Assembly: GCA_947463125.1 (NCBI GenBank)
Contig: CANHQZ010000005.1
Span: 2,575-66,574 of the forward strand
Direction: 5' to 3'
From: Flavobacteriales bacterium
GTDB lineage: Bacteria; Bacteroidota; Bacteroidia; NS11-12g; UBA955
Length of the DNA: 64,000 bases
Shown here in pieces: positions 1 through 64,000 of the stretch. How positions within the stretch are numbered: the first letter of the stretch is position 1; each line of letters starts with the position of its first letter. The position numbers and the translations under genes are program-made. A model generated the notes under the pieces. That model searched no databases. It was not told the DNA's origin and was given only the letters and a program-made list of their open reading frames with translations.

Positions 1-1235
1 TCGAAAAGAAATGCATCGGACGTAGCATGATTTTCAAACCAGGCAGCCGGCAGGTTTTTATACTGATCGTGCGATACGGCAAGAATAATCCCATCGTATT
101 GACCGCAGGGCTCCGATGCAAGTCCGAAACCATATTCGTGCTTTAACTCCTCAGAACTTGCATAGGGATCAACCACATCCACATTGACAGAATAAGAAAC
201 AAGTTCATTTACCACATCCACAATCTTACTGTTTCGTATGTCGGCTACATTTTCCTTGAATGTGGCTCCCATTATCAGGATTCGGCAGTCTTTTACCACT
301 TTACCGCGCGCATTCAGTTTCTTAATGGCTTTCTGGGCAATGTGGGCAGGCATATTGTCATTGGTAAAACGGCCTGCTGCGATAACCCTTGGGTGTAACC
401 CCATGGCTTCGGCTTTATGCAATAAATAATATGGATCTACGCCTATGCAATGTCCGCCCACCAGCCCGGGCTGGTAACGGTGAAAATTCCATTTTGTGGC
501 TGCTGCATCGATCACGTCATAGGTGTTGATGCCAATTTTGTTAAAAATCATCGACAGTTCATTCATCAGCGAAATATTGACATCGCGCTGGGTATTCTCA
601 ATGATTTTTGCAGCTTCTGCTACTTTTATGGATGCCGCTTCGTACACGCCTGCAGTAATAATACTTGCATATAGCTTAGACACATTCTGCAACGCCTCTT
701 CATCGCTGCCACTCACAATTTTAAGAATTTTGGTCAGCGGCCGTTCTTTATCACCCGGATTGATACGCTCGGGAGAGTAACCCACCTTGAAATCGACACC
801 CATTTTCAATCCGCTGATTTGCTCGATTACAGGCACACAATCTTCCTCGGTGCAACCTGGATAGGTCGTACTTTCATAAATCACATAATCACCCTTGCTG
901 ATAGCCTTTCCCACCGCAGTGCTTGCGCCGATGAGCGGTTTTAATTCAGGTTCATTGGATTCATTGATAGGTGTGGGAACTGCAACGATATAAACACCAC
1001 ACTCTTTTATTACCTCAGGATTTGCAGTGAAAATAATATTTCTGCCTTCGAACTCTGAAGCATCAATTTCCTTGCTAGGATCGATACCTTTCTGCATCAG
1101 TTCTATACGCTCCTGATTGATATCGAAGCCTACTACCCTGAACTTACGGGCAAATTCAAGAGCTATGGGCAAGCCCACATAGCCAAGGCCTATTACGCAG
1201 ATGCTTTTTTGGCCTGAAGAAACCTGATCGAACAT
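1..1235 (-). CDS. Nucleotide-sugar dehydrogenase (UDP-glucose/GDP-mannose dehydrogenase family, VipA/TviB-like); the C-terminus runs off the window edge
   Basis: Edge-truncated minus-strand frame that is absent from the ORF track. My translation from the ATG at 1235-1233 gives MFDQVSSGQKSICVIGLGYVGLPIALEFARKF (NAD-binding GxGYVGLP motif) and later PGLVGGHCIGVDP (catalytic Cys region). Confidence 0.8.
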   Translation of the reverse strand, partial: MFDQVSSGQKSICVIGLGYVGLPIALEFARKFRVVGFDINQERIELMQKGIDPSKEIDASEFEGRNIIFTANPEVIKECGVYIVAVPTPINESNEPELKPLIGASTAVGKAISKGDYVIYESTTYPGCTEEDCVPVIEQISGLKMGVDFKVGYSPERINPGDKERPLTKILKIVSGSDEEALQNVSKLYASIITAGVYEAASIKVAEAAKIIENTQRDVNISLMNELSMIFNKIGINTYDVIDAAATKWNFHRYQPGLVGGHCIGVDPYYLLHKAEAMGLHPRVIAAGRFTNDNMPAHIAQKAIKKLNARGKVVKDCRILIMGATFKENVADIRNSKIVDVVNELVSYSVNVDVVDPYASSEELKHEYGFGLASEPCGQYDGIILAVSHDQYKNLPAAWFENHATSDAFLF

Positions 1236-1279
1236 ATAATTGAATGCAAAATTAAGGATGAAGAGCGCTAAACTGCGAA

Positions 1280-2782
1280 TTATTTCACTTCACCCATAAG
1301 TTTCCTCACCAGCGGCGATATGACGATAATCAAAATACCCGCGATTATCGCATACAGTGCAAATTGCTCATAGCCTGCTGAATATATTTCAAGTTTTTGC
1401 ACAGGGGTGGCATTTTCATCGGGTGAAATCCCCGCACCGAACAATCCTGCAATATACTGTCCATAGGCACTGGCCAGAAACCACATTCCCATCATAAAAC
1501 CCTGCAAGCGTGTGGTGGCAAGTTTTGTCATCAACGATAATCCAATGGGTGAAAGGGCAATTTCTCCCAGGGTTACAATCAGATAACCCAGCATAAAAAC
1601 ATCTCCTGAGGCAATTCCGCTACTTGCAAACATTCTGTTTATGCCAAAAATATAAAAGGCTATTCCCAGCAATAGAAATCCCAGACCAAATTTCACCACA
1701 CTGTTTGGCTCCAGTTTTCTTTTATGCATCCATATCCAAAGCAAACCCACCAATGGTGCGAGGGCAATTACAAACATGGAATTAGCAGAATTATTCACAA
1801 TATTGGGGTCAATGTTTAGTGAACCCCTATCCAGGTGCTCTGCTGCATAGAGGCTTAACGAACCTCCGGCCTGTTCGAAGATGGCCCAGAAAAAGGATGA
1901 GAAAACGATAAAAACCAAAGCTGCAGTGAGTTTCAGGTTTTCTGCTTTTTGCAATTTGGTCATTTCATATCCCAAATACAGCAAGCTAAAGGGTCCGATA
2001 AAGTACATGAACCAATCCGTGTACTGCGTATTTGACACCATTTTTATGATGACAGGTATACAGGCAAGCGCACCGATGTATACTGCGTAGGCATACCATT
2101 TTTTACCGGGTTCTTTATCGGTATCTATGGGAGCATTTCCGATGGGGCCTAAAGTTCTTCGCGCAAACGAAAAAACAATCAGGCTGATAAACATGGCAAC
2201 AGCCACAAGACCAAAGGCTACATTCCAGCGAAGATGTTCGGGAATGAAACTTCTTAGTATTTCGCCCTTCCCTACACCAATCATAAGGATACCTCCAAAA
2301 AATGCCCCAATATTGATTCCTGAGTAAAAGAGGGAGAATCCGGCATCCCGGCGATTGTCGTTGCTGTGGTAAAGCTGCCCCACCATTGATGAGATATTGG
2401 GTTTAAAAAAACCTGTACCTACTATGAGAAAAGCAATCCCCTGAAAGAAAAACGCCTTGGGATCCAGAGTGAGAATGACACTACCGGCAATCATCAGTAT
2501 ACCACCCCAGAAAAGCGATTTTTTAAACCCAAGTATTTTATCGGCAAACATGCCGCCTATAAAGGTGAATGCATACACCCAGGCTTGTGTGGCTCCATAT
2601 TGCAGGTTTGCGACATCCTTTTCCATAGACATCTGATAAACCATGAAAAATGTAAGCATGCCACGCATCCCATAAAAGCAGAACCTTTCCCACATTTCAC
2701 TGAAAAACAGGCTCCAGATCTGTTTGGGATACGCCCCTCCGAAGTTGCGTATGGATTCGAGTTGTTTGTCGTTATCGTTCAT
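1280..2782 (-). CDS. POT/PTR2 family proton-dependent di/tripeptide transporter (paralog 1)
   Basis: Polytopic membrane protein with the FSEMWERFCFYGMRG signature (ExxERFxYY). The ORF track extends to a GTG at 2800, but the ATG at 2782 (MNDNDKQ...) lies 1 nt after the upstream stop codon and is the more likely start. Confidence 0.9.
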   Translation of the reverse strand: MNDNDKQLESIRNFGGAYPKQIWSLFFSEMWERFCFYGMRGMLTFFMVYQMSMEKDVANLQYGATQAWVYAFTFIGGMFADKILGFKKSLFWGGILMIAGSVILTLDPKAFFFQGIAFLIVGTGFFKPNISSMVGQLYHSNDNRRDAGFSLFYSGINIGAFFGGILMIGVGKGEILRSFIPEHLRWNVAFGLVAVAMFISLIVFSFARRTLGPIGNAPIDTDKEPGKKWYAYAVYIGALACIPVIIKMVSNTQYTDWFMYFIGPFSLLYLGYEMTKLQKAENLKLTAALVFIVFSSFFWAIFEQAGGSLSLYAAEHLDRGSLNIDPNIVNNSANSMFVIALAPLVGLLWIWMHKRKLEPNSVVKFGLGFLLLGIAFYIFGINRMFASSGIASGDVFMLGYLIVTLGEIALSPIGLSLMTKLATTRLQGFMMGMWFLASAYGQYIAGLFGAGISPDENATPVQKLEIYSAGYEQFALYAIIAGILIIVISPLVRKLMGEVK

Positions 2783-2783
2783 G

Positions 2784-4400
2784 TCAGTTTTTAATAGCAC
2801 TGTTCAGTTTTTTCAGCATGGCAAAAAGCAGCAGCGCCGCTGCCAGCAATAAAAAGAAATTGACCCAGAAATAGGCTGCTTTATCCGTATATAAATCCCA
2901 CTGACTCGCAAGCACTCCGCTGAGTTTATTTCCGATGGATGTAGCCAGAAACCACCCACCCATCATTAGCGAGGTAAACCGCTGCGGGCTTAGTTTTGAC
3001 ACCAGTGAAAGTCCCATAGGACTGAGGAAAAGTTCGCCAATGGTAATTACGCCGTATGTACCCATCAGCCACCAGAAACTCACCTTTTCTGATCCATTGT
3101 TACCGGATTTTACCGCTGCCACCATCACCAGCACCGAGAGCGCCGAAACCAGCAATCCGAGGGCGATTTTGGTAGGAATGGCAGGCTCCCTTCCCTTTCG
3201 CCGCAGAAAAATGAAGAATGATACCACCAGTGGTGTTAGCAGTATTACCCAGAAAGGATTAAATGACTGGCTGATATTGGTGCTCCAAACGTACACCTCA
3301 GCATTTTCAGCCGGTTTAGTCTGTTCATTTTTGAAATAATTGGGATAATCGTATGCCATTACAAGCTTTCCTCCGGCATCTTTGGTTTTTCTAAACAAAG
3401 AATCAATTTTAGGAACAGAATCCTTAGCATAAGTAAGCTTCTTGGTTAGTTTCAGCTGGTTGAATACTGTTTGGGTTGTACCAGTTACGCTTCTATCGGT
3501 ATAATTATCAGCCCAGGTATTAAGGGCTGTCCCATTTTGCTTAAATACAGCCCAGAAAAGCACCACAACGGCAAAAATGATAAGCATTACACCCATGGGT
3601 TTCTTTTCATCCTCGTGCGATTTAAAATACAATGAGGCATAATAAACCACAACAGGAATACAGGCAAAAATGAAAGCATCCGTACTGTCACTGTCAAATA
3701 TTTTTCCGGGAATAAACCAGCCAATAACACCAAACAACAATGATGGCAGCAAAACGATGGCCATTATTTTCCCGATGCTCATATCACCCGGGCGTGGCTC
3801 TACCCGAACATCAAACTGCTTGTAATGCCGGGTTCCTGCCATAAACACAATTACACCAATAAACATGCCCACACCGGCAGCAGCAAAAGCGGCACTCCAG
3901 CCGATGGTTGTATACAGTGCTGCACCGAAGAAATTACAGATAAATGCACCTATATTGATACCCATATAGAAAATGTTATACCCCTCATCCTTTTGGTGTG
4001 CATTCTCCGGTGTGGAATACACATTGCCCAGCAGGGTTGAAATATTGGGTTTAAAGAATCCGTTGCCAATAATGACCAAGGTCATCGAAAAGTACAATGC
4101 CGGCAATGAATGTATTCCCATTAAACAATAACCCACACCCATAAACAGTCCGCCCAGAATGATAGAACGGCGGTATCCGAGGATTCTGTCTGCTATCAGT
4201 CCTCCAAGGAATGGCGTAAAGAACACGAGTGCGATAAAGGTTCCGTAGAGGTTGCTAGCATCTTTTTCATTCATCTGAAATCCGTCTTTAACGTCTTTCA
4301 GATACAGCGTAAAGATGCCAATCATAAGGTAGTAACCAAATCTCTCCCACATTTCAGAGAAAAAGAGAAAAGGCAAAGCAGCAGGATGTTTTTTGAACAT
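2784..4400 (-). CDS. POT/PTR2 family proton-dependent oligopeptide transporter (paralog 2, with a large central extracytoplasmic insertion)
   Basis: Contains FFSEMWERFGYYLMIG and the GNGFFKPNIS motif. It is 538 aa long, with a hydrophilic insert of roughly 90 aa between the helix bundles. Confidence 0.9.
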   Translation of the reverse strand: MFKKHPAALPFLFFSEMWERFGYYLMIGIFTLYLKDVKDGFQMNEKDASNLYGTFIALVFFTPFLGGLIADRILGYRRSIILGGLFMGVGYCLMGIHSLPALYFSMTLVIIGNGFFKPNISTLLGNVYSTPENAHQKDEGYNIFYMGINIGAFICNFFGAALYTTIGWSAAFAAAGVGMFIGVIVFMAGTRHYKQFDVRVEPRPGDMSIGKIMAIVLLPSLLFGVIGWFIPGKIFDSDSTDAFIFACIPVVVYYASLYFKSHEDEKKPMGVMLIIFAVVVLFWAVFKQNGTALNTWADNYTDRSVTGTTQTVFNQLKLTKKLTYAKDSVPKIDSLFRKTKDAGGKLVMAYDYPNYFKNEQTKPAENAEVYVWSTNISQSFNPFWVILLTPLVVSFFIFLRRKGREPAIPTKIALGLLVSALSVLVMVAAVKSGNNGSEKVSFWWLMGTYGVITIGELFLSPMGLSLVSKLSPQRFTSLMMGGWFLATSIGNKLSGVLASQWDLYTDKAAYFWVNFFLLLAAALLLFAMLKKLNSAIKN

Positions 4401-4432
4401 AAGAATAAACGCAATATTAAGCTTTAGCGCAT

Positions 4433-4462
4433 AAAAAAAGCCGGAATAATCCGGCTTTTTTT
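4433..4462 (-). terminator. Rho-independent (bidirectional) terminator after POT paralog 3
   Basis: Stem agccgga/tccggct with loop ataa, flanked by an A-run and a T-run. Confidence 0.7.
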
Positions 4463-4480
4463 ATAAGAAAATCAGGTCTT

Positions 4481-5995
4481 TTAATTGATTCCGTGCATGC
4501 GCTTCTTCAGAAAGTTGCTCATCAAAAACAGAATAATGGCTGCTATGCCGCTTAGCACAATGAATACCATAAAGAAATCATACAGGTTATTGATCTGGAA
4601 ACCTGCAATGCTGGGCATCTCTGCACCGGCTTCTGCCCCATTTTCACCTGCTCCGGGAGGAATAAGTGCACTCAGCGTTCCGGCCAGTTTATTGGCACAG
4701 GCATTGGCCAAAAACCAGGTACCCATCAGCAAAGAAGAGAATCTGGCAGGAGACAATTTGCTAACCATAGACAAACCAATAGGTGATAAACACAGTTCAC
4801 CCATGGTATGAAGTATGTATAGGGCAATCAGCCACCACATACTCACCTTTACCGAACTATCCACACCATTTACGGCAATAGCAATCACAACATAGCCAAG
4901 GGTTAGTAACGCCAGACCCCATGCCATTTTCATGGGTGAAGAGGGTTCCATGTTTCTTTTGTGCATGGTTCCCCACAATATGCTGAATAAAGGAGCCAAA
5001 ACGATTATCCCAAGTGGGTTAATGCTTTGAAACCAGGAAGCGGGCATTTCCCAGGTACCCACCATTCTGTCCGTCTGTTTATCAGCAAATAGTGTCAGAG
5101 ATGCCCCTGCTTGTTCAAATGACATCCAGAAAAAGATAACAAAGAAACAAAGTATGAAAATCACACCAATGCGGCTTCGCTCAACACTGGTAAGGGATTT
5201 GTCAGTCATAATGATCAGAGGCATAATAATCAGCGCTCCAAATATGAAGTAGCCAATTACATCCGCATCTGTATCCACAATCGATTTCAGGTTCAGCATT
5301 AAAAAGATGATACCGGTAGAACCAATAATGGTGATGATGCTCATCAAGTCTAGTTTCTTCACCGGCATGCCCAAATCCTTGCCGTCATGGCCTACGAGCA
5401 GTTTACCTTTATACAACCAAAAGCTGATAAGGCTGATTACCATACCGATACCAGCCGCAAGAAAACCCCATTTAAAATCTACCTTTTCGGCCAGTGAACC
5501 GCAAACCAAAGGAGATAAAAAAGCACCGAGGTTAATGCCCATGTAAAAGATGGTAAATGCTGAATCTACCCTTCTGTCGCCTTCTGGATAAAGATTACCA
5601 ACCATGGTAGAGATATTGGGTTTGAAAAAACCGTTTCCAATGATGAGCAGCGTAAGACCGGCCCACATGAGCGTAACAGCCATGCTGCCTGTTGTGCTCG
5701 CACTGAAAAAGAGGATGAACTGCCCAATGGCCATCATAAGTCCTCCAATTTCGATGCTGCGCCTGTTGCCCAAAAAACGGTCGCTGAGATAGCCGCCCAG
5801 TAAGGGTGTTAGATATACCAGCCCGGTATAGCTTCCGTAAATGTTGGAAGATTCTTTTTCTGAGAGCAGCAGTGCCTTAATCATGAACAACATGAAAATG
5901 GCGCGCATTCCATAATAGCTGAAACGTTCCCACATTTCAGTAAAGAACAGTAGGTACAATCCTTTGGGATGACCTTGTGAAGCATTTGTATTCAT
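4481..5995 (-). CDS. POT/PTR2 family proton-dependent oligopeptide transporter (paralog 3)
   Basis: Contains HPKGLYLLFFTEMWERFSYYGMR and the GNGFFKPNIS motif. A hairpin terminator separates it from paralog 2. Confidence 0.9.
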   Translation of the reverse strand: MNTNASQGHPKGLYLLFFTEMWERFSYYGMRAIFMLFMIKALLLSEKESSNIYGSYTGLVYLTPLLGGYLSDRFLGNRRSIEIGGLMMAIGQFILFFSASTTGSMAVTLMWAGLTLLIIGNGFFKPNISTMVGNLYPEGDRRVDSAFTIFYMGINLGAFLSPLVCGSLAEKVDFKWGFLAAGIGMVISLISFWLYKGKLLVGHDGKDLGMPVKKLDLMSIITIIGSTGIIFLMLNLKSIVDTDADVIGYFIFGALIIMPLIIMTDKSLTSVERSRIGVIFILCFFVIFFWMSFEQAGASLTLFADKQTDRMVGTWEMPASWFQSINPLGIIVLAPLFSILWGTMHKRNMEPSSPMKMAWGLALLTLGYVVIAIAVNGVDSSVKVSMWWLIALYILHTMGELCLSPIGLSMVSKLSPARFSSLLMGTWFLANACANKLAGTLSALIPPGAGENGAEAGAEMPSIAGFQINNLYDFFMVFIVLSGIAAIILFLMSNFLKKRMHGIN

Positions 5996-6055
5996 AGCGT
6001 GTGTTTTGATTCGGCTAAAATAGAAATTTATTCGCTTTGTTCAGCAATTTATTCA

Positions 6056-6088
6056 AATAAAAAACCCCACATTACTGCGGGGTTTTTT
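6056..6088 (-). terminator. Rho-independent terminator after porV
   Basis: aaaacccc...ggggtttt hairpin flanked by A and T runs, immediately downstream of the porV stop at 6104. Confidence 0.7.
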
Positions 6089-6103
6089 AAATATTTTCAA
6101 TGA

Positions 6104-7303
6104 TTACTCTTTGTCAGAAAACGCTCCCATATCAAACAGCAGAGAGAATCTCAGCTGATTTTGCAATGGATGTCTGCGGGCAAACGGAACCAGCATGGCC
6201 AGGTCAATGGAAACTTTCTGGTATTTCAGTCCGAGTCCAAAGGTGGCATATTGTCTTCCACCTTTGTTTTTGTTCTCGTAGAACGCCCCTACCCGCGCTG
6301 CGAATTTGTTGTCATACCAGTATTCGGTACCAAAAGAGCCGGTCCATTCGTTCAGTTCTTCAGTCATACCGCCGGGAGCGTCATAAAAGCTTTGAATCAT
6401 ACCCTGAATAACACTCACATTGGGATCGTTGCCAATATACTGTCTTACACCATTAATAGCAGAATCGCTTCCATCATAGCCTACGAGGTAAAAAGGACGT
6501 GTAGGTACGAGAAGCTTGTTAACATCAGCATAAACACCAATTTTATTGTACTGGTCAATTTCATATTTCCAGCCAGCACCCAGTTTCAGGTTGGTTGGAA
6601 TAAAATCCCTTTGCTCACGGGTGGTGTAGGTCATTTTTGCACCAATGTTCTGAATATTGACACCGAAGTTAAAATCAGATGATTTACCTCCCTGCATTTT
6701 AATCTTGGTCTTATATAATAGGTTCACATCACCTGCACCTGATACCCCTGCTTTGGTATTGGCACCATTAATTACCCTGTTGCCAGCAATGTTGGAATAA
6801 ATGAAACGCAGGTTAACACCCATACTGAATTTTTTGCTAAAGCGGGTTCCGTAACCTCCTTCAACACTAAATTCATTGGGATTGAAGTTTCCAATAGGAT
6901 TGCCTTCAAAATCAGTAAAATTGATATTCCCCAGCGAAAAATAGCGAATGGCACCACCAATAACCGAGTTGCCGTTTTTGGATTTTGAATATCCTGAGAG
7001 ATAACTAAATCCCACATCGGAAACCAGCTGCCTAAGCCATGGGGCGTAAGAAAGTGCAAATCCTGATTTTTTATCGGCATTCACCAGGTTACTCATATTC
7101 CATGACACACTGTTTGCGTCCGGGCTAAATAATGCTACACCAGCATCACCCAGGCCAGCAGAACGGCTGTCAGGGGTGATGGTAAGAAATGGAACCATGG
7201 TGGTAACGGTGTTCAGCTGTCCGGCCAGATCGCTCTTGCTGATTTGCGCTGTGGATGCGCTTGCCGCTGCACCAATCAATAGTAGAAGTGATACTTTCTT
7301 CAT
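6104..7303 (-). CDS. porV: T9SS outer-membrane shuttle protein PorV (LptO)
   Basis: Has a signal peptide (MKKVSLLLLIGAAASASTAQ), the PorV-typical ITPDSRSAGLGDAGVA motif and beta-barrel repeats, and sits directly downstream of porU. The start at 7303 is preferred over the ORF-track start at 7366 because a consensus -7 promoter lies at 7318-7325. Confidence 0.85.
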   Translation of the reverse strand: MKKVSLLLLIGAAASASTAQISKSDLAGQLNTVTTMVPFLTITPDSRSAGLGDAGVALFSPDANSVSWNMSNLVNADKKSGFALSYAPWLRQLVSDVGFSYLSGYSKSKNGNSVIGGAIRYFSLGNINFTDFEGNPIGNFNPNEFSVEGGYGTRFSKKFSMGVNLRFIYSNIAGNRVINGANTKAGVSGAGDVNLLYKTKIKMQGGKSSDFNFGVNIQNIGAKMTYTTREQRDFIPTNLKLGAGWKYEIDQYNKIGVYADVNKLLVPTRPFYLVGYDGSDSAINGVRQYIGNDPNVSVIQGMIQSFYDAPGGMTEELNEWTGSFGTEYWYDNKFAARVGAFYENKNKGGRQYATFGLGLKYQKVSIDLAMLVPFARRHPLQNQLRFSLLFDMGAFSDKE

Positions 7304-7317
7304 AAAAGGAAGTTTGG

Positions 7318-7325
7318 CAAAAATA
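7318..7325 (-). promoter_or_regulatory. Bacteroidota -7 promoter motif (TAttTTTG) upstream of porV
   Basis: The minus strand reads ctaTTTTTGcc, an exact TAnnTTTG match, 14 nt upstream of the ATG at 7303. Confidence 0.5.
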
Positions 7326-7412
7326 GGGTTTTGTTTCTGAATTGTGTGGTTTGATTTTGAATTCATGGCATGAATCTCGCAATAACGTATTTTTCTTCGT
7401 TTTATTGTTACA

Positions 7413-10400
7413 CTATCGTACTATTTTCAACATCTTCCCTGAAAAAGAAGTAGCCGATTTACCGGCACTTAACCTTACCCTGTACTGATAAACTCCCGGC
7501 GGAAGTTCCGATGTGCGGAGCTGTGGATCAGGTGCACTGAAACCGGTCCACGTCAGCCGCACCTCAGTGGCGCTGGCTCCCGGTATTTCTTTCTGAAAAC
7601 GGTGCAGAACTTTACCGGTCATGTCCATTACCTCCACATCTGCCTGAAGATCCCTGCCCGGCATATTGTGGGTAAAACGCAAGGCAACATCATTATTAAA
7701 CGGATTTGGAAAAGCGGCATGCGCATAAACAGCTACTTCCCCTTCTCCTACCGTAAAAGTTGTAGATCCTTCGCCTGAATTGTTAAAAATATCCCACACC
7801 TTCACCAGAATGGTATGTTTGCCCGGCGCAAGATTTGCTAGGGGCATCCGTATGCTGCCCGAACGGTATGAGTTAAGATTGTAACTAAAAAAATCATTTA
7901 AAATAAACGTTTTTTCATTGGGTGTTCCTTTGTCCAGTATGGCCAGCATATCCCTTCCTATGCCAGCGCCGGTTGCATTTAAGCCATCGTCATCTTGCAC
8001 TTTCACGAGCAATTCTGTTTCAGTCTGCACCTCTCCGCCCGAAACAAACGTTGTATCATTCATATATACCCTAACCGAGGGTCCTTCAGATCCGGGGTTT
8101 ACATTGGGTTCACTGCCACCGATTTTCACCCGAAACCCACCTGCTGCATCTGTTTCTCCGTTGTGGGCATACAGCAGAATTTTTCCGTAATCAACCTGGT
8201 ATGCAATGTCTTTGGGCGTAGCAAATACGATTTTAAATTCTCCATTGACAACAGAAACGGTTCCCTTGAAAATAAAACTGCTCTGATCTTTATAGGGTAT
8301 CGGTGCTCCGATCTGGTCATTCACAAGCGTTTTTCTTACGGTAGGCTTATCAAGAACCTTTACCCATAATTGTCCATTGAACCCATTAAACTTCCCTTTC
8401 AGCCTCTCTTCAATATGGCCTTTAATTTCAACCACCCCAAAAGCTTTAAGCGTGTCGGAAAAACCAGTCGCTGACTTTTGGTTGATTGAGTCCAGTACAA
8501 CTTTGTGTTTTGGGAATGCCAGCGGCATGGACGGATCTCCCAGCAGGGCAAATTTGTTGTCCTCAGAGGTTACATCCTGGCGGTTTTTCAGGCGGCGGAA
8601 CACATCGCCAAGTGTGGGTATCGGTTCATTGGGTTTAGGAAAACCATAATTGGTCCAGAAATCATTATTAATAGCCATATTGCCCGACACAAAAACCAGC
8701 CTTGTAGTTGACATGAGTGCTATCGGCCCGCCATTGGGGTTCAGCAATGCCAGCTCTCCTGCACTTTGTTCGCCCGGGTCGTCATACAGGCTAAATTCAC
8801 AGGTAGCAGTAAACATCACGGGCATTTTCCAGCGATTTTTCCACCCATTTATCATGGATACATCCAACATAGCCTCCTGTGCCCAGCCTGCAGGTCCGCC
8901 ATGTCCCTGATAGTTCATGAACAGGCAGCCTTCTTTCAGGGAACGGTCAATTGCCTGGTTAACGTCGGGGTATTTCTCTGTATTTCCGGTCGAAACCTGG
9001 GTAAATGCATCAGAAAACAATTTAGTTACCGATAAGTACGGGTGAACCGAATCAATGTACTGGGCATACCGTTCACTTTCACTCGTAAAAACAGTTTCCC
9101 AGGATATATCTACATCATCGGTTACATATGTAAGATTGGTACGCCAGTCGCCCAGGCTTCCCGGAGCATCATACCGTGCAAGTTTGTCTACCATTCCTTC
9201 TGCCTCTGCTGCTGTTCTGCAGGGAATCCGTCCTACTGAAACCCACAACTGGTTTTTGCCCCTGGCCGGGTCTCCAGCCAATGAGTCGAGGTACCCGAAA
9301 AAATCATCCAGACAAAATGTAACACCTTTGTTGTGCGCATCGTACTGATAGGTTGGGATAAAATTGGTGTTCCCTTTTACCCTGTCCTTCATATCATAAC
9401 TGGCAGCACCCATCAACAAAACAAACCTGAGTGGCTTAACTGATTTCAGCGACTTTAAATAAGTGCACCTGACAAAATCGCGGATTGCAACTAAATCCTG
9501 CTGCGAGGTACTAAACTGCTTGTAAATATCCTGAACATCAGCTACCTGAACCGTATATCCCTGGTTTTTGCTTCGGATTTCTGCAAGCCTGTTTGCGGCG
9601 GCCGTAAAACTGCCGTGGGTTATAATAAGCATCTCCGGCGCATTGTTTTGGAGCAAATCTGGACCAGTAATCACACCCAGTATTTCAGGTCCTGGAATAT
9701 TTACGGCTTCAAACGCCACAAACATTTTTTTGGATATTCCGGGCCCGGACAACGATTTTCTATACGCTCCCTCCTGAATAATATCCTGTGCCAGCGGATT
9801 AAAAGGATCACTAACATTCCATACCGACTGAGGTTTGCTCAACAAGTCGGTTGTAATCCTGATTTCCGCCGCACTGATGTCTTTAAAATCACGGTTTCTT
9901 ATGATGACAGGCCCCTGAGCTGTATTAATCGGCATTTTACCGCTTACCTCTATAAAATTAACCCAGGCACTGCTTTTTGCATTTGGCCTGTTTAAGGTGA
10001 ACTGCGTGAATAGTTTTTTTCCCGGCGCAGTTAACTTAAAAAAACGCTCCTGAAGATCAAAAGCAACATATTCTATATTGATAGGAGCGAATGAAAACAC
10101 ACCATTTACATTGTTTACCGAATAATTAACAGATCCGGCTCCTTCCTGAATGCCACCGGCAACCGAAATTCTCACATTAACCGAATCCTCAGCCAGTGCA
10201 GGTAGGTTTAAGTCAATCGACCGGTTTAGGGTTTCGTTGCCCAGTTTTTCGCCTAGCCACGTTCTGCCCATGTGAATGGGATTTTCAAGATCTTTTTCAT
10301 GAAACAACACCCATTCGGTTTTATCTACGACTACAGCCGCAGCGCCCTGATAAGAGCTATTTGAGATACGTTTACCCGGAGAATTCCCAAATCCCGCGTA

Positions 10401-10817
10401 CAAATAGGTATAATCATCATAAAAATGCACCTGATGCCTCCACTGCCCTGATGCGAAATTCCATGCGTGTGGAGCAGCTGCATAAAAGATGACATAATCA
10501 TCACTTCCAAAAACACCATCGTTTCCATCTTCAACAAATACGGGGATCTCGCGGGTACCATGAAAAGCGCTGCGGCTCATTTCTGGAAGCATCGCTCCCT
10601 GATGGGTGAAAACAGAAAGATGCTGAGGATTCTTTCCATTGAGATTGATTCCTGCCTTTTTAAAATCGGCACCGGTAATTTTGTAAACCCCGTCATTGGA
10701 TACGCGCATCCGAATCCACTGACCATCACTAAATTTCATGCCCTGACCATACAATGATCCGGTACAAAAAGCGTACACCAGTACCCCGAAAATGTTAACT
10801 TTTTGAAATATACGCAT
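7413..10817 (-). CDS. porU: T9SS C-terminal signal peptidase/sortase PorU (gingipain-like C25 peptidase fold)
   Basis: About 1130 aa, positioned upstream of porV. The C-terminal Por-secretion-tail-like segment reads AFPNPFNNDVALRF...GVYQYRVRL. The likely start is MRIFQKVNIFGVLVYAFC at 10817; the ORF track extends to 10883. Confidence 0.85.
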   Translation of the reverse strand: MRIFQKVNIFGVLVYAFCTGSLYGQGMKFSDGQWIRMRVSNDGVYKITGADFKKAGINLNGKNPQHLSVFTHQGAMLPEMSRSAFHGTREIPVFVEDGNDGVFGSDDYVIFYAAAPHAWNFASGQWRHQVHFYDDYTYLYAGFGNSPGKRISNSSYQGAAAVVVDKTEWVLFHEKDLENPIHMGRTWLGEKLGNETLNRSIDLNLPALAEDSVNVRISVAGGIQEGAGSVNYSVNNVNGVFSFAPINIEYVAFDLQERFFKLTAPGKKLFTQFTLNRPNAKSSAWVNFIEVSGKMPINTAQGPVIIRNRDFKDISAAEIRITTDLLSKPQSVWNVSDPFNPLAQDIIQEGAYRKSLSGPGISKKMFVAFEAVNIPGPEILGVITGPDLLQNNAPEMLIITHGSFTAAANRLAEIRSKNQGYTVQVADVQDIYKQFSTSQQDLVAIRDFVRCTYLKSLKSVKPLRFVLLMGAASYDMKDRVKGNTNFIPTYQYDAHNKGVTFCLDDFFGYLDSLAGDPARGKNQLWVSVGRIPCRTAAEAEGMVDKLARYDAPGSLGDWRTNLTYVTDDVDISWETVFTSESERYAQYIDSVHPYLSVTKLFSDAFTQVSTGNTEKYPDVNQAIDRSLKEGCLFMNYQGHGGPAGWAQEAMLDVSMINGWKNRWKMPVMFTATCEFSLYDDPGEQSAGELALLNPNGGPIALMSTTRLVFVSGNMAINNDFWTNYGFPKPNEPIPTLGDVFRRLKNRQDVTSEDNKFALLGDPSMPLAFPKHKVVLDSINQKSATGFSDTLKAFGVVEIKGHIEERLKGKFNGFNGQLWVKVLDKPTVRKTLVNDQIGAPIPYKDQSSFIFKGTVSVVNGEFKIVFATPKDIAYQVDYGKILLYAHNGETDAAGGFRVKIGGSEPNVNPGSEGPSVRVYMNDTTFVSGGEVQTETELLVKVQDDDGLNATGAGIGRDMLAILDKGTPNEKTFILNDFFSYNLNSYRSGSIRMPLANLAPGKHTILVKVWDIFNNSGEGSTTFTVGEGEVAVYAHAAFPNPFNNDVALRFTHNMPGRDLQADVEVMDMTGKVLHRFQKEIPGASATEVRLTWTGFSAPDPQLRTSELPPGVYQYRVRLSAGKSATSFSGKMLKIVR

Positions 10818-10955
10818 ATACAATGCAGACATTAACCGCAAATATCCTAAAATATTGTGTCTGCGCTCGCATCTTAATGTCATTTTTCCACCACGAAAAG
10901 AAAATATTTTATTGTATGAAACGTTTTATCTCCTAAATTTGTCCATTCATAAAAT

Positions 10956-11969
10956 ATGCAAAAAGGATTTTTACGACTTTCCTTTATGGCTGCTTCCCTA
11001 CTGTCAGTGGCCTCCATTCAGGCACAAGATCCTGAGCTGACGCAGTTTTATGCTGCACCGGTTTACACCAATCCGGCACTGGCAGGTTCGGCAGTTTGTA
11101 ACTTCGGCGCTGCAGGCAGGGTGGCTTTAAACTATCGAAATCAATGGCCCGGTCTGCCCGGAACATTCCGTTCATTTGCAGCTTCCTGGGATCAGCACAT
11201 TTCCAGTGTTGGCGGTGGTTTAGGCGCCATGGTATTTCATGATGTGGCCGGATCCGGACTGTTAACCACAACCACTATTAGCGGTGTTTATTCTTACCTT
11301 CTCCCGCTGAACCGAAATAAACTATTTATGCGGTTTGGTCTGCAGGGAGCGTATTCATTCAAAAGTATCAATTTCAACCGCCTTAAATTCTCTGATCAGA
11401 TTGTCCCGACGCAGGGCTTTGTCAATCCTACAGGCGAACAGGTTCCATCGCAAAACATTGGATATCCCAATTTCAATGCCGGCTGGATTATGTATTCATC
11501 AAAATTTTATTTGGGTGTGGCAGCGCACAACATTATCGAACCTAACTGGAGTTTCTATCAAAACCCAAATGAAGTTCTGCCCCGCCGATACACAGTCCAT
11601 ACCGGAGCCGTTATCCCGCTCAGCAAGTCTCGTTTTAGGTCGGATGATGATGCCACATTCAGCCCGAATGCGCTGTTTATGATGCAACGAAATTTCACAC
11701 AATTAAATGTAGGGTTCTACGCCAACAAAGGGCCTCTGGTAAGCGGTCTGTGGTTTAGGCAAACCTTCGGAAATTACAGAAATGCGGATGCCATTATGAT
11801 GCTGATTGGTTTCAGAAAAAATCGCTTTAAATTCGGTTACAGCTATGACTTTACCGTAAGCGACGGAAGAAGTGCAATTCCTTCAAGCCATGAGGTAAGT
11901 GCTACCATAGACTGGTGCGTTCCTCCCGGAACCAAACCGTTCAGACCGCTCAAGTGTCCTGAATTCTAA
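10956..11969 (+). CDS. PorP/SprF family T9SS membrane protein
   Basis: Signal peptide followed by QDPELTQFYAAPVYTNPALAG, the family-defining N-terminal motif. The rest is beta-barrel-like. Confidence 0.8.
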   Translation: MQKGFLRLSFMAASLLSVASIQAQDPELTQFYAAPVYTNPALAGSAVCNFGAAGRVALNYRNQWPGLPGTFRSFAASWDQHISSVGGGLGAMVFHDVAGSGLLTTTTISGVYSYLLPLNRNKLFMRFGLQGAYSFKSINFNRLKFSDQIVPTQGFVNPTGEQVPSQNIGYPNFNAGWIMYSSKFYLGVAAHNIIEPNWSFYQNPNEVLPRRYTVHTGAVIPLSKSRFRSDDDATFSPNALFMMQRNFTQLNVGFYANKGPLVSGLWFRQTFGNYRNADAIMMLIGFRKNRFKFGYSYDFTVSDGRSAIPSSHEVSATIDWCVPPGTKPFRPLKCPEF

Positions 11970-11995
11970 ACAACCAAAGAAAATTAATACAAAAT

Positions 11996-12030
11996 GGGCT
12001 GAAAAAAACACGATTTCAGCCCATTTTTAT
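11996..12030 (+). terminator. Rho-independent terminator after the sprF-like gene
   Basis: 9-bp stem gggctgaaa/tttcagccc followed by a T-rich tract. Confidence 0.65.
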
Positions 12031-12100
12031 TTGGCACATAAGAAAATAATTTTTATACTTGCGAAATATTTTTCGCCAAAAAGCGTTAAACCATAAACAA

Positions 12101-13627
12101 ATGAAAATGAATTTCAGGGTAAAAAATCAATGGATAGCTGCATTAGCACTGCCATTATTGTTTGCGGGATGCGTTCCTTCAGAAAGAAGCAGAACCACAG
12201 GACAATACTACAACAGTCCTAAATGGGGTGGCTTTGCCAATCCCAAATACCAGGGCCAGGAAACAGGTCCGGGACTCGTGCTGGTTGAAGGCGGTTCCTT
12301 CACCATGGGTTCAACCGAAAATGATCTCATGTATGATAATAATAACGTTGAGAGAACCGTTACCGTAAATTCATTCTACATGGATGAAACCGAGGTAAGC
12401 AACCTTGATTACCGCGGTTATGTTTACTGGCTGGCTCGCACTTTTGTTGATTATCCTGAGGTATATAATCAGGCATTACCTGATACCAACTGCTGGAGAA
12501 GAAAGCTCGGATACAATGAGCCTTTTGTTGATTACTATTTCCGCCACCCTGCCTACAAGGATTATCCCGTGGTGGGCGTTAATTGGCAGCAAGCAACTGA
12601 TTTTGCAAAATGGAGAACAGACAGGGTGAACGAATACATCGTAGACCGCGAGTGTATCATGAAATTTACAATCGCTCAGGATGCAGCCGGTGAAAACAAC
12701 TTTAATACCCGCACCTACCTTGCCGGTCAGTATGATTTTCTGAAAAAAGGCAAAAAGCCACTTCAGGACTACAGCAAAATGAAGAAAAAAGACCGCAAAC
12801 GTTACCGCATCAGCATGGAAGATGGTATTCTCCTCCCCGATTACCGTCTGCCTACAGAAGCTGAGTGGGAATTTGCGGCTCAGGCCAACATCGGAAACAC
12901 ACAGTTTGAAAATATTGACCAGAAACGCATTTATGCCTGGGATGATTACACTATCCGTATTAAGGAAGGTAACGAAACCGACCGTGGCAAAATCAGAATG
13001 AATGCTATGCGCGGCAAGGGTGACTTCGGCGGTGTAGCCGGCGGCCCTCTGAATGATGCAGGTTTCATTACCACTCCTGTTTACTCATACTGGCCTAATG
13101 CTTACGGTCTGTACAACATGTCAGCAAACGTTAGCGAATGGGTTATGGATGTATTCCGTCCTCTTTCTATGGAAGACATGGATGCCTTTATGCCATTCCG
13201 CGGTAACGTATACAAAACACTGGTTATGGATCAGTACGGTGCTATCGAGCAAAAGGACAGCCTGGGTCGCCTGCAGTTCCGCGACGTAACCGAAGCAGAC
13301 AATGTAAACCGCCGCAATTACCGCAAAGCTGATAACATTGGTTTCAAGGATGAAGACAACTATAACAACGGCGAAATGATTTATGAATACGGTGTTACAT
13401 CGCTTGTGAACAACAAAGCCCGCGTATTCAAAGGAGCCAGCTGGAATGACCGTGTTTACTGGGCCTCTCCCGGCACCCGCCGCTTCCTGGACGAAAAGCA
13501 AAACACCAGCACACTGGGCTTCCGCTGCGCCATGATTAGAATTGGATCTCCCGTTGGCAACAGCAAAGAAAAATACAACAAGCTGCCCAGCAGTGGAATT
13601 GACAAGAAAACAAAACAGAAACGTTAA
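12101..13627 (+). CDS. gldJ: Gliding motility lipoprotein GldJ (FGE-sulfatase/SUMF1-like fold)
   Basis: Lipoprotein signal MKMNFRVKNQWIAALALPLLFAGC, followed by TGQYYNSPKWGGF...GPGLVLVEGGSFTMG. It is paralogous to GldK in this window. The ORF-track TTG start at 12059 is probably spurious. Confidence 0.85.
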   Translation: MKMNFRVKNQWIAALALPLLFAGCVPSERSRTTGQYYNSPKWGGFANPKYQGQETGPGLVLVEGGSFTMGSTENDLMYDNNNVERTVTVNSFYMDETEVSNLDYRGYVYWLARTFVDYPEVYNQALPDTNCWRRKLGYNEPFVDYYFRHPAYKDYPVVGVNWQQATDFAKWRTDRVNEYIVDRECIMKFTIAQDAAGENNFNTRTYLAGQYDFLKKGKKPLQDYSKMKKKDRKRYRISMEDGILLPDYRLPTEAEWEFAAQANIGNTQFENIDQKRIYAWDDYTIRIKEGNETDRGKIRMNAMRGKGDFGGVAGGPLNDAGFITTPVYSYWPNAYGLYNMSANVSEWVMDVFRPLSMEDMDAFMPFRGNVYKTLVMDQYGAIEQKDSLGRLQFRDVTEADNVNRRNYRKADNIGFKDEDNYNNGEMIYEYGVTSLVNNKARVFKGASWNDRVYWASPGTRRFLDEKQNTSTLGFRCAMIRIGSPVGNSKEKYNKLPSSGIDKKTKQKR

Positions 13628-13645
13628 TCTGTTTACCGATAAAAT

Positions 13646-13676
13646 AAAAAAGGCTTCGATTTCGAAGCCTTTTTTA
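13646..13676 (+). terminator. Rho-independent terminator after gldJ
   Basis: 8-bp stem aggcttcg/cgaagcct with loop attt, followed by a T-run. Confidence 0.75.
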
Positions 13677-13688
13677 TGCGAACTGACG

Positions 13689-13696
13689 TAACTTTG
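13689..13696 (+). promoter_or_regulatory. -7 promoter motif TAacTTTG for rnpB
   Basis: Exact TAnnTTTG match, ending about 5 nt before the P1 5' strand of RNase P RNA. Confidence 0.5.
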
Positions 13697-13697
13697 T

Positions 13698-14096
13698 GGC
13701 AGCAGTCTGCCTTACCGCGCCGGAGAAATCCGGTGAGGAAAGTCCGGGCAACACAGGGCGCCGTACTTCCTAACAGGAAGGCGCACAAATGGTAACTTTT
13801 GTGCGACAGAAAGTGTCACAGAAACTATACCGTCCCGGCCCAGCCGGGATAAGGGTGAAAAAGCGGGGTAAGAGCCCACTCGTTCCGGTGCGAATCGGGA
13901 TTGGGATAAACCTTACGGGTTGAAAGACCAAATAAACCCTGCAACAGGAGTTGCCCGCTCCGGTTCACTGCTTCGGCGGTGATGGCAGGGAGGGTAGGTC
14001 GATTGAGGCCTGCTGTGAAGCAGGTCCCAGATAAATGGTAAGGATTTGTTTTCGGCAACGAAAACAGATACAGAACCCGGCTTATAGGACTGCTTT
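13698..14096 (+). ncRNA. rnpB: RNase P RNA, bacterial type A
   Basis: Universally conserved GAGGAAAGTCCGGGC near the 5' end and ACAGAACCCGGCTTA near the 3' end. P1 pairing runs agcagtc (13701-13707) with gactgct (14088-14094). The ends are approximate. Confidence 0.85.
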
Positions 14097-14139
14097 TAAA
14101 AAATTAATCAATCGGGGTTGACTTTAGCCTGCAGATTCA

Positions 14140-14147
14140 TTAATTTT
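14140..14147 (+). promoter_or_regulatory. -7 promoter motif TAatTTTG for tRNA-Gly
   Basis: Exact TAnnTTTG match, 33 nt upstream of the mature tRNA 5' end. Confidence 0.45.
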
Positions 14148-14179
14148 GCACCCACATTGATCGAAAGAGCAATGTAAAA

Positions 14180-14252
14180 GCGAGAATAGCTCAGTTGGTA
14201 GAGCATCACCTTGCCAAGGTGAGGGTCGCGAGTTCGAGTCTCGTTTCTCGCT
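14180..14252 (+). tRNA. tRNA-Gly (anticodon GCC); CCA is genome-encoded at 14253-14255
   Basis: Manual cloverleaf: acceptor GCGAGAA/TTCTCGC, D arm GCTC-AGTTGGTA-GAGC, anticodon arm TCACC-TTGCCAA-GGTGA, T arm GCGAG-TTCGAGT-CTCGT. Confidence 0.95.
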
Positions 14253-14257
14253 CCAGA

Positions 14258-14287
14258 GAGCCCCGGAAACGGGGCTTTTCTTTTTTA
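14258..14287 (+). terminator. Rho-independent terminator after tRNA-Gly
   Basis: Stem agccccg/cggggct with loop gaaa, followed by ttttcttttttt. Confidence 0.8.
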
Positions 14288-14315
14288 CGATTCCACCAAT
14301 ACCAAATCACACATG

Positions 14316-14323
14316 TATATTTG
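14316..14323 (+). promoter_or_regulatory. -7 promoter motif TAtaTTTG for gatB and the downstream operon
   Basis: Exact TAnnTTTG match, 20 nt upstream of the gatB ATG. Confidence 0.5.
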
Positions 14324-14343
14324 TACAGAAAACAGCAAGGGCA

Positions 14344-15789
14344 ATGAGCACGGAATTTGAAGCCGTAATAGGACTGGAGATACACATTCAACTGCTAACC
14401 GGAAGCAAAGCCTTTTCGGCAGACAGCACTGCATACGGACAAATGCCAAATACCCAGGTAAGCCCCATCAGCCTGGCCCATCCCGGTACTTTGCCCAAAC
14501 ACAATAAGAATGCGGTAGATCTGGCTATGAAAATGGGTTTGGCGCTGCAATGCGATATAACCCGCATCAACAGATATGCGCGTAAAAATTATTTCTACGC
14601 CGATTTGCCCAAAGGCTATCAGATAACCCAGTTCGATACGCCGCTATGCACCGGAGGATTTGTCAATATCAAACCCAAAACCGGGGAGCCCAAGAAAGTG
14701 CGTCTCATCCGTATTCACATGGAAGAAGATACCGGAAAAAGCATGCACGATCAGGATTTGACCGATTCACTGATTGATTATAACCGGGCAGGAACACCCC
14801 TCATTGAAGTGGTTACCGAACCCGATATCCGCACCGGTGACGAAGCTTATGCATTTGTAACGGAAATACGCCGTTTGGTGCGCTATCTCGACATTTGCGA
14901 CGGCAATATGGAGGAAGGGAGCCTTCGCTGCGATGCCAACATTTCCATTCGCCCAAAAGGAACAACCGCTTTTGGTACCAAGGTGGAGGTAAAAAACATG
15001 AACTCCATCAGCAACGTGAAACGCGCCATTGATTTTGAAATTAAAAGGCAGACAGATATTCTGAACGGTGGCGGAACTGTGGTAGGTGAAACCCGCGGCT
15101 TCAATGGTCTGAATGGAAATACATTCAGCATGCGTCGTAAAGAACTGGTCAATGACTACCGCTATTTTCCGGAGCCTGATTTACCGCCGCTAACACTTAC
15201 CGAAAAAGATATTGAGGCTGTAAAACACAGCATGCCTGAACTTCCGGAATCCTTGTTTGACCGATTTCACCGCGAACTTGGACTTTCTGAATACGATGCC
15301 TCGGTTTTGATAGATGATAAAACCACGGCCTTGTATTTCAACAGGCTGATTCAGTGCACTTCCAATCATAAAGCTGCAGCCAACTGGGTGAATGTTTCCA
15401 TCAAGGGCTACCTCAATGAAAATGCCATGGGTATGGAATCTTTTCCGCTGCAACCTGAAAAAATTGCTGAGATTATTGATGTAATTGATAAAAACATCAT
15501 TTCTCACAGCGCTGCCGCCCAACACCTCTTCCCTGCCCTGATTCAAAACCCTGCTGCATCAGCCGAGTCATTGATAGAAAAACTGAACCTGGCACAGGAC
15601 GCAGACTCCGAAACCATTGAAACGCTAATTGCTGAAGTATTATCCAGATTCCCGGAAAAAGTGCAGGAGTATAAAAATGGAAAAACCGGCTTGCTCGGAT
15701 TATTTGTTGGCGAGGTTATGAAAGCAAGTAAGGGCAAGGCAGATCCGCGAAAAACCAATGAGCAGGTGCGTAAAATGCTGGATGCATGA
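14344..15789 (+). CDS. gatB: Asp-tRNA(Asn)/Glu-tRNA(Gln) amidotransferase subunit B
   Basis: 481 aa. N-terminal FEAVIGLEIHIQL, then PGTLP, RIHMEEDTGK, NRAGTPLIEVVTEPD and a C-terminal GatB/YqeY tail. Confidence 0.95.
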   Translation: MSTEFEAVIGLEIHIQLLTGSKAFSADSTAYGQMPNTQVSPISLAHPGTLPKHNKNAVDLAMKMGLALQCDITRINRYARKNYFYADLPKGYQITQFDTPLCTGGFVNIKPKTGEPKKVRLIRIHMEEDTGKSMHDQDLTDSLIDYNRAGTPLIEVVTEPDIRTGDEAYAFVTEIRRLVRYLDICDGNMEEGSLRCDANISIRPKGTTAFGTKVEVKNMNSISNVKRAIDFEIKRQTDILNGGGTVVGETRGFNGLNGNTFSMRRKELVNDYRYFPEPDLPPLTLTEKDIEAVKHSMPELPESLFDRFHRELGLSEYDASVLIDDKTTALYFNRLIQCTSNHKAAANWVNVSIKGYLNENAMGMESFPLQPEKIAEIIDVIDKNIISHSAAAQHLFPALIQNPAASAESLIEKLNLAQDADSETIETLIAEVLSRFPEKVQEYKNGKTGLLGLFVGEVMKASKGKADPRKTNEQVRKMLDA

Positions 15790-17282
15790 GCATTTCGTTT
15801 CTACAAACTATTTTTAAACGCCTGCAGACCGGCGGTTTACAAACCGCCTGCGTCATCGAAGATACAGAGATTTCATACAGTTCTTTATCGGCCATGACGG
15901 GGGCTGTACAAGCCAAAATACAGCGCACCGGCAGTATGCGTATTGGTATTATTACCCAAAATACTGCCGAAACATACGCAACCATCATCGCTGCGTGGCT
16001 CACAGGTAAAGCATACATACCTATTCCGGCGCATTACCCTTTGGATAGAATTGCTGAAATTATCAGTTCAGCTGAAATAAGTGCCATTTTTTATGCCACT
16101 GAAGACCCGGAAGTTGAGCGTTTGACTTCTCATTTTACGAAGATTATATTTACAAACACTTCAGACTTACCACCGGCGGATTGTTTCTATTCATTTCCTG
16201 CAGAAGATAAGGAAGCTTATCTTCTGTTCACCTCGGGCACCACAGGAAAACCCAAGGGTGTGCCCGTTACTTTTGGCAATATTCAGGCTTTTATGGATGG
16301 TTTTGATGCGCTTGGATATCAGGTGCATGAAGACGATCGGTTCCTGCAAATGTTTGAACTGACATTTGACCTTTCTGTGGTATGCTTTACCCTTCCGCTG
16401 ATTTGTGGAGGCAGTTTTCATACGTTGCCGAGCGGAATGATTAAAACCCTCGCACTGTATCATGTACTGGAAGAAAACCGAATCACCTTCAGCCTGATGG
16501 TGCCTTCTGCTATTGGATTACTTCTGCCCTACCTGGATGATATTCATTTGCCTGAACTGCGTGTTTCACAATTTTGCGGTGAGGCACTTAAAAAAGACCT
16601 GCTTGAAAAATGGATGGTTTGTGTGCCCAATGCCCGTATTGATAATGTTTACGGACCAACAGAAGCAACCATTTATTGCAGCGCCTTAACCTGTGCCTCC
16701 GGCAAGATACCGAATCAAAGCGGTATGGTGGGCATTGGCAAGCCCATGCAGGAAAGCCTTTTCATGCTGTTGGACGAACACGGCAACGAAATTACCGATA
16801 CAAAAATGGAAGGTGAATTGTGCCTCGGTGGCATGCAGTTAACCCCCGGTTATCTCAATAATCCGGAGCAAAACGGACAAAAGTTCTTTCACCACCATGG
16901 AATTCGTTATTACAGGACAGGTGACATTGCCTACCGTGACCGAAGTGGCAATTACTTTTACATCGGCAGAAAGGATGACCAGGTAAAAATTCAGGGATAT
17001 CGCATAGAACTGGGTGAACTGGAAGTGGCATCTGCCCGTATATTGCCGCAGAATCCTGCGGTTGCCGTAGGTTATCAGGTAAGTAATAACTGGTACCTTG
17101 CACTGTTTGTACTGCAGGCGGGACTTGCGGAACAAAAAATAAAAGAAGCGCTAAGACCTTTGCTTCCGCAGTATATGCAACCACACCGCGTTTTTGCAAT
17201 TGATGAAATACCGCTGAATGCCAATGGTAAAACAGACCGAAAAGCACTGAGAATTCAGGCGGAAAGACAACATGCGTCATGA
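15786..17282 (+). CDS. Stand-alone amino-acid adenylation enzyme (DltA / NRPS A-domain-like)
   Basis: Core motifs LFTSGTTGKPKGV (A3), FDLSV (A4, Asp for an alpha-amino substrate), NVYGPTEAT (A5), YRTGD (A7), GRKDDQVKIQGYRIELGELE (A8) and NGKTDRKAL (A10). The start overlaps the gatB stop (ATGA). Confidence 0.85.
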   Translation: MSISFLQTIFKRLQTGGLQTACVIEDTEISYSSLSAMTGAVQAKIQRTGSMRIGIITQNTAETYATIIAAWLTGKAYIPIPAHYPLDRIAEIISSAEISAIFYATEDPEVERLTSHFTKIIFTNTSDLPPADCFYSFPAEDKEAYLLFTSGTTGKPKGVPVTFGNIQAFMDGFDALGYQVHEDDRFLQMFELTFDLSVVCFTLPLICGGSFHTLPSGMIKTLALYHVLEENRITFSLMVPSAIGLLLPYLDDIHLPELRVSQFCGEALKKDLLEKWMVCVPNARIDNVYGPTEATIYCSALTCASGKIPNQSGMVGIGKPMQESLFMLLDEHGNEITDTKMEGELCLGGMQLTPGYLNNPEQNGQKFFHHHGIRYYRTGDIAYRDRSGNYFYIGRKDDQVKIQGYRIELGELEVASARILPQNPAVAVGYQVSNNWYLALFVLQAGLAEQKIKEALRPLLPQYMQPHRVFAIDEIPLNANGKTDRKALRIQAERQHAS

Positions 17283-17929
17283 AAGTTACTTTTCGCAAAG
17301 CGTCTGCCCAAGACATTGATTTTATTGCCGAAGGTATTATCCATGCGGAAATGTCGGGTGGAAATATCCTTCCCTATACCGCGCTGTTTGGCATTTCGAA
17401 AGAAGAAACAATTGCTTTGATTCATGCGGTAATGGAAGAAGAGATTGAAGGCCAGGAGTGGTTTTTGCCCGGATTTACCATACTTGAAGCAGACGGCATA
17501 CCGGCATCCTGTCTCAGTGCATGGATTGAAGGGGAAATCGGAATAGGCAGCGGAGTGTTGAAAGCTCAGGCCATGGCCTGGATATTGAAGGAAAAATGGA
17601 CAACAGCCTCATACGGGCTGGAATGCCTGAGAAGTATGCAATTGCCTCGTTTACAGGGAGCATTGCAGCTAGAGTGTATTTACACAAAAAGGGAATTTCG
17701 CGGTCTGGGACTGGCTTCAAAACTGATAACATACTGTATTCAGGAGGCTTCTTCATCTACTGCTCCGCCCAAAACCGCTGAAATACAATTGCTGGGCAAC
17801 AATGAGTCTGCCCTTCGTTCATACACAAAATGTGGATTTCTACTTCGAGAAGAGGTAACCTCCACACAGCCTGAAATTTTAACTTTGTTGGCACACAATA
17901 CCCGAGTGTCTCTGATAAAACCCCTTTGA
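17279..17929 (+). CDS. GNAT family acyltransferase
   Basis: 216 aa with the acetyl-CoA-binding motif A, REFRGLGLASKLI. It overlaps the upstream stop by 4 nt. Confidence 0.7.
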   Translation: MKVTFRKASAQDIDFIAEGIIHAEMSGGNILPYTALFGISKEETIALIHAVMEEEIEGQEWFLPGFTILEADGIPASCLSAWIEGEIGIGSGVLKAQAMAWILKEKWTTASYGLECLRSMQLPRLQGALQLECIYTKREFRGLGLASKLITYCIQEASSSTAPPKTAEIQLLGNNESALRSYTKCGFLLREEVTSTQPEILTLLAHNTRVSLIKPL

Positions 17930-17930
17930 T

Positions 17931-18179
17931 ATGGAAACTTCTGAAATTCGCCTGCAGTTAAGCAACATATTTGACAGTGTGTTTCACTGCGGAAACATAG
18001 AAATTACTGATGATTTAACGGCTGAAAAGGTTGATAAATGGGATTCTTTAACCCACCTTACTATGATTGCCGCCGTTGAATCTCACTTTGGAATCCGGTT
18101 TAAACTAAAAGAACTGACCGGGATGAAAAATACCGGAGATCTGGTAAAATTGATAGTGGAGAAAAAGCAGGCTGTTTGA
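17931..18179 (+). CDS. Acyl/aminoacyl carrier protein (DltC-like)
   Basis: 82 aa with an acidic four-helix pattern and a putative phosphopantetheine attachment Ser in KWDSLTHLTMI. Confidence 0.7.
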   Translation: METSEIRLQLSNIFDSVFHCGNIEITDDLTAEKVDKWDSLTHLTMIAAVESHFGIRFKLKELTGMKNTGDLVKLIVEKKQAV

Positions 18180-19552
18180 GTAATTCCAACCATAACAGAC
18201 CTCTCCTTACCATCATTACAGCTGCTGTACTGCTGGCTGGTGTCATGTGGGCATTCAGCAACCCTTCTTGGAACAAGTGGCTAACCGAAAGAGGTTTACG
18301 GTTTACCCAAACGGGGCAGCTGATTCGGGGCGGGGAAAAACCCTACACGATCGTTAAACCAAAGAAAATCGTTGTAAAACCCGATTCTGTTATCCTTAAA
18401 AATCTCACTGCAGCTGAGCGCAAACGCATTGATACCCTGCACAGAAAAATTGCATTTCTAAACAATGCTTCCATTAATGGGAAAGCCCCACTGGATGCCT
18501 TTTTTGCAGCACTTCAAACCACAGCTGATTCACTGGTACACATTTGGTACTATGGCGATTCACAAATTGAAGGAGACCGAATTACCCAGGACTTAAGGCT
18601 TTTGCTGCAAAAGCAATTTGGTGGAATTGGCCAGGGGCTGGTCCCTCTGAATGATGTGGCCAGTTACCGTTTTCTTGAAACCGACTGCAGAGGTTTTGTT
18701 AAATACAATGTTTTCAACCACCGCAAATCAACAGGTTTTGGCTTTAGTGGAATCAAATACCGCATTAAAACCGGCGATTCCACACCGGCACAGTCTACTT
18801 TTAAAGTTCTACCCGGTCTTCAGTTCAGTAAGGTATACCTTTTGCATGATAAGGTTGAAAAAGCGATGGTGCGGGTTTCTGCCGATAAACATACAGAAAA
18901 TGAGGTTACCCTTACAGGTGCAAAAACCCTGTTGCACGAGGGCAAATGCAAAGAACTGAAGGTGAAGTACCCAACCGGGATTCCCTCGGTATTTGGTTAT
19001 TTGCTGGAGGGACAGAAAGGAATACAAATTGACAATTGTGGTATTCGCGGCCACAGTGGTGACGGACTTTTTAATATCAGCGAGGGCATTTTGAAACAAC
19101 ACGCATCGCTTTTAAATACCAAACTTGTGGTATTTCACTACGGGAATAATGCCATTCCATATCTGAAGAGTGAGGCCCATGCAGCGCAGGTGGGCAATGA
19201 ATTTTACAAGTTGTTCGTTAAATTCCGAAAAGCACTTCCCAAAGTGAGTATTCTGGTTATCAGCGGCGGAGATATGGGCAGGCTGATAGATGAAAAACCG
19301 GAATCCTATCCCTTTGCCGCAGCCCTTGCCTCAGAAATGGGAAAAGCAGCCGAAAAGGCAGGATGTGCATTTTTTGATATGCATGCACTAATGCAGACCA
19401 ATGAAGGTATAGAAGGCTGGGTAAAACAAGGCAAGGCCAGTATCGACGGCCACCTCAGTGTCTACGGACAAAAGTTTTTTGCCCAGGCCCTTTACCGAGA
19501 GTTGATGAAGTCCTATGAAATTTACCAGATAAGCCATACCCGAAGCCATTAA
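18176..19552 (+). CDS. Membrane-anchored SGNH/GDSL-like hydrolase or acyltransferase (DltD/AlgJ/PatB-like)
   Basis: N-terminal TM helix. SGNH blocks are present: YYGDSQIEG (I), GIRGHSGDG (II), HYGNNA (III) and IDGHL (V). Confidence 0.6.
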   Translation: MSNSNHNRPLLTIITAAVLLAGVMWAFSNPSWNKWLTERGLRFTQTGQLIRGGEKPYTIVKPKKIVVKPDSVILKNLTAAERKRIDTLHRKIAFLNNASINGKAPLDAFFAALQTTADSLVHIWYYGDSQIEGDRITQDLRLLLQKQFGGIGQGLVPLNDVASYRFLETDCRGFVKYNVFNHRKSTGFGFSGIKYRIKTGDSTPAQSTFKVLPGLQFSKVYLLHDKVEKAMVRVSADKHTENEVTLTGAKTLLHEGKCKELKVKYPTGIPSVFGYLLEGQKGIQIDNCGIRGHSGDGLFNISEGILKQHASLLNTKLVVFHYGNNAIPYLKSEAHAAQVGNEFYKLFVKFRKALPKVSILVISGGDMGRLIDEKPESYPFAAALASEMGKAAEKAGCAFFDMHALMQTNEGIEGWVKQGKASIDGHLSVYGQKFFAQALYRELMKSYEIYQISHTRSH

Positions 19553-19568
19553 AAAGATTTTTTCCATA

Positions 19569-21341
19569 TTGCTCTTTACCGGATGCTGGTTTCTGAAAGC
19601 ACAGCATGCTCTTCCCGCCTGGCCGGAGAACCGTTATACCCCCTACCCTTTTCTGCATACAGAATTCAACACCCTGCAATTCTATGACAGAAAGCTGGCT
19701 GAACCTTTGTTTCTGAAACTGAACAATGCTGTCAACAAGCGCGTAAATCTGCTCTATATTGGAGATTCCCATGTACAGGCAGACGATTTTACAGGTGAAC
19801 TGCGATCGCGTTTTCAGCTTACTTATGGCAATGCAGGCAGAGGCCTGGTTTTTCCATATTCCACCGCCCGAACCCATGCTGCCGTTGATTATGTTACCTC
19901 ACACACCGGTCGCTGGCTTTACTCCAAAAATATTGAGGCGGCACCCCAGCTGCCGCTGGGCGTTAGCGGAGTAACGGCAAGGACTACGGACAGCAATGCC
20001 TCATTCAGGCTCAGTTTCAGGGGAACCGTTCAGCCCGAACACAAACGCCTGCGTATTTTGCTGAAACGGGATGCTCAAAGCTATGATTTTAACGTTCGTT
20101 CCGGCAATACCCAGATACAGGTAGACGTATTTAATCCGGCATTACCGGATAATACCCCAATGCTGGTGATAGATTTACCGACAGTAACCAGTGACTTTGT
20201 ATTTACACTTAAAAAAACCGATACTGCCCAATCTGTATTCGAGATTTACGGTATCAGCATTGAAACACCCGATGATGCAGGGGTTTTGTTTCACAGTGTG
20301 GGAATTAACGGAGCCGGCCATTATTCGCTGCTTAGGCAAAACCTGATGAAGGAACAGCTTGAGCTTATTAAACCTGACGCCGTTATCATAGATCTGGGGG
20401 CAAATGATTTTTACAGAGGAAAAATTGACAAAGACGTTTTTAGCAGTAACCTGCTGAAAATCGTGAATATCATTCGCAGTGCAAACCCGGAAACCTCCAT
20501 TATACTGGGCTGTTCTCAGGATATTTACCGAGGAGGATACAGTTTACCCGACTGCATGGTGTTTTCCGATATCATCAGGGAATTTTCGCAAAAGCATCAA
20601 TGTCTTTTCTACGACTGGTACTGGGTTTCAGGAGGTCGTTTTTCTATGATGCGCTGGAGCCAAAGTACACTTGCCAAGTGGGATATGGTTCACCTCACAC
20701 ACAGCGGTTATTTGCTGAAAGGACAACTGATGGCCGAAAGTTATGAAAGGACGGCTTACTGGCTAAAACACAATGACACCGCAGAATCTTTGTTTTATAA
20801 TGTTGATTCTCTCAGAACTCCGCTCATTGATACTTCAAAAAAAGATGCTGTTACCACACAGACACAAGTGCGTTATCAATGGGTTTACCACCGGGTGCTG
20901 CGCGGACAAACCATCTGGTCGGTTGCTGCCTGGTATGGCGTAAGCGCTTATCAGATTAAGAAATGGAATCGGCTGAGGAGCAATTATTTGTGGACAGGTC
21001 AAGTATTGAAAATATATGCACCTATTAAAGTTTTGGTTCCTGTGAAGCCCGTCAACCCTGTCATAACCAGTCCTTCCGACTCAGCCAGTATTGTAAAGCC
21101 CGACACCACCAAAAAGGTTATTCCTGCCCCAAGAGTGAACCAACGTCCGCCGGCCCCGCGTCCGCAGCCCAGACCACAGCCTCAGCCCACAGTGTCCAAG
21201 GAAGTTTACCACAAGGTAAAAACCGGTGAAACCCTATTCTCAATCTCCCGGAAATACGGCAGCAGCACCTCGGCCATCATGAAGTTGAATAATATGAGAA
21301 GCCATAATCTAAGAGCAGGTCAAACCATTCGTGTAAAATAA
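19569..21341 (+). CDS. SGNH/GDSL-like hydrolase or acyltransferase with two C-terminal LysM domains
   Basis: SGNH blocks LYIGDSHVQAD (I), VGINGAG (II), DLGANDF (III) and DMVHLTHSGY (V). LysM 1 lies at about 20885-21018 (YHRVLRGQTIWSVAAWYGVS...). A Pro-rich linker (RPPAPRPQPRPQPQP) follows, then LysM 2 at about 21201-21338 (YHKVKTGETLFSISRKYGSS...). Confidence 0.7.
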   Translation: MLFTGCWFLKAQHALPAWPENRYTPYPFLHTEFNTLQFYDRKLAEPLFLKLNNAVNKRVNLLYIGDSHVQADDFTGELRSRFQLTYGNAGRGLVFPYSTARTHAAVDYVTSHTGRWLYSKNIEAAPQLPLGVSGVTARTTDSNASFRLSFRGTVQPEHKRLRILLKRDAQSYDFNVRSGNTQIQVDVFNPALPDNTPMLVIDLPTVTSDFVFTLKKTDTAQSVFEIYGISIETPDDAGVLFHSVGINGAGHYSLLRQNLMKEQLELIKPDAVIIDLGANDFYRGKIDKDVFSSNLLKIVNIIRSANPETSIILGCSQDIYRGGYSLPDCMVFSDIIREFSQKHQCLFYDWYWVSGGRFSMMRWSQSTLAKWDMVHLTHSGYLLKGQLMAESYERTAYWLKHNDTAESLFYNVDSLRTPLIDTSKKDAVTTQTQVRYQWVYHRVLRGQTIWSVAAWYGVSAYQIKKWNRLRSNYLWTGQVLKIYAPIKVLVPVKPVNPVITSPSDSASIVKPDTTKKVIPAPRVNQRPPAPRPQPRPQPQPTVSKEVYHKVKTGETLFSISRKYGSSTSAIMKLNNMRSHNLRAGQTIRVK

Positions 21342-22747
21342 TGGCATTCAACTCATCGCTATTTATCCTGGTTTTTGTGGTTTTTTACTGCCTGTATGTT
21401 CCTCTGGCAGGCAAACCCGGATTCAGAACCGCGTTGCTGTTTGTTTTCAATGCTGTTTTCTATTATTTATTGGGCGGTTTGGGCATCGGCATTTTGCTGG
21501 CTTTGAGTGTGGCCGATTTTTTTCTGGCAAAAGGTATTTTTCGTTCCGGATCAGAAAACAAGAAACGTTTTCTATTGTGGATCAGCATACTGCTGAATAT
21601 CGGGCTGATATTAACCTTCAGGCATTTCAGCCAATGGTTTGGATTCCGGGAAATTCCATTTTGGCCGGCCACCATAGGCGTTTCCTTTTATGTGTTCCGG
21701 TCCCTGGGCTATGTGCTGGATGTGTATCATGAAAACATAGAAACCCCGGAAAGCAACTGGGTGCGGTACTTTACCTACCTGAGCTTTTTCCCACTAATGC
21801 TGCAGGGACCCATTTCTCCGGCCCGTGATTTTTTGCCCGAACTGCGCAAAGGGTTTTCCGCCAAGGAGGTTCCTTCCGGAGAAGCTTTTTTCTTTCTGAT
21901 TTCGGGAATTATTAAGAAATACGCACTGGCTGCCTATATCACAGCCAATTTCACGGAACGTGTATTTGGAAGTCCGCACCTGTTTACGGGCATGGAAAAC
22001 CTCTTCGCTGCCATCGGACAGGCACTGGTGGTTTTTCTGGATTTCAGCGGCTATACTGATATGATGCTGGGCATGGCTTTACTGCTGGGTTTTAGGATAT
22101 CTGAAAATTTCAATTTCCCGTATGCTTCCTCCAACATTACCGAATACTGGCGCAGGTGGCACATGAGCCTCAGCAAATGGCTAAACGAATACCTGTTTTT
22201 CCCGCTTTCGTTTACATTAAGGGGATGGAAAAAATGGGGCACCGTACTGGCGGTAATGATAACTTTTGTCATCAGCGGATTCTGGCACGGAACATCCCTC
22301 AACTACACCTTCTGGGGAACACTGCACGGCCTGGCATTGTCATGGGACATTGCTTCATCGGGAATGCGCGATACAATCAAAAAATGGATTCCCAGATGGC
22401 TGTATCAACCCGTTTCGGTGGCCTTAACCTTCCTGTTTCTGGCGTTAAGCGGTATTTATTTCCGTCTGGAAGACATGGAAATCGCCACCGGCATGCTGTC
22501 TCATATTTTCACCGACAGAGACTGGTCGGTGTTTGGCAACTGGCTGCGTGATTTCGGCGGAGTATTTGCCGTAATGTGTGGCGTGCTGCTGTGGCAATGG
22601 ACCGCAGGCAAGCTGTATCCAAAAATGCAGCAGACTTTCATCCGTTCGGGTTGGTTTATGCAAGCTGTTTTATTGGTGCTTGCCATTTTCCTGACCTACC
22701 AGATCTCCGGTATGGAGCCCATTCCATTTATCTACCAAAAATTTTAA
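21341..22747 (+). CDS. MBOAT family membrane-bound O-acyltransferase (DltB/AlgI/PatA-like)
   Basis: 468 aa, polytopic. Contains NITEYWRRWHMSLSKWL and FVISGFWHG (conserved His). The start codon shares a base with the upstream stop. Confidence 0.85.
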   Translation: MAFNSSLFILVFVVFYCLYVPLAGKPGFRTALLFVFNAVFYYLLGGLGIGILLALSVADFFLAKGIFRSGSENKKRFLLWISILLNIGLILTFRHFSQWFGFREIPFWPATIGVSFYVFRSLGYVLDVYHENIETPESNWVRYFTYLSFFPLMLQGPISPARDFLPELRKGFSAKEVPSGEAFFFLISGIIKKYALAAYITANFTERVFGSPHLFTGMENLFAAIGQALVVFLDFSGYTDMMLGMALLLGFRISENFNFPYASSNITEYWRRWHMSLSKWLNEYLFFPLSFTLRGWKKWGTVLAVMITFVISGFWHGTSLNYTFWGTLHGLALSWDIASSGMRDTIKKWIPRWLYQPVSVALTFLFLALSGIYFRLEDMEIATGMLSHIFTDRDWSVFGNWLRDFGGVFAVMCGVLLWQWTAGKLYPKMQQTFIRSGWFMQAVLLVLAIFLTYQISGMEPIPFIYQKF

Positions 22748-23506
22748 TCAGAGTTTGCCAGTAATGGCATAGGCCATATATCCCACCCATTCTTTTACAA
22801 TTGCATCACAGCGAAACAGCGCTTCGCTGCTGGGAATAAAGAAATCGGGGAGAAAATAACCGCGTCCGTAATCGCTGATAAAGTGCACAGGATATGGGAC
22901 CACAGCTATTCCGGCTTTGGCAAATGTGCCCCGAGCCCTGCGCATGTGAAAGGATGAAGTAACCAGTAAAACAGAGCCATCAATATGCTTGTCTTTCAAT
23001 AACTTGGCTGTGTTAAGGGCATTCTCATATGTGTTTCTGGATTTACTTTCCTTGATGATAACCGAATCGGGAATGCCGTAGCTTTTTAGGATGGGAAGTA
23101 CGTAATCAGCTTCGGGTTTGGTGCGTCCGGTTACGGAAGAGGAACCGCCGGAAAGGATGATGCGTTTGATTTTCTTTTGCTGATACAGGTTTACCACAGA
23201 ATACAGTCGATCAGCGGCATCGCTCATCTGCACGCGGTTGCGGTGGGCATCAAATTCGGCGTAGCCACCCAGAATAACGGCCGTTTCCGGGATGTTTACC
23301 TCTTTTTGCGGTTCCATTTCCCAGGCCTGGGTGATTTCATTGACCAAAACTTTATTGGATGACAAGAACAGGATCAGCAGGCTGATAAGAATGAGTTTTC
23401 TGCGCCTTTCGGGAAGTTTGGTAACAAAAGCCCAGATCAGCAATCCCACGCTCCAGCAAAGCGGACGGATGAATATCACCAGTATTTTTGAGAGGAGGAA
23501 AAACAT
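22748..23506 (-). CDS. DUF218 / YdcF-SanA-ElyC family envelope protein
   Basis: N-terminal TM segment, ILGG...ILSGGSS core and RNTYENA motif. Its stop codon abuts the MBOAT stop with no spacer. Confidence 0.7.
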   Translation of the reverse strand: MFFLLSKILVIFIRPLCWSVGLLIWAFVTKLPERRRKLILISLLILFLSSNKVLVNEITQAWEMEPQKEVNIPETAVILGGYAEFDAHRNRVQMSDAADRLYSVVNLYQQKKIKRIILSGGSSSVTGRTKPEADYVLPILKSYGIPDSVIIKESKSRNTYENALNTAKLLKDKHIDGSVLLVTSSFHMRRARGTFAKAGIAVVPYPVHFISDYGRGYFLPDFFIPSSEALFRCDAIVKEWVGYMAYAITGKL

Positions 23507-23545
23507 TGTTGTTTTAATATACGAAATTAGGGGGAGATTTCCAAA

Positions 23546-24844
23546 TTATTCCGCACCCAGCAACCGCTGCAACACATGGTAATATTGCAGTGCCGTAAAC
23601 TGTGTCTGCATCAAGGCTGACAAAGCCGTTTCATACTGTATCTGGACCTGCGACAATTCCACCCTGTTGTATTTGCCCAGCGAAAATGCCTTCTGTGAAA
23701 TTTCAAGAATCTCCCTGTATTGACCCATTGCCTGTTTTTGAAGTGCGGTTTGCTGTTGCGCAATGCTCCATCGTTTTATAGCGATAAACATATTCGATTT
23801 AGCATCCAGCAAAGCTTTGTTGTAAGCAATCTCTGCCATGGAAACCCTGAAAGATGCCATTTGGATATCCTTGCGAATGTTGCCACCATTAAACAAATTG
23901 TAACTCAAATTAAGTCCCACGGAAGATGCTGTGGTTTGGTTCTTTAATAATAAACCCACATCCGAGCGGCTGTTTAGAAGATTGGTATTTGCCTGTGCCG
24001 ACAATGTGGGATAAATTGCCGATTTTGCCATACTCCGGTTTTGCTTAATGGCTTCCCACTCTGCTTTTTTCTGACTTAGTTCGCTATTGCTTTTCAGCAG
24101 GGCTGCCTCCGATGTATCAGGCAGGGGAAAATTTTCGGGCATTTCGATTACAGCGGGCGTAAAAACACGGTCAGCAGGCTCGTTCATCAGCAAATTGAGT
24201 GAAGCCAGTGCCTCGCTCAGCATGGCCATTCTGTCCAGGGTTTTGGCTTTTTGCGCAGCTTCATCTGCCCTGGCCTGCAGCAAATCTAGTTCGGTAGCCT
24301 TGCCGTTTTGCAACAGCAATTGTACCTGTGCAGTTTTCAGTGAAAAAAAACTGTCCAGGGACTGCATCTGTCTGAGCCATTGCAATTCATTCACCCATTT
24401 ATAGTATGCATTCAGAACCTGTTCGCGCAGCAACGATTTTCTTAGCCTGTAGGCTTCATTTGCCGCCGTTTCTTCCCATTCAAGGGATTGTTTGCGGGCC
24501 TGAACAGAGAATCCTCCAAACAGCAACTGACCGGCCTGCACATTGCCGTTAAAGGCACTGCTGCCTGCCCCTTTTCGCGAAACTTCACTTCCGTTGTTAA
24601 ACGTAAGATTGGCATTTTGCGTGGCGGTATTCCATCCGCTGAGCAGTGAAACCTGTGGAAGTCCCCCTGCCCTGCCCATTGTGTTGTTGATTGCCGCGAT
24701 GGATTTCATTTTTTCGGCGCTCTGCAAATCGGGATTGTTTTTAAAGGCCTTTTCCAGTGCCTGTTCTGGCGACAATACCTGGGCATGCAGAAATGAAAAC
24801 CAGCTACTCAACAAAAGAAGGAATATATACCGGACTGTTTTCAT
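23546..24844 (-). CDS. TolC family outer-membrane efflux protein
   Basis: Signal peptide and two repeated coiled-coil/beta halves typical of OMF proteins. The ATG at 24844 overlaps the RND stop (ATGA); the ORF track extends to 24865. Confidence 0.8.
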   Translation of the reverse strand: MKTVRYIFLLLLSSWFSFLHAQVLSPEQALEKAFKNNPDLQSAEKMKSIAAINNTMGRAGGLPQVSLLSGWNTATQNANLTFNNGSEVSRKGAGSSAFNGNVQAGQLLFGGFSVQARKQSLEWEETAANEAYRLRKSLLREQVLNAYYKWVNELQWLRQMQSLDSFFSLKTAQVQLLLQNGKATELDLLQARADEAAQKAKTLDRMAMLSEALASLNLLMNEPADRVFTPAVIEMPENFPLPDTSEAALLKSNSELSQKKAEWEAIKQNRSMAKSAIYPTLSAQANTNLLNSRSDVGLLLKNQTTASSVGLNLSYNLFNGGNIRKDIQMASFRVSMAEIAYNKALLDAKSNMFIAIKRWSIAQQQTALQKQAMGQYREILEISQKAFSLGKYNRVELSQVQIQYETALSALMQTQFTALQYYHVLQRLLGAE

Positions 24845-27800
24845 CGTTTGTTTTTGGATAGCCATAAATACATGGTGGGAATGACAATGAGGGTAAACAA
24901 CAGTGATATCATCAGTCCGCCCATCACCACAATGCCCATTCCCTGCCTGCTGGCAGCACCGGAACCAAAAGCGATGGCAATAGGCATCGCACCAAAGATT
25001 GTGGCAATGGTGGTCATTAAAATGGGTCTGAGGCGCATTTCAGAAGCCTGCAGGATGGCCTCGAACTTGCTTTTACCGTTTTCACGAAGCTGATTGGCAA
25101 ATTCCACAATTAGGATGCCGTTTTTTGTTACCAAACCAATAAGCATGATGATACCTATTTGTGAAAATATGTTGAGGGTTTGGTTGAAATACCAAAGTGA
25201 AAACAAGGCGCCTGCTAGCGCCAGTGGAACGGTAAGCATGATGATAAACGGATCGGTGAGGCTTTCAAACTGGGCGGCCAGCAGCAGGTAAATCAGAAAT
25301 AGCGACAACAAAAATATGAACGACAGGTTATCGTTGCTCTCCTCAAAATCCCGGGAACTGCCCGTGAGTTCGGTTTTGTAGGTATCATCAAGGTGCTTTT
25401 TCGCAATATTTCGCATGGCTTTGATGCCATCTCCCACGGTTTTACCAGGCGGCAAACCTGCTGATACGGTAGCCGACACAAAACGGTTGTAATGGTAACG
25501 CTGGGGCGGTGCACTTTCTTCGTTTACTTTCACTAGGGTTCTTAGCTGAACCGGTTCCCCATTGCGGTTTTTCACATACAAGCTCTCCAGATCGGCAGGT
25601 TCATCGCGGTTGGCCCTGTCAAGTTGCCCTATCACCTGATACTGTCGTCCGCCTTGTGTGAAGTAACCAAACCGCTGTGCACTGAATGCCAGTTGCAGGG
25701 TTTGTGCAATTTCCTGCATGCTCACCCCTGCTTTTGCGGCGCGTTCGCGGTCTATTTCAATGTTAATTTCGGGTTTATTAAATTTCAGGTTTACGTCCAC
25801 CGCCTGTAGGTTTGGGTCTTTGGAAGCGTCTTCCATAAAGGCCGGCAGCACTGCTTTCAGTTTTTCAAAGTTTTGTGCCTGAATAACAAACTGTACGGGT
25901 TGACCGAAACCCGCACCTCCGGTAGAAATTGTCTGAGGCTGAATGACAAAGGTTTTAGCCGTGTTCATGCCCATTGTCTTTTTCTGAATATACTGGGCAA
26001 TTTCGGACTGACTGCGCTTACGTTGGGAGGCATCGGTGAGCCGGATGCGGGCAAAACCGGTATTCACGGAACCGGAGCCCGCAAATTGCGGTGATGTAAC
26101 GGTGAGTGCCACTGCGATTTCAGGCACGGAATCATCCAAAAACTGCGCCAGTTGAATCATGTGGGCATCGGTATATTCATAGGAGGCGCTTTCGGAAGCT
26201 GTAACCGATAGACGAAACCAGTTGCGGTCATCCATGGGAGCCAACTCCTTGGGCAAGGTTTTGAAATAATACACACCTGCAGCCAAGGACAACACCAGTA
26301 TCCCCAATGCCATCCATTTCTTGTGCAGTATGCCGTTCAACCAGTTTCGGTAGCCGCTGTTTAACCTTTCAAAAAAAGGCTCTGTGGCTTCGTAAAAACG
26401 GCTGCGTTTGTTGTTTTTCCTCACCAGATACGCATTGAGCATGGGCGTGAGGGTCAGCGATACAAAGGCTGAAATCAGTACGGATGATGCAAGCACGACA
26501 CCAAATTCCCTGAAAAGCCTTCCGGTAAAGCCTTGCAGAAAGATTACCGGCAAAAACACGGCGGCCAGGGTTAGCGATGTACTCACCACAGCAAAGATGA
26601 TTTCACGCGTACCTTCAATGGCGGCGGTTACCGGGTTCTCTCCTCTTTCGATGCGCTTGTAAATATTTTCTGTTACCACAATACCGTCATCCACCACCAA
26701 TCCGGTTGCCAGCACAATGGCCAGCAGGGTAAGCACATTGATGGAAAAACCCATGAGGTACATGATAAAAAACGTTCCCACCAGTGAAACGGGAATATCT
26801 ATGAGCGGGCGGATCGCCACGATGGCATCACGGAAAAAGAGATACACTACCAATATCACCAGCACAAATGCGATAAGCAGGGTTTCGCCCACTTCTTTTA
26901 CGGAACGGCGTACAAATTCCGTGGTATCAAGTACTACATCCAGTTCTATATCGGCGGGGAGTTCTTTTTTTAGGGATTCAAGCCGTTTATAAAATTCCGT
27001 GGCAATTTCTATCTGGTTAGAACCGGGCTGAGGCACCACTGCAATAGCCACCATGGGCACACCGCTTTGCCTGAGTATGGTGGTTTCATTTTCCGGACCC
27101 AGCTGCACCTGCGCCACATCTTTCAGATAAACATTTCCTGCATCGGTGCTTTTCAGGAGCATGTTTTCAAATTGTGCAACGGTTTCAAGATTAGCCCGTG
27201 TATTGATGTTGAGTTCGGTAGTGTTACCTTCTATTTTACCGGAGGGTAAATCCACGTTTTGCTGCTGCAACGCAAGCCGCACATCGGAAGGCGAAATGCC
27301 GCGTGCAGCCATTTGGGCCGGATTCAGCCATAGGCGCATGGCATAGCGTTTTTGTCCCCAGATTTGCACACCGCTTACGCCCGGAATTGTTTGAATCCGC
27401 TGGGCAATTACGTTTTCAGCGTAGTCACTCAGATCGGTTTGTTTACGGTCGCTGCTGCGAACCGTCATACTGAGAATAGCGTCACTATTGGCATCGGCCT
27501 TGGAAACACTGGGAACGGCATCTATATCCTGCGGAAGCTGCCTAACTGCCTGCGAAACCTTGTCACGAACATCGTTGGCGGCACGTTCCAGATCCACGCT
27601 GAGCTCAAATTCCAACGTGATAACTGAACTGCCCTGGTTGCTGGCAGATGAAATGGTGCGTATGCCTTCAATGCTGTTGAGTGCTTTCTCCAGCGGTTCG
27701 GTAATTTGGCTTTCCACCACTTCGGCATTGGCACCGGTGTAGCCAGTCCTTACCGTAATAATGGGCGGATCGATGGAAGGAAATTCGCGAACGCCAAGGA

Positions 27801-27891
27801 ATTTATAACCAATTCCACCAAAAACCAGAATGAGCAAAGACATCACCATGCTCAGCACGGGTCGTTTTACGCTCAGTTCGGAGAGGTTCAT
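24841..27891 (-). CDS. RND efflux pump inner-membrane permease (AcrB/HAE1 family)
   Basis: 1016 aa with a 12-TM architecture, N-terminal MNLSELSVKRPVLSMVMSLLILVFG, and a VVDDGIVVTENI motif. Confidence 0.95.
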   Translation of the reverse strand: MNLSELSVKRPVLSMVMSLLILVFGGIGYKFLGVREFPSIDPPIITVRTGYTGANAEVVESQITEPLEKALNSIEGIRTISSASNQGSSVITLEFELSVDLERAANDVRDKVSQAVRQLPQDIDAVPSVSKADANSDAILSMTVRSSDRKQTDLSDYAENVIAQRIQTIPGVSGVQIWGQKRYAMRLWLNPAQMAARGISPSDVRLALQQQNVDLPSGKIEGNTTELNINTRANLETVAQFENMLLKSTDAGNVYLKDVAQVQLGPENETTILRQSGVPMVAIAVVPQPGSNQIEIATEFYKRLESLKKELPADIELDVVLDTTEFVRRSVKEVGETLLIAFVLVILVVYLFFRDAIVAIRPLIDIPVSLVGTFFIMYLMGFSINVLTLLAIVLATGLVVDDGIVVTENIYKRIERGENPVTAAIEGTREIIFAVVSTSLTLAAVFLPVIFLQGFTGRLFREFGVVLASSVLISAFVSLTLTPMLNAYLVRKNNKRSRFYEATEPFFERLNSGYRNWLNGILHKKWMALGILVLSLAAGVYYFKTLPKELAPMDDRNWFRLSVTASESASYEYTDAHMIQLAQFLDDSVPEIAVALTVTSPQFAGSGSVNTGFARIRLTDASQRKRSQSEIAQYIQKKTMGMNTAKTFVIQPQTISTGGAGFGQPVQFVIQAQNFEKLKAVLPAFMEDASKDPNLQAVDVNLKFNKPEINIEIDRERAAKAGVSMQEIAQTLQLAFSAQRFGYFTQGGRQYQVIGQLDRANRDEPADLESLYVKNRNGEPVQLRTLVKVNEESAPPQRYHYNRFVSATVSAGLPPGKTVGDGIKAMRNIAKKHLDDTYKTELTGSSRDFEESNDNLSFIFLLSLFLIYLLLAAQFESLTDPFIIMLTVPLALAGALFSLWYFNQTLNIFSQIGIIMLIGLVTKNGILIVEFANQLRENGKSKFEAILQASEMRLRPILMTTIATIFGAMPIAIAFGSGAASRQGMGIVVMGGLMISLLFTLIVIPTMYLWLSKNKR

Positions 27892-28952
27892 GGTTTGGAT
27901 GGCTTGTTTGGCGAAACTTTTACGGCAATGCCCGGCTTCACAAACATCAGCCCGCCTGTAATGATTGAATCACCGGCCTGCAGGCCCGATAAAATCAAGA
28001 TGCTGCTATCATTTCGGGTACCTGTGGTGACATCGCGGGGTTCGGCTTTGCCTTCTTTAATGACAAATACACGGTTTCCTTTCAGTACGGGTAGCAGCGC
28101 ACCTGCAGGTATACGCATGGCGGGTGCGGGTGCGGTTTTGCGCACCAAAACCGTTACCATATCGCCAGGCTCGGCTTCGGTTGTGGATTTCAGGGTTGCG
28201 CGGGTTTCAAACGTGCCTGCCACCGCATCGGATGAAGGTTCTATGCTGTAAATGCGGGCGTTAACTACAGAACCCGAGCTGAGTTTTACGGACAGTTCAG
28301 AACCTTCCTTTAAGCCTTGCCTAAAGGCGGATGGCAAATAACACTTTACTTTAAGAGATTGATTCTGGTAAAGGGTTGCAATTTGTGTTGCGGTATTAAC
28401 TGTAGCACCTACACTAACGCCCCTGTTCCCTATTTTTCCCGCAAAGGGAGCTTTTATCTCGGTTTTGGCAATCTGTGCGGCATTCAGCTCCAGATCGGCC
28501 TGCAAGGCCTCCACATTCACCTGAGAGGCTTCTAAAACCTCGCGCGAAATGGCCTTGGCTTCAAATAATTTGCGGTTGCGTTCGGCATCGGTATTCGCCT
28601 GTGTGAGTTGCGCCTTCAGTTTTTTACGCTGTGCCTGCCATTCCGCATCGTTGAGCTTTATGAGCAACTGTCCGGCAGAAACACCCGAGCCTTCCTGAAA
28701 AAAGATACCTGTAATTTTACCGGACATTTCAGGCTGCAGAACCACCATTTCAGAAGGCATAACGGTTCCGGAAACAGAAATTTCATCGCTGAATTCCGTG
28801 GGTTGCACCACCATTGCGCTTACCTTTACAAAAGCGGCACTAGGTTTGTTTTCTTCGGTTTGTTTGGGCGTCGGGAAAAACTTCCACTTCAGAAACGCCA
28901 GCAATAGCACCGCAATTAAGAATATATACCAGCCTTTGTGTATTTTCTTCAT
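27888..28952 (-). CDS. RND efflux periplasmic adaptor (MFP/HlyD family)
   Basis: 354 aa with a signal anchor and lipoyl/coiled-coil/beta-barrel pattern. Translationally coupled to the RND gene. Confidence 0.9.
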   Translation of the reverse strand: MKKIHKGWYIFLIAVLLLAFLKWKFFPTPKQTEENKPSAAFVKVSAMVVQPTEFSDEISVSGTVMPSEMVVLQPEMSGKITGIFFQEGSGVSAGQLLIKLNDAEWQAQRKKLKAQLTQANTDAERNRKLFEAKAISREVLEASQVNVEALQADLELNAAQIAKTEIKAPFAGKIGNRGVSVGATVNTATQIATLYQNQSLKVKCYLPSAFRQGLKEGSELSVKLSSGSVVNARIYSIEPSSDAVAGTFETRATLKSTTEAEPGDMVTVLVRKTAPAPAMRIPAGALLPVLKGNRVFVIKEGKAEPRDVTTGTRNDSSILILSGLQAGDSIITGGLMFVKPGIAVKVSPNKPSKP

Positions 28953-29126
28953 TTAATGATAAGCGAAGGATTGAGAACAAAGGTACGTTAGATAGTTAGT
29001 AGTTGGAAGTGTAGAGTGTAGAGTGTAAAGTTTAATATCACGCAATTGAAGGAAACTTTGACAAGACCCGGATATACTGTAAGATTCCGGGATGACCTGC
29101 CTAATAAACCTATAAACAAACCACCG

Positions 29127-29699
29127 TCACTCAACACGCACGCGCACTTTTAAGGTGCAATCAAGCGGTTTGGTGGTAACGCGCCTTGCTTTCGCCGCAA
29201 CGGCATACACAAGCTTTGTTCCGCGCATGTGATCTTTCAGGTTTACATTGTCCAATACGGCCAGGCTATAAGAGGTTGCGAATGAATCGGGAATATCATC
29301 CGCTGCTACAGCCATAGTATTGTTCCAATCATTGGTGGCAGGATTGAAGGTATTAAAAAGTACCAGACCGTAATCAAAATTGGAGATATTGTTATCCGCA
29401 TCGGGATTATTTATGGTAATTTCAGCGGACTCAACTGTAATTTTCTTTACATCATCGAGGGTAAACAATCCTCCGGTTTCCGCTTTGATAATGGAATCTA
29501 CATTCAGGTAAATTTCTTGCATGTCGATTGTGTCGAACTTAGCTGTGGTCGTAATAATAGGAACGGTAAATTCTGCTTCACCACCACCGGTGGTAAACGC
29601 TTTAAACATCTTCTCCTTGAGTTTGTCACAAGAGCTGAAGGTGCCTGCTGCACAGAGCAGCAAAAATGTTGCCGATAGAATTGTAAAAGTTCTTTTCAT
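29127..29699 (-). CDS. Hypothetical lipoprotein
   Basis: 190 aa with the lipobox LLCAAGTFSSC. I recognise no family. Confidence 0.5.
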   Translation of the reverse strand: MKRTFTILSATFLLLCAAGTFSSCDKLKEKMFKAFTTGGGEAEFTVPIITTTAKFDTIDMQEIYLNVDSIIKAETGGLFTLDDVKKITVESAEITINNPDADNNISNFDYGLVLFNTFNPATNDWNNTMAVAADDIPDSFATSYSLAVLDNVNLKDHMRGTKLVYAVAAKARRVTTKPLDCTLKVRVRVE

Positions 29700-29702
29700 A
29701 AA

Positions 29703-29710
29703 ACAAAGAT
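29703..29710 (-). promoter_or_regulatory. -7 promoter motif TAtcTTTG, 3 nt upstream of the lipoprotein ATG (leaderless-type arrangement)
   Basis: The minus strand reads tataTCTTTGttttATG, an exact TAnnTTTG match. Confidence 0.45.
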
Positions 29711-29723
29711 ATAAAAGAAATTA

Positions 29724-29750
29724 AATAAAAAAAGCGGCTTTTCAGCCGCT
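29724..29750 (-). terminator. Rho-independent terminator after tRNA-Lys
   Basis: 8-bp stem aagcggct/agccgctt with loop tttc, followed by a T-run on the minus strand. Confidence 0.75.
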
Positions 29751-29752
29751 TT

Positions 29753-29825
29753 GTGATCCCGCTGGGACTCGAACCCAGGACCCATACATTAAAAGTGTAT
29801 TGCTCTACCAACTGAGCTACGGAAT
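29753..29825 (-). tRNA. tRNA-Lys (anticodon TTT)
   Basis: Manual cloverleaf on the minus strand: acceptor GATTCCG/CGGGATC, D arm AGCTCAGTTGGTAGAGC, anticodon arm ATACA-CTTTTAA-TGTAT, T arm CTGGG-TTCGAGT-CCCAG. Confidence 0.95.
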
Positions 29826-29882
29826 CATCCCGTTTTTGGGACTGCAAAATTATGGATTGTCTTGGGTTATCCCAAACCTTTT

Positions 29883-30989
29883 TTAAAAATTTTTGCGATA
29901 GGTGAAATGAACCTTCGCAGTATAGGCTCCCAAAGACTCAAGCATACTGAGCATTTTGGGATTAAAATCCCCAATCCAGGCAAGTTCTGCTACTGTTATC
30001 TGCGGATTCTTTTTCAGACATTCATAAAACGTCATAATCATACCGGTTTCTACTCCCAGGTTCTGGAAATCGGGTACCACCCCAAATACGATACCCCGAA
30101 CTTTATTGATATTGCGGCGCATCCACAGAAAACGAAGCATATTCCAAACCGAGAGTTTTCCTGCAAAATGCCGAAATACCTGATTCACCTCCAGAATGCT
30201 TACGTAAAACCCGATTGGCCTGTCATCAGCATAAGCAAAAACGGCAAAATCTCCCGGCAATACGGGCTTTACCTTCTTTAACCTGGCCATCATTTTTTCC
30301 ATCGTGAGGGGCTTAAAATCTTCGTGGTGTGCCCAGGCCTCGTTGTAAATTCGCACAAAATCGGCAGAAAATTTATCCAGTCGGCTGTAATCCAGGCTTA
30401 CAAAGCGGTATTTGGGATTTGACAGCACCCTTCCAGCCAGTCTGCCAAAGCGCTCTACATTGAGAACATCGTAGGTGATATCACAGGTTTTTTGTTCAAA
30501 TATTTTTTCAAATCCGTAATCCTCGAAAAAACCGCGGTAGTATGCAGGCTGATACGACTCACGGTAGCTGGGATAGGAATGCTTTTCTACCAGTAGCCCC
30601 CAGAAACTGTCACGGTCACCAAAATTCACGGGACCATCCATGTAGGAAAGCCCATTTTCCTGAAGCCAGTTTTTGCAAGCATCAAACAAACAGCACGCAG
30701 CATCTTTGTTGTTGATGCACTCAAAGAATCCCATACCCCCCATGCGTTCACCGCTGTTTTTGGTTTGGTAAAATGCAGCAACCCTGCCTATGGCTTTGTT
30801 TCCGTCAAACAACACCCAACGAACGATATCTCCTCCCTCAAAGGCCGGATTTTGTTTTGGGTCAAAAACTTCTTCCACATCTTTGGTGATGGGCTGTATG
30901 TAATCAGGATCGTTTTTGTAAACAAGTTTGGCAACGGCATGAAAATCGGCGATTGAAGCCTGTGCGGGAACTTGTTTTAGGTTGTACAT
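29883..30989 (-). CDS. Conserved hypothetical protein, probably a two-domain GNAT-like acyltransferase
   Basis: 368 aa. I recall the pattern FFECINNKDAA...MDGPVNFGDRDSFWGLLVE...YY..FFEDYGF from Bacteroidota proteins labelled as GNAT. This is a call from memory, not a search result. Confidence 0.4.
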   Translation of the reverse strand: MYNLKQVPAQASIADFHAVAKLVYKNDPDYIQPITKDVEEVFDPKQNPAFEGGDIVRWVLFDGNKAIGRVAAFYQTKNSGERMGGMGFFECINNKDAACCLFDACKNWLQENGLSYMDGPVNFGDRDSFWGLLVEKHSYPSYRESYQPAYYRGFFEDYGFEKIFEQKTCDITYDVLNVERFGRLAGRVLSNPKYRFVSLDYSRLDKFSADFVRIYNEAWAHHEDFKPLTMEKMMARLKKVKPVLPGDFAVFAYADDRPIGFYVSILEVNQVFRHFAGKLSVWNMLRFLWMRRNINKVRGIVFGVVPDFQNLGVETGMIMTFYECLKKNPQITVAELAWIGDFNPKMLSMLESLGAYTAKVHFTYRKNF

Positions 30990-31017
30990 GCTACAAATTT
31001 AGTGAATGACAGGCAGT

Positions 31018-32421
31018 TTATCTTTCTTCAGCTTCCAGCGACATCTCCTCATCGCCCTTTTGGTAAAGCATGTAGGTAAGAATAAACTGAAACATTTCAT
31101 CGCCTGCACGCATACTGGCACCGCCGTATTCCAGGCGCTCTCCTACCCTTTTGGGCGGCCGGTTTGGATTGTTGGGATTGGCAGTGGTATTGTCAAATTC
31201 CGCCTCGGATACAATCCAGGTCCCCGCAGGCAAATGCACAGGTTTTTTGAACGTGTAAAAATACTGCCACCTGAAATCCCATTTGGGAATAGAAATGAGC
31301 TTTACAGTATCTCCGTTGGGTTTCACGGCATATCCTTTGATGCTTTTGCCCAGCAAGTGCAAATGCGGATTTACCGTGAGCAAGGAAATATCCGCATCCA
31401 CCTGAAAACGCGTACTGTGGCGGCTTCGGGTATTGGGTTCAATCTGCAGCGGTGGCACAATCGGGCTTACGCCATTGGTTCCCAGCATCAGTTCACGGGT
31501 TTCACGGGTGGGCGGCTTGTCGGTAAAAAACAGATTGATGTAGCTTCTGTCGGTGGTTTTGCGGTTTCCGGGGCCGTAATGCAAATCGTTGCCCACCACG
31601 GTAAACATTTTGGAAAGCCTGAAAGTACCAATGCCATTGGGATATGACGTGGCCTGAACACCCGGTAAATAATTCACAGCACTGTGCAACCTGAAGGGCT
31701 TACTGCCATTATCGTTCAGTAAATCCAGCTTACTGAAATCGCTATCGTATTCGCCGGAGGTGATTTCCACATTAAATGGCGGTTTTGCGTGGTTCTTTTT
31801 GGCATCGGGCTCATACATCAGGATATGCCCATTGAAGTGGTGCACCAAATTGGGCGCGCCGGCCACAAACTCTATGGCGCGCACCCAGGTATCGCGAGTC
31901 AGCAGTCCCGGAATTTTTACTAAAAAAAAGCGGTCGCGCAGGTTGGGCAACAATTCTACGGCCTGCAGCGGTAAAACCATATCCGGCTTTCCAATGTTGC
32001 TGCGCCACGCCGGGGCTTTCCAGCTCAGGTTTTCTCCGTTTTGCCCGGGGGCACAACCCTGCTCGGCCCAGCGCGCAATAGTGGCAATCTCCGCATTTGT
32101 GAGGTACTTCTCTCCCACAAAATGCGAGTACGCAGGATCAGCAGGCCATGGCGGCATGTAGCGCTTCGCTGTTACTTTGGCAATGGTTTTGGCTTTTTTC
32201 TTTACCTGTTCGTATGTGGTGAGAGGGAACGGCGCCGCGCCACTGTCACGGTGGCAGGGACTGCAATTTTTAAACACGATAGGCGCAATGTGGTCTGCAA
32301 ACGTGGGTTTATCGGGCACGCCCGCTTCCGGCTGGCTGCCGCAATGCAAAAGGAAAATTCCCGCAATCAGCGCTGTAAAAATCCGTGTGGACCGCATGCC
32401 TGTGCAAAGGTAAAACATCAC
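31018..32421 (-). CDS. Lipoprotein with an N-terminal c-type cytochrome domain fused to a copper type II (PHM/DBH-like) monooxygenase-like domain
   Basis: Lipobox FLLHCGS and a heme motif CSPCH (32251-32265) in the context IAPIVFKNCSPCH...KRYMPPWP. Candidate copper ligands are HHFNGH, a later H, NPHLHLLG (HxH) and a distal Met. Confidence 0.55.
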   Translation of the reverse strand: MMFYLCTGMRSTRIFTALIAGIFLLHCGSQPEAGVPDKPTFADHIAPIVFKNCSPCHRDSGAAPFPLTTYEQVKKKAKTIAKVTAKRYMPPWPADPAYSHFVGEKYLTNAEIATIARWAEQGCAPGQNGENLSWKAPAWRSNIGKPDMVLPLQAVELLPNLRDRFFLVKIPGLLTRDTWVRAIEFVAGAPNLVHHFNGHILMYEPDAKKNHAKPPFNVEITSGEYDSDFSKLDLLNDNGSKPFRLHSAVNYLPGVQATSYPNGIGTFRLSKMFTVVGNDLHYGPGNRKTTDRSYINLFFTDKPPTRETRELMLGTNGVSPIVPPLQIEPNTRSRHSTRFQVDADISLLTVNPHLHLLGKSIKGYAVKPNGDTVKLISIPKWDFRWQYFYTFKKPVHLPAGTWIVSEAEFDNTTANPNNPNRPPKRVGERLEYGGASMRAGDEMFQFILTYMLYQKGDEEMSLEAEER

Positions 32422-33035
32422 TCGATATAACAGCCCACCGCTTTGGTTTCAGCAATTCCGGGTTTTTGTCCGTTGCGCAATGCTTTCAGGGCATCTTTCA
32501 AATAATGTTCGGTGGCATACTGCCTTTTTTTGCCTGTATCATACGACCAGTTGTCAATGGCGCCGCTGTACCAAACCTTATTGCTGCTGTCTACCACAAA
32601 AACCTCGGGCGTGGTGGTAGCCTTGAATATATCGGCTATATAACGCACATCCTTGCCGGCGCTGTATTCAAGCGGCATAAAATAACTACTGTCGGTCGCA
32701 GCATCTGCGTCAATCCTCAGGCCCACAAACAAAAAACGGGGATCCGAGGCATATTCCCCGCGGAGGGAATCAAGCATGGGCTTGTAATTATTGCAAAGCG
32801 GACAATCCTTGCTGAGAAAAAAAATTACATTAAATAAGGCCGGTTTTTCTATATCCAGTGCGGCATTGTGCAGGCGGTGAATTACAGACTCCTGTTTTGC
32901 CACATCCGGTTTACCACCATCTTCCATTGCCAATGAGATTAGGCCACGGTATCCACTGACACCTGCAATTATCACCAAAAGAAGCAACAACGACAGCTGC
33001 AGCCATTGTTTGCGGGTGAACTGAAATGTACCCAT
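32418..33035 (-). CDS. Membrane-anchored thioredoxin-fold protein (TlpA/redoxin-like)
   Basis: 205 aa with an N-terminal TM helix and a CPLC active-site motif (FFLSKDCPLCNNY). Overlaps the downstream gene by 4 nt. Confidence 0.6.
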   Translation of the reverse strand: MGTFQFTRKQWLQLSLLLLLVIIAGVSGYRGLISLAMEDGGKPDVAKQESVIHRLHNAALDIEKPALFNVIFFLSKDCPLCNNYKPMLDSLRGEYASDPRFLFVGLRIDADAATDSSYFMPLEYSAGKDVRYIADIFKATTTPEVFVVDSSNKVWYSGAIDNWSYDTGKKRQYATEHYLKDALKALRNGQKPGIAETKAVGCYIE

Positions 33036-33038
33036 GGT

Positions 33039-35177
33039 TTATTTCATTACCTGAAAGGCTTTGACAAACTTTACGCCCAGGTTGCGGTTGGGCGGAATGT
33101 AGTCCTTCCATTTGTCGTTGTTTTTCATTCGTTCTTCCATGCCTGCCCATAGCGTATTCCAAACAATTTCGCCTGTTCCCGTACGCATCATTTCGCACAT
33201 ATCTTTCAGCAGTTCGTTATTTACGGTCCAGGTGCCAATCTGCTTGCTGCTCACAATCTGCGCATCAGAGGCGTTTTCGAGCACCCTGCTAATATTTTGG
33301 TAGCCGCCGCAACTGCCCAGAACAGCTACCTTTGTATTTCCCGTAAGCACTTCAATGGTTGTTTGCAGGTGGTAACTGTGACCACGGTGCACCACAATAT
33401 CCGGATATCGCTTTTCCTTTTCAAACAGCGCCATGAGATTGGCCAGTCCCTTTTCCACACCGGGTTTATTCATATACAGTACGATTTTTCGGCCCTCTAC
33501 ACTCTCAATTTTCAGGTAATCCTCGGTTTCTGATAGTTTATAGTTTTTATCCGATGAATACTTGGATTTAAAGGACTTGAAGGCCGCGTTTCCATCCTCA
33601 TCATCATAAAATATATGCTGCTGCACGTTTTTCCCGTCAGGAAACATCAGCTCAGCCTCCACGCGGGTAAGCTCGGGTACTTTGTATTTCACAGAAATGC
33701 CGGTCACCAGTACCGGATTTTTACCTGCCAGTTTATACAGCAGTCCATAAATCTTCATGCCATAGCGGTTATCCGCCAGGTAACAACGCCGCAATTCCTT
33801 GTGAATACGGGCAATCATCTTCTCGCGAATGAGCGAATCGGACAAAGAACCGAAGATATCGGCCACTTCCACAGCCGGTCCAAGGTTTCCGCCAGTCATA
33901 TCCAGGTGTTTTACAATTTCAATTACAAATTGCTCCTGCTCTTCTGGAGACATGGTATTTAGCACCGGTTGCAATGTATTATACCCGGCACAGGTTTGAA
34001 CAAACGTTCTGAACCGGTTGAAGCCCATTTTATTAAAAAACACATACATGCTGCTGTCGGGACGCCGTTGCATCATGCGTTTAAACAATCCCAGAAAGGT
34101 GCTGGTGAAGATTTCATCACGGCTGTAAACAATGAGGTTGTACAGCTCTTCGGCACTTAGGTTTTCGGCCAGTTTAAAGCGTATTTTCTCGTTTTTCTCG
34201 TCATGCAGCAGGTTTATCTTGCGAATGACCTTGATGCTATGGTGCGCCATTTCTGCATCCACGGAATAGCTGCCCAGAATTTCGGGGTTTCTTCTGAGTG
34301 AACACAATTTGGTGAACCAGGCATCTTCATCGGCGGCCAGTTTTTCACTTTGGGCAACCGTAAGTTCCCCGTGATAAACCATGTGAACATTAGTATAGCT
34401 GCTGCTGCTTCTGCCATAGGCGCGATAAATATCATACAGCATGGAAACCACAGAATCTTTGCTGCTGACAAGTACGTTATTTACCGGATGTAATGTGCCA
34501 ATAAACTGCTTGATGGCGTTGGGATCATTTTTGGCCACGGTTTCCAATACTTTCAGAATCCACGTTTCCCGCTGATAATCTGCGTGTTTGGTCAGCACAT
34601 CATAGGGTCTTTTCGCGGCAGCAAACAGCATCACCTCGGGTGCGCATGCCCTTTTCACGAAGTACGGAATAATTTCCAGTGCCACAAAAAGGTTGTTTTT
34701 CAGCAGTTCGCGGTCTTTTTGCGCCCCCTGATTTTTAGCCAGTTCCAGCACAGCGGCATAATACTGATCATAATAGCCTAAAAACCTCACGGTTCCTGCA
34801 TTTACACCCTGCAAAGAACCTATCAGTTGCCGATAAAAAGGTTCGTATTCTGCTTTGGGAAAACTGCTTTTCTCCAGTGCGGCCTGAATTTGATCCACAC
34901 GGTTAAAATAGACCTGACGTGCCCGGTCAAACTGGGCCCGTGAGGAATATCCGGCACTGGTATCTGCTTTGCCATCAAGCAGGTCGATGCGGCGCTGTTC
35001 AGCATCGCAGAGTTTTATCAGTTCATCTTTTTTCTGGGCAAATAAATTACTGAAACAACCTAGCGTAAAGACGACAAATGTGGTGCGCAGAAATGCCACA
35101 GCACTATGCCTGCCGCTACGGAAACGTTGAGCGAATGCTTGGTGCCTGCCTGTGGAATTTCTATACATGCGTTGCAA
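33039..35177 (-). CDS. Large conserved hypothetical secreted protein (up to 712 aa)
   Basis: Long ORF with coding-like composition. The likely true start is the GTG at 35099, which yields the signal peptide MAFLRTTFVVFTLGCFSNLFAQ. The body is helical, and the C-terminal alpha/beta module contains a His...Cys pair. Confidence 0.6.
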   Translation of the reverse strand: MQRMYRNSTGRHQAFAQRFRSGRHSAVAFLRTTFVVFTLGCFSNLFAQKKDELIKLCDAEQRRIDLLDGKADTSAGYSSRAQFDRARQVYFNRVDQIQAALEKSSFPKAEYEPFYRQLIGSLQGVNAGTVRFLGYYDQYYAAVLELAKNQGAQKDRELLKNNLFVALEIIPYFVKRACAPEVMLFAAAKRPYDVLTKHADYQRETWILKVLETVAKNDPNAIKQFIGTLHPVNNVLVSSKDSVVSMLYDIYRAYGRSSSSYTNVHMVYHGELTVAQSEKLAADEDAWFTKLCSLRRNPEILGSYSVDAEMAHHSIKVIRKINLLHDEKNEKIRFKLAENLSAEELYNLIVYSRDEIFTSTFLGLFKRMMQRRPDSSMYVFFNKMGFNRFRTFVQTCAGYNTLQPVLNTMSPEEQEQFVIEIVKHLDMTGGNLGPAVEVADIFGSLSDSLIREKMIARIHKELRRCYLADNRYGMKIYGLLYKLAGKNPVLVTGISVKYKVPELTRVEAELMFPDGKNVQQHIFYDDEDGNAAFKSFKSKYSSDKNYKLSETEDYLKIESVEGRKIVLYMNKPGVEKGLANLMALFEKEKRYPDIVVHRGHSYHLQTTIEVLTGNTKVAVLGSCGGYQNISRVLENASDAQIVSSKQIGTWTVNNELLKDMCEMMRTGTGEIVWNTLWAGMEERMKNNDKWKDYIPPNRNLGVKFVKAFQVMK

Positions 35178-35596
35178 AGTTCCAAAACTTCTGACTGAAT
35201 ACCATCAATTTCGTTGCCAAAAATAACAGCTACAGGTTGATTGGGCACCGAAAATTCCTGCAAAGGCAAAGACTGTGTGGTTTGTTCCACCCCAATAATA
35301 TAATAACCCTGTTGTTTTAATTCCAAAACAGCGGCCTGTGTATCGGCAAAATACGCCCACAATACAGAACGGTCGGCACCAAGGGCTGTTTTGGTAATGT
35401 CGCGGTGCGGCGGCCGGGCCGTAATACCACACAACACCAGTTTTTCGCACCGAAAAGCATCGGCAGTGCGAAAAAAAGAACCTACGTTGTGCATGCTGCG
35501 AATATTGTCCAGCACCGCTACCATGGGCAATTTATTTGCCTGCCGGAAATCTTCAGTACTCAAACGGTTCAGCTCCTGCAAACGCAATTTCCTCAT
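35060..35596 (-). CDS. SpoU/TrmH family RNA 2'-O-methyltransferase
   Basis: Contains LDNIRSMHNVGSFFRTADAF, IFGNEIDGI and IPQAGTKHSLNVSVAAGIVLW (the three SpoU motifs). Confidence 0.85.
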   Translation of the reverse strand: MRKLRLQELNRLSTEDFRQANKLPMVAVLDNIRSMHNVGSFFRTADAFRCEKLVLCGITARPPHRDITKTALGADRSVLWAYFADTQAAVLELKQQGYYIIGVEQTTQSLPLQEFSVPNQPVAVIFGNEIDGIQSEVLELCNACIEIPQAGTKHSLNVSVAAGIVLWHFCAPHLSSLR

Positions 35597-35690
35597 ATAA
35601 AAAGATGCTACAAAGATGAAGTGAATTGACCAAAAAACAGGACTTTGTTGAAAAAGGCAAACTTCTATTTGAAAAACACAAACATTTCCT

Positions 35691-35698
35691 TATCTTTG
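35691..35698 (+). promoter_or_regulatory. -7 promoter motif TAtcTTTG with a -33 TTTG (35668-35671) for rplS
   Basis: Exact TAnnTTTG match with 19-nt spacing to an upstream TTTG, 19 nt upstream of the rplS ATG. Confidence 0.55.
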
Positions 35699-35717
35699 CA
35701 CCCCAATTCTTAAGAAC

Positions 35718-36065
35718 ATGAATCCGATTGTTAAATCCATCACGAGCGAATATTTGCGCAACGATATTCCGGATTTTAAAGCCGGTGACCGCGTTACGGT
35801 TCACTATAAAATCAAAGAAGGAAACAAAGAGCGTATTCAGCAGTTTCAAGGCGATGTAATACAGCGCAGAAACAGCGGGGTGGAAGAAACTTTCACCGTG
35901 CGCAAAATTTCCAACGGCGTAGGCGTAGAGCGTATCTTCCCTGTTAACAGCCCGTTTATCGACAAAGTTGAGGTTAACCGCCGTGGTAAAGTACGTCGTG
36001 CACGCATTTTCTACCTGCGCAAGCAAATCGGTAAAGCCGCCCGTATCAAAGAAAGAAGAGGTTAA
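35718..36065 (+). CDS. rplS: 50S ribosomal protein L19
   Basis: 115 aa. Contains [29 protein letters not shown]...[14 protein letters not shown]. Confidence 0.97.
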
Positions 36066-36087
36066 TCAACGCCTTAAAGATTATACA

Positions 36088-36114
36088 AGACCCGGTTTAT
36101 CCGGGTCTTTTTTT
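36088..36114 (+). terminator. Rho-independent terminator after rplS; overlaps the stop codon of the convergent gene
   Basis: 8-bp stem agacccgg/ccgggtct with loop tttat, followed by a T-run. Confidence 0.8.
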
Positions 36115-37588
36115 ATGGCATGATGCGATACCAGCCGATGTTACCTACCTTTTTCTCGAGCTTAAGCTTGTAACCCGGCGCATAGGTAAGATTACTATCA
36201 TTGAGTAACTCCGGCCGGTCTGTTACAAAACCCACTGCGCCTTTATTGTGATACTGCTTAAGCATAATGGGCGTTTCTATGGCTGTATCCCAGGGAAAGC
36301 CTTTAGTTCCGGTGTAATAAAAATAAACGCAGCCGCTCACATCCGGGCCTACTATCCAGCGCTCAGATGTATCGTTGTTCTCCCTGAGAAGTGCTGCCTG
36401 TTTTGAATTTACAAATTCTTCAGGAACCCTGTAATTGCCGGATGTCCAGTTGTTGGGCACAATCCGAATCCATGCCCAAACGGGTGCAAGAGCTAATAGC
36501 ATTATCCATGGTGCAAAACGAGTATTTACAATTAACCCTGCTCCCCTGGCCACAATAAATGACAGCAGTGGCATAAATACGATGGCATAGTATCCATGGT
36601 GGATAAACTGATACTGCACAGGAAAATAAAACAGCAGACATCCGACACCGTAAGCCATTACAGGCAGATACTGTTTCCAAATAGTTTTACTCTTGTAAAT
36701 TCCCGCCAGTAAAAACGGCAGAAAAGCATACCCCACCCAGGTTTCCGGAATATCGGAAAACAGGTTTTTACTTAGGATATCCAGCGCCTCTCCCCAGCTG
36801 CGGGCGTGGCGCATGGCATGCACAAATTCATGCAAACCATAGGTTTTTACCAGATAGGCGGCATACAAATACCATGAAACCGAGAGACCTGCTACCAAAG
36901 CACCCATAAAAATGGCCTGCAGCCAGGCTTTCCGGTTTTTACCATGAATCAGCAGAAATGAGACAGCCAGCGGCAAACCCGCCATTAAAAACTGCAACTT
37001 TATCATTCCCGCCAGCGAAAGCAAAACCGTTGGTAAAAAAGCAGTCTTCCAGGATATCTCCTGCAACCAGCGCAAGGCAAAACACCAGCCCCACAACATA
37101 CAGCACAGCGCCATAATATCAGGAACGGCGTTGATGCCATGAAAATACATTTCAGGGGCAAAGGCTATAAAAACAGATCCTGCAGAGGCATGCACTAAAT
37201 TGCCTGTGTAATGCAGAATTACCTTGTGCATGGCCCACACAGAAAAAAGGGTAAAAAGCAGAGAAAGCCAGCGGTGGTAATACTCTGAAAACCCCATGCT
37301 GCGATACATACAGGCCAGTATATACTCATATGCCGGAAACTGCGGACCGGTTATACCCGATTTTTCAAATCGCTTATCAACCCGGGGCTCCAGCAGATTC
37401 ATACTTTCATCTGCATAGTTCTTAGCCACAGCCAGAGTATTGCACTGCCGCCACACATGATTCCCCACTGCGGGAAATTTCATGAAAGGCAAATGCGTAA
37501 GCACTACCAACAACAGCAGCAACGGAAGAAATTTCTTTCCCGGAAGGCTAAAAACCTTTTGGGTTATGGCCATCAGGCGATTTACCAT
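36113..37588 (-). CDS. ArnT/PMT-like (GT39/GT83-type) polytopic membrane glycosyltransferase
   Basis: 491 aa with more than 10 TM helices. The N-terminal loop motif VWRQCNTLAVAKNY...EPRVD resembles that of lipid-carrier-dependent glycosyltransferases. Confidence 0.55.
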   Translation of the reverse strand: MVNRLMAITQKVFSLPGKKFLPLLLLLVVLTHLPFMKFPAVGNHVWRQCNTLAVAKNYADESMNLLEPRVDKRFEKSGITGPQFPAYEYILACMYRSMGFSEYYHRWLSLLFTLFSVWAMHKVILHYTGNLVHASAGSVFIAFAPEMYFHGINAVPDIMALCCMLWGWCFALRWLQEISWKTAFLPTVLLSLAGMIKLQFLMAGLPLAVSFLLIHGKNRKAWLQAIFMGALVAGLSVSWYLYAAYLVKTYGLHEFVHAMRHARSWGEALDILSKNLFSDIPETWVGYAFLPFLLAGIYKSKTIWKQYLPVMAYGVGCLLFYFPVQYQFIHHGYYAIVFMPLLSFIVARGAGLIVNTRFAPWIMLLALAPVWAWIRIVPNNWTSGNYRVPEEFVNSKQAALLRENNDTSERWIVGPDVSGCVYFYYTGTKGFPWDTAIETPIMLKQYHNKGAVGFVTDRPELLNDSNLTYAPGYKLKLEKKVGNIGWYRIMP

Positions 37589-38016
37589 GTATGATCGATG
37601 ATGATTTTATGTTTGCCTGAAATCCTGCGTGTTATCAAACTAAAATGCCCTGCAGGAGTGTCTTTGGCCCGAATCAGTTTCCAACGTCCGTTAACATGCC
37701 CGATTTCTTCTGCCTTATCCAGCAATTCTATCGTATCAATGTCAAAATACAGTTGACCCATCGCGGCTTTATCCGGATAGTGGTTTTTATAAGCATTCAA
37801 CGTTGCCAGCCATCCATATCTTACCCCTTTGGCTCCGATAAACTGCATGCAGGAATCCTGATGATAACCCTCCATGAATTTTTCAATATTCCCATCATTC
37901 CAGGCTTTCTGCTGCGTCGCAAGCAATTCTCTTATAACATTTGCTGTTTGTTTGCTTTCATTGCCACTACAAGCCCAAAAACAAGCAACAAGAAACAAGG
38001 CTACCCACTTATTCAT
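37582..38016 (-). CDS. NTF2-like / DUF4440 (SnoaL-like fold) secreted protein
   Basis: 144 aa with a signal peptide and QQKAWNDGNIEKFMEGYHQD. Overlaps both neighbouring genes (7 nt and 4 nt). Confidence 0.5.
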   Translation of the reverse strand: MNKWVALFLVACFWACSGNESKQTANVIRELLATQQKAWNDGNIEKFMEGYHQDSCMQFIGAKGVRYGWLATLNAYKNHYPDKAAMGQLYFDIDTIELLDKAEEIGHVNGRWKLIRAKDTPAGHFSLITRRISGKHKIIIDHTW

Positions 38017-38639
38017 TTTGACTTCGAAGATAAGGTATAATGAATTCCGGCGCTAATACAGTTATGGTAGGCGCCGGTTGGAAAGAACAAACTGCCGGCA
38101 GAGGCTGTTGCGACTGAAACCAGGCCATACTGATACTCCAGTCGGTAACTCAGGGATTCGCCGGTTTTATAGTGCAATTTAAAACACATCAACACGCCCG
38201 TTTTTCGGCTGTCTTCCTCGACGTGCAAGTGAATCCCTTCCGTTTCCCTGGCCCTGAGGAGATAGGTTGTTCGTATGCCGACACCGGCCAACCAGCGGGA
38301 ATCGATAGTCTTATTCAGAAAAAGCGGCAAATCGATGGTTTGATAACGGTAGTGAAATGAAGGCTTTCCGGGCAAATCCGGATTGAAAGGATAGCGCGAT
38401 CCACGCTCACTAAACGCAATACCTGTTTCATACTGCCAACCCTTCCCAAGATTTTGTGCGATAACACTTCCCAGTGTATAACCAAATTTATTGAAACCGG
38501 ATGTACCGTCACCATCAATCTGACAAACATTAACAGCGGCATGCATGGCTGAAGAAAATGCGCCTTTGCTGTCCTGAGCCTTGCTTTGCAAACAAAAACC
38601 AATCAGACCAATCAAAAAACTTATTCTCAGTAACATCAT
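38013..38639 (-). CDS. Small outer-membrane beta-barrel protein (porin-family/PorT-like)
   Basis: 208 aa with a signal peptide, alternating amphipathic strands and a C-terminal aromatic-rich strand. Confidence 0.45.
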   Translation of the reverse strand: MMLLRISFLIGLIGFCLQSKAQDSKGAFSSAMHAAVNVCQIDGDGTSGFNKFGYTLGSVIAQNLGKGWQYETGIAFSERGSRYPFNPDLPGKPSFHYRYQTIDLPLFLNKTIDSRWLAGVGIRTTYLLRARETEGIHLHVEEDSRKTGVLMCFKLHYKTGESLSYRLEYQYGLVSVATASAGSLFFPTGAYHNCISAGIHYTLSSKSK

Positions 38640-38643
38640 TTAG

Positions 38644-39720
38644 TTGAAATTTGCTGCAAATTACACTTTGGGCGGGGAAAAAACAGATTATATCATCGTA
38701 GGCGGCGGGCTTGCCGGTATTTCACTGGCATTGGAACTGTTGGTGCGCGGTAAGAATATTGTTTTGCTGGACAATCCCGAACCATCTGCCAGCAGTCGCA
38801 TTGCAGCAGGCATTATCCACCCCATCGTTCCCAAAGGAGTGCGTCTTACCTGGATGGGAGAAACCATCTTCCCTCTTATTCCCGTTTGGTACCGTGAATG
38901 GGAAACAAGGCTAAGCGCCTCATTCTATCAAACCATGGAGGGATTTCAGATTCATCCCAACGCAGAAACCGCTGCCTTTTGGCAGCAGCGCGCTTCTTCG
39001 ACAGAAATGAACGTATGGATTGCGCCGTTCAGCAGGGAAAGCCTACCCGGGATTTCCGCACAGCAGGGCCACAATGCTATACATCATTGTGCAAGGCTGG
39101 ATACCAACACCTTTTTAAACGCGGCACTTCTTTGGCTGAAAGAAAAAATAATTATTGAGTGCTGCATGTTTGAACATGCTTCATTGAAAAAACAAGGTCA
39201 GCAGTGGCAGTATGGTAAATACCGTGCCGATGGTATTGTTTTCTGCGAAGGAATCGGTGTATTGGAAAATCCATGGTTCCACAAACTACATTTTCACCCC
39301 ACGGCCGGCGACATCCTTACCCTAAAATTTGACAAGGATTTACCGCAGGCACTTTACAAGAACAGAAGCTGGCTGGTGCCCGATGGCAAAGGAAACTGGC
39401 TCGCCGGCAGCACCTTTCATAAAGGTAGCCGTAATACAACACCCGTTTCGGAAGATGCTGAAAAACTAATGGAACAGATACGATCATGGACAAACATCCC
39501 TTTTTTCATGCTGCATCACCGGCGTGGTATAAGACCCACCGTTGAAGGACGAAGGCCCTATCTGGGTGAACATCCCAAAGATGCAGGATTATTTATTTAT
39601 AACGGACTGGGAAGTAAGGGAAGCAGCCTCATACCCTGGCTTTCGCCCATGATGGCTGACTTTCTGTGCAACGGCAAAACACTGAATTCAGAAGTGGATA
39701 TCAGCCGTTTTGACCTGTGA
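38644..39720 (+). CDS. FAD-dependent oxidoreductase (DAO family)
   Basis: N-terminal dinucleotide-binding motif DYIIVGGGLAGISLALEL. The true start may be the in-frame TTG a few codons upstream of that motif. Confidence 0.7.
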   Translation: MKFAANYTLGGEKTDYIIVGGGLAGISLALELLVRGKNIVLLDNPEPSASSRIAAGIIHPIVPKGVRLTWMGETIFPLIPVWYREWETRLSASFYQTMEGFQIHPNAETAAFWQQRASSTEMNVWIAPFSRESLPGISAQQGHNAIHHCARLDTNTFLNAALLWLKEKIIIECCMFEHASLKKQGQQWQYGKYRADGIVFCEGIGVLENPWFHKLHFHPTAGDILTLKFDKDLPQALYKNRSWLVPDGKGNWLAGSTFHKGSRNTTPVSEDAEKLMEQIRSWTNIPFFMLHHRRGIRPTVEGRRPYLGEHPKDAGLFIYNGLGSKGSSLIPWLSPMMADFLCNGKTLNSEVDISRFDL

Positions 39721-40666
39721 TTTCCTCAATAGCTTCATTGAACTCATCCGGAGAGGCTACAACCCTGATTCCCGGAGGCAGTTTAAGGTCTCTGCGGCGA
39801 ATAACCTGTTTACCGGTAAGCAGTACGGGGGTACCTGGAAAGGTGCGCTGAAGACTGTGAACATATACCTGAATCGGAACCGGCGAATTGCTGCCGGTAA
39901 TGGCGCAAAACACTGCATCCGGACGGTGAAGCTTGAAAACCTTGTTTAAGTCTTCCAGAGGCGTGGAAGTGCCCAGATAAATAACCTGCTGTCCTTTGGT
40001 TTTTAGGATGTAGGCCGCAAAAAGCAGGCTTAGGTCGTGGTTTTCCCCATTGGGAACAAAAAGCAAAAACTTTTTTGACAGCGGCGACGGATTGGGATTG
40101 ATTTGATCCAGGGATACATACATGCGCTGCCTGATAATATTGGTGATAAAGTGCTCGTGTGCTACGTGAATACTGCCACTCAGCCATAAAACCCCCACAT
40201 GGGCCATAAACGGAAATATAATCTGGGTTACCGTTTCTTCCATTCCCACTTTCAGAATGCTGATGCTCAGTATCTTATTGAATTCCTTTTCATCGAATGA
40301 CAACATCGCCGTGGTGAGTGCCTGTATCTGGTTTTCATATTTACTGCTGCCCTCACTGATAGACAGGGTCTGACGCTGAACCTCTTCCCTGCTCATTTTG
40401 GCAATCTTGCTGATTTTGAAACCATTGGCATTCAAAATACTCACATTCATCAGGTATTTAAGATCATCTTCTTCGTAATAGCGAATATTCGTATCCGTAC
40501 GTTTGGGTGTTAGCATATCGTAGCGCTGCTCCCAGATCCTTATGGTGTAAGCCTTGATACCGGTTATGTTCTCGATATCCTTAATAAAATATTTATCCCT
40601 GAAATCCTTTTTTGATTTGCGGGGATCGAACATATTTGGGTCGTTGTTTGTTTCTTTTGCACTCAT
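39701..40666 (-). CDS. MerR-family transcriptional regulator with a cobalamin-binding domain (CarH/LitR-type photoreceptor)
   Basis: MerR HTH (IKDIENITGIKAYTIRIWEQRY...RYYEEDDL), an exact Wx9EH motif (LWLSGSIHVAHEH), and an ExHxx(G/S) lower-ligand motif (GENHDLS) in a Rossmann-like C-terminal domain. Confidence 0.8.
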   Translation of the reverse strand: MSAKETNNDPNMFDPRKSKKDFRDKYFIKDIENITGIKAYTIRIWEQRYDMLTPKRTDTNIRYYEEDDLKYLMNVSILNANGFKISKIAKMSREEVQRQTLSISEGSSKYENQIQALTTAMLSFDEKEFNKILSISILKVGMEETVTQIIFPFMAHVGVLWLSGSIHVAHEHFITNIIRQRMYVSLDQINPNPSPLSKKFLLFVPNGENHDLSLLFAAYILKTKGQQVIYLGTSTPLEDLNKVFKLHRPDAVFCAITGSNSPVPIQVYVHSLQRTFPGTPVLLTGKQVIRRRDLKLPPGIRVVASPDEFNEAIEEITGQNG

Positions 40667-40672
40667 TGTTGT

Positions 40673-41581
40673 ATGAATATTTTAATTACCGGAGCTACCG
40701 GCATGCTCGGAAAGAGACTGGTACCCATGTTAAAGCAGGAAGGCATGGATGTAAGTATTTTAACCACTTCAGAGATTAAACAAAATGTTCAACAAAAAGT
40801 TTTTTTCTGGGACCTAAAAAAGCAAATCTTCCCAAAAAATCTTACACAAGATATCGATATCGTTATTCACCTTGCGGGAGCCAACGTAGGAGCAAAGCGC
40901 TGGAACAGCCGCTACAAAAGGGAAATCATGGAAAGCCGCACGGAAAGCTCGCGGTTTTTGTTGAGAAAATTAACTGAAGAGGGCAACTTACCCAAAATCT
41001 ATATCTCAGCATCGGGTACTGATTACTACCCCAATCCGTCTGAGAGCATATTCACCGAAAATGACAATCCGGGAGACCATTTTCTGGCAGAAGTATGCAA
41101 AGCATGGGAAGCCGTTGCCTTAGAATGGCAACAAGCCGGATGTTTAACCCAAATTATAAGAACTCCCGTCGTACTTTCAGCCGGTGAAGGATTTCTGGCA
41201 AAAATGCTGCAAACCGCTTTTTTACGGATTATTCCAACCACAGGACATCGCAACAACAAGCTAAGCTGGATTCACGCCGATGATTTATGCCGGATTTACC
41301 GTTTTTCAATGGACCAGAAAAAATCGGATGTTTGGAATGCGGTGGCACCGGAGGTGGTGAGCATGAAGCAACTTGTGCATACCATAGACGCAGCAAGACA
41401 GAAAAAAACTATCCATCCCAATGTGCCCTGTTTTATGCTAAAACTCATGCTGGGTGAAATGGGAACGCTGGCCTGCGGCAGCCAGCAGATCAGTTCAGAA
41501 AAACTTTTAGCCGCCGGTTTTCGTTACCAATATCCTACCCTGAATTCAGCACTCAATGACATCTTCCACTCCAAAGCATAA
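40673..41581 (+). CDS. TIGR01777/YfcH-type atypical SDR (NAD-dependent epimerase family with a DUF1731 tail)
   Basis: MNILITGATGMLGKRL Rossmann motif, about 300 aa. Confidence 0.8.
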   Translation: MNILITGATGMLGKRLVPMLKQEGMDVSILTTSEIKQNVQQKVFFWDLKKQIFPKNLTQDIDIVIHLAGANVGAKRWNSRYKREIMESRTESSRFLLRKLTEEGNLPKIYISASGTDYYPNPSESIFTENDNPGDHFLAEVCKAWEAVALEWQQAGCLTQIIRTPVVLSAGEGFLAKMLQTAFLRIIPTTGHRNNKLSWIHADDLCRIYRFSMDQKKSDVWNAVAPEVVSMKQLVHTIDAARQKKTIHPNVPCFMLKLMLGEMGTLACGSQQISSEKLLAAGFRYQYPTLNSALNDIFHSKA

Positions 41582-42881
41582 TATTTTCTGGTTCAGGCGA
41601 GACCTGAGACTGAATGATAACCACGGACTTTTCCAGGCCCTGCAAAGCGGATTGCCTGTGAAACCTATTTTCATTTTCGACAGAGAAATTCTGGACAAAC
41701 TCGACAACCCTCAAGACAGAAGGGTGTTGTTCATTCACCAAACATTGGCCGGTATCAAACAAAAACTGCAGTCGCATGGCAGCGATTTATGGGTTTATTA
41801 CGGCAATCCGGAGCGTATTTGGACCGAACTTGTAACAACCGGCAATGTAGAAAACATATACTCCAATAAAGACTATGAACCCTATGCCATTCAGCGTGAT
41901 GAAAGAATCAAAGGGCTTTGCACAACCCATGGTGTTGGCTTTCATCAGTTCAAGGATCAGGTAGTTTTTGAATGCGCTGAAGTGGTCAAAGATGACGGAC
42001 TGCCCTACACGGTTTACACACCTTACAGCAAACGATGGAAAGCTCAGTTCAAGCCGGAAATGCTGAACCCTTATTCATCTGAATCACTTTCGCAGCACTT
42101 TTTGCAGGAAAAATCAAACCCAATGCCTACACTTTTGGAAATGGGATTTGAAGAAACCCCATTCCATTTTCCGGAAAGCAAGCCTGATGAGGAAATTATT
42201 AAAGCCTATGCCGAGCAGCGTGATATTCCGTCAGTGCGAGGCACAACGCGCATGAGCGTGCACCTGCGGTTTGGTACCATCAGCATCAGAAAACTTGCAC
42301 AAACTGCGATGAAGTTATCGGAGAAGTACCTTAATGAGCTCATCTGGCGAGAGTTTTACATGCAGATACTTTGGCATTTTCCAAGGGTTGTAAAAGAGTC
42401 GTTTAAACCCAAATACGACCGCATTGAGTGGCGGAACAACACGGATAATTTTGATAAATGGTGTAAGGGCCAAACGGGCTATCCCATCGTGGATGCCGGT
42501 ATGCGTGAATTGCTGGCTACGGGATTCATGCACAACCGTGTGCGAATGATTGTGGCAAGTTTTCTTACCAAACATTTGCTCATAGACTGGCGTTGGGGTG
42601 AAGCGTGGTTTGCCCGTCACCTGCTGGACTTTGAACTGGCGAGCAACAATGGCGGCTGGCAGTGGGCCGCAGGATCCGGCGTAGACGCGGCTCCCTATTT
42701 CCGGGTTTTTAATCCGCACCTGCAAACCTTAAAGTTTGATCCCGAGTGTAAATATATCAAACAGTGGGTTCCCGAATGGAATTCACTGCAATACGCCAGA
42801 CCTTTGGTTGAGCATGAAGTGGCCCGAAAACGCTGCCTGGCTGTTTACCAGAAAGCCGTGGGACCGGAAAGCGCAGCATAA
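41556..42881 (+). CDS. phr: Deoxyribodipyrimidine photolyase / cryptochrome family flavoprotein
   Basis: Contains IFWFRRDLRLNDNHGL, WREFY, TGYPIVDAGMREL..GFMHNRVRMIVASFL and GGWQWAAG. Confidence 0.9.
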   Translation: MTSSTPKHNIFWFRRDLRLNDNHGLFQALQSGLPVKPIFIFDREILDKLDNPQDRRVLFIHQTLAGIKQKLQSHGSDLWVYYGNPERIWTELVTTGNVENIYSNKDYEPYAIQRDERIKGLCTTHGVGFHQFKDQVVFECAEVVKDDGLPYTVYTPYSKRWKAQFKPEMLNPYSSESLSQHFLQEKSNPMPTLLEMGFEETPFHFPESKPDEEIIKAYAEQRDIPSVRGTTRMSVHLRFGTISIRKLAQTAMKLSEKYLNELIWREFYMQILWHFPRVVKESFKPKYDRIEWRNNTDNFDKWCKGQTGYPIVDAGMRELLATGFMHNRVRMIVASFLTKHLLIDWRWGEAWFARHLLDFELASNNGGWQWAAGSGVDAAPYFRVFNPHLQTLKFDPECKYIKQWVPEWNSLQYARPLVEHEVARKRCLAVYQKAVGPESAA

Positions 42882-42897
42882 AACACCTGAAATACCG

Positions 42898-42905
42898 TAT
42901 CTTTG
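42898..42905 (+). promoter_or_regulatory. -7 promoter motif TAtcTTTG, 4 nt upstream of the prfB ATG (leaderless-type)
   Basis: Exact TAnnTTTG match in the sequence cgTATCTTTGcggcATG. Confidence 0.45.
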
Positions 42906-42909
42906 CGGC

Positions 42910-44026
42910 ATGAACACCGATCAGCATAAAGATATAAGGGGCCGTGTAGAGGCCTTGAGGAGGTATCTTTGACATCGATAGAAAGATAGCCGAAATCGCC
43001 GACGCAGAAGAACGCACCCTGGATCCCAATTTCTGGGATGACCCCAAAAAAGCCGAGGCACACCTTAAAAAATTAAAAGAGAAGAAAAGCTGGACAGACG
43101 CTTACGCTGCCTGCACTTCAGGCCTGGATGACCTGGACGTACTGGTGGAATTTGCAGAAGCCGGTGAAGCCACTTCCGAAGAAATAGACAAACAATACGC
43201 ACAGCTTTGTCAGACTGTGGAAGACCTGGAATTCCGCAACATGCTTCAAAGCGAGGAAGATCACCTGGGTTGTGTATTGGAAATCAATGCAGGTGCCGGT
43301 GGTACCGAAAGCTGTGACTGGGCTGAAATCCTGATGCGCATGTACCTGATGTGGGCTGAGAAAAATGGCTTTAAGGTTTCTGAATTGGAAAGAACCGACG
43401 GCGAAGTAGCCGGTATCAAGAGCGTGAGCCTTGAAATTGACGGTTCGTTTGCGTTTGGCTACCTCAAAGGCGAAAATGGCGTACACCGCATGGTGCGCAT
43501 CTCTCCTTTCGACAGCAACGCGCGCAGGCATACCTCTTTCGCCAGTGTATACGTTTATCCAATGGCCGATGACAGCATTGAAATCGATATTAAACCGGCC
43601 GATGTGGAATTGCAGACAAGCCGAAGCGGCGGAGCCGGCGGACAGAACGTAAACAAGGTAGAAACCAAGGTACAGCTCACCCACATTCCTACAGGCATCG
43701 TCGTTGTTTGCCAGGTAGAACGAAGCCAGCTGGCAAACCGTGAAAGGGCCATGCAAATGCTGAAAAGCCGGTTGTATGAGCTGGAAATACAGAAAAGGAA
43801 TGCGGCAAGGGCTGCCATCGAGGATTCAAAAATGAAAATTGAATGGGGTTCACAAATCCGAAACTATGTTTTTCATCCCTATAAACTAGTGAAAGATGTG
43901 CGAACTGGCGAAGAAACCAGTAACATTCAAAACGTAATGGATGGTGATTTATGGCCTTTTATTAAGAGTTATTTACTCATGGCATCCGGCGGTGAAGTAA
44001 AAAAAGGCGGCATAATTATAGATTAA
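42910..44026 (+). CDS. prfB: Peptide chain release factor 2, expressed via a programmed +1 frameshift at 42967-42973
   Basis: Frame 0 reads [20 protein letters not shown] and then TGA at 42970. The +1 frame continues [24 protein letters not shown]... and joins ORF 43145..44026, which carries the SPF (RISPFDS) and GGQ (GGAGGQNVN) motifs. Confidence 0.92.
42958..42973 (+). other. prfB recoding site: internal SD-like AGGAGG, a 3-nt spacer, then the slippery CTT TGA C
   Basis: The sequence reads AGGAGG TAT CTT TGA C, the same architecture as the classical RF2 autoregulatory frameshift site. Confidence 0.9.
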
Positions 44027-44036
44027 TTTTTATTTT

Positions 44037-44211
44037 ATTGTGATATTTGTCATTTATAGATGTTTTGGATTATGAAAATAACATACTATATTCGTATTCA
44101 AACGCTTCTCAAATCCTCTTACACCGTTGGTTTTCATACTGTTGAACAAACAAACCTGAACTAAACAATAAAGCATTGTGAAATACTATCCAAAATTGTA
44201 TTGTGATATTT
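44037..44211 (+). promoter_or_regulatory. AT-rich intergenic region with repeated ATTGTGA(T/A)AT boxes upstream of the XRE gene
   Basis: The 12-mer attgtgatattt occurs at 44037-44048 and 44200-44211, with a related attgtgaaata at 44175-44185. A near-consensus -7 box TTacTTTG overlaps the last repeat. Confidence 0.35.
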
Positions 44212-44236
44212 ACTTTGCACCGCAAAATAAAAAATA

Positions 44237-44455
44237 ATGAAAGCAAGCAACAAGCCTACTCTTTCTGAAAAAATCAGGTCAATTCGCGCCACGCGAGGAT
44301 TTAGTCAGGAGTACATTGCCAAAAAACTGCACATCACCCAGCAGTCCTATTCTTTGTGCGAAAAAATGCCAGAAAAAATGACGGTTGATCGCATGAAAAA
44401 AGTGTGTGCAATTCTGGATGTAAAGCTGTGTGATTTGCTTTACGATTATCAGTAA
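44237..44455 (+). CDS. XRE/Cro-C1 family helix-turn-helix transcriptional regulator
   Basis: 72 aa. IRSIRATRGFSQEYIAKKLHITQQSYSLCE is a typical HTH_3 pattern. Confidence 0.75.
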   Translation: MKASNKPTLSEKIRSIRATRGFSQEYIAKKLHITQQSYSLCEKMPEKMTVDRMKKVCAILDVKLCDLLYDYQ

Positions 44456-44468
44456 AAGCCGCATTTAT

Positions 44469-45236
44469 TTACACTAAAACTGTAAATAAATCCGAATCTC
44501 TTAGAAAAGGATATTCAATCCTAATTGATTGAAGTACTTCTCTTTGTACCGAATACTCAAAAACTGCTTCGCTGTCTCCGCAGGGATTTATTTGTGATCC
44601 TAATGGATCGCATAGTTGGGTTTGCCCATTATGTTGCTTTTGCTTGCCGTCCAAACCTACCCTATTTACACCCAACACGAAACACTGGTTCTCTATCGCT
44701 CTGGCCGCCAACAATGCATTCCATGCCTGAATTCTGGCTTCGGGCCAATTGGCGCAAAACAGCATTAAATCCGCTTCCTCTTTGTTTCTGCACCATACAG
44801 GAAAGCGCAGATCATAACAAATCAGTGGTTTTATCTTCCAACCCTGAAACTCAAAAACCGTAACATCCTTGCCCGGTGTGTAGTGTCTATCCTCACCCGC
44901 ATAGCTGAATAAATGTCGTTTATCATACTTACAGGTAATTTCACCCCGGTAGCATGCAATAAAGCGGTTATAATATTTCCCGTCATCCTCGATGGCAACG
45001 GTACCACAAACCATTTTATCCTCGCTGCTTTCCTTCATCCACGAAACAATCTCACCGTTCATGCTCTGGGCTGTTTTTTCCGTGTTCATGCTAAATCCGG
45101 TAGCAAACATTTCAGGTAAAACCACCAGTTCGTCTTTTTGGGCGTTTTTCAGCAATGCTGTCAGATTATCAAGATTGCCTTTCGGGTTTTCCCAGATGAT
45201 ATCAGATTGTACAGCCCGTATATTTAAAGTCTGCAT
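44469..45236 (-). CDS. Carbon-nitrogen hydrolase (nitrilase superfamily, omega-amidase YafV-like)
   Basis: Glu-Lys-Cys triad contexts: VVLPEMF, YDKRHLF and PLICYDLRFP. Confidence 0.85.
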   Translation of the reverse strand: MQTLNIRAVQSDIIWENPKGNLDNLTALLKNAQKDELVVLPEMFATGFSMNTEKTAQSMNGEIVSWMKESSEDKMVCGTVAIEDDGKYYNRFIACYRGEITCKYDKRHLFSYAGEDRHYTPGKDVTVFEFQGWKIKPLICYDLRFPVWCRNKEEADLMLFCANWPEARIQAWNALLAARAIENQCFVLGVNRVGLDGKQKQHNGQTQLCDPLGSQINPCGDSEAVFEYSVQREVLQSIRIEYPFLRDSDLFTVLV

Positions 45237-46381
45237 AAAATGTCAGCGGCTTTTTTTAGGGTATCTTCATTTTTGGCAAAACAAAACCGCAACACACGGT
45301 TATCCGTTTTGTCGTGATAAAACACGCTTACCGGAACACCGGCTATTTTCTCCTCTTTTGTGAGCCTTACAGCGAAATCGTAATCCTGCTCTTTACTTAT
45401 TTTATCGTAACCCAGCAATTGAAAATAGGATCCTGAACAAGAATGAATTTTAAAGCGGGAGTCTTTGATCAGTTCCCGGAAACAATCGCGCTTCTGCTGG
45501 TAAAAAGCAGGCAGTGCAAGATAATGTTCTTCGTTGTCCAAAAAATCGGCAAACGCAAACTGCACAGGAGTGCTGGTGCTGAAGGCTACATATTGATAAA
45601 TCTTCCGAAACTCTGCTGTCATTTTTTCCGGAGCCAGCACATAACCCATCTTCCAGCCGGTATTATGATAGGTTTTTCCGAAAGAGGAAACGATAAAACT
45701 GCGCGACGCCAATCCCGGAAACATACATGCACTCTGGTGTTTCAGCCCGTCAAAAAGAATATGCTCATATACTTCATCGCTGATAACAACAATGTCTGTA
45801 TTTTCTGTCAGGCGCTCAAGCTGACGCATATCCTCCGCCGACATGACCGTTCCGCAAGGATTGTGCGGTGAGTTAATCATGATTGCGCGGGTACGAAAGT
45901 TGATCAGTTTTTTAATTTCCTGCCAGTCTATCTGATAATTCGGATATTTGAGTTTGCTGAAAACCGGCTTGCCTCCGTTAAGCGTAATCGCAGGAATGTA
46001 GCTGTCATATGCAGGCTCAATAATAATTACCTCATCGTTCTCCTTAACAACCGCGCTTATGGCACAGAACAGGGCGAGGGTAGCCCCACCCACCACTGTA
46101 ATTTCACTTTGCCAGTCGTATTCCGTTCCGTAGCATTTCAAGGTTTTTTCGGCAATCTTCTTTCTTAACTCCGGCACTCCCGGCATGGGCGCATATTGGT
46201 TTCTCCCCTGGCGCATATGATAGTCAACACGTTTAATCAATGCCTCAGGACAGTTAAAATCAGGAAAACCCTGTGCGAGGTTGACAGCCCCGTGTTCATT
46301 CGCCAGAGCCGACATTACAGAAAAAATGGTAGTGCCCGTTCCCGGCATTTTGGATGTGAGATTCAACGAAGTTTCCATCAC
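45224..46381 (-). CDS. Class I/II PLP-dependent aminotransferase (YbdL / glutamine transaminase K-like)
   Basis: 385 aa. Contains NLAQGFPDF, INSPHNPCG and SFGKTYHNTGWKMGY (PLP Lys). Overlaps the amidase gene by 13 nt. Confidence 0.88.
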   Translation of the reverse strand: MMETSLNLTSKMPGTGTTIFSVMSALANEHGAVNLAQGFPDFNCPEALIKRVDYHMRQGRNQYAPMPGVPELRKKIAEKTLKCYGTEYDWQSEITVVGGATLALFCAISAVVKENDEVIIIEPAYDSYIPAITLNGGKPVFSKLKYPNYQIDWQEIKKLINFRTRAIMINSPHNPCGTVMSAEDMRQLERLTENTDIVVISDEVYEHILFDGLKHQSACMFPGLASRSFIVSSFGKTYHNTGWKMGYVLAPEKMTAEFRKIYQYVAFSTSTPVQFAFADFLDNEEHYLALPAFYQQKRDCFRELIKDSRFKIHSCSGSYFQLLGYDKISKEQDYDFAVRLTKEEKIAGVPVSVFYHDKTDNRVLRFCFAKNEDTLKKAADILCRL

Positions 46382-46524
46382 TTCTGCGAAATAACAAGGA
46401 TTTGGGGTTTATACCACCAGTCCCGGTGTTTTTATACGTAAATCATGCCTAAAGCCGATTTAAATCATTTTATTTGTTCAAACAAATTTAATGTTGTACC
46501 TTCGCATTTCTAATTATTAACACA

Positions 46525-47076
46525 ATGACAGAACAAGCCAGCACCGCAAAAACAACATGGGCCATTGACAACAGTCACTCCCACATTCAGTTTAAAATCA
46601 AGCACCTGATGATATCAACCGTTACGGGGAGCTTCAATAAATTCAACGCAACCGTTGAAACACAAAACGAAGATTTTGGCAAAGCCTCCATTCAATTTAG
46701 CGCCGATGTTGCATCTATTCACACCGGCGATGCACAGCGCGACGGCCACTTGCTGAGTGCAGATTTCTTTGATGCCGAGAAATACCCAACAATTTCTTTC
46801 CGCAGCACCGGATTGGAAGAGGATGCATCTGGAAATTATCTGCTCAATGGCGATCTTGAAATTAAAGGTGAAATCAAACCCATTCAGCTGAAAGTATCAT
46901 TTGAAGGTATTGCCAAAGACCCATGGGGCAATACCAAAGCGGGTTTCAACCTGGAAGGAAGCATCAGCAGAAAAGACTGGGGCCTTACCTGGAACGCGCC
47001 ACTTGAAGCCGGTGGATTTCTGGTTTCTGACGAAGTAAAAATCAACTGTGAAGTACAGTTGATGAAGCAGTCTTAA
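46525..47076 (+). CDS. YceI family polyisoprenoid-binding protein
   Basis: Contains WAIDNSHSHIQFKIKHLMISTVTGSF...RDGHLLSADFFD. Confidence 0.9.
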   Translation: MTEQASTAKTTWAIDNSHSHIQFKIKHLMISTVTGSFNKFNATVETQNEDFGKASIQFSADVASIHTGDAQRDGHLLSADFFDAEKYPTISFRSTGLEEDASGNYLLNGDLEIKGEIKPIQLKVSFEGIAKDPWGNTKAGFNLEGSISRKDWGLTWNAPLEAGGFLVSDEVKINCEVQLMKQS

Positions 47077-47098
47077 GCGAAACATAGATCGTATTCAG

Positions 47099-47128
47099 GG
47101 CGGCATTGATTTCAATGCCGCCTTTTTT
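47099..47128 (+). terminator. Rho-independent terminator after the yceI-like gene
   Basis: 9-bp stem ggcggcatt/aatgccgcc followed by a T-run. Confidence 0.8.
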
Positions 47129-47163
47129 GTGTTTTTACCTGCAAAATCCCTTTTCTTTGCCAC

Positions 47164-47925
47164 ATGACTCCGCTGTCTGTGGTCATCATCACCAAAAACG
47201 AAGAGAAAAATATTGGAACCTGCATAGATGCTGTGCGGGAAATTGCCGATGAAATCCTAGTGCTGGATAGTTTCTCCACAGACAACACCGAACACATTTG
47301 CAGAGAGAAGGGAGTGCGCTTTGAACAACACGCATTTGACGGCCATATCCAGCAAAAAAACAGGGCCAAAGACCTGGCTGCTCAACCGTGGGTGTTAAGC
47401 CTGGATGCGGATGAAAAACCGGATGACACATTGCTGCACAATATCAAATCCCTGAAAGGGCAAAATTTTCCGGGGAATGTGCATGGATACAGTATGAATC
47501 GCCTCAATTTTTACTGCGGAAAACCTATCAAAACCTGTGGCTGGTACCCCGATACCAAATTGCGGCTTTGGAAAAAAGAAAGTGGTACCTGGACAGGAAC
47601 CAATCCCCACGACAGGTTTGAGTTAAACCCCGGATTGGCTTTGGCACATCTGGAGGGCGACATCCTCCACAACACCTACCCCGCCCACGCAGACATGGTA
47701 AGGCAGGCAGATAAATTTGCACATATTGCGGCAGCACAGTTTTCAATCAAACCGCTGCTTTGGCTTATTTTCAAAATGCTATTCAGCCCCATATTTAAAT
47801 TCACAAAAAACTATCTGGTTAATCAAGGCTTTTTAGACGGGAAAACCGGCTTTCAGATTTGCCGGTATCAGGCTATTGAGGTTTTTAACAAATATCGTTT
47901 GGCTATAGGATTAAAGTTTCGCTGA
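47164..47925 (+). CDS. Family 2 glycosyltransferase (WaaE/KdtX-like)
   Basis: Contains [14 protein letters not shown] and a later LDADE (DxD) motif. Confidence 0.8.
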
Positions 47926-47926
47926 T

Positions 47927-48529
47927 ATGCCCTTGATTTCCAACCACAGCGGACTTTTCCCCGAGGCCGGCACTGACGAAGCCGGAAGGGGCTGCCTTGC
48001 AGGTCCGGTAGTGGCGGCAGCCGTCATTCTGCCACCGGATTTTTACCATCCATTATTAAACGACAGCAAACAGGTTTCCAAAAAGCACCGCGATGAACTC
48101 CGTCCCATTATTGAAAATGCGGCTATATGCTGGCAAGTAGCGCTTTGTACACCGGAGGAAATTGATGAGATAAACATCCTTAACGCAAGTATAATGGCTA
48201 TGCACAGAGCTATTGAGGGGTTAACAGTTATACCCCAACATATCCTTGTGGATGGAAACCGTTTTAAACCCTTCGGAGATATCCCCCACACCACCATGGT
48301 TAAGGGCGATTCCAGGTTCGTTTCCATTGCCGCTGCCAGTATTCTGGCCAAAACCCACCGGGATGAAATGATGGAAAAGTTACACCATGATTTTCCGGAA
48401 TATGGCTGGGATAAAAATGCCGGATACCCTACCGAGAAACACCGCGAAGCCATATCCCGACTGGGTGCTACACCCCACCACCGCAAAACATTTACCCTGC
48501 TGAAATCCCAGATCAGCCTTTTTCCATAA
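47927..48529 (+). CDS. rnhB: Ribonuclease HII
   Basis: Contains [23 protein letters not shown] and ASILAK. Confidence 0.95.
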
Positions 48530-48587
48530 ATTTACAAATCAAGTTAGGGCGCTCCGACCTAATTGCTGTAATTTCGCAGTATCGCTG

Positions 48588-50120
48588 ATGACTGATACCA
48601 TCCTCATACTTGACTTTGGCTCTCAATACACACAACTGATTGCCCGACGCATTCGCGAACTGAATGTATACTGTGAAATTCATCCTTTTAACCACTACCC
48701 ACAACCCGGTCCGCATATAAAAGGGATTATCCTTTCCGGCAGTCCCAGTTCGGTAAACGAAACCGATGCTCCCGATGTGGATCTTACTGCGCTTTTGAAC
48801 CATGCTCCTACCCTGGGGGTTTGCTATGGTGCTCAGCTGATGGCCAAGAAAATGGGCGGTGAAGTGGGAAAATCTGCCCACCGTGAATATGGACGGGCTA
48901 TGCTGATTCAAACCGGCGAGCCCAATCATCTGCTGGAAGGTTTACAATACGAAAGTCAGGTATGGATGAGCCACAGCGACAGTATTTTGAAGGTTCCCGA
49001 AGGCAGCACCATCATTGGAACTACTGCATCTATTCCTGTGGCGGCATTCAAACTTGGCGCTTACCCGCAGGCATACGGAATTCAGTTTCATCCGGAAGTA
49101 TACCACAGTACAGAAGGCTCTGCCCTACTGTCAAATTTCCTCTTTAACATCTGCAAATGCAGTGGCGACTGGACTCCGGGACATTTTATTGATGAAACGG
49201 TTCAAAAAATTCGGGAACAGGTCGGTTCTGATACAGTTATCCTTGGCCTAAGCGGCGGTGTAGACAGCTCTGTGGCTGCCTTGCTGCTGCATAAAGCCAT
49301 CGGTCCCAAACTGCACTGTATTTTCATCAACAATGGTCTGCTGAGAAAAAATGAATATGAAGAAGTACTGAAGGCTTATGAACAGCTGAATCTGAATATT
49401 CACGGTATTGATGCTTCGAAAAGATTTTACAGCGAACTGACCGGTGTTAGCGATCCTGAAACAAAGCGAAAAATCATTGGCAGGGTGTTTGTTGAGGTAT
49501 TTCAGGACGAATCTAAAAAGATACAGGATGCCAAGTGGCTTGCCCAGGGCACCATCTATCCGGATGTAATTGAAAGTGTAAGCGTGAAAGGACCCAGTGC
49601 CACCATAAAAAGTCACCATAACGTGGGCGGATTGCCCGAATCGCTTCATCTGGGCATTGTAGAACCTTTGCGTTCGCTTTTCAAGGATGAAGTTCGACGC
49701 GTAGGCAAGGCAATGAACCTGCCTTCGGAGATTTTAAACCGCCACCCCTTCCCCGGTCCTGGTCTGGGTATTCGTATTATCGGAGATATCACGGAAGATA
49801 AGGTAAAACTGCTACAGGAAGCCGATTACATTTACCTTGAAAAACTCAAAGAATATGGCTGGTACGAACAAATCTGGCAGGCCGGAACCATTCTGCTTCC
49901 TATTCAAAGTGTAGGAGTAATGGGTGACGAGCGAACCTATGAGCAGGTTGTGGCACTCAGGGCAGTTAGCAGCACAGATGGTATGACGGCCGACTGGGTG
50001 CACATTCCATATGAAGTACTGGCAGATATCAGCAATAGCATTATAAACCGCGTAAAAGGCATTAACAGGGTGGTTTATGATATCAGCTCCAAACCGCCCG
50101 CTACCATTGAATGGGAATGA
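48588..50120 (+). CDS. guaA: GMP synthase (glutamine-hydrolysing)
   Basis: GATase domain ([12 protein letters not shown]), ATP-PPase P-loop (LSGGVDSSV) and the C-terminal PPATIEWE. Confidence 0.97.
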
Positions 50121-51214
50121 GAAAATGGCATTCATATATCCTTTTTTCAGGGCTGCTGTTGTTTGCGGCACAAAACATCTTTGCACAAAATCATCATAAA
50201 AAGACCTATAAAATAGCACTGGTTTTACCGTTCAAGTCAACCGGCAACCATAACGCTGTCGGCGAAGCCATGCTTGATTACTACCAGGGTTTTGCCATGG
50301 GAGCTAAAAAACTGGAGGAGGAAGGTTTTAAGGCAGAAATATCTGTTTTCGATAGCGAAAAGGACAGCTTTGCATTGGAAACCCTACTCCAAAGTGGCAC
50401 TTTAGACAATACCAGCCTTGTCGTAGGTCCTGTGTATCCTGATAAACTGGCTTCGGTGGAAAAATACTGCCATAATAAGGGAGTCACCGTGGTTTCGCCA
50501 CTCAAATACTGCAAGCCTGCTTTTCAGGAAAATGGCCTGATCAACTTTTTCACACCGGACAGCATACGTATTCGGGCTGCCTTTGAAAAAGCGATTAAAA
50601 TATTCCCCAAGCACCGATTCTACATTATCTCAGATGCCAGTGCTGATTCAAAAAAAGATGCCGCACGCATAAAAGCTGCGGCCAAGCAACTTGGCTTCAA
50701 TCAGATAAAGTTCGTCACTCTCAACAGCGGCAAGCTCTCAAGCCCAATCAACAGGGCAGACAGTTTTGTGATATTCAATACCATAGATAAAATTAGCATC
50801 AAGCCAGAACTGGAAAAACTCATTAAAAACAAAAAGCAAAGCTGGATTATTGCGCACCACGACTGGCATGGAACCTACAGAACCATTGTAAATAAAAATG
50901 AACCGCAAATTCTGTATCCTGAGGTAACCGTCAACACACCCGGAGACACAGCCTCTGTTGAATTTGAGGACTTATACTACGAAACCTACTTCAGCGACCC
51001 AAGCAAATATGCCTATATCGGTTATGACCAGGCTATGTTCCTGGGCTACAGCCTCATGGCTTTTGGAGATTCTTTTGTAAAAAGCACCCTGAATATGGAT
51101 TACAGGGGTTTTATCAACCACATTCACCTCAAAAAACACAACCAGGAGGTGGTCAACTTCGGATTGCATTTTATTCGTTTGTCTGACGGTATCCGGGAGG
51201 AAATAGAACCCTGA
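50111..51214 (+). CDS. Secreted protein with a type-1 periplasmic-binding-fold-like pattern (hypothetical)
   Basis: Signal peptide, and an alternating beta-alpha pattern starting YKIALVLPF. Weak assignment by eye. Confidence 0.35.
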
Positions 51215-51231
51215 ATCCTCTAAAAAACAGA

Positions 51232-52377
51232 TTGCGCATTGCGGCAGAACTGATTGCCGGCTTTTCATTCAAACAGCCTTTCCATTTGTGGCTGCAGGAA
51301 ATATTCAGACAGCATAAACAATTTGGAAGCAAAGACCGAAAATTTTACCGTGAAGTTTTTTACGGCTACTGGAAACTCGGCAAGACAATCAGCCAACTGA
51401 CTGCAGAACAGCGCTTATTGCTGGGTTTGATTCGGTTGCAGCCGGAAAATGAGCAACTAACGGAACTGCTGCCTGTTATGTTTCCCAGCCACACGTCATC
51501 TTCCATTCCGGTAGATTTCAAACATTTATTGGGTGAAAACTGGAATCCATATAAACCGTTTTCAGCATTACTTTCAGATAAAATTAACCTAACAGACATC
51601 AATCTTTGGTTCGGTGGTAAGGCCCCGGTTTGGGTAAAAATCAACCCCCGAAACAGAGAAGAGATGATAACCTATCTTAATAGAAATGCTGCTGAATACG
51701 AGGAATATGGACCGCTTATTATAAAATGCGACAACGTAAACCTGGATGAAGCAATTCTTAGAGGTTGGTGCCGAATACAAGATATGAGCAGCCAGGAATC
51801 AATCACTGAAAGCATCTTGTTAGGCAGCGAGTTGATATGGGATACCTGCTGTGGTGCCGGCGGTAAATCCATGCTGGCTTCCGAGGCCAATCCGCATGCT
51901 ACACTTTACATTTCCGACACCCGATCCCAAATGGTGCACAATGCCTTAATGCGATTTTCGGCAGAAGGCAAACCCCGCCCCTTTTCCGGCACAGCTGATC
52001 TTTCACATCCTGTTCAAAAACTGATTTTTGACGATTCAATGGTCATTTCCAAACCGGTTTTTGATACACTCATCTGTGATGTGCCGTGCAGCGGTAGCGG
52101 AACCTGGCGACGAACCCCGGAAATGCTCCATGTATTTTCAGATTCAGAACTAAAGCTGTTTACTGAGAAACAGCGTAACATTGTTACAAACGCAGTAAAA
52201 TTCCTAAAGCAGGGCGGAAAGCTGATTTACTTAACCTGTTCCGTATTCTCGGCTGAAAATGAGGAGAATACGAAATATTTTCAGGAAGAAATAGGATTAA
52301 TTTTGGATTCTGAAAGTTACTGCGGGGGCAGTGAAAAAGATGCCGACTATATATACAGGGCTGTTTTCAGGAAATAA
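51232..52377 (+). CDS. RsmB/NOP2-family SAM-dependent RNA m5C methyltransferase
   Basis: Contains DTCCGAGGKS (SAM motif I), DVPCSGSGTWRRTPE (motif IV) and YLTCS (motif VI Cys). TTG start. Confidence 0.75.
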   Translation: MRIAAELIAGFSFKQPFHLWLQEIFRQHKQFGSKDRKFYREVFYGYWKLGKTISQLTAEQRLLLGLIRLQPENEQLTELLPVMFPSHTSSSIPVDFKHLLGENWNPYKPFSALLSDKINLTDINLWFGGKAPVWVKINPRNREEMITYLNRNAAEYEEYGPLIIKCDNVNLDEAILRGWCRIQDMSSQESITESILLGSELIWDTCCGAGGKSMLASEANPHATLYISDTRSQMVHNALMRFSAEGKPRPFSGTADLSHPVQKLIFDDSMVISKPVFDTLICDVPCSGSGTWRRTPEMLHVFSDSELKLFTEKQRNIVTNAVKFLKQGGKLIYLTCSVFSAENEENTKYFQEEIGLILDSESYCGGSEKDADYIYRAVFRK

Positions 52378-52378
52378 A

Positions 52379-53377
52379 TCAGGAAGGATCGTAGGCCCAT
52401 TTTATATAAATACTACCCCAGGTGAAGCCACCGCCAAAGGTGCTTAAAATCAGGTTGTCCCCCTTTTTGAATTTCTTTTCAAAATCATACATCAGCAAGG
52501 GAAGCGTTCCTGCCGTGGTATTGCCGTAGCGATCAATATTAACCAGGACTTTCTCCTTATCCAGTCCCATCCGTTCGGCTGTCGCATCTATGATGCGCAG
52601 GTTTGCCTGGTGGGCGATCAGCCAATCTACAGAATCTGCATTCAGGCCGTTTCTGTCCATAATATCATAGCTTACGTCTGCCATGTTGGTTACGGCAAAC
52701 TTAAATACTGTTTTCCCTTCCTGATAAACGTAGTGCTGGCGGTTAGTTACGGTTTCCATTGTGGGCGGACTCATGGATCCCCCTGCAGGCTGATACAGGA
52801 ACTCGCGACCACTGCCATCCATTTTAAGGATAGAATCACGCACGCCGTATCCGTCTGTATTGGGCTCCAGTAAAACACAACCGCCACCGTCACCAAAGAT
52901 GATGCAGGTATTTCTGTCTGTGTAATCAATGATGGAACTCATTTTATCAAAGCCGCAAACCAACACCTTCTTCGATCCGCTTTGAATAAATCGGCTACCG
53001 GTTTCCAGCGCATATAAAAATCCGGAGCAAGCTGCAGCGATATCAAAACCCCATGCATTTTTAGCACCTATTTTATCTGCTATGATATTGGCACAAGCCG
53101 GAAAAATATAATCACCGGTGATTGTACCTACCAAAATTACATCTATTTCCTCAGGAGAAATTCCTTTCTTCTCCAGCATTGGCAAAATGGCCCGTACAGC
53201 CATATCGCTGGTTGCCTTACCCGGCTCACGCAAAATATGGCGCTCTTTAATTCCGGTTCGGGTGGTAATCCACTCATCAGAAGTGTCTACCAGTTTTTCA
53301 AGATCTTTATTGGTTAAAACCGTTTCAGGAACATACCCGCCAACGGCTGTAATGGCTGCGGTTACTTTTTGCATCAC
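52379..53377 (-). CDS. fabH: 3-oxoacyl-ACP synthase III
   Basis: Contains AAACSGF (active-site Cys), HQAN and GNTTAGT. Confidence 0.95.
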   Translation of the reverse strand: MMQKVTAAITAVGGYVPETVLTNKDLEKLVDTSDEWITTRTGIKERHILREPGKATSDMAVRAILPMLEKKGISPEEIDVILVGTITGDYIFPACANIIADKIGAKNAWGFDIAAACSGFLYALETGSRFIQSGSKKVLVCGFDKMSSIIDYTDRNTCIIFGDGGGCVLLEPNTDGYGVRDSILKMDGSGREFLYQPAGGSMSPPTMETVTNRQHYVYQEGKTVFKFAVTNMADVSYDIMDRNGLNADSVDWLIAHQANLRIIDATAERMGLDKEKVLVNIDRYGNTTAGTLPLLMYDFEKKFKKGDNLILSTFGGGFTWGSIYIKWAYDPS

Positions 53378-54339
53378 GCGGTAGCTTGGGGATTAATGTG
53401 AGCAGCAACGGCATCTTTGATTTTCTGGATCATGCCACTGCTTACCTCTTCGGCAGCAAGCTCTATCATTTTAACGAATGTATCGGCTTTTGAAATACCG
53501 TGTCCTACAATTACAGGAGCATTTACACCCAGGATGGAGCTACCACCATAATGTTTGAAGTTGAATTTGTCCAAATACTCATCCTGCACGCCTCTTTTGG
53601 CCAAACGATAATACATGCCTTCACAAACTTTAATAATCACATTGCCTGTGAAACCATCGCAAACAATTACATCGCAGCCGTCTCCAAAAATATCTCTGCC
53701 TTCAACGTTGCCAATGAAATTTATACCACCGGTAGATTTGAGCAAAGAATGGGTTGCACGGGTAAAGATGCTTCCTTTTTCTTCCTCCTCGCCTATGTTC
53801 AGGAGACCAACCTTGGGACTATCCACCTTATTTACGGCACCGTAAAAAACGGATCCTAAAATAGCAAACTGCTGTAAATGTTCAGGTTTACAATCTGCGT
53901 TGGCACCCACATCAAGCAGTAAACCCGGATGATTATTAAGCCTTGGAACTACAGTCGTAAGACAAGGTCTGTCTATGCCGGGAATGGCTTTTACTGTCAT
54001 CAGGGAACCTACGAGCATTGCGCCCGTATTTCCGGCACTGAGGAATGCATCTATTTTGCCTTCGGCCAAATAACGAAAACCTACAGCAATGCTGGAGTCT
54101 TGTTTGGATGAAAAGGCCCTTACAGGATGCTCCCCCATCTCTATGAGCGTGGGGCAATCTACAATTTCAAAAGAAGATATATTAAGATTTTCCTGGGCGC
54201 AGACAGATTCTATGGCACTTTTTTCACCAAAAAGCACCACCTGATAATCGGAGTGAATACGTGCAGCATCGAAAGCCCCTTTTACGGCTTCCAATGGGGC
54301 GTAATCACCGCCCATCGCATCCACGCCAATCCTCATCAT
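53374..54339 (-). CDS. plsX: Phosphate acyltransferase PlsX
   Basis: Contains IGVDAMGGDYAP and a conserved position between rpmF and fabH. Confidence 0.95.
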   Translation of the reverse strand: MMRIGVDAMGGDYAPLEAVKGAFDAARIHSDYQVVLFGEKSAIESVCAQENLNISSFEIVDCPTLIEMGEHPVRAFSSKQDSSIAVGFRYLAEGKIDAFLSAGNTGAMLVGSLMTVKAIPGIDRPCLTTVVPRLNNHPGLLLDVGANADCKPEHLQQFAILGSVFYGAVNKVDSPKVGLLNIGEEEEKGSIFTRATHSLLKSTGGINFIGNVEGRDIFGDGCDVIVCDGFTGNVIIKVCEGMYYRLAKRGVQDEYLDKFNFKHYGGSSILGVNAPVIVGHGISKADTFVKMIELAAEEVSSGMIQKIKDAVAAHINPQATA

Positions 54340-54524
54340 TATGATTCGTTGCGGTCTTTCATGACCTTTTGGCCACGATACATGCCGGTTTCCAGGTTAA
54401 CACGATGGTATAGTGAAACATCACCTGTTACAGGGTCGGCAATCATAGGGCGCACTTCCAGTTTATCATGGGTGCGGCGTTTGTCCCTACGGGTTTTGGA
54501 TATTTTTCGCTTAGGATGTGCCAT
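54339..54524 (-). CDS. rpmF: 50S ribosomal protein L32
   Basis: MAHPKRKISKTRRDKRRTH, 61 aa. Confidence 0.95.
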   Translation of the reverse strand: MAHPKRKISKTRRDKRRTHDKLEVRPMIADPVTGDVSLYHRVNLETGMYRGQKVMKDRNES

Positions 54525-54533
54525 TGTATATTT

Positions 54534-55088
54534 TTATTTCTTTTTTAATAGTTCTTTTAGCTTGTCCCAGCGCGGATCGGATTGCTCTTCACTACTACCG
54601 GACAAATCGTTCAGCTTTGAAAGCATTTGAAGATTACAGGGCTTTGTTTCCATATCATCACAATTGCGAATCATGGGCAAAGACAATAATGTTGTTTCAT
54701 AACATTCCTGTGCGAGGTTAATCTTGTAATCCTGCTGTGTAAGCACCACCCAATCATCGTGTATCTTATCCTCACTGCCTATTTCAGGCAACATCTTGTA
54801 AAGTACATGGTGATCTGTTTCAACAGAAACGGAAAGCGGCACCAAACAACGGTCACAGCTCACATCCACCTTCCCTTTCAGCTGTAGGTTAAGGTTCATC
54901 AGGTTAACGGTTTTTTCCAGTAAAGCCTTTACCTCGATGTTTGATGCAAGCACATCCTCATTTTCAAATACCTCAAAGAACTTCTTTTCAAGTCTGAAAT
55001 TAAACTCGTGTACGCCGTCTTTCAGCTTAACGAATTCGATGTCAAATTCTTCCAGACCTAAAAATGCGTCTTTCAAAACGAACGGCAA
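54534..55088 (-). CDS. yceD: YceD/DUF177 family protein
   Basis: 184 aa, acidic, with CDRC...C motifs. Sits in the canonical position upstream of rpmF. Confidence 0.85.
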   Translation of the reverse strand: MPFVLKDAFLGLEEFDIEFVKLKDGVHEFNFRLEKKFFEVFENEDVLASNIEVKALLEKTVNLMNLNLQLKGKVDVSCDRCLVPLSVSVETDHHVLYKMLPEIGSEDKIHDDWVVLTQQDYKINLAQECYETTLLSLPMIRNCDDMETKPCNLQMLSKLNDLSGSSEEQSDPRWDKLKELLKKK

Positions 55089-55149
55089 AAATACAATATT
55101 TTATGGAATTTATCAACCTAAATATAAAATCTAAAGTCAATAAAACAAA

Positions 55150-55177
55150 AGTCCCGGCTGTAAAGAAGCCGGGACTC
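55150..55177 (-). terminator. Rho-independent terminator after gldN
   Basis: 9-bp stem agtcccggc/gccgggact, followed by ttttgtttt on the minus strand. Confidence 0.75.
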
Positions 55178-55195
55178 TGATTACTTTAATCTCAA

Positions 55196-56233
55196 TTAAA
55201 ACTCCCACAAATCATGCTCAAATATGAAGAGATCATTTTTGATATTTTCAGCTTCGAGCAGCGTTGCAAGACCATCCTGTTGAAACTCTGTTCTCATGTT
55301 AAGATAACGGTCGTCCCAATCGGTGGTTTTTACGATGTAACTGTCAAACAGGCGATAATGGTTAAACAAATCGTCCCAGCTGATTCTCATTACATCATTA
55401 TAGCGGTTGAAAACTTCAGACTTAGCCAAGGTAGGTCTCAAATCATCCATCTTAATCCAAAACAGCGGTAACTCATACGTTTGTCCATTCGGAAACTTTT
55501 CCTCATACATCGGAGCGATGGCTATAATCCTAGGACGCAGTTCTCCGTGCTTGTAGTCAAACAGCCAATCTTCCATGATTTCAAAGCGAACTATCTTGTC
55601 CCACTTGAAAATATCATAATAAGCGGTGTCAACCAAGTCTTCATTATCCTCAGGGTTGCGCCAGTTTTGAATCTGTGTTACAACCAGTTTTGAACCCTCC
55701 TTGTAACACTCCTCAGGTGTCTTTATACGGTTGAGCGAATCTGTGTGATACGCACGCACGAGACCTTTGGTAGCGGCTTCGTAAATAATCTGGGTTACCG
55801 GATTTTTAGGCCAGGTAAAAGAACGGTTCATTTTCTGACGGCAGTCAATCCTTCTCCAGATTCTACGGCGAAACTTAAGATCAGCTTCACGCAGAAAAGG
55901 ATAAGGAACTACCACAGCGTCATCTATTCCGGGACGTCCATCATTGGTAGTGAAGGGTGTTTCGCGGTGGAATGCGGGTGGATCATCATAATGTGTTCCT
56001 ATTGTAGGAACCGCCAAAGTTGGAGTAGATGAACCACTTGCAGCTGCTCCGGCACCTGCACCGGATGTACCACCGGCAGAACCGGTTGAAGAACTTCCTG
56101 AAGAAGAAGTACGGCCTGAGCCACCGCCGGAGCTGCTGGAGCCACCTGCATCGCCCCAACCCCAATCCTGACTGTAGCCGTTTAACGCTATCAGGCAAGT
56201 TGCTACGATTAACATTCCCTTTTTCATAACCAA
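55196..56233 (-). CDS. gldN: Gliding motility / T9SS periplasmic ring protein GldN (PorN)
   Basis: Last gene of the gldKLMN block. Contains LREADLKFRRRIWRRIDCRQKMN, a GldN-typical motif, plus an unusual Ser/Gly-rich N-terminal insert. Confidence 0.85.
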   Translation of the reverse strand: MVMKKGMLIVATCLIALNGYSQDWGWGDAGGSSSSGGGSGRTSSSGSSSTGSAGGTSGAGAGAAASGSSTPTLAVPTIGTHYDDPPAFHRETPFTTNDGRPGIDDAVVVPYPFLREADLKFRRRIWRRIDCRQKMNRSFTWPKNPVTQIIYEAATKGLVRAYHTDSLNRIKTPEECYKEGSKLVVTQIQNWRNPEDNEDLVDTAYYDIFKWDKIVRFEIMEDWLFDYKHGELRPRIIAIAPMYEEKFPNGQTYELPLFWIKMDDLRPTLAKSEVFNRYNDVMRISWDDLFNHYRLFDSYIVKTTDWDDRYLNMRTEFQQDGLATLLEAENIKNDLFIFEHDLWEF

Positions 56234-56249
56234 TTGTTTAAAAATTTAT

Positions 56250-57920
56250 TTATTGAAGCATTCCGCTTACGTTTTCCAAAAATACAGGACCTGATGGACC
56301 TACGGCACGGATATCAGAGAACATCACGAACTCACCGGCACGCATACCACCCAGAATACCTTTGATACCCTGCAAAGAAGAACCAGTTACTGTTGTCTTT
56401 TTGGGGCCTGTTCTACCGATTCCGGTGAAAGTGAAACCTTGTACGGTATACTTCACACCATCGTATACGAAGTTTTCCAGTATCGCTACGGCTGATGACT
56501 GTGCCATAAGTGCTGACAACTGAATCGGTTTATCAAATGAAATGGCACCGGCACGGAACACAGGACGAGGTACGTTTCTGATCTTAAACTTCTTGGAACC
56601 CATGGAAACTACGCGTCCATCGCCCATCTTGGCACTAACACTGATTACAGATTCGTTGCCCTGACGTGCAGGGAAAAGTACCTTGTAACGTCCACCGCCA
56701 ATGTTCTGCAAATTTCCGGCGCTTGCTGAAACAGCAACATTACGGGAATCCACACCGGCTACAGCTACTGAGATGGGGTTTTCGAGACCAACATAGAATA
56801 CGTTAAGTTCGTCCGCAGAAATGGCAGCCATCGGTGGAAAAACGCTGTATTTTGCTTCAGCAGTGAGGTTTTCAATCTTACCGCCAGGACCGGGAACTGC
56901 AATATTCACTTTATAGTTGAATTCACCGGGTGAACCACCAGTCACTTTGTATTTACCGATACCGTCTTTAATCTCAACAGCAGCTCCACCAACAGTAATA
57001 TTCATTTGAGCCTTACTGTTATAGGCAGCCAACATAATATCGGCTTCGTAAGTCTGGTTTTGCATGATTGCACTGTTAGGCGCAGAAATCACAGCAGCCA
57101 GTTTATCAAACTTGAAGTCAGATGCGTTTACAGCTTTCGCTAACACTGCAGTAACTTCAGATTCAAGAGATCTGGCATCATTTACATATTTGCTGATCAG
57201 TGCAAACACACCTGCCAAAGGTGAATGTTCAAGATACATTGAAACCCATTTTTGATCCTTGCCGTCTGAATTTTTACCATTCTCAGCAATGAGGGCCGTT
57301 TTTGCCTTCAAGCTGTTTTTGGCTTCTTCAAGCAATTTTTTGGTTTCACCTTTGTCGTCCTTACCACCCAGGTTTGGATTTTTCACTGCCTTATCAAGCA
57401 AAGCAAGAAGATCTTCTCTTGTTTTGTTAATTTCATCGAAAACAGCATCTCCACGCATCTTCCCTGAGGGTGCATACATCCATGGCTTACCATCCGGCTT
57501 GGCGGGTTTGTTTTCCAGGAGGAAGTAGTTGGAGTGTACTTCCATGTTGTCACCCTGTGAAAGCTCAGCAACACCACCCTTTACCAGCATGGCTTCGGGA
57601 TCAGTTTTGCGTCCGCCCGACAGATCTTCCAGGTCTTTTTTAACACCGTCCATGTTCTTTTCGAACTGGTCGGTTATCTTCTTGGCTTCATTGGCAATTT
57701 CCATTGCCGCTTTCGCACTTGCATTATCCTCTTTACCAATGGCTTTGAGGGTCATTTCATTCTTAGCCTTTATGTTGCTGGTTGAGGTATTCAGCGAATT
57801 CTCAATCAGGTTAAAGGCTTTAATAATTTCTTTCGACACGTTCAACGCCAGCAGAGCGGTCAACACGAGATACATCATGTTGATCATCTTCTGACGTGGT
57901 GTAGTTTTACCACCTGCCAT
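56250..57920 (-). CDS. gldM: Gliding motility / T9SS protein GldM (PorM)
   Basis: N-terminal MAGGKTTPRQKMINMMYLVLTALLALNVSKEI, the highly conserved GldM N-terminus. Confidence 0.9.
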   Translation of the reverse strand: MAGGKTTPRQKMINMMYLVLTALLALNVSKEIIKAFNLIENSLNTSTSNIKAKNEMTLKAIGKEDNASAKAAMEIANEAKKITDQFEKNMDGVKKDLEDLSGGRKTDPEAMLVKGGVAELSQGDNMEVHSNYFLLENKPAKPDGKPWMYAPSGKMRGDAVFDEINKTREDLLALLDKAVKNPNLGGKDDKGETKKLLEEAKNSLKAKTALIAENGKNSDGKDQKWVSMYLEHSPLAGVFALISKYVNDARSLESEVTAVLAKAVNASDFKFDKLAAVISAPNSAIMQNQTYEADIMLAAYNSKAQMNITVGGAAVEIKDGIGKYKVTGGSPGEFNYKVNIAVPGPGGKIENLTAEAKYSVFPPMAAISADELNVFYVGLENPISVAVAGVDSRNVAVSASAGNLQNIGGGRYKVLFPARQGNESVISVSAKMGDGRVVSMGSKKFKIRNVPRPVFRAGAISFDKPIQLSALMAQSSAVAILENFVYDGVKYTVQGFTFTGIGRTGPKKTTVTGSSLQGIKGILGGMRAGEFVMFSDIRAVGPSGPVFLENVSGMLQ

Positions 57921-57968
57921 TTTTAACTCCTGTTTCTATTAGGTTGTTATATTTAGACAAATCGGGGA

Positions 57969-58622
57969 TCAACGACCACCGCCCATGGCGCTCAGCATGT
58001 TACCGTATACGGTATTCAAGCTTGCGAGGTTGCTGTTCAGTTTTGCGATTTCTTCCTTGAATTTCAAGGTTTCATTTTCGCTGGCAGACAAGTTGCTAAC
58101 CAGGTTAGACAAACCACCGCTCAGTGAACCCATAGAGCTGGCTACTTCTGCTGTGCTGTTGCTGATGGCATTCATGTTGCTTGCAGCAGCGGATGCACTT
58201 TCAGCATACTCCTTGGTTGCAACGGCAGCATTGGAGAGGGTTGCCATTTCTTTAACATTGTTGCTTAGGCTCTGCAAACCAGAACCCAGGCTGGAGATAA
58301 CATTGGAATCAACGTTTGCTTCTTTCAGCATGGTATCAAGCTGCTGAGTTACTGAACCTCCTTTTTTCTTGTCGCCTGCAGATTCTGCACCGGCAAGTTC
58401 GGGATAAACCAAAGACCAGTCCGGATCCATGTGAACCGGCTCAAACGATGAAATTACGAAAATGATACACTCAGTACCCATACCCACAATCAGCATAAGG
58501 TCAGCACCTTTCCAGTGCATGATTTTAAACAACGCACCGGCAATTACAATCGCCGCACCCAGGCCATAAACATAGTTCATGAGCACTTTCCACCTTTTGC
58601 TTTCAAAGAAACTTTTTTCCAT
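57969..58622 (-). CDS. gldL: Gliding motility / T9SS motor protein GldL (PorL)
   Basis: Two TM helices with LFKIMHWKGADLMLIVGMGTECIIFVISSFEP. Confidence 0.9.
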   Translation of the reverse strand: MEKSFFESKRWKVLMNYVYGLGAAIVIAGALFKIMHWKGADLMLIVGMGTECIIFVISSFEPVHMDPDWSLVYPELAGAESAGDKKKGGSVTQQLDTMLKEANVDSNVISSLGSGLQSLSNNVKEMATLSNAAVATKEYAESASAAASNMNAISNSTAEVASSMGSLSGGLSNLVSNLSASENETLKFKEEIAKLNSNLASLNTVYGNMLSAMGGGR

Positions 58623-58657
58623 AGTCTTATTGTTTGTTATTTAGTTTAGTTTAAGAG

Positions 58658-59971
58658 TTATTTTTTGTCACGGTTTGAACGTCCGATGTACGTTTGAACA
58701 CAACGGAAGCCCACATAGCACTTGCTTGTATCCTGGTACTCATAGGTGCGGGCACCATTTTCAATGAAGTAAGCCACATCTTTCCAGCTTCCGCCGCGAA
58801 TTACCTTTCTTTTGAGGGTTACGGGCACTTCACTTCCAGGACCTCTTTCAGGAACACGGCGGTAGTTCTGACCATTAAGATCGTGCACAATGGCGTTGTT
58901 GGATACCTGATAATCGGTCCATGTCCATTCAGACACGTTTCCGTTCATGTTATACAGACCGAAATCGTTGGGGAAATAAGAATCTGCACGAACCGGATAT
59001 ACGCCGCCATCAGCACCGTAGTTGCCGCGCAGGGGCTTGAAGTTGGCCATCATACAGCCTTTGCTGTTGCGGGTATAAGGACCACCCCAGGCATATTTAT
59101 TACCAATCCGATTTCCACGGGCTGCATATTCCCATTCATATTCGGTGGGCAGACGGAAATCTTCGGTGTTCGGAAGGCCAATTTCATGCCAGTAGTTGGC
59201 TTTGCGGATAGTTCTCCAGGCGCAGAAAGCGTTTGCCTGATGCCAGTTAACACCGACTACAGGATAATCATCGTATTTCGGGTGCCAGAAGTACACACGT
59301 GCCATTGGCTCGTTGAAGCTATAGGTAAAGTCCCTTACCCAGCACAAAGTATCCGGGTAGATGAGGGTTTCTTCGTCCTTGATGAACTTAGAACGGTCCA
59401 TGGGATTGTACTTGTCACGATCCTGATTAGCCGCACTCACATAATCGAACCACTGGTATTTATACATGAGTTTACGTGTATCAATCTGGGTAAGACCACG
59501 GAAACGCTCATTGCCCTGATAATACATATCAGCCAGGTCTTCTTTGTGTTTTACCCAATCCAATTCTTTGCTGTAGTCGATGTAGCGGTTACCCTCATCG
59601 TCTTCAGGCAAGAAATACTGATCATCATCCAGTTTGTAACGGGCGATGGAATCCAGCACATGTTCAACGAATTGTCTGTATTCGTTGTTGGTGATTTCTG
59701 TTTCGTCCATCCAGAAAGCCACAATGGTCATTTGCTTGTTGGGCTCCAGGTAAGATTGAAACACATCCTGTCCTGACTGACCGGTGTGGAAAGTTCCTGA
59801 CGGGATGTATACGGTTCCGGGAGGCTGGGGATGAAACCACGGCCTTCTGTTGAGCACGCCTGTTAAATCACCCGTATCTGCGGGACCACATGCAAACAGC
59901 ACTACGGATGCCGTAATCATGGCAGCCCGCAATTTGCCGTTTGTTAATGCTTTCACCAGTTTTTTACCCAT
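58658..59971 (-). CDS. gldK: Gliding motility / T9SS lipoprotein GldK (PorK), FGE-sulfatase-like fold
   Basis: Lipobox VVLFACG followed by GDLTGVLNRRPWFHPQPPGTVYIPSGTFHTG. The ORF track extends to 60013, but the ATG at 59971 gives a more normal signal-peptide length. Confidence 0.9.
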   Translation of the reverse strand: MGKKLVKALTNGKLRAAMITASVVLFACGPADTGDLTGVLNRRPWFHPQPPGTVYIPSGTFHTGQSGQDVFQSYLEPNKQMTIVAFWMDETEITNNEYRQFVEHVLDSIARYKLDDDQYFLPEDDEGNRYIDYSKELDWVKHKEDLADMYYQGNERFRGLTQIDTRKLMYKYQWFDYVSAANQDRDKYNPMDRSKFIKDEETLIYPDTLCWVRDFTYSFNEPMARVYFWHPKYDDYPVVGVNWHQANAFCAWRTIRKANYWHEIGLPNTEDFRLPTEYEWEYAARGNRIGNKYAWGGPYTRNSKGCMMANFKPLRGNYGADGGVYPVRADSYFPNDFGLYNMNGNVSEWTWTDYQVSNNAIVHDLNGQNYRRVPERGPGSEVPVTLKRKVIRGGSWKDVAYFIENGARTYEYQDTSKCYVGFRCVQTYIGRSNRDKK

Positions 59972-60050
59972 TTGATTTTCACTGATGATTCTGCTGATTA
60001 TTTTCCTTTTCATCTGGCAGTTTCGTTTTTGTGTATGATACGTGAAGTTG

Positions 60051-60058
60051 CAAAAATA
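60051..60058 (-). promoter_or_regulatory. -7 promoter motif TAttTTTG upstream of gldK
   Basis: The minus strand reads cctaTTTTTGcaac, an exact TAnnTTTG match, in the porP-gldK intergenic region. Confidence 0.45.
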
Positions 60059-60143
60059 GGTTTTTGTAATGAATACGCAACTATTTTTTTTCTTCCGTTA
60101 ATCTATAACGTTTTTTATTTAATTATATTGTACAACTTTAATT

Positions 60144-61262
60144 TTATTCCAAATCTTTAGACCTGTTCATGTATCGCGGGTGGCGATATACTTTTTCAAT
60201 TCTTTCAGGCAAAGCAATTTTGAAACAATAGTTTACTTGAAGTTCGTGTGTTCCGTTGCTGCTGCGACGCAGGCTCTGCAGGGTAATGTCATATGAATAA
60301 CCAATACGGAATAACTGGGTTCCCTGACCGTTGGGCGTATTCCCTTTTATGGGGGGATAATAACCCAGCAATATGGAAGCTGCATCCAGTCCAAAACCTT
60401 GACCTCTTACAGAGAGACCGCCGGCAAATGTATTATTCCAGGTAACCATTCCCTGCGGCGTAAACTGGGGTTTAACAAAACCGCCCTCTTCCATTACGGT
60501 TTTAACCATAATGCTTGGATCCAGCGTAAGTGCAGGGTTTCCGAGGAACTGTTCTTTGGTATATCCGGCCATCAGGTATAGGTGACGGGCTGATTTAACG
60601 AGTATATTACCAGTTGCTCCGAAGTTGTATTCCTTGGGATTGATGTGCGACATGGATAATCCTACGTACAGATCTTTCATATTGGGATTTGAGTACCAAA
60701 CACCGGCACCCAGCTCGGTTTTGGTATCGCCCTGTTTGCTCGTAGGCACCAAAGGATCGTTGGGGTCATGGGCACGCATTTTGGTGCCGTCAATTTGGCG
60801 GGTAATACTGGTTACATCGATTCCCACACGCAGGCTGCTTCCATCGGCCATGTTGTATGCTCCTGCAATACCACCGCGCAGGTAGGTGTTCGATTCATAT
60901 GCTATAACATCATTTACAAAACTTAAAAAAGCACCACCATAGTTGGTTGAGGTGCCTGATCCATTTTTAATGTTGATGGGTGCAGAAAAACCAAATGCAT
61001 TGGTCTTCGGCATGATATTATCAATAAAATTTACGGGCGCTGTTCCTGACTGTGTTTTGAAGTAACCGGTCTCATCTGCCAGCCCCATCCACTGTCTGTG
61101 CGCATTTGCATTCACACAGAAACTGCCTGAAGCACCGGCGTAAGCAGGGTTAAACAATATTTTGTTGAATGCATAATGCGTGTAATAGGGATCCTGTTGT
61201 CCAAAACCCTTGTACGGCAACGCCAGCAAGGCTAGCAGCACTATTGATATTTTATTCCTCAT
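60144..61262 (-). CDS. porP: PorP/SprF family T9SS membrane protein, upstream of gldK
   Basis: Signal peptide MRNKISIVLLALLALPYKGFGQ followed by QDPYYTHYAFNKILFNPAYAG. It occupies the porP position of the porPKLMN arrangement. The ORF track extends to 61292. Confidence 0.8.
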   Translation of the reverse strand: MRNKISIVLLALLALPYKGFGQQDPYYTHYAFNKILFNPAYAGASGSFCVNANAHRQWMGLADETGYFKTQSGTAPVNFIDNIMPKTNAFGFSAPINIKNGSGTSTNYGGAFLSFVNDVIAYESNTYLRGGIAGAYNMADGSSLRVGIDVTSITRQIDGTKMRAHDPNDPLVPTSKQGDTKTELGAGVWYSNPNMKDLYVGLSMSHINPKEYNFGATGNILVKSARHLYLMAGYTKEQFLGNPALTLDPSIMVKTVMEEGGFVKPQFTPQGMVTWNNTFAGGLSVRGQGFGLDAASILLGYYPPIKGNTPNGQGTQLFRIGYSYDITLQSLRRSSNGTHELQVNYCFKIALPERIEKVYRHPRYMNRSKDLE

Positions 61263-61538
61263 GAACACAACACTTGTATCGTTAATCCACAAATTTGGGG
61301 GTTTCTGTATGAATGTGCAAGTTTTTTTGTATTATTTTTAATTTGCTCTGTTTCCTGCTGTTAACAACGTGTTCCATTCAACGAATTTCATCAAAACAAA
61401 CCGAATGAATTTATTTATTTGAAATTCAGTATTTTAAGTGTATTTTTAAAGTATTGATAATGCGTGGATAACAAAACATAAAAACCGCTTGGTGTCCAAT
61501 CTATTTTACATAATCTTGTAGGAAAATTTATACATATT

Positions 61539-62894
61539 ATGCCATCTATATTGGTCATTGATGATGAAGCCGCCATCAGGGAAACATTGAAGGAAATTCT
61601 GGAGTATGAAAAGTACGAGGTAACCCTTGCGGAAGACGGTGCTAAAGGTCTGCAGCTGTTGCAAAAGAACAGCTATGATGTAGTGCTGAGCGATGTTAAA
61701 ATGCCGGGAATTGATGGCATGGAGTTACTTGACCGTGTACAGGCGCTCGCACCGGATGTGCCCATGGTGATGATCTCAGGTCATGGGACCGTGGAAATGG
61801 CGATAGAGGCTACCAAGAAAGGGGCGTATGATTTTATCACCAAGCCACCGGATCTGAACAGGCTGCTAATCACCTTGCGCAATGCCGTAGACAGGAATAA
61901 CCTGGTATCGGAAACCAAGGTTTTGAAGCGCAAAGCTGCCAAAACGTACGATATCATTGGAGAAACGCCTGCTATACTGAAAATCAAGGAAACGATTGAA
62001 AAAGTTGCACCTACCGAAGCACGCGTGTTGATTACGGGAGAAAACGGCACCGGCAAAGAACTGGTAGCCCGCTGGATTCATGAGAAAAGCCCCAGGGCCA
62101 ATATGCCGCTGGTGGAAGTAAACTGCGCCAGCATTCCTTCTGAGCTCATTGAAAGTGAATTGTTCGGACACGAAAAAGGGAGCTTCACCAGTGCCATCAA
62201 ACAGCGCATCGGCAAGTTTGAGCAGGCCCATGGCGGAACCTTGTTTCTGGATGAAATCGGAGACATGAGCATGGCTGCACAGGCCAAAGTTCTCAGAGCC
62301 ATTCAGGAAGGCCGAATTACCCGGGTAGGCGGAGATCGTGAAATCAAAGTGGATGTGAGAATTGTGGCTGCTACTAACAAAAACCTGCTGGAAGAGATTG
62401 AGAAAGGCAATTTCCGCATGGATTTGTACCACCGCCTGTCTGTAATTCTTATCCATGTTCCTACCCTGAATGAGCGCACAGACGACATTCCCACCATCGC
62501 CGGTAATTTTCTCGAGAGCATTTGTGCTGAAAACGGATTGCCTGCCAAGAAATTCACACCCGATGCCATGGAAGCCCTTAAAGAGGTGAACTGGACCGGA
62601 AACATCCGTGAGTTGCACAACGTGGTGGAGAGGCTGGTCATTCTTTGCGGTGATGAAATTACCGGAGAAGATGTGTTTATTTACAGCAATCCTGCGCAGC
62701 GGGGCTCCGATCCGTTTGGCGTGGTTGACAATTACGCTACATTGCAGGACTTCAGGGACTGGGCAGAGAAAATTTTTATTGAGCGCAAGCTGATTCAAAA
62801 TGCCTGGAATGTGGCAAAAACCGCCCAGGAAATTGACATTCAGCGCAGTCACCTCTACAATAAAATCGAGAAGTACAACCTGAAAAGGCGCTGA
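61539..62894 (+). CDS. Sigma-54-dependent response regulator (NtrC family: REC, AAA+ and Fis-type HTH domains)
   Basis: Receiver Asp in VVLSDVKMPGIDG, Walker A GENGTGKE, ESELFGHEKGSFTSA (a variant of GAFTGA), and a C-terminal HTH. Confidence 0.9.
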   Translation: MPSILVIDDEAAIRETLKEILEYEKYEVTLAEDGAKGLQLLQKNSYDVVLSDVKMPGIDGMELLDRVQALAPDVPMVMISGHGTVEMAIEATKKGAYDFITKPPDLNRLLITLRNAVDRNNLVSETKVLKRKAAKTYDIIGETPAILKIKETIEKVAPTEARVLITGENGTGKELVARWIHEKSPRANMPLVEVNCASIPSELIESELFGHEKGSFTSAIKQRIGKFEQAHGGTLFLDEIGDMSMAAQAKVLRAIQEGRITRVGGDREIKVDVRIVAATNKNLLEEIEKGNFRMDLYHRLSVILIHVPTLNERTDDIPTIAGNFLESICAENGLPAKKFTPDAMEALKEVNWTGNIRELHNVVERLVILCGDEITGEDVFIYSNPAQRGSDPFGVVDNYATLQDFRDWAEKIFIERKLIQNAWNVAKTAQEIDIQRSHLYNKIEKYNLKRR

Positions 62895-63841
62895 TGGTAA
62901 AACCCGGCTCCGATATGGAAGCGGCGGTGCATTGCCTGCAAAACGGCGAGCTGATCGGAATTCCAACAGAAACCGTTTACGGGCTGGCTGCAAACGCTCT
63001 CAATGCAGAAGCCGTAGCCAAAATTTTCAGTGCCAAAAACCGTCCGTTTTTTGATCCGCTGATTGTGCATATTCATGACATTTCGGAAGCAAATAAATAT
63101 GTGCAATCCATGCCTGACAAGGCACGAAAACTAGCCGAGGCCTTCTGGCCGGGACCGCTTACACTGGTTTTACCAAAAAAAGAAATCATTCCCGATTTGG
63201 TGACTGCCGGTCATGAAACCGTCGGTATCCGGGTTCCCTCCCACCCTGTTTGCCTTGGGTTGCTCAAGCAGCTTGATTTTCCGCTGGCTGCACCCAGTGC
63301 CAATCCTTTTGGTTATGTGAGTCCGACAACGGCCCAACATGTGGCCGACCAGCTGGGCGACAAAACCTGCTACATTCTTGATGGAGGCGCTTGCCGTGTG
63401 GGCGTGGAAAGCACCATTATAGGATTTCCGCAGGGGGAGCCGGTTGTTTACCGTTTGGGCGGAATCGCGGTAGAGCAGATAACCGCCGTTATTGGGCCGG
63501 TGGCGGAACAAATTTCATCCGGAAGCAACCCATCGGCTCCGGGACAACTGGATGTGCACTACAGTCCGCGATGCAAGGTGATACTGGATTCCGGTCAACC
63601 CATATCCGACACCCCGGAAACGGCCTATCTGCGATATACTGAGCCGCTGAGAGGCATTGAAGCGAAACGCCAGCTGATTCTCAGTTCCGAAAAGAACCTT
63701 GAACAGGCTGCCGTAAATCTTTTCGCTATGCTAAGACAACTAGATCATGCAGGCTACCACTGCATCGTAGCGGAATTAGTGCCTGAAACCGGCCTGGGGC
63801 GAGCCATCAATGATCGTTTGCGCCGGGCTGCAGCCAAATGA
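62894..63841 (+). CDS. tsaC: L-threonylcarbamoyladenylate synthase (Sua5/YwlC type, with a C-terminal Sua5 domain)
   Basis: Contains PTETVYGLAANA, KNRPFFDPLIVH, WPGPLTLVL and SANPFG. Confidence 0.9.
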   Translation: MVKPGSDMEAAVHCLQNGELIGIPTETVYGLAANALNAEAVAKIFSAKNRPFFDPLIVHIHDISEANKYVQSMPDKARKLAEAFWPGPLTLVLPKKEIIPDLVTAGHETVGIRVPSHPVCLGLLKQLDFPLAAPSANPFGYVSPTTAQHVADQLGDKTCYILDGGACRVGVESTIIGFPQGEPVVYRLGGIAVEQITAVIGPVAEQISSGSNPSAPGQLDVHYSPRCKVILDSGQPISDTPETAYLRYTEPLRGIEAKRQLILSSEKNLEQAAVNLFAMLRQLDHAGYHCIVAELVPETGLGRAINDRLRRAAAK

Positions 63842-63842
63842 T

Positions 63843-63998
63843 TTAATCCAGTATAAAATCCAGGGTATTGTTCAGCAATTCAACTGTCTGATCGCAAAGC
63901 GCTGCAGGAGCGGGATGCGGGGTATTGAACGTGTGATCGGCATTTTCCATTTTCACGAGGAATGCATGCCAGCATTCATCATACAATTTTTCGGAATG
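63843..63998 (-). CDS. C-terminal fragment of a probable alpha/beta hydrolase; the N-terminus lies beyond the window
   Basis: My translation gives HSEKLYDECWHAFLVKMENADHTFNTPHPAP...LDFILD* ending at the TAA (63843-63845). The G/N-A-D-H-x-F pattern is typical of the catalytic-His region of dienelactone-hydrolase-like enzymes. Confidence 0.35.
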   Translation of the reverse strand, partial: HSEKLYDECWHAFLVKMENADHTFNTPHPAPAALCDQTVELLNNTLDFILD

Positions 63999-64000
63999 TA

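Follow-up and report, generated by a model that had tools for sequence, protein, structure and literature searches.

A translationally coupled thioredoxin-fold protein and predicted haem c-copper lipoprotein as the conserved unit of a five-gene cluster in a Flavobacteriales bacterium

Within a 64,000-nt stretch of DNA from a Flavobacteriales bacterium (hereafter the window), a cluster of five genes contains a smaller conserved unit, a translationally coupled pair encoding a thioredoxin-fold protein (Trx205) and a second protein (CytCu467) which, judging by its sequence and structural model, is a predicted lipoprotein joining a haem c domain to a two-copper catalytic core of the PHM/DBH type. 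The pair is a version, split over two genes, of a widespread enzyme with three modules, a thioredoxin-fold module followed by haem c and then by the two-copper core, which other lineages encode as one polypeptide. Our best explanation, which we consider probable, is that Trx205 and CytCu467 work as a unit, a haem-fed copper monooxygenase, and that the other genes are bystanders. The initial annotation had described the whole operon as a self-contained periplasmic redox module; that description suits the pair, which is linked at most loci and fused elsewhere, and does not extend to the five genes together.

The features of the cluster and its downstream flank are as follows.

35060-35596, minus strand: SpoU methylase gene, 178 aa, first gene of the cluster
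33039-35099, minus strand: gene for a large, predicted secreted protein, GTG start, 686 aa (alternative TTG start at 35177, giving 33039-35177 and 712 aa)
32418-33035, minus strand: Trx205 gene, 205 aa, thioredoxin-fold protein
31018-32421 (GTG start) or with its upper end at 32418 (ATG start), minus strand: CytCu467 gene, 466/467 aa
30994-31001, minus strand: TAAATTTG, an exact match to TAnnTTTG within a 28-nt gap, 4 nt ahead of the GNAT368 start codon
29883-30989, minus strand: GNAT368 gene, 368 aa, GNAT-like
29753-29826, minus strand: tRNA-Lys(UUU) gene (ARAGORN), directly downstream of GNAT368
29731-29752, minus strand: intrinsic terminator, a 9-bp stem, 5 of its pairs GC, with a T run after it

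The ORF listing placed all five open reading frames on the minus strand at the coordinates given by the initial annotation, and the junctions read from the sequence agree with its picture of same-strand genes separated by overlaps or tiny gaps: a 40-nt overlap between SpoU and the large protein, a 3-nt gap (TAA acc ATG) between the large protein and Trx205, the junction GAGTGATG between Trx205 and CytCu467 (overlapping by 4 nt with the GTG start and by 1 nt with the ATG start), and a 28-nt gap between CytCu467 and GNAT368. The first overlap had been given as 40-118 nt; its lower value goes with the GTG start at 35099, which is the more likely one since 686 aa is the length of the protein's homologues, while the 118-nt end rests on the TTG start. 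The terminator, which is the sole strong one after the cluster, ends it, and together with the single strand and the tight junctions indicates that the five genes may be co-transcribed.

The tRNA-Lys(UUU) gene, the terminator and the TAnnTTTG box in the 28-nt gap had escaped the initial annotation. TAnnTTTG, the Bacteroidota -7 promoter box, is not enriched across the window (50 copies found against 59 expected). Copies at 29704, 29845 and 35691 likewise lie just upstream of gene starts, and a motif search showed that the tRNA gene has a TAATTTTG box of its own at 29845-29852. The TAAATTTG copy at 30994-31001 may be an internal promoter ahead of GNAT368.

The shared strand, the tight junctions and the single terminator would all be in keeping with one periplasmic oxidative-modification system made of all five genes, in which the 686/712-aa protein acts as substrate or scaffold and SpoU and GNAT368 are accessory, as would the presence of the 686-aa protein near the pair in relatives down to ~50-60% identity (loci L006 and L020). 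We nevertheless hold such a system to be very improbable. Only 8 of 80 loci have the 686-aa protein next to the pair, and its more distant homologues occur in unrelated neighbourhoods without the pair, so that the role of substrate or chaperone earlier proposed for the 712-aa version finds no backing; of the three central genes expected to co-occur, Trx205 and CytCu467 do and the 686-aa gene does not. SpoU and GNAT368 are found flanking the pair in no more than 36 of the 80, and synteny of the full set in relatives fails for three of the five genes. Neither SpoU nor GNAT368 shows a signal peptide or other export signal in its sequence, and their products are therefore probably cytoplasmic. Irrespective of the pair, GNAT368 turned up in 198 of the 301 genomes of a class-wide sample (66%), whereas a phylum-wide sample of 301 has the copper family in 22 (7%). 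Also against a five-gene system are the -7 box ahead of GNAT368 and the composition of the fused forms described below, which hold only thioredoxin, cytochrome c and PHM-like modules. Taken together, these results show that SpoU, the 686-aa protein and GNAT368 are neighbours acquired or kept in the lineage, outside the conserved unit, although a lineage-specific functional link between the pair and the 686-aa protein may exist.

By its sequence the SpoU product is a SpoU/TrmH-family RNA 2'-O-methyltransferase, with a SpoU_methylase Pfam match of 4.9e-35 that spans the profile from position 2 to 142 of 142; all NCBIfam equivalogs scored under their cut-offs. GNAT368, an acyltransferase-like protein, has no Pfam match itself; of 22 orthologues, 10 match Acetyltransf_1 (strongest 5e-7), and QNLGVETG in the sequence of GNAT368 is a candidate for the Q/RxxGxG/A acyl-CoA motif. 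The 686-aa protein is predicted to be secreted, having an N-terminal hydrophobic stretch that ends in AQ|K. Its AF2 model (pLDDT 88.1) is entirely helical over a long N-terminal part and has an alpha/beta domain at the C-terminus, in which the alignment shows the invariant motifs VHRGHSY, GSCGG and KQxG. No Pfam domains were found in its listed homologues, and a Foldseek search of the model against the PDB returned no significant fold match, the best hits, small GTPases and peptidyl-tRNA hydrolase, having E no lower than 0.08. For a reading of this protein as a clan CD (caspase/gingipain-like) peptidase, whose caspase-hemoglobinase fold places a His-Cys dyad after beta-strands, the invariant VHRGHS and GSCGG follow predicted strands, and the Foldseek matches include no clan-CD structure.

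Of the 74 loci that extend far enough upstream to be informative, 69 have a Trx205 homologue upstream of the CytCu467 homologue and in the same orientation, directly adjoining it in 61 and separated from it by opposite-strand genes in the other 8. Verrucomicrobiota and cultured Spirosoma have the pair too. At least 10 other protein clusters hold an in-frame fusion, with the thioredoxin module N-terminal to the cytochrome-copper part. All nine of the long homologues tested (580-830 aa) bear an N-terminal AhpC-TSA/Redoxin domain, and ten of the best 150 clusters match the Trx205 profile, each of the ten having the xGC motif. Uncharacterised bacterial proteins with the database architecture "AhpC-TSA/Redoxin + (cytochrome c) + Cu2_monoox_C" (for example P0242, P0311, P0330 and P0374) contain these three modules arranged alike, and the fused proteins share with Trx205 and CytCu467 the cysteine pattern CPx[S/A/C] + xGC as well as the copper and haem motifs. 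They differ in that here the thioredoxin module is a separate, translationally coupled gene product with its own membrane anchor. No tested function for the fused AhpC-TSA/Redoxin + Cu2_monoox_C proteins was found in the literature open to search, and for the unit as a whole we, like the initial annotation, found no characterised counterpart. Many members of the cytochrome-copper family have no thioredoxin partner, including a T9SS-tailed paralogue in the same genome, suggesting that the partner is not required for core catalysis.

The predicted metal sites of CytCu467 are listed below, the copper sites being those indicated by alignment to PHM.

32251-32265, minus strand: haem motif C53-S-P-C56-H57 (CSPCH)
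31837-31842 (H194/H195) and 31579-31581 (H281), minus strand: predicted CuH site
31357-31365 (H353-x-H355) and 31093-31095 (M443), minus strand: predicted CuM site

The assignment of the catalytic core draws on profile, structural and alignment evidence. Cu2_monoox_C (PF03712) matches CytCu467 barely above its cut-off (3.4e-5, 23.8 bits against 23) and matches all 45 homologues, as the initial annotation had anticipated; the N-domain model PF01082 gave no match on CytCu467 and stayed below its threshold of 30 on the fused homologues (22.4-22.8 bits). In a Foldseek search of the AF2 model (pLDDT 88.7) against the PDB, the top 31 matches were all PHM or DBH, the best being PHM 3mll (E 3e-13, ~340 aligned columns) with DBH 4zel also among the top, which shows that the model has the two-domain beta-sandwich core common to these copper type II ascorbate-dependent monooxygenases (PHM, PDB 1PHM and 3MLL; DBH, 4ZEL). 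Comparison with rat PHM by hhalign (E 3e-6) pairs H281 with H172, H353/H355 with H242/H244 and M443 with M314, and MAFFT aligns all six copper ligands, including H194/H195 to H107/H108, giving every PHM ligand (H107/H108/H172 and H242/H244/M314) an equivalent in CytCu467. None of the six varies among 45 homologues. CytCu467 and PHM/DBH also have the HxH...LGK and DEM motifs in common, whereas the PHM disulfide cysteines are absent from CytCu467, and the motifs WDFRWQ and DNTxxNPxNPxxPP are specific to the CytCu467 family. PHM's peptidylglycine-binding residues R240, N316 and Y318 align (hhalign, MAFFT) to N351, Q445 and I447, none of which varies within the family, and because of these three replacements the substrate of CytCu467 is presumably not peptidyl-glycine.

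Unlike PHM and DBH, CytCu467 is bacterial, a predicted lipoprotein, and carries a c-type haem domain at its N-terminus. Residues C53, C56, H57 and M89 are invariant across the aligned homologues, and M89, which lies in the invariant MPPWPAD motif, is likely the distal haem ligand. Cytochrome_CBB3 matches 43 of 45 homologues and Haem_bd 39 of 45, CytCu467 itself reaching only E 0.017, and CxxCH is present in 106 of 114 cluster representatives of at least 400 aa. The PSCyt1 profile, which had been put forward for this domain, did not come up; the expectation of a haem c site next to a binuclear copper hydroxylase fold is otherwise upheld by CSPCH, the PHM/DBH fold of the model and the six ligands. 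The genome encodes CcsBA-type cytochrome c assembly. The lipobox cysteine, Cys27, is near-invariant among homologues, and we infer that CytCu467 is a periplasmic protein with a lipid anchor. With a hydrophobic N-terminus on the 686-aa protein and a transmembrane stretch at residues 11-28 of Trx205, the three central products all look exported or anchored, as had been claimed, on the evidence of sequence alone. An N-terminal transmembrane stretch or a lipobox is carried by Trx205 family proteins.

Two elements of Trx205 are conserved across its family and are located as follows.

32793-32804, minus strand: active-site motif CPLC, with family-invariant Cys78-Pro79
32430-32432 (Cys codon), minus strand: C-terminal VGC, with family-invariant G201-C202

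The alignment also showed the cis-Pro P143 and Y156/G158 to be family-invariant. Redoxin, AhpC-TSA and Thioredoxin_2/8 match 11-17 of 31 family members, and Redoxin/AhpC-TSA matches orthologues at values down to 1e-15, as predicted earlier for this protein, but Trx205 itself gives sub-threshold matches only (Thioredoxin_8 at 1.3e-3, DUF6436 at 4e-4). The initial annotation had called it a CxxC thiol-redox protein; CPLC is indeed present, yet the only cysteines kept across the family are the first of CPxC and that of the C-terminal VGC. Of 52 adjacent partners, 16 have Ser or Ala in place of the second CPxC cysteine, as do all eight fused clusters with a readable active site (CPx[S/A]). Like TlpA/ResA/CcmG and Sco, Trx205 has a membrane- or lipid-anchored thioredoxin fold with an active-site cysteine starting helix 1 and a cis-Pro, but its partner is a copper monooxygenase rather than cytochrome oxidase or apocytochromes. 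Three familiar assignments were considered for it and rejected: a TlpA/ResA/CcmG-type enzyme with both CxxC cysteines conserved, since the second is dispensable and the VGC cysteine is invariant instead; an AhpC/TSA peroxiredoxin, since PxxxT/SxxC is absent, its place being taken by [DE]-C-P-x-[C/S/A], where neither a Thr/Ser at -3 nor a Pro at -7 is conserved; and a Sco copper chaperone, since Trx205 is without the CxxxC + His of Sco and no His column is invariant. No SCO1-SenC match was reported in Pfam scans of Trx205 or its family partners.

These features bear on two other accounts of the pair. Trx205 could be a dedicated maturation factor without a role in turnover, either a Sco-like loader of Cu(I) through the Cys78/Cys202 thiolates or a ResA/CcmG-like keeper of reduced CxxCH, and its fold with conserved nucleophilic Cys and cis-Pro, the TlpA/Redoxin-type Pfam matches and the partnerless family members, in which catalysis needs no Trx205, are all consistent with this. 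A lasting in-frame fusion in at least 10 clusters would be out of the ordinary for an assembly factor that acts transiently; the Trx205 family shows CPxC or CPx[S/A] where Sco has its signature, and a separate Sco gene is present elsewhere in the genome; and the loss of the second cysteine in many members is unlike a ResA-type disulfide reductase unless Cys202 resolves. We therefore regard this account as unlikely, though it retains some weight. Alternatively, the pair could be a redox-balancing or detoxifying device rather than a substrate hydroxylase, a thiol oxidase or an oxidase/peroxidase linking thiols, haem c, copper and O2 or H2O2, which we judge improbable. The Redoxin-type matches agree with this, as do the replaced PHM substrate-binding residues and the neighbourhoods of the CytCu467 family, in which no conserved substrate or additional partner gene was seen, but the peroxiredoxin motif is missing, the retained cysteine is the first of the motif and not the second, and strict conservation of His3 + His2Met ligands is unexpected for simple electron transfer.

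In the haem-fed monooxygenase that we favour, the haem c domain of CytCu467 would be the point of one-electron entry to CuH, in place of the ascorbate and cytochrome b561 on which animal PHM/DBH depend (with a DOMON domain in DBH). Electrons would pass from CuH to CuM, where O2 would be activated for hydroxylation of a C-H bond in some envelope or periplasmic substrate. By analogy only, the cytochrome domain of cellobiose dehydrogenase feeds single electrons to LPMO, an extracytoplasmic copper monooxygenase; there is no relation in fold, LPMO receives its electrons from a b-type haem on a separate protein, and its copper site is a mononuclear histidine brace.

A dedicated thioredoxin-fold partner also sets CytCu467 apart from PHM/DBH. 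Trx205 is probably reduced, like TlpA/ResA/CcmG, via DsbD/CcdA, and a protein of that type is encoded in the genome. In the most speculative part of our proposal, which we offer tentatively and at somewhat less than even chances, Trx205 is a reductive arm: DsbD/CcdA would reduce the Cys78/Cys202 pair, which would pass electrons to haem c and so to CuH and CuM, the same order in which the domains of the fused forms run from N- to C-terminus. Roles for Trx205 as an assembly or copper-loading factor, or as a substrate-holding domain, are less likely. CytCu467 is a member of a large, uncharacterised bacterial enzyme family which would work without ascorbate.

Relatives of CytCu467, the lipoprotein of 466/467 aa in which a haem c domain precedes a putative two-copper core, were examined in 80 genomic loci, all from uncultured Bacteroidota. 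A gene matching the profile of its thioredoxin-fold partner Trx205 (205 aa, membrane-anchored) lay directly upstream on the same strand in 61 of these loci and upstream with intervening opposite-strand genes in 8 more; the partner was missing in 5 loci and 6 ended at a contig edge, so that the two genes were linked in this order in 69 of the 74 informative loci. The SpoU and GNAT-like genes flanked the pair in 36 of the 80 loci, all from closer relatives, and the gene for the large secreted protein (686 aa) stood beside it in 8. The 80 loci yielded no third constant partner, the other flanks being MutS, an ECF sigma factor, a histidine kinase, acyltransferases and others. The 686-aa protein has more distant homologues as well, which were found in unrelated neighborhoods, and the copper gene was not adjacent in 27 of 30 fetched loci carrying the GNAT-like gene. 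In even genome samples, the GNAT-like gene occurred in 198 of 301 genomes of the class and the copper-protein family in 22 of 301 genomes of the phylum, with full-length matches of the length of CytCu467 (441-512 aa) in only 7 of the 301. The initial annotation had proposed that all five genes form one periplasmic oxidative-modification module; the linkage of Trx205 to CytCu467 upholds part of that proposal, whereas the SpoU, 686-aa and GNAT-like genes fall outside the conserved unit, and no function should be assigned to them from this neighborhood.

The pair was also found at 43% identity in a MAG of the Verrucomicrobiota and at 34% identity in Spirosoma lituiforme, which is in culture. In the latter (Cytophagales; locus L122, positions 1-6917) it lies directly downstream of genes for a TonB-dependent receptor of the SusC type and a SusD-like protein on the same strand; this single case may point to a connection with nutrient uptake.

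Within the window, the five minus-strand open reading frames lie where they had been annotated. The signals around them are as follows.

35060-35062, minus strand, TAG stop codon of the SpoU gene, read from the sequence
33039-33041, minus strand, TAA stop codon of the large-protein gene, read from the sequence
30994-31001, minus strand, -7 box TAAATTTG, an exact TAnnTTTG in the 28-nt gap between CytCu467 and GNAT368, 4 nt before the GNAT368 start codon
29845-29852, minus strand, -7 box TAATTTTG of the tRNA-Lys(UUU) gene, by motif match
29753-29826, minus strand, tRNA-Lys(UUU) gene between GNAT368 and the next lipoprotein gene, missed in the initial annotation
29731-29752, minus strand, sole strong intrinsic terminator of the cluster, after the tRNA-Lys(UUU) gene

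The SpoU gene overlaps the large-protein gene by 40 nt if the latter starts at GTG 35099 and by 118 nt if it starts at TTG 35177; with the GTG start the protein has 686 aa, as do nearly all its homologues. Trx205 starts at 33035, three bases after the large-protein stop, and its own stop overlaps the CytCu467 start within GAGTGATG by 4 nt for a GTG start or 1 nt for an ATG start, of which the ATG at 32418 is favored because the N-terminus of the homologues reads MFYLC. TAnnTTTG, the Bacteroidota -7 promoter box, also occurs directly upstream of three other genes, namely tRNA-Lys(UUU), rplS and the lipoprotein gene further downstream. These copies, together with the exact box in the 28-nt gap, suggest that GNAT368 possibly has its own promoter, and TAAATTTG may represent an internal, near-leaderless one. 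A sigma-70 promoter scan found 13 candidates against 11 expected, such a scan not being informative for Bacteroidota. Public sequencing runs covered the locus as contigs only and at low depth, which is no basis for judging co-transcription. Contig depth peaked at tRNA-Lys(UUU) (about 40-130x vs. 2-9x), as expected for a conserved tRNA, and the body of GNAT368 (29964-30927) received zero coverage from the contigs of four runs that covered its flanks at 2-9x, which may reflect strain divergence above 5% or low depth.

The products of the flanking genes were also examined. The SpoU product is a SpoU/TrmH methyltransferase (Pfam, 4.9e-35), with no NCBIfam equivalog over cut-off. GNAT368 had zero Pfam matches itself, and Acetyltransf_1 was matched by 10 of its 22 orthologues; a PDB profile search gave bromodomain matches only, which were judged to be due to chance. 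In many Bacteroidia without the copper gene (loci L095-L107, L111, L112, L116 and L118) the GNAT368 orthologue has a gene for a thioredoxin-fold protein as its divergent neighbor, and the protein from the one locus read (L095, 2675-3214, plus strand) has 179 aa, neither signal peptide nor active-site Cys, and YKGAIDD and PEVF motifs in common with Trx205. The 686-aa protein had zero matches in Pfam, NCBIfam and PDB sequence searches. In its model, which is confident (pLDDT 88.1), a long stretch of helices is followed by an alpha/beta domain at the C-terminus, where the VHRGHSY and GSCGG motifs are invariant; profile and fold searches of the PDB found no credible relative (best fold E 0.08); that it could be a clan-CD peptidase is offered as an idea.

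CytCu467, for which a binuclear copper hydroxylase fold had first been suggested, matches the profile Cu2_monoox_C just over cut-off, and all 45 aligned homologues match it too; among these, Cytochrome_CBB3 matched 43 and Haem_bd 39. When the AlphaFold model built with the 45 homologues (mean pLDDT 88.7) was searched against the PDB by fold, the 31 best matches were all peptidylglycine monooxygenase (PHM) or dopamine beta-hydroxylase (DBH), the lowest E being 3e-13 across some 340 columns, so that both catalytic domains are present. PDB sequence searches with CytCu467 and with its profile returned no match. Direct comparison of the family profile with rat PHM, its sequence taken from the PDB, by hhalign gave E 3e-6 and equated H281 with H172, H353/H355 with H242/H244 and M443 with M314; against the PHM N-domain alone, hhalign left the HH pair unaligned. 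That pair, H194/H195, which with H281 makes up the CuH site, aligned with PHM H107/H108 in a multiple alignment of fused homologues, the own-genome paralogue and rat PHM, in which the fused homologues served as the bridge. None of the 45 homologues departs from the six copper ligands, from C53, C56 and H57 or from the MPPWPAD Met, and the lipobox Cys27 is nearly invariant. PHM binds peptidylglycine through R240, N316 and Y318; the corresponding CytCu467 residues are N351, Q445 and I447, each invariant in the family, and this replacement suggests, from sequence, that the substrate would be something other than peptidylglycine.

Trx205 itself gave only sub-threshold matches to Thioredoxin_8 and DUF6436, and its orthologues matched Redoxin/AhpC-TSA profiles down to 1e-15. 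C78-P79, the cis-Pro P143, Y156, G158 and G201 are invariant in 31 Trx205-type partners and C202 of the C-terminal VGC is nearly so. In 16 of 52 adjacent partners, Ser or Ala stands in place of the second Cys of CPxC. With the PHM-like part alone as query, 5,256 clusters (50% identity) were found at E <= 1e-3, and the best 150 of their representatives were surveyed for fusions. CxxCH was present in 106 of the 114 of these with at least 400 aa. A Trx205-type domain was fused N-terminally in ten of the 150; all ten carry xGC some 20 residues ahead of the haem domain, and CPx[S/A] was found in 8 of the 8 with a readable active-site motif. The Trx-cytochrome c-PHM-like architecture is already visible in databases, and, judged by these in-frame fusions, the two genes of the window are a three-module enzyme split in two, with the order of the modules kept. 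The neighborhoods of three fused homologues held no recurrent partner; a glyoxalase-family gene lay next to or near the fused gene in two of them (L087/L088, 9248-9670; L090, 1080-1466), too few to interpret. In crude ORF calls the SpoU and Trx-like frames form one long ORF in L011/L012 (6919-8007, 362 aa) and L014 (1-1356, 451 aa), possibly a true fusion, possibly produced only by the choice of start codon.

The genome itself (2.34 Mb, 98.9% complete) encodes a CcsBA-type cytochrome c assembly system, a DsbD/CcdA-type thiol transporter and a separate Sco protein. Its 516-aa paralogue (G000:C47; own-genome locus L081, 580-2130, plus strand) has a signal peptide, a CTNCH haem domain and a PHM-like core with all copper motifs, ends in a T9SS sorting-type tail and has no Trx-like neighbor; judged from its sequence, it may be a form of the enzyme that is secreted or exposed at the cell surface.

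The features demonstrated for CytCu467, namely its fold, six copper ligands, haem motif, linkage to a Trx partner and fusion to that partner in other lineages, frame a mechanism in which the haem c domain would serve as one-electron entry to CuH, replacing ascorbate and cytochrome b561, and CuM (H353/H355/M443) would activate O2 and hydroxylate an envelope or periplasmic substrate. That the whole unit is instead a non-hydroxylase redox or detoxifying device appears very unlikely to us. Family members without the partner indicate that it is accessory to the core. For Trx205, a reductive role is the most likely reading, if a tentative one, given the conserved Cys78/Cys202 pair, the permanent fusion elsewhere and the DsbD of the genome; its service as an assembly or copper-loading factor seems rather doubtful, and a substrate-holding role is a further rival. 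With a T9SS-secreted paralogue in the genome and SusC/SusD genes beside the pair in Spirosoma, an LPMO-like part in acquiring nutrients is conceivable. In its fullest form, the proposal is that the Trx, cytochrome c and PHM-like unit corresponds, in bacteria, to the copper enzymes that amidate and hydroxylate in animals, but does without ascorbate. Connected to the respiratory chain or thiol system, it would pass electrons to CuH via covalently bound haem and would oxidatively modify or degrade an envelope component or imported molecule by a reaction not described so far; we regard this full combination as unlikely.

The closest characterized enzymes, PHM and DBH, are textbook animal enzymes whose long-range electron transfer from CuH to CuM and dependence on ascorbate are still under debate. 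CytCu467 resembles them in fold and metal sites but differs in electron supply, substrate residues, disulfides, anchoring and thiol partner, and the searchable literature on bacterial PHM-like enzymes, PF03712 and DUF6436 yielded no characterized counterpart. The bacterial family is large, keeps the six copper ligands and has a built-in haem c and often a thioredoxin-fold module, and it would offer a natural, self-contained system for studying electron delivery to the two copper sites, testable through cultured carriers such as Spirosoma lituiforme. Its members would also make up a new class of C-H hydroxylases, periplasmic or secreted, from environmental Bacteroidota, Verrucomicrobiota and other phyla.
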